Assembly: GCA_004524535.1 (NCBI GenBank)
Contig: SDNY01000083.1
Coordinates: forward strand, 1 to 15,865
DNA length: 15,865 nucleotides
Direction: 5' to 3'
Source of the DNA: Promethearchaeota archaeon
Lineage (GTDB): Archaea > Asgardarchaeota > Lokiarchaeia > Sigyniarchaeales > SOKP01
The notes beneath the pieces are model-generated. The model did not search any database and was not told the origin of the DNA. It saw only the letters and a program-made list of their open reading frames with translations. How positions within the stretch are numbered: the stretch's first letter is position 1; each line of letters starts with the position of its first letter. This document shows, one piece after another, positions 1-15,865 of the stretch. The position numbers were made by a program, and so were the translations under genes.

Positions 1-1070
1 GCAATTTCTAAAGCCAATTCTGGAAAACCTTTTTTTAAGCCTCCTCCTGCTCCACAGCATTTGGCACTTCCCTTAATCGTTTTCATTTCGATTAAATTCG
101 CCAATTTACTTAGCACTTCTCTTGGTTCTTCGTAAAGGGGATTAATTCCTTCCTTCATACCACAATTTCTTCCCGTGTGGCAAGGATCATGATATGTAGC
201 ATTGATGTCTAAATGTTTTAATTGAATATTTTTTTCGTTTATAATATTACGTACAAAATCAACTGTATGGATTATTTCAATACCTAACTCATCAAGATAT
301 TCACTATAATCTGTTTTTAAAGTTCTATAACAACCAGCACAACTTGTAATTATAGTTTTTACTCCACTTTTCTTAAATAATTCGACATTTTTCATAGCAA
401 CAGAATTAAAAGCTTTTCTGTCCCCGGTTCTCATAGCAACACTCCCACAGCATACTTCACGCTCTCCAAAAACAGAAAAATCCACTCCCAATTTTTTAAG
501 AACCTTTGCTGTATTCACTGCCACTGGTTGAATATCTGGAGTTAAAGCGGCAGTACATCCAACAAAATATAGAACATCTGCTTGCTCAGAATTCGCATCT
601 TTTATTTTAAAATCGAGTTTTTCTATCCAATCGTTTTTTTCTTTATTATCTCGCTGATAAGGATTTAATAACTCAACCATTGCCCGATTCATTGGCACAT
701 GTGCCTCTAAACCGCAGCCAGCATCTACTAATTCGGCTCTTAATGCCTCATAAAAAGCGGCATTATCCATATCATAAGCGCATGCCTCTGCGCAAGCATT
801 ACATGTAGGGCATTGATATATTACCTCTGCCATGTCTTTGCTCAGTTCTAATTTGCCTTGCCAAAGAGATCGAATAATCTGCATTTTTCCCCTACCAAAA
901 AAAGGCTCAAAACCAGATGTGTTTTCTTTGGCCACGCAAACCCCCCACTTAGGGGGATCTGCAGTGTAATCTGTTTGTTCTCTACAATCACCACAGCTTA
1001 TGCATTGCAAAAACATATTACCAAATTTGGCTAAATGCTTATACTTTTCTTTTGGATCAAATACTGTCAT
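1..1070 (-). CDS. CCG-domain (Fe-S)-binding oxidoreductase, HdrD/GlpC/GlcF-like; 3' end runs off the window
   Basis: Not in the ORF track; translated by hand from ATG at 1070: MTVFDPKEKYKHLAKFGNMFLQCISCGDC...GVC...CPTCNACAEAC...YFVGC...EVCCGS...TSCAGCYR...YHDPCHTGR...KCCGAGGG. Two ferredoxin-like Cys clusters plus two CCG domains. The frame stays open to position 1. AGGTGA RBS lies just upstream. Confidence 0.93.
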   Translation of the reverse strand, partial: MTVFDPKEKYKHLAKFGNMFLQCISCGDCREQTDYTADPPKWGVCVAKENTSGFEPFFGRGKMQIIRSLWQGKLELSKDMAEVIYQCPTCNACAEACAYDMDNAAFYEALRAELVDAGCGLEAHVPMNRAMVELLNPYQRDNKEKNDWIEKLDFKIKDANSEQADVLYFVGCTAALTPDIQPVAVNTAKVLKKLGVDFSVFGEREVCCGSVAMRTGDRKAFNSVAMKNVELFKKSGVKTIITSCAGCYRTLKTDYSEYLDELGIEIIHTVDFVRNIINEKNIQLKHLDINATYHDPCHTGRNCGMKEGINPLYEEPREVLSKLANLIEMKTIKGSAKCCGAGGGLKKGFPELALEI

Positions 1071-1082
1071 TTTTTTTATCAC

Positions 1083-2624
1083 CTATTTATAGGGTTCATC
1101 CTCTACTAAGTGTTTTGAAATATCATCCTCATAACTATACATATGAAATTTTTTCGGACTGAGAAGAAAATTTGGATCTACAGTTTTCTTCATATCTTTA
1201 AAAAACTGAGAAAATTCTGGGGTATACGCTCCAGCTTCAACTATAGATTGAGAAATTGCTTCTCCCAACCAATAGTGCGCACCACCATATTGTGTCTGAG
1301 CCCTTAATTTTTTATGCCATAATTTCATAGCAATATCATGTTGTTCATCTGAATTATCTGCATTAAAACCTCCAACAAATACACAATGTCCGTTAGGTAA
1401 TAAGTATATTACCGTAGCGAATAAGGATATGCTTCCTGGAGGAAATTCTCCCCGAAATTTGGCATCAAACTTACCGCTTAATTGTTCTGCATCTGGAATA
1501 TATGATATGGGTATCTTATGGCATGTGGTGCAAGATATTTTAGGAGGTGCTACTGAAATATACTGATTGAAGTAAGTAAAAGCGAATTTATAATCAAAAT
1601 TCCATTCTGTAGATAATGGCTCATCTAAATCGATTTCTTGCCATTCAAAAGGTCTACAAACATTATCTTTGAGCATAATTTCATTCAGTTTTTCCAAATA
1701 CACATCCATAATTCTTTGATCATGTGTTTCCAAACCTATTTGAAATACAGATCCCCTAATTTTAGCTCTTGTTGCAGGTTTATTTTTCGCAATACCTGAT
1801 TTCATTTTTACCACAGGAAGGGGAACTACAATAACATCATGTAGCCCATCAGCTACTTCAGATTGAATCTCGTACAATAATTCATAAACTTTGCTATAGT
1901 CATTTTTATTGAGTATATAACATCTCATTGTTTTTATTGGCGGATCTTTTACTATTCGTAGGAAAGCTTTAGTTTTTATTCCCATCGTTCCTACATCTCC
2001 CATAAAAAGACCCGTAAAATCGGGAGCTACACCATATCGGCAAAAAGGTTTTGCATACTTATTTGCTGCTGATCCTGTTCTTAATATTGTTCCCTCAGGA
2101 TTAGGAAGAACCACCTCTACTCCCAAACATATATCAGGAACTAATCCATATTTAGTTGAGCCGAATCCAGCAGTACTGTTTGATAAACCTCCTCCTACAG
2201 TAGCACTAAAACCACTTCCCGGACCTAAAAAACCAGTTGTCAATCCCTTTTCTGCTAATTTAGAATCCAATTCACCCCAAGTTATTCCACATTCTACTAC
2301 AATATAGTAGTCTTTCTCATTGATTTCGATTATTTTGTTCATTCTAGTAAGATCTAAAAGGATCCCTCCTTCTGAAACAGATCCACCTACAAGATCTGCG
2401 CCTCCGCCTCTAGGGACAATTGGAATCTTATATTTATTTGCAATTTTTACGATCCCAGATACTTCTTCTGTAGTTTCTGGTCGTACTATTATATCAGCCC
2501 ATCTATCAGGAAAAGCAGGGTCAACATTCCGAGAATAAGCTGCTTTCATGAAATCTTTATCAGTAATATAATCTGAGCCTATAACATTTTCAATTTCAGA
2601 ATATGCTTCTTTAATTTTCGACAA
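1083..2624 (-). CDS. FAD-linked oxidoreductase (VAO/PCMH flavoprotein superfamily, GlcD/D-lactate dehydrogenase-like fold), paralog 1
   Basis: 513 aa, TTG start. FAD_binding_4 motifs VRPETTEEV, PRGGG, LDLTRMN, ATVGGGLSN, GTMGI; C-terminal KKTVDPNFLLSP. Confidence 0.9.
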   Translation of the reverse strand: MSKIKEAYSEIENVIGSDYITDKDFMKAAYSRNVDPAFPDRWADIIVRPETTEEVSGIVKIANKYKIPIVPRGGGADLVGGSVSEGGILLDLTRMNKIIEINEKDYYIVVECGITWGELDSKLAEKGLTTGFLGPGSGFSATVGGGLSNSTAGFGSTKYGLVPDICLGVEVVLPNPEGTILRTGSAANKYAKPFCRYGVAPDFTGLFMGDVGTMGIKTKAFLRIVKDPPIKTMRCYILNKNDYSKVYELLYEIQSEVADGLHDVIVVPLPVVKMKSGIAKNKPATRAKIRGSVFQIGLETHDQRIMDVYLEKLNEIMLKDNVCRPFEWQEIDLDEPLSTEWNFDYKFAFTYFNQYISVAPPKISCTTCHKIPISYIPDAEQLSGKFDAKFRGEFPPGSISLFATVIYLLPNGHCVFVGGFNADNSDEQHDIAMKLWHKKLRAQTQYGGAHYWLGEAISQSIVEAGAYTPEFSQFFKDMKKTVDPNFLLSPKKFHMYSYEDDISKHLVEDEPYK

Positions 2625-2691
2625 TTAATCTCACTTATTTTTAGTTTTAAAGTTAATTTAGTTTATTTTTTAAGTTATTTAATTTTAACAC

Positions 2692-4215
2692 CTAATTTTC
2701 TTCTGTTACAATTTTTTTAGAATAATCATAATCATAGCTATACATGTGAAATTTATTTGGACTTAATAAGAAATTTGGATCAACCGCCTTTTTCATATCT
2801 CTAAAAAATCTCATAAATTCTGGAGTGTATGCATCTGCTTCGACAATAGATTGAGAAATCGATTCTCCTAACCAATAATGTATTGCTCCATAACGAACTT
2901 GATGTCTAAGTCTTTTATGCCACATTTTCATGGCGGTCTCACGTTGTTCTTCTACATTATCGGCATTAAATCCACCAACTAATACGCAATTCCCATTAGG
3001 CACTAAAAATATGCACGTTGCGAATAAAGACAAACTTTGAGGAGGGAATTCATTTTTGAATTTAGAATCAAAATTAATACTTTTTTTTACAGCATTTTCT
3101 AGAAATGAGATCGGTACTTTATGACATGTCGTGCACGATATCTTTGGAGGTTGAATGGAGATATATTTATTGAAATAATTATAAGCATATTTTAAGTTAA
3201 ATTTCCAATCATCGGAAGAATCAAGGCTTAGGTCAATTTCCTGCCAATCAAATGCTCTGGCATCATCTTTCATTATTTCCTCCACCTGTTCGACATAAAT
3301 CTCTAAAATGCGTTCATTAAAAGCTTCAAGAGTCAAATTAAACACGGGCCCTCTTATTTTTGGCCTTTTATCCGGTTTTTCTTCTGCCATGCCTGATAAA
3401 AATTTTACCACGGTAAAAGGGACTACTATACAATCATGCAAACCATCCCCAACTTTTTCTTTTAATTCATGCATTAGCTGAAAAACTTTATTGAAATCAT
3501 TTTTATTCATGATGTAATCTTTTTTTACTTTAAATGGAGCATTAGGAAATAATTTCATGAAAGCCTTAGTTTTAATACCCATTGTTCCTACATCTCCCAT
3601 GAACAAGCCGGTAAAATCTGGAGCAAGACCATAACGGCAAAATGGAGCTGCATACCTGCTTGCCGCTGAACCTGTTCTTATTATTGTTCCTTCAGGATTA
3701 GGAAGTACTGCTTCCACTCCTAAACACACGTCAGGAATCGTTCCATATTTAGTAGATCCAAATCCAACGGTTGCATTTGAAAGCCCTCCGCCTATTGTAG
3801 CTGAAAAACCGCTTCCAGGTCCCAGAACTCCGGTCGTTACTCCTTTGAGATGTAATTCTGAGACCAAATTTCCCCAAGTAATTCCACATTCCACTTCGCA
3901 ATAGTAATCATCTTCGTTAATTTCAAGGATTTTATTCATTCTTGTAAGGTCAATGAGAATTCCTCCTTGAGTTACAGAACCACCAACTAGATCAGCCCCT
4001 CCACCTCTTGGAACCATATGGATTTTATATTTATTAGCAATCTTAACAATTTCGGAGACTTCTTCAGTTGTTTCTGGTCTTACTATCATTTCCGCCCATC
4101 TATCAGGAAAAGCAGGGTCGACATTCCGAGAATAAGCTGCTTTCATAAAATCTTTATCGGTAATAAAGTTGGGGCCGATAATATCTTCAATTTCCTTATA
4201 CGCATCTTTTGACAA
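2692..4215 (-). CDS. FAD-linked oxidoreductase, paralog 2
   Basis: 507 aa, TTG start. Same motifs and colinear with paralog 1 over the full length. Confidence 0.9.
   Translation of the reverse strand: MSKDAYKEIEDIIGPNFITDKDFMKAAYSRNVDPAFPDRWAEMIVRPETTEEVSEIVKIANKYKIHMVPRGGGADLVGGSVTQGGILIDLTRMNKILEINEDDYYCEVECGITWGNLVSELHLKGVTTGVLGPGSGFSATIGGGLSNATVGFGSTKYGTIPDVCLGVEAVLPNPEGTIIRTGSAASRYAAPFCRYGLAPDFTGLFMGDVGTMGIKTKAFMKLFPNAPFKVKKDYIMNKNDFNKVFQLMHELKEKVGDGLHDCIVVPFTVVKFLSGMAEEKPDKRPKIRGPVFNLTLEAFNERILEIYVEQVEEIMKDDARAFDWQEIDLSLDSSDDWKFNLKYAYNYFNKYISIQPPKISCTTCHKVPISFLENAVKKSINFDSKFKNEFPPQSLSLFATCIFLVPNGNCVLVGGFNADNVEEQRETAMKMWHKRLRHQVRYGAIHYWLGESISQSIVEADAYTPEFMRFFRDMKKAVDPNFLLSPNKFHMYSYDYDYSKKIVTEEN
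4121..4167. repeat. 47-bp sequence identical to 5748-5794 (3 mismatches to 2524-2570), in the 5' ends of the flavoprotein paralogs
   Basis: acattccgagaataagctgctttcataaaatctttatcggtaataaa read directly at both positions. Confidence 0.9.
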
Positions 4216-4315
4216 TTAATCTCACTTCTTATTGGATATATTATTCAAATCTCTTATTTAATTATTAAATTTAATTTAATATATTAATCTAAGCATATTG
4301 GTCAATGCCTAATTT

Positions 4316-5842
4316 TCATTCATCTTTAACAATATGCTTTGAAATATCGTCGTCATAACTATACATATGGAACTTTTTTGGGCTTAGAAGGAAATTTGGA
4401 TCAACCGTCTTCTTCATATCCTTAAAAAATTGAGCAAATTCCGGTGTATAAGCACCAGCTTCTACTATTGACTGTGAAATTGATTCGCCAAGCCAATAAT
4501 GAGCCCCACCATACCGTACTTGGGCTCTTAATTTCTTATGCCACATATCCATCGCAATTTTTCGCTGATCGTCTCGATTAAAAGCAGTTAACCCCCCTAC
4601 AAAAACACAATGACCATTAGGTAATACGTATATAACCGTTGCCCACAGGGATATGGCTTTCTCAGGAAATTCTTGCCGAAATTTTGCATCAAACTGTGCA
4701 GCTGCTTCTGCTCCTTCTGGAATGAATGATATCGGTACTTTATGACAAGTAGTAAGACTTATCATACCGGGCATAATCCCTATATATTTGTTGAAATAGT
4801 GAAAGATATTCTTTAGTATTATCTCATTTTCTTGCCTCTCCTCAATACTTGCATCTATTTCTTGATATTTAAAAATCCGACAAACATCATCTTTTAACAT
4901 GATTTCCTTGACCTTTTCTTCGTATAACTCTAAAATACGTTCATCTGATGCCTCCAATGATACCCCAAAAGCTGATCCCCTAATCCTTAGTCTTTTTTTA
5001 GGTTTTTCCTTTGCCATTTGTGCCAGCATTTTAAATACCGTGTGAGGAAGTATAGCTAAACTGTTTAATCCATCTTTAACTTCAGTTTGCAATTTATGAG
5101 TTAGTTCCGTTACTTTATTCCAGTCGTTTTTATTGAGCATGAAATTTATCGACTTTCTATATGGTTGAAGAGGAAACAATTTTAAATAGGCTTTAGTCTT
5201 TATGCCCATCGTGCCTACATCTCCCATAAAGAGCCCAGTGAAATCAGGAGCAACCCCGTACCTACAAAATGGTTTCGCATATTTATTTGCCGCTGCACCG
5301 GTTTGCAGAATTGTTCCTTCTGGATTGCATAATACCACTTCTACTCCTAAACATATATCTGGAACTAATCCATATTTAGTTGACCCTGCTCCAGCTGTGC
5401 TATTCGAAAGTCCACCTCCAACTGTCGCAGAATATCCCGATCCCGGACCAAGGACTCCCGTTGTTAGCCCTCTTTGATGTAATTCGGAAACTAAAGCCCC
5501 CCATGTAATACCACATTCAACAACACAATAAAAATCGGTTTCATTAATTTCTATGATATTATTCATCCGAGTGAGGTCCATCAAAATCCCCCCCTCTGAG
5601 ACCGAACCTCCAACTAAATCAGCTCCTCCGCCTCTTGGAACTATCGTGATTTTGTATTTATTGGCAATTTTAACTATATGAGAAACTTCTTCAGTAGACT
5701 CGGGTCTCACAATCATATCAGCCCATCTGTCTGGGAAGGCAGGATCCACATTCCGAGAATAAGCTGCTTTCATAAAATCTTTATCGGTAATAAAATCTGA
5801 ACCGATTATGTCTTCAATTTCCTTATAGGCATTTTTTGACAT
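4316..5842 (-). CDS. FAD-linked oxidoreductase, paralog 3 (first gene of the cluster)
   Basis: 508 aa, ATG start. Same motifs; the cap domain is the most divergent of the three. Confidence 0.9.
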   Translation of the reverse strand: MSKNAYKEIEDIIGSDFITDKDFMKAAYSRNVDPAFPDRWADMIVRPESTEEVSHIVKIANKYKITIVPRGGGADLVGGSVSEGGILMDLTRMNNIIEINETDFYCVVECGITWGALVSELHQRGLTTGVLGPGSGYSATVGGGLSNSTAGAGSTKYGLVPDICLGVEVVLCNPEGTILQTGAAANKYAKPFCRYGVAPDFTGLFMGDVGTMGIKTKAYLKLFPLQPYRKSINFMLNKNDWNKVTELTHKLQTEVKDGLNSLAILPHTVFKMLAQMAKEKPKKRLRIRGSAFGVSLEASDERILELYEEKVKEIMLKDDVCRIFKYQEIDASIEERQENEIILKNIFHYFNKYIGIMPGMISLTTCHKVPISFIPEGAEAAAQFDAKFRQEFPEKAISLWATVIYVLPNGHCVFVGGLTAFNRDDQRKIAMDMWHKKLRAQVRYGGAHYWLGESISQSIVEAGAYTPEFAQFFKDMKKTVDPNFLLSPKKFHMYSYDDDISKHIVKDE

Positions 5843-5845
5843 TAC

Positions 5846-5862
5846 ATCTCACTTATTTTTAG
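5846..5862 (-). promoter_or_regulatory. Conserved leader/RBS CTAAAAATAAGTGAGAT, identical at 2628-2644; core AAGTGAGAT also upstream of paralog 2
   Basis: Same motif at the same spacing before all three start codons. GTGA resembles the archaeal GGTGA Shine-Dalgarno. Confidence 0.7.
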
Positions 5863-5915
5863 ACCTAAGTATTAATATAATTTATTTAATAAATTAATAA
5901 ACCTAACAACATTAA

Positions 5916-6203
5916 TTATCTTTATTTAATTATCTTTTTTTAAATGATACTCCAGTTGCTCAAATAATAGACGGTTTTAATATTTATACCACTTGTATTA
6001 ACGGTAGGATCATTATTGGATTAATTCTTGATAAAGAAGATAATCCCTACGATTATAAAGAGATATTTGAAGAACTCTTAAACGAATTGTTAAATATCGA
6101 AAAAATATGTACATTTAAAGACGAAATTGAAATCGAAAATTTCTTAATTACGGTTTTTATTGATCTTCGTAGATATGGAGATGAATATGTTGCACAACGT
6201 TGA
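5916..6203 (+). pseudogene. Start-less open frame encoding a longin-like domain fragment, probably a remnant of an Asgard longin/small-GTPase-type gene
   Basis: Stop-to-stop frame with no ATG: ...NDTPVAQIIDGFNIYTTCINGRIIIGLILDKEDNPYDYKEIFEELLNELLNIEKICTFKDEIEIENFLITVFIDLRRYGDEYVAQR*. Protein-like strand-strand-helix pattern; the family assignment is from recall. Confidence 0.55.
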
Positions 6204-6363
6204 TTAACAAGTTTTCAAATACATCTACTAAGAGATCATTTACTTTAATAAAATACTTTTCCTCAAGTGATTTTATTTCGATATTTATCATCTTATTTTT
6301 ATAACTTGTATTAAGAAAATCAATGATTAAATTACCTCCGATATCCTTATAACTTTTTTTCAT
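6157..6363 (-). pseudogene. Sensor histidine kinase fragment (start of the HATPase_c domain, N-box)
   Basis: KMINIEIKSLEEKYFIKVNDLLVDVFENLLINVVQH matches the N-box helix (VFxNLLxNAxxH). No H-box upstream and no G1/F/G2 boxes downstream. Confidence 0.65.
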
Positions 6364-6538
6364 TCTAAGAACCTTCCCATTGTATCGAGTAAATTATATT
6401 TTTGATTAAAAAAAATATCATTATGGTTTCCGTCATTAAAGAATATTTAAATATAAATTAATCTTCAATAGCTTAACAATATTAAATAATATATAATATT
6501 CTTTAATATTTAGAATTAAATATGAGAGTCGAAATAGT

Positions 6539-6835
6539 ATGGAAAAACCTTATTGGGCTATAAGTATGATAATATTCATTCTCTTATTTGGTATCTTTTT
6601 TTTTATTTGGGTGATATTATATATTCTTCCCTTTTTTTACAATAGTTTCCCAATAGGTTTTGTTGAAACCTATTATCCACTTAAACAATATGACCAGGGG
6701 GAATTATTTATTCTTCTCTTAAAATACATATTTTTGAATATAATTTTTATTTTGTGGGTGGTATTTGGGATTATATTCGGGATATTATATATAATCGCAA
6801 TAAAAAAAAACCTAATAACAAAAGATACTGAATAG
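6539..6835 (+). CDS. Small hypothetical membrane protein (2 predicted TM helices)
   Basis: 98 aa, ATG start, two long hydrophobic segments and a Lys-rich tail. Confidence 0.65.
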   Translation: MEKPYWAISMIIFILLFGIFFFIWVILYILPFFYNSFPIGFVETYYPLKQYDQGELFILLLKYIFLNIIFILWVVFGIIFGILYIIAIKKNLITKDTE

Positions 6836-6946
6836 AGTTAAGAGATATAGTTTTAAGACTTAGTAAATAAATAAGAGAATTAGGAGTTGCTAAGAAGTAT
6901 TTAGAAGATTCAGAATATCAAGATATTACTTTATAATTCGAATACA

Positions 6947-7726
6947 TTATTGATTTTCTATAGTCTCTACTGTGTCTTTTTCTTTTTTCTTTTCTTTGGG
7001 TTTATATTTTGCCATTATTGCTATTATTACCCATAAAACATATAATATTACAACACCAAAAACCCAGCCAAAAGGATCATCACCGCCACCTTCACCAAAG
7101 AACCATCTTATCGCGAGTATGCCTCCAAGAGCGAAAAAAGACATCATAACAATTCTACTGAGAAACATCCAAATAAAAGTCTTTTTTATATCATATTTAA
7201 CCATCCCTAAAGGAACCATTAATATAGAGTCGGGAAGAGGGGTTAGTCCAAAGATGACGATTGCTGCCGGAATTGCTTTTGGCTTACTTAAAATGAGCTG
7301 ACTCCATCTATTTTGTACTTCAGGGTCTTCCTTACTCAATAAATGCTGTGCCTCTTTTCCTACTAAATAATCAATCAAATCTCCTATAGTATTAGCTAGT
7401 GTGGCAAGAAATACGAGGACTATTATTAATGCCCATGCGGTCAATCCTAAGGTCTTAAACCAAACGGCTGCGAATAATGTAATTGGTAGCGCATACGGGA
7501 TTGGAATAGGGATTAGAGCACCTAGAAAGCAAACAAGCATAACAAATAATAATGCGAGCCAAATTGGTACTTTACCTAGGGTTTCGGAACCGAACCAATT
7601 GCGGATTGAAAAATATTCTCCGAATGTTGGGTTTAAAACGCATAGAATTGTTGCTATAACAATGACTATAAGAAATCCTACAAGAAATATGTCAATTTTT
7701 TTAATAGAATATTTAAAATCTTTCAT
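6947..7726 (-). CDS. DedA/VTT (SNARE-associated) family membrane protein
   Basis: 259 aa, multi-TM. Re-entrant motifs LGALIPIPIPY and FGLTPLPDSILMVPLG, and ANTIGDLIDYLVGK. Confidence 0.8.
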   Translation of the reverse strand: MKDFKYSIKKIDIFLVGFLIVIVIATILCVLNPTFGEYFSIRNWFGSETLGKVPIWLALLFVMLVCFLGALIPIPIPYALPITLFAAVWFKTLGLTAWALIIVLVFLATLANTIGDLIDYLVGKEAQHLLSKEDPEVQNRWSQLILSKPKAIPAAIVIFGLTPLPDSILMVPLGMVKYDIKKTFIWMFLSRIVMMSFFALGGILAIRWFFGEGGGDDPFGWVFGVVILYVLWVIIAIMAKYKPKEKKKEKDTVETIENQ

Positions 7727-7877
7727 AAGAATCAGAAATACAATATTTATTTATTTGAAAAAGAGCTTTAAGTAAAGAAAAAGAAGAAAACCAAATATAA
7801 AAATCTTTTTTAATCTTCCTAAAGAACTTCTATTATTAGATATTATTTGAAGTACTCTATTAAAATTCGTGTAAAAA

Positions 7878-8258
7878 ATGAGTGATAAGAAATTTATTGT
7901 ACAAATAGGAAGTGGTGTCGATCAGCATGGACATAATAATGACTGCACTAATGCTTCGATAAAGGCAATTAAAAATGCAATATCTAACAATTGTTTATGT
8001 GGATTATCGGATATATGTGGGCTTAAGGAACCTAAAGACTTTATGCGTATGAAGGTACACGTGAAGATTGGAGCTCCTTTTCCTGAAAATATAGATAATA
8101 AGAAGATATTAAAAGCGATTCCGTTTGGAGTAAAATCAATCGAGCTAGTAAAAGGGGGACTTGTTGCCCAAGGTATTATGATTAAAGAATTAGGCGATAC
8201 CTCAGATAATATGATTATATGTAATGCTGCGGTAACTGTATCTATAGAATCATCTTAA
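7878..8258 (+). CDS. Lin0512-family protein (function unknown)
   Basis: 126 aa; GSGVDQHG...TNASIKAIKNAI, VHVKIGAP, IPFG, VKGGL, NAAVTV. Its stop shares TTAA (8255-8258) with the convergent arfB stop. Confidence 0.85.
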   Translation: MSDKKFIVQIGSGVDQHGHNNDCTNASIKAIKNAISNNCLCGLSDICGLKEPKDFMRMKVHVKIGAPFPENIDNKKILKAIPFGVKSIELVKGGLVAQGIMIKELGDTSDNMIICNAAVTVSIESS

Positions 8259-8953
8259 CTATATTTTAGAAAATAGCTTCCAATACAAGATTTAATTTTT
8301 TCGATTAAAGTGTTAAACCATATTTCTCCTTTTTTAGGAGTTGCGTGATATGGATCTCCTAGAATTCCCGATTTACTTAAGTTAATGGTTTCCCAATTTT
8401 TTAGCTTTTCTTTTTTATAATTTGGATCTAATTCAGGTATATATGTTACATCGCTTTTCTTTAAATTACTCAAGAAAACTTTTTCTGGATAAAGATATAA
8501 CATAATTGATGTTTCAAACTCTCCCGCATGACAAATACCGCCGATATCAGAAGTTCTTATTTTTTCTAGATCTTTTTTAATTAACGAAAATGTATTTAAG
8601 ACTAAGATTTTTTTCTTGTATAATTTTTGAATTGATTTTAATGTATCTATATTGCCACCATGAGCATTTATTATAATGAATTTATAATTATTTGGATAAT
8701 TTTTAATTATTCCTTCAATTTGAGAAATAAATTCCTTTTGAGAAATTGATTTTGTATTCTTAAATCCTTCGTGCTCGGGGGATATCCCTATTTTTATACT
8801 CTCAATACTCATACCTTTAAAAACTGGAGATATTTCTTGAGCAATACTTTTCGCTATTAGATAATCTGTATCAGGTGGAAGATGAGGTCCATGGTACTCA
8901 TAGCTACCACACGCTACCTGAACGATGTACCGTTTATTTTGTTTTTCACTCAT
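8255..8953 (-). CDS. arfB: Creatininase-family protein, probable FAPy deformylase (2-amino-5-formylamino-6-ribosylaminopyrimidin-4(3H)-one 5'-monophosphate deformylase)
   Basis: GSYEYHGPHLPPDTD, GISPEH, NAHGGN, HAGEFETS, GILGDP. Lies directly downstream of GTP cyclohydrolase III, which supports ArfB by context. Confidence 0.75.
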   Translation of the reverse strand: MSEKQNKRYIVQVACGSYEYHGPHLPPDTDYLIAKSIAQEISPVFKGMSIESIKIGISPEHEGFKNTKSISQKEFISQIEGIIKNYPNNYKFIIINAHGGNIDTLKSIQKLYKKKILVLNTFSLIKKDLEKIRTSDIGGICHAGEFETSIMLYLYPEKVFLSNLKKSDVTYIPELDPNYKKEKLKNWETINLSKSGILGDPYHATPKKGEIWFNTLIEKIKSCIGSYFLKYS

Positions 8954-9063
8954 TTCTTTTTACCCAAATTTTATTTTTTGTTTTAGTAAAAAAAGAAGTA
9001 TTCTATTTTGAAAATAGCTATAAAAATAAAATTATTCAAGAAAATCAAAAAAAGAATATTTAT

Positions 9064-9819
9064 CTAATTGATAACAACTACTTTTTCTTTATTATTTCCT
9101 TCTCTTATTCTCTTCAAACAAATATTTGCTTTAGAGAGTGCTTCAAGTATATTTTGTCCTTCACCAATGCCGGCTTTTAATTTCCATGGTTCGTGCTTAG
9201 ATTCAAATTCCATTATTATCTTTTCTATGTCTCGAGTTAGCATTGAATTTGGGCAAATGCAAATAAAATTATCTCCTCCATTGAAAAAACATAATGCCCC
9301 TATTTTTTCAAAATTCTCCATTAATGTTATATAACTTTTATTCAAATTTAGAAAATTAGTGTAAAAGGGGTATACATCTGTATTTATCTTAGTATAGAAA
9401 TTTATATCAACATGAGCTATTTTAACTTTATTTTTAACTGGCAACGTATGTCCGTTATATGCGAGCACTTTCTTTCTTGAAGATTGAGCGCTTCCATGCA
9501 AAATTAAAGCTTTCGATGCATCAATTTGAGCTTCTAATGGAGTATTTCCTACTCCAATTCCCATACTAATGGTAATGGGGAAATTCTTTTCTATTTCATC
9601 AATTATTTCCCTGTGTTTTTCAATAGAAATTCCATTTGAGACCGCAATCATATTATCTTTTAAAGCAGAAAATACAAGACCTTCGTGCTGATTAAAATAC
9701 TTTTGTAAGAAAATGAATATTTCAGAGAGTAGTATTTGAATTTTATGTTCTCGATTATCACCCATTTTCTCTGTAAAGGGTCCAAAATTATCAATTTGAA
9801 TATAGGTTATTTGAATCAA
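9064..9819 (-). CDS. gch3: GTP cyclohydrolase III (IIa)
   Basis: MIQITYIQIDNFGPFT, DNMIAVSNG, TPLEAQ, IAHVDIN, FFNGGDNF, LKAGIG. TTG start with GAGG RBS. Confidence 0.93.
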   Translation of the reverse strand: MIQITYIQIDNFGPFTEKMGDNREHKIQILLSEIFIFLQKYFNQHEGLVFSALKDNMIAVSNGISIEKHREIIDEIEKNFPITISMGIGVGNTPLEAQIDASKALILHGSAQSSRKKVLAYNGHTLPVKNKVKIAHVDINFYTKINTDVYPFYTNFLNLNKSYITLMENFEKIGALCFFNGGDNFICICPNSMLTRDIEKIIMEFESKHEPWKLKAGIGEGQNILEALSKANICLKRIREGNNKEKVVVIN

Positions 9820-9829
9820 TAATATAACC

Positions 9830-10264
9830 TCATTTATTCTTAGACGTTTTTATTCTTTTCACCATTTTTACAACACATTCTACTGAACGACGAGCAAAAT
9901 CTTCGATCCGTTCTACTGCTTCAACTCTTGTCATTCCTGGACCTGAAACACCTAAAGCAACAGGTTTACCATACTCTAAAGATAAATCTACCATTTTTCT
10001 TGCAGCATGTTGGGCAACTACTTGATCATGATCGGTATCACCCTTTATTACAGCACCTAAACATACTACACCTTCAATATTATCTTTAGTAAGAAGCGTT
10101 TTTATTGCTAAAGGCATATCAAAACTCCCTGGAACTTTGAAAACTTCTGACACATTACATCCTAAAAATTCAGCATGCTCAATAGCCTTGTTGAGCATGT
10201 TTTCAGTAATGTCATAATGAAATTCTCCAACAACTATACCAATATTAATTTTATTTTCACTCAT
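9830..10264 (-). CDS. ribH: 6,7-dimethyl-8-ribityllumazine synthase
   Basis: [38 protein letters not shown]. Confidence 0.96.
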
Positions 10265-10276
10265 TTTTTTTCCTTT

Positions 10277-10750
10277 TTATGATTTAATTGGCCCGGCATC
10301 TGGATATCCTTGTCTTAATCCTTTTCCAGCATTTTTTTCGAGCCATTCTTTATCAAATAATAATTTTATCACATTTTGAGCGTGTTCTCGCGCTCTATTA
10401 TCACATACTTTAATTAATTCTTCTGGCGTTTCAGCCTCGTCTTCATGAACAAAACATTCAATTATGTGTTTTCCAGTCATTAATTGACACATTATTATAC
10501 CTTGACTTGCTTCATGAGCACATATTTTATCTATTTCAGCGGCTCCTGGCATTCCAAGTGCTATACACATTTCGCAATTATGTTGATCAAAGAGAATCTT
10601 GCATGCAACGGGTAGATCCTTCATACCTGGAACAGTATATCGAATTAATCTCATTCTACTCGTTACATTTTCAATTTCATCGATTGCCATCGCACCCATA
10701 TCAACTCGTGCAAATGTTGTATCCGCAATACCAACGTTTATTTTACTCAA
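10277..10750 (-). CDS. ribC: Archaeal-type riboflavin synthase
   Basis: GIADTTFARVDMG, RYTVPGMKDLPVA, FVHEDE, GKGLRQG. Start placed at TTG 10750 because AGGTGA lies at 10755-10760; the ORF track start at 10765 is the alternative. Confidence 0.95.
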   Translation of the reverse strand: MSKINVGIADTTFARVDMGAMAIDEIENVTSRMRLIRYTVPGMKDLPVACKILFDQHNCEMCIALGMPGAAEIDKICAHEASQGIIMCQLMTGKHIIECFVHEDEAETPEELIKVCDNRAREHAQNVIKLLFDKEWLEKNAGKGLRQGYPDAGPIKS

Positions 10751-10754
10751 TTTT

Positions 10755-11471
10755 TCACCTTTCAAGAAAATTACTATAGGCCTTTAAGATTTGATTTCCT
10801 TCAACCATTACTAAATTATAGTTTTTTGCATATTCTTTTGCTTGAGAAATTGAAAGGGCCTTTCCTGTTTTCCCATCTAACATTTCACATAGAACTGAGA
10901 CGGGAGAAAGTCCTCCCATATATGCCAATGTGACAGTTAATTCTGTATGCCCCACTCTTCCCTTTACTAAATCTTTATTTGCAATCAATAAATGTGTATG
11001 ACCAGGAGCCCTAAATTTAGAACCAAAAAGATTCTGATAATTTTTAATGCTTCCTCCATTTCGGAACACTTCTGTGCCAAGTAAACCAAATTCTCTAATA
11101 GTTAAAGCACGATCAATATCCGTGATACCCGTGTAAGTATCAACATGATTAATAGTTACAGAAAACGATGGTTTATCTCCATATGGAGCGACAATATCGG
11201 GAGCTATTTGGTTAAAAATTGAATATTGCTCTAAAACATTTGAATAAATTTCTGCCATGAAAGGTAATCCTAATTTTTCCGCAATATTAGCATGCATAGC
11301 AATGCAAATTAACCCTCCAGCATCATGACGTAAATGATAGATATGTTTTGGTGTTACTTTTTCGGCTAAACAAACTAAATCTACTTCCTCTTCTCTACCA
11401 TCGATATCATAAACTAATACAAATTTTCCTTCCGCAAGGTTTTTTATTGCTAAGCTTATATTTTCATCCAT
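10755..11471 (-). CDS. ribB: 3,4-dihydroxy-2-butanone 4-phosphate synthase, archaeal type
   Basis: DIDGREEEVD, GGLIC, FSVTINH, TGITDIDRALT, FRAPGH, RVGHTE, CEM. ATG 11471 is preceded by AAGGAG; TTG 11489 is the alternative. Confidence 0.95.
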   Translation of the reverse strand: MDENISLAIKNLAEGKFVLVYDIDGREEEVDLVCLAEKVTPKHIYHLRHDAGGLICIAMHANIAEKLGLPFMAEIYSNVLEQYSIFNQIAPDIVAPYGDKPSFSVTINHVDTYTGITDIDRALTIREFGLLGTEVFRNGGSIKNYQNLFGSKFRAPGHTHLLIANKDLVKGRVGHTELTVTLAYMGGLSPVSVLCEMLDGKTGKALSISQAKEYAKNYNLVMVEGNQILKAYSNFLER

Positions 11472-11521
11472 ATAGAACTCCTTTTTCAAAGATATTTTAT
11501 TCCTAAAAGAAAAAGAGATTT

Positions 11522-11598
11522 AATATAAATAAAAATTTGGGTAATAGAGTCCCATAATTTTATCAGTTTTTTATCAGTGTTGGAAAGAATATATTTAA
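11522..11598 (-). promoter_or_regulatory. Putative rib-operon promoter/operator region
   Basis: TATA-like TTTATAT (11522-11528) and TTAAATA (about 11592-11598), an imperfect inverted repeat at 11532-11561, and TTTTATCAGT x2 at 11558-11567 and 11569-11578. Confidence 0.4.
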
Positions 11599-11734
11599 TT
11601 TACTCTTCTCAATATATGAAACTCTAGGAAAGGATATATGATTTCACTTATTTGATTTGAATCCTCAAATATTATAGTTCATAGTCTCCGAAAAATCAAT
11701 GATCAAATCTACTCATCTGTGGGTAATTCTTAAT

Positions 11735-13084
11735 TTATTTCAATATCTTTTTTTCTTTTGCATCTAAATCGAGCCAGTCACTCACATTTTTAAGTTGTCG
11801 TCGTGAAGTGCTACATAAAATCTTTAAAAACGGAATAAAATCTTGAATTGCTTCGATTTGAGATATCTCATAGGTTTTATTAATTTTATCGATTAAACTC
11901 CTTTCAGCATTCGTTAAAGAAAAAGCACCCCCTACAACATATCTTGGAAATGTAACCCTTCGAAAACCACTAGTTTTCCGGGATTGAGCCAGACTGGTCC
12001 CTCCTGCGAATAAATCATAGAAATATGGCAATAACGCCCAATATTGATTTCTTCGAATCCGTCCAAAAATTTCATCAGCCAAAGAGAGATTATCGTATGC
12101 ATTTGCTATTTCTTTATTTATTTTAATGAACGAGATGAGATTTTCATTTACCCATTTGTATAAAAAATTATAATCTACATCGGATTTATCTGTTAAATCT
12201 CGAGCTTCTCTTAGCGTAGAAACGTTTTGAAATAAATCTCTAATTAAGGCAAAAATCTCCTCTGTGGTATCTCGATGTAAACTAAATATTAAATCTTTAT
12301 TATCTACTTCAGTTGAGCCTTGAGCAATTCCTTGGATATCGTTAATAACGCCTCTTAAATCACCATTATTTTTCTTAACGATAAGATCCAAATCGCCCCT
12401 TTTAAGATTTGTAATATTTTCTTTTTTGAGAATGTTATGAGCAATTTTTATCACTTCGTCGTCGGAAAGTGGATAAACCTCGAACTTTCGAACTTTATTA
12501 TAGAGCGGTTGAAGATTTTGTTTATATTCATTTGAACACATAATAATTGGAAATTGAGTGCTCTGAATTAAATCTAAGATAGTAGGAACCGCACCCCTAT
12601 CTTTCGTTCCATATATGCCATCAACTTCATCAATTAAGATAAGCTTTTCTTTTGATTGAGTAACAAAATCCATAATTCCCCGAGATTTAACAGTTTCCCT
12701 TAATTTATTTTCGAGAGCATCTCTTGTTCGAGTATCAGAAGCATTTGTCTCAATCACTTCCATATTTAAATCGTTTGCTAAGGCAAAAACAATGGAAGTT
12801 TTTCCAATCCCAGGTGGTCCTTCTAATAATACTGCTGCTTTTTCAGGTGCTATTTTTACTTCTTCTTTCCTTTCTTTTTCGGAGGCAGTTCTATTATATA
12901 CTCTTATAATTTTATTTTCAGCATTTATTCTTTTCATCTCTTTGAAAAAGTTTTTTACAAATTTCGTTAAATCTTCTGCTAAATCAACTTTATGACCGCT
13001 AACCTTAGCTGTTGGGAGAGCCATTTCTCTAATGCTTTTCGGTCGATACTCCTCGACCCAGACAGATTTAACTTTTTTAGCCAT
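11735..13084 (-). CDS. rfcL: Replication factor C large subunit
   Basis: WVEEYRPKS, Walker A GPPGIGKTS, ETNASDTR, Walker B ILIDEVDG, GDLRGVIND, YWALLPY. Start is ATG 13084 or GTG 13093. Confidence 0.93.
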   Translation of the reverse strand: MAKKVKSVWVEEYRPKSIREMALPTAKVSGHKVDLAEDLTKFVKNFFKEMKRINAENKIIRVYNRTASEKERKEEVKIAPEKAAVLLEGPPGIGKTSIVFALANDLNMEVIETNASDTRTRDALENKLRETVKSRGIMDFVTQSKEKLILIDEVDGIYGTKDRGAVPTILDLIQSTQFPIIMCSNEYKQNLQPLYNKVRKFEVYPLSDDEVIKIAHNILKKENITNLKRGDLDLIVKKNNGDLRGVINDIQGIAQGSTEVDNKDLIFSLHRDTTEEIFALIRDLFQNVSTLREARDLTDKSDVDYNFLYKWVNENLISFIKINKEIANAYDNLSLADEIFGRIRRNQYWALLPYFYDLFAGGTSLAQSRKTSGFRRVTFPRYVVGGAFSLTNAERSLIDKINKTYEISQIEAIQDFIPFLKILCSTSRRQLKNVSDWLDLDAKEKKILK

Positions 13085-13099
13085 TTTTTTCACTACTAT

Positions 13100-14179
13100 T
13101 TATGATAAATGCTCTGAAAATAAGCATATTTTTGCTAATAATGCTGATATTTGTATATCCGAATCTAGACCATCAATCGCGCGGAAATCAGCATCAGCAA
13201 TTAAATTAATCAATTGGATACGGGCAAATTTACTTAATGGGAGTTTATTGAGTTCATTAAGTAGCAGATTAAAAAGTTCATGTGGATTATATTTATAATT
13301 AGAGATAATATTACGCGATAATTCTCTTGCTTTTGGAAAGTCTCCTCTTAAAGTCATCAATAATAAGCTTCCTACCAAATCGTTTTGAAATTTTTGAGCA
13401 ACTTCATATAGAATATTTTTAGTTATTTTTTTTTCATCTAGATTATTTTTAGTTAATTTTTTTCTTCTTATACTTGATAATTGTAATATATCAATCGCTC
13501 TGGATATATTTCCGTTAGAAACTTTATAAAGTATTTCTATAATACCATCCTCCATTTCTAAAGATTCATTATTAGCAATTTTATTCATTAATTCTTTAAA
13601 GGAGTCAAGATCTACTTGAGAAATTAAAAATAATTGGCACCGACTCACAATTGGGTCAATTACTCCGGAAATTTTAGTGGTTATCAAGATCATTCTACAA
13701 TTTGAACCATAAATTTCCATTAACCTTCTAAAGCCCTGTTGATTCGACCCTAAAGTCTCAAAATTTTTAACGATCAAGATTTTGAAAGGGGCCTCACCTA
13801 AGACTTTTAATTGAACGAAAGGTTTAACTTTAACTTGGATAAATGCTGGTGTTGTAATTCTCTTTCCAGCTATGCTCCCTATTTTACTCGTTGAGACGTA
13901 TGCTTCAGCCCTTGCTAACTTTCTTTCCTCCTCTGTTAACGGAACATTAGCGTAAATTAATTTAAAATTCGCATCGTAAAATCTGCCAAGAAATTCTTTT
14001 GAAAATAAACTTGCTAAAGTAGCTTTTCCAATACCTTCAGAACCTACAAATAAAAGATGAGGAAAATTTCCCTGCTTAATGATACTTTTTAATCTTTCCT
14101 TTATTTTCTCTCTTCCACAAACTTCATCCAAGTTTTTTGGTAAATATTTGATTCTCCAAATTGGAATTTCATTATTCAC
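13100..14179 (-). CDS. Divergent second RFC small subunit (RfcS2-like, degenerate ATPase motifs)
   Basis: WRIKYLPKNLDEV, FPHLLFVGSEGIGKAT, QQGFRRLME, IDPIVSRC, C-terminal collar ADADFRAIDGLDSDIQISALLA. GTG start with GAGG RBS. Confidence 0.88.
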   Translation of the reverse strand: MNNEIPIWRIKYLPKNLDEVCGREKIKERLKSIIKQGNFPHLLFVGSEGIGKATLASLFSKEFLGRFYDANFKLIYANVPLTEEERKLARAEAYVSTSKIGSIAGKRITTPAFIQVKVKPFVQLKVLGEAPFKILIVKNFETLGSNQQGFRRLMEIYGSNCRMILITTKISGVIDPIVSRCQLFLISQVDLDSFKELMNKIANNESLEMEDGIIEILYKVSNGNISRAIDILQLSSIRRKKLTKNNLDEKKITKNILYEVAQKFQNDLVGSLLLMTLRGDFPKARELSRNIISNYKYNPHELFNLLLNELNKLPLSKFARIQLINLIADADFRAIDGLDSDIQISALLAKICLFSEHLS

Positions 14180-14189
14180 GTTATTTTCC

Positions 14190-15173
14190 TCATTTATTTA
14201 CTTGATTTATAATTTCAGCTACTAAAGCTAATATCTGAATTTGATCGTCTGCTCCTTGGCTTATTTTGTAATCAATATCTCCAAAAAAGGCAAGTAAAAT
14301 ATTAAGAACATTAGGCTGTAAATTAATTCTTGGCAAAATTCCTATAAGTTGTCTGATTAAATTTCTGCTGTCATATGTTTCAATAGAGTTCACAATTTTT
14401 CTAGCTCCTTTAAAATCTTTAGCTTGAAATACTTCAATAAACTTCTCTAAAGTTTCTTGATCCATGAATCCGGAGATTTTTAAAATTTCATTAACATCTA
14501 AATTCTCTAGCAAATCAAGAGCAACAGACATTTGCAACGTATTTATTGCTTTTCTTAAATCTCCCGCTGAAATAAAGAATAATGTATCAAAAAATAATTC
14601 CGATTTATCTTCAGGAATAGATAAATTTTCTTGCTTAGCAATATATTTTAATCTTTCTACAATTTTCTCCTTAGGAAGGTTAACAAACCTGAAAACAGCA
14701 CATCGCGAGATTATCGGATCTATGATTCTATTTATATAATTGCACATTAGAATAAATTTTACTTTTGTTGAGGCTCTTTCCATAATACGCCTAAGAGCTT
14801 GTTGAACTTGATTTGGAATGTTATCAGCTTCGTCTAAAATGACAATTTTTAAAGAATCTTTCTTTCTGATAATCATATTTTGATTTACGAAATCTTTTAT
14901 AACGCTTCTTACATAATCCATCCTTACAGTATCAGAAGCGTTTAATTCTAAAAGATCTCTATAATAATTTTCTCCTTTTAACATTTCTTTTGCTATAATT
15001 AACGCAGCACTTGTCTTCCCAGTGCCTGCCGGACCCGTAAAAATCATATGAGGCATATTGCCTTTTTTTATAAAGGCTTTTAAACTATTTATTGCAATGT
15101 TTTGACTCACAATATCATCAAAACTCTTAGGCCTATATTTTTCAACCCAAGGGATCCTTAAGTCAAGAGTCAT
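14190..15173 (-). CDS. rfcS: Replication factor C small subunit
   Basis: PWVEKYRP, GPAGTGKTS, ELNASD, ILDEAD, QQALRRIME, SRC, GDLRKAIN; all canonical motifs intact. Confidence 0.96.
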   Translation of the reverse strand: MTLDLRIPWVEKYRPKSFDDIVSQNIAINSLKAFIKKGNMPHMIFTGPAGTGKTSAALIIAKEMLKGENYYRDLLELNASDTVRMDYVRSVIKDFVNQNMIIRKKDSLKIVILDEADNIPNQVQQALRRIMERASTKVKFILMCNYINRIIDPIISRCAVFRFVNLPKEKIVERLKYIAKQENLSIPEDKSELFFDTLFFISAGDLRKAINTLQMSVALDLLENLDVNEILKISGFMDQETLEKFIEVFQAKDFKGARKIVNSIETYDSRNLIRQLIGILPRINLQPNVLNILLAFFGDIDYKISQGADDQIQILALVAEIINQVNK

Positions 15174-15193
15174 ATTTATATTTCCTAATAAAT

Positions 15194-15667
15194 TTAGTCG
15201 TTAGCAAAATCTTTCGTGAGGTCTAATTCTAAGACTTCGTATATTTTTTTAAATCCCATTTCTCCGTAAAGATTTGAGGCTTTCAAAGCTTCTTCTTGAA
15301 TATTGACTTTAACTTTTTCAACCTTAATTTTCTTCAAATGGTTGAGAGCTTTTTGTAATAAAACCTCTCTTACACCTTTACTTCTATAATCCTCCATTAA
15401 AAAAAATTGTTTAATATATCCTTCAGACAAACCAAATGGATCTATTCGAAGCTCTACTATAATCATACCAACTGGTTTATTTTTATCCTCTTCGATCGCA
15501 ATAAAAATTCCATTACATTGGAGAGGATCATACAATCTGCGACGAATTCCCCAGTCGAAACGCTTAGGATCAAATTTTTGTCCCATACTTTCTGTTATTT
15601 CTCTCGTAAAATCCTCTAACGCGTTTATATGCTCTGGAGAAGCGATTTCAACTTTAATATTATTCAT
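15194..15667 (-). CDS. GNAT-family N-acetyltransferase
   Basis: 157 aa; IFIAIE...PVGMI...GYIKQFFLMEDYRSKGV...LL, LYGEMGF. Confidence 0.85.
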   Translation of the reverse strand: MNNIKVEIASPEHINALEDFTREITESMGQKFDPKRFDWGIRRRLYDPLQCNGIFIAIEEDKNKPVGMIIVELRIDPFGLSEGYIKQFFLMEDYRSKGVREVLLQKALNHLKKIKVEKVKVNIQEEALKASNLYGEMGFKKIYEVLELDLTKDFAND

Positions 15668-15865
15668 AATAAATCCTTAAAACGAATTGATGAGATAAAA
15701 ATATATTTTTGCTTTAATATAAATTTTCTTGCATTTTGCTTAATAAATAAAATAAAAGAATATGTAATTTCTATTCAATTATCTCTTATAAATTTTAATT
15801 TTTCTAATTTATTTACCTTAAGAGAGCGAGTTAATGTTTTAATTTTTAAAAAAATTAAAGAAAAA

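Follow-up and report, generated by a model that had tools for sequence, protein, structure and literature searches.

The eukaryotic clamp loader is built from five different subunits, one of which (E) is catalytically dead, and most archaea assemble RFC from a single large subunit plus four copies of the same small one. In Methanosarcina acetivorans and haloarchaea, a single specialised small subunit, RFCS2, is described as ending the small-subunit chain of a three-protein RFC (PMC2880001). Yeast RFC is reported to hold GDP in its catalytically inactive E site, probably in a structural role (PMC12646322), and in bacterial delta-prime (HolB), Arg158 has been named as an arginine finger (PMC11044049). 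Closest to the locus studied here is the Lokiarchaeales system, for which the clamp-loader sections of Feng et al. (2025, Nat Ecol Evol; PMC12680538) describe an operon rfcS3-rfcS2-rfcL, with rfcS1 located elsewhere, and an RfcS2 that has lost Walker B, retained the arginine finger and acquired an insertion at the E-plug site. When RfcL and RfcS1 were tagged, sequential His/Strep purification yielded all four proteins, which came from another species than ours and were expressed in E. coli, at a stoichiometry of either 1:2:1:1 or 1:1:2:1, and AlphaFold3 put RfcS2 opposite RfcL; those sections (9-10) contain no loading or ATPase assay (PMC12680538).

The window, i.e. the whole stretch of DNA analysed (15,865 nt from a Promethearchaeota archaeon), carries the corresponding operon on its minus strand:

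14190..15173, minus strand: rfcS3 (P0002), canonical ATPase-competent small subunit, 327 aa, with GTGKTS, ILDEAD, SRC and GDLR
14187..14191, minus strand: GAGGA element that overlaps the stop codon of rfcS3 and precedes the GTG of rfcS2 by 7 nt
13100..14179, minus strand: rfcS2 (P0001), degenerate, non-catalytic RFC small subunit, 359 aa, GTG start
11735..13093, minus strand: rfcL (P0003), large subunit, 452 aa, with GIGKTS and LIDEVD, no SRC

The placement of rfcS2 between a canonical rfcS and rfcL, as given in the first-pass annotation, was borne out by both neighbours, with P0002 reaching the NCBIfam cut-off for rfcS (NF001679; 307.5 vs 303 bits) and P0003 that for rfcL (NF003229; 289.4 vs 280 bits). 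The ATPase motifs of rfcS3 were invariant in 27/27 orthologues. Across related loci, rfcL followed rfcS2 in 30/30 cases and rfcS3 lay upstream in 28 of them, the remaining two contigs beginning at rfcS2. Intergenic gaps were short both here (10 nt from rfcS3 to rfcS2, 6 nt from rfcS2 to rfcL) and elsewhere (medians of 13 nt over 27 loci and 7.5 nt over 30 loci, respectively), and the position of the GAGGA element suggests translational coupling of rfcS3 and rfcS2. SRC was missing from rfcL at all 30 loci, an RfcL without arginine finger being common to this genome and the Lokiarchaeales system as described (PMC12680538). Contig C129 of the same genome encodes a further canonical small subunit, rfcS1 (323 aa; GTGKTT, ILDEADN and SRC). 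Thus, the clamp-loader system comprises four genes and is not the ‘three-component’ loader initially proposed, and the order rfcS3-rfcS2-rfcL with rfcS1 elsewhere matches the arrangement by which the Lokiarchaeales RfcS2 operon is recognised. A complex prediction for RfcS3 plus RfcS2 scored 0.02 against a mark of 0.32, in a series in which the controls did not fold, and so speaks neither for nor against binding.

P0001 combines a clamp-loader AAA+ module with a C-terminal collar domain, the architecture of RFC small subunits in the broad sense. It matched the Pfam models Rep_fac_C (39.2 bits, cut-off 23.6) and DNA_pol3_delta2 (34.6 bits, cut-off 27), its predicted structure (mean pLDDT 85.5) aligned over the full length with RFC chains (Z 23-27), and it had relatives in at least 120 database clusters, with 69-92% identity among the best 120 matches listed, all of them close orthologues from Asgard archaea. 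The residues expected to build its nucleotide site and to act on that of a neighbour map as follows:

14018..14044, minus strand: P-loop GSEGIGKAT, residues 46-54; Lys52 retained, Ala53 in place of the Mg-ligand Thr
13757..13780, minus strand: former Walker B ILIVKNFE, residues 134-141; Lys138-Asn139 in place of Asp-Glu
13724..13729, minus strand: R151-R152 of the central helix, from the translation
13679..13681, minus strand: sensor-1 position; Thr167 (MILITTK), not Asn
13637..13645, minus strand: SRC motif, residues 179-181, with the trans-acting arginine finger R180, from the translation

At the sensor-1 position, the neighbour rfcS3 has Asn (FILMCNY), and where rfcS3 reads GDLR, rfcS2 reads GNIS (residues 223-226). 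The translation therefore agrees with the set of ATPase-dead motifs first noted (GKAT, ILIVKNFE, no sensor-1 Asn, GDLR changed to GNIS), as it does with retention of the SRC arginine finger and the central-helix arginine pair. P0001 is accordingly no canonical archaeal RfcS: against the equivalog model for that family, NF001679, it reached E = 3.8e-65 and 220.1 bits, below the cut-off of 303, in two stretches that skipped an insertion, and GKAT, KNFE and T167 replace the intact motifs.

Residues were counted in 121 aligned homologues and in 29 orthologues taken from genomes spanning the order. The arginine finger and its flanks (S179, R180 and C181) were present in 121/121 homologues and 29/29 orthologues, as was K52, and R151-R152 in 121/121 homologues. 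The replacement residues were likewise fixed or nearly so, with K138 in 118, N139 and F140 in all, and T167 in 120 of the 121 homologues, while in the 29 orthologues the catalytic-position Glu and the sensor-2 Arg at the aligned position were missing throughout. KNFE and T167 are hence fixed across the rfcS2 family, and GKAT is not. Position 53 was Thr in 106, Ala in 14 and Ser in one of the 121 homologues, and Thr in 22, Ala in five, Met in one and Leu in one of the 29 orthologues, the latter requiring five parsimony changes; the majority Walker A is GKTT, of which the glycines and the Lys are retained in the GKAT of this genome. Rather than a defining feature, as the first-pass annotation had taken it to be, GKAT is a local, recurrent substitution, and it sets this genome, together with the 14 of 121 homologues that have it, apart from the consensus of the Lokiarchaeales RfcS2. 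In related strains, contigs of runs X2 and X3 span the Walker A codon, and none of the differences listed, a listing that leaves out 59, lies at that codon. The same Mg-ligand Thr is invariant in the neighbouring rfcS3, unlike its recurrent loss from rfcS2. Because the P-loop Thr has been replaced repeatedly, RfcS2 in this lineage may bind nucleotide without Mg, or none at all, and the recurrent loss amounts to a natural experiment on whether an E-site nucleotide is needed.

A gene so altered might be a duplicate in decay or neutral drift that plays no part in clamp loading. P0001 does stay below the two equivalog thresholds of NCBIfam (220 bits against 303, and 176 against 317), its Walker B, sensor 1 and sensor 2 are gone, the family has lost the Walker A Thr repeatedly, and this copy bears a 30-nt duplication. 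However, dN/dS (NG86, same genome pairs) was 0.05-0.21 for rfcS2, in the same range as for rfcS3 (0.06-0.16) and rfcL (0.07-0.13), indicating that rfcS2 is under purifying selection like its neighbours. Relaxed selection, which the first-pass annotation had named as counting against its own reading, is rejected on these ratios, as is pseudogene status. In addition, the residues that replaced the catalytic ones are themselves fixed (N139 and F140, see above), mean column identity was 61% in both rfcS2 and rfcS3, the reading frame was intact at 30/30 loci, and an orthologue scoring at least 200 bits was found in 35 of 40 relatives. Decay is contradicted by these selection and conservation data and we regard it as exceedingly improbable. 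At a family-profile score of at least 355 bits, rfcS2 was detected in 65/69 genomes of the same family and 6/7 of the second family in the order; none of the 225 genomes outside the order reached this score. P0001 can thus be described as an RFC small subunit that is degenerate yet conserved, keeps the arginine finger and carries an insertion.

This insertion maps as follows:

13841..13954, minus strand: rfcS2 insertion (residues 76-113), with a helix predicted at 83-93 and, after it, a conserved loop of low confidence that contains GSxAG

In a phmmer comparison with Pyrococcus furiosus (P. furiosus) RFCS, the match split into query residues 8-75 and 114-354, aligned to chain residues 15-82 and 93-324, which corresponds to a net insertion of ~28 aa. 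The insertion first noted was thus real; its length had been given as ~25 aa. Within the loop, G101, S102, A104 and G105 were each present in 121/121 homologues. A search with the insertion region only (residues 60-135) returned no match among PDB sequences at E ≤ 10. With the family profile, by contrast, RfcE chains were the only eukaryotic ones aligned in a single stretch through the insertion (profile 6-245, chain 2-243), the alignment being broken around it in all B/C/D and archaeal RFC chains. Together, the structure model and the single-stretch RfcE alignment place a helix-forming insertion at the E-plug site, and the helix 83-93 fits the ‘insertion forming a helix’ that PMC12680538 describes in its account of RfcS2.

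RfcS2 resembles the E subunit of eukaryotes (RfcE; yeast Rfc5, human RFC3) in particular traits. Both nucleotide sites are catalytically inactive with the P-loop Lys retained, an insertion of matching length sits at the same place by the single-stretch alignment, and RfcS2 is predicted to stand opposite the large subunit in the published AlphaFold3 model (PMC12680538). The insertions differ in that they share no detectable sequence match, and in that RfcS2 is modelled with a helix and loop, whereas the E-plug is a beta-hairpin, as that account has it (PMC12680538). By sequence, P0001 matched archaeal RFCS best (2.3e-45), then yeast Rfc2 (2e-26), and RfcE at 2e-15 to 7e-15; the family profile gave 249 bits for archaeal RFCS, 141-148 for C/D chains and 97-105 for E chains. 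In the fold comparison, B chains scored Z 26.6 (rmsd 12.2 Å over 316 aligned residues) and E chains Z 23.4 (rmsd 9.7 Å over 308). Sequence and fold ranking do not favour RfcE, though the E rmsd is lower, and the E chain is rejected as the closest solved relative, E chains giving the weakest sequence matches of any RFC small subunit. For a link of lineage between RfcS2 and RfcE, the clamp-loader account in PMC12680538 is the sole source.

A further candidate for kinship, suggested in the first-pass annotation, was the RfcS2 of Methanosarcina and haloarchaea, in which case P0001 would belong to the euryarchaeal RFCS2 family by descent or transfer and its resemblance to RfcE would be convergent. 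Each is a specialised small subunit that occurs in single copy and sits on a long branch, and the model of that family, NF009067, aligned P0001 in a single stretch (residues 6-351). Yet P0001 scored 176.1 bits (175.4 in the genome scan), far under the cut-off of 317 and not above the level of the two canonical copies in its own genome (183.3 bits for rfcS3, 175.8 for rfcS1), and the system here has four genes where the euryarchaeal RFC has three proteins. Membership is thereby ruled out on profile scores only, and we consider this origin very unlikely. As for bacterial delta-prime, the two would be analogous as non-hydrolysing E-position subunits with a trans-acting arginine; profile matches of delta-prime models to P0001 were weak (E = 6.6e-12 to 5.5e-11) and far below their cut-offs. 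What the two have in common is a role and not family membership. One orthologue (P0104) carries the database label ‘DNA polymerase III delta prime subunit’.

P0001 shares with the Lokiarchaeales RfcS2 the gene order, the loss of Walker B, the SRC arginine finger and the helix insertion, as far as the published description goes (PMC12680538), and we think it likely that it is the RfcS2 orthologue in a single pentameric loader of L, S1, S2 and S3, as a dead, E-like subunit that provides its arginine finger in trans. The motifs, conservation, operon, selection and distribution were computed here, and the four-protein assembly, from one orthologous system, and the AlphaFold3 E position are taken from the literature. 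According to this model, rfcS2 would share a transcript with rfcS3 and rfcL, probably with coupled translation as well, and the three products would join the separately encoded canonical RfcS1 in one pentamer, with RfcS2 at the last, E-like position, where it would face RfcL from the other side of the DNA-entry gap. Its pocket is predicted to be incapable of ATP hydrolysis, given the exchange of the Walker B Asp-Glu for Lys-Asn and of the sensor-1 Asn for Thr, the missing sensor-2 Arg and, additionally in this genome, the P-loop Thr-to-Ala exchange. Given the invariant glycines and Lys of the P-loop, the pocket probably still retains nucleotide or its phosphates structurally, akin to GDP in eukaryotic RfcE. 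The invariant SRC arginine would complete the ATP site of the subunit in the neighbouring D position, either RfcS3 or RfcS1, and the insertion, with its helix and GSxAG loop, may project into the DNA-binding chamber and gate DNA entry, as has been proposed for the eukaryotic E-plug. The E-position role put forward in the first-pass annotation is also the published reading for orthologues of P0001 (PMC12680538).

Alternatively, RfcS2 and RfcS3 might form a second, specialised loader that shares RfcL or uses RfcS1 as scaffold and serves an alternative clamp instead of the replicative PCNA, which would parallel the alternative RFCs of eukaryotes. Along with one canonical PCNA, the genome encodes two divergent PCNA-like proteins (393 and 398 aa), each with an N-terminal extension of ~100 aa; the canonical rfcS1 has been retained, and L plus four S suffices in most archaea; and the related Thorarchaeota-labelled paralogue adjoins a gene for an XPB/Rad25-type helicase, not rfc genes. 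In contrast, the one rfcL found in the genome (with a small-subunit query) lies inside the rfcS3-rfcS2 operon itself, and in the orthologous system, tags on RfcL and RfcS1 pulled out L, S1, S2 and S3 together (PMC12680538). We judge a separate loader to be unlikely, and retain the single L/S1/S2/S3 pentamer as the preferred reading.

The Thorarchaeota-labelled paralogue, an RfcS with an insertion at the RfcS2 site, was found in genomes of two families (f11 and f30). In a tree of Lokiarchaeal RfcS2, canonical RfcS copies and this paralogue, it grouped with Lokiarchaeal RfcS2 against all canonical copies with support of 99/99, and this grouping persisted upon removal of the insertion columns (SH-aLRT 98). 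Unlike RfcS2, it has intact Walker A and Walker B (LDEADAL) motifs, an insertion longer by ~20 aa, often SRS in place of SRC, and a location outside any rfc operon. A sister relation of RfcS1 and RfcS3 in the full tree (97/93) was lost when the insertion columns were dropped. Tentatively, and with more doubt than confidence, we propose that the dead pocket of RfcS2 is still losing parts, toward a delta-prime-like stator inside an RfcE-like clade, and that the chamber insertion is older than the death of the ATPase. The latter half derives from the Thorarchaeota-labelled relative: because it is ATPase-intact and carries its insertion at the same site, the insertion would probably predate ATPase loss. 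If true, insertion before ATPase death would tell in which sequence the steps toward the eukaryotic E subunit took place, and it is in ordering such evolutionary steps that the relative is of help.

A Lokiarchaeal loader with a dedicated dead subunit represents a living intermediate and bears on the way in which heteromeric replication machines came about before the last eukaryotic common ancestor. This point is already in print, and the present locus is one more well-assembled example. The caution in the first-pass annotation that expanded Asgard RFCs may have been reported before was justified (PMC12680538, clamp-loader sections): P0001 is the RfcS2 of a four-gene, eukaryote-like Lokiarchaeal clamp loader, and since a 2025 study had already described that system and put part of it to biochemical test, the observation is sound but not new. 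What is added here is the selection regime, the finding that Walker A has lost its Thr repeatedly, the ATPase-intact Thorarchaeota-labelled relative, and a duplication within rfcS2:

13403..13463, minus strand: tandem duplication of 30 nt, in-frame, two copies 90% alike, adding 10 aa in the lid-collar linker

By these 10 aa, P0001 differs from the Lokiarchaeales RfcS2. Among the 121 homologues, P0001 alone showed the duplication, which is confined to this strain, and in run X3 one contig omits 30 nt at 13437. The linker displays a strain-level length polymorphism, and residues 241-250 of P0001 were modelled with a mean pLDDT of 61.

Three closely packed genes occupy positions 11735-15173 on the minus strand of the window, with rfcS2 (P0001) lying between a canonical rfcS and rfcL, as the first-pass annotation had placed it. 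The features of this operon are:

14190-15173, minus strand: rfcS3 (P0002), canonical RFC small subunit, 327 aa, with GTGKTS, ILDEAD, SRC and GDLR
13100-14179, minus strand: rfcS2 (P0001), 359 aa, GTG start, between P0002 and P0003
14018-14044, minus strand: GSEGIGKAT at the Walker A site of the P0001 translation, residues 46-54
13757-13780, minus strand: ILIVKNFE at the Walker B site of the P0001 translation, residues 134-141
13403-13463, minus strand: 30-nt in-frame tandem duplication within rfcS2, two copies 90% alike, source of residues ~238-248
11735-13093, minus strand: rfcL (P0003), RFC large subunit, 452 aa, 289.4 bits against a cut-off of 280, without SRC

The intergenic gaps measure 10 nt and 6 nt, and a GAGGA lies 7 nt 5′ of the P0001 GTG, overlapping the rfcS3 stop codon. 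This order is maintained in related genomes: rfcL directly followed rfcS2 in all 30 loci fetched and rfcS3 preceded it in 28 (the remaining two end at a contig edge), with median gaps of 13 and 7.5 nt across related loci.

Translation of P0001 returned every motif of the first-pass annotation at the expected coordinates. Besides the two altered Walker sites, T167 occupies the sensor-1 position in place of Asn and GNIS is found where GDLR is expected, and both the SRC (179-181) and the RR (151-152) are retained. P. furiosus RFCS matched P0001 in two stretches (residues 8-75 and 114-354), so that the proposed insertion is indeed present, with a net length of ~28 aa rather than ~25. From its sequence, P0001 is clearly a homologue of the RFC small subunit, matching NF001679 with an E-value of 3.8e-65 and also exceeding the cut-off of Rep_fac_C. 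It scores below the curated cut-offs for rfcS (220 vs 303 bits) and for euryarchaeal rfcS2 (176 vs 317 bits); P0002 itself is barely above the former (NCBIfam rfcS, 307.5 bits, cut-off 303). One source names an orthologue, P0104, 'DNA polymerase III delta prime subunit', an automatic label that fits the proposed role.

In an alignment of 121 sequences, comprising P0001 and its best 120 database clusters (69-92% identity to P0001; length 348 aa in 98/121), the replacement residues proved to be fixed: K138 in 118, T167 in 120, and N139 and F140 in all 121. Likewise invariant were K52, R151, R152, S179-R180-C181 and each residue of a GSxAG motif within the insertion. An orthologue scoring at least 200 bits was detected in 35 of 40 relatives, where the next-best class, canonical paralogues, reached at most 120 bits; the five genomes without one are 71-88% complete. 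Nor did rfcS2 display the relaxed selection that the first-pass annotation had named as a contrary sign, with NG86 dN/dS values in the same genome pairs of 0.05-0.21 for rfcS2, 0.06-0.16 for rfcS3 and 0.07-0.13 for rfcL. Homologues of P0001 at 70-76% identity were mostly labelled Promethearchaeota or Lokiarchaeota archaeon by their sources, with a few Hod-, Hermod- and Thorarchaeota labels among the matches listed.

Using P0002 to search the assembly to which the window belongs (3.66 Mb, 198 contigs, 99% complete) uncovered a further canonical small-subunit gene, rfcS1 (L002 1486-2457, contig C129; 323 aa; GTGKTT, ILDEADN, SRC; 39% identity to P0002), outside the operon and adjoining a 282-aa ORF on the opposite strand. 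The system therefore comprises four genes, not the three components originally proposed. Gene for gene, this arrangement matches the one described in the RfcS2 passages of Feng et al. 2025 (Nat Ecol Evol, PMC12680538), through which the finding is already known. In that account, Walker A and the arginine finger are present in RfcS2 and Walker B is absent, 'akin to the eukaryotic RfcE', and the RfcS2 insertion forms a helix at the spot of the E-plug. In Ca. Harpocratesius repetitus, all four proteins co-purify with tagged RfcL and RfcS1, and AlphaFold3 places RfcS2 opposite RfcL at a stoichiometry of either 1:2:1:1 or 1:1:2:1 (PMC12680538). A 2026 review (PMC12993045) repeats this account. The earlier interpretation was largely right, apart from component number and the weight attached to GKAT. 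As to clamps, the genome encodes, besides a canonical PCNA on C72, two divergent PCNA-like proteins of 393 and 398 aa (L084 303-1484, C45; L085 1021-2217, C65) with PCNA_N above cut-off, a weak PCNA_C and N-terminal extensions of ~100 aa, possibly alternative clamps.

RfcS2 is most likely a non-hydrolysing terminal subunit, its assembly and position being taken from the account in PMC12680538. Its P-loop may keep a nucleotide in a structural role; in yeast RfcE, GDP is described in a 'catalytically inactive site' (PMC12646322). The invariant R180 would complete the ATP site of the subunit next to it, as the arginine of bacterial delta-prime is described to do (PMC11044049). The insertion would extend into the DNA chamber, where it may have a gating function.

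P0001 shares with RfcE a dead site and a retained arginine finger, and only RfcE chains align across the insertion without a break and at matching length (profile 6-245 vs chain 2-243). However, our indirect sequence and fold tests are not in favour of the published RfcE affinity. Among RFC small subunits, archaeal RFCS gave the best matches to P0001 and its family profile and RfcE chains the poorest, and RfcE chains scored similarly with the rfcS3 and rfcS2 profiles (106-116 vs 97-105 bits). In Foldseek and VIA-align, E chains (Z 23.4) ranked below the B, C and D chains (Z up to 26.6) despite having the lower rmsd. The insertion, modelled as a helix (83-93) followed by a conserved, low-confidence loop, had no detectable match in the PDB.

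Two features are particular to this copy. At the Walker A Thr position, the 121 homologues carry T in 106, A in 14 and S in one, and 29 orthologues from genomes carry T in 22, A in five, and M and L in one each, with five changes on their tree. GKAT is therefore a recurrent local loss rather than a family trait. With the equivalent Thr of rfcS3 invariant (27/27), this pattern suggests that Mg coordination in the RfcS2 pocket is no longer under selection. The tandem duplication, confined to P0001 among the 121 sequences, lengthens the lid-collar linker by 10 aa at a low-confidence site (mean pLDDT 61, residues 241-250). A contig from another study's sediment run (~95% alike, 32 differing letters over 13083-13732) is missing exactly 30 nt there; the run that may have yielded this assembly matches the window exactly. 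Elsewhere, the RfcS2 of a single genus of the order (L031 1465-2508, L034 1486-2529) has IIDDFH at the Walker B site, which includes an Asp, and its P-loop contains GKME or GKLE; here the dead site was reached by another route.

When 301 genomes from the phylum were searched with a profile of 29 RfcS2 orthologues, matches of at least 355 bits came from 65 of the 69 members of the window's family, from six of the seven in a second family of the same order, and from none of the 225 genomes outside that order. The best matches outside the order (~175-220 bits, one stretch through the insertion; families f11 and f30) are 370-377-aa paralogues (L041-L047, e.g. L042 3250-4377) in which the insertion occupies the same site and is longer, Walker A and B (LDEADAL) are intact and SRS often replaces SRC. 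Their genes lie outside any rfc operon, with an XPB/Rad25-type helicase gene nearby, and most of their database relatives, among the matches listed, bear a Thorarchaeota label. In an IQ-TREE phylogeny of 57 rows (14 RfcS2, 14 RfcS3, eight RfcS1, seven insertion-bearing paralogues, 14 other Asgard RfcS; excluded were one truncated row and three rfcS1 loci without a filter-passing ORF), RfcS2 formed a single clade (100/100) and joined the insertion-bearing paralogues to the exclusion of every canonical copy (99/99; SH-aLRT 98 with insertion columns removed). With a root among the canonical copies, the insertion would be older than the loss of ATPase motifs; long-branch attraction is possible. 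In a genome from another order of the class, an RfcS2-like gene adjoining rfcL (L048 2942-4030) has YEAD at the Walker B site and, within its P-loop, an in-frame TGA and ~9 extra residues, which could reflect gene disruption, recoding or an error in assembly.

Around the operon, a GNAT acetyltransferase gene (15194-15667) lies 20 nt upstream of rfcS3, and several related loci (e.g. L007, L008, L018, L031) have a similar ORF of 152-161 aa next to rfcS3. Immediately downstream of rfcL, an archaeal riboflavin cluster (8255-11489) encodes DHBP synthase, two DMRL-synthase-fold proteins, GTP cyclohydrolase III and a creatininase-family protein. Positions 3-5842 hold three tandem paralogues of 507-513 aa with a FAD_binding_4 domain and then a CCG/4Fe-4S protein, resembling a triplicated gene set of the glycolate or lactate oxidase type.
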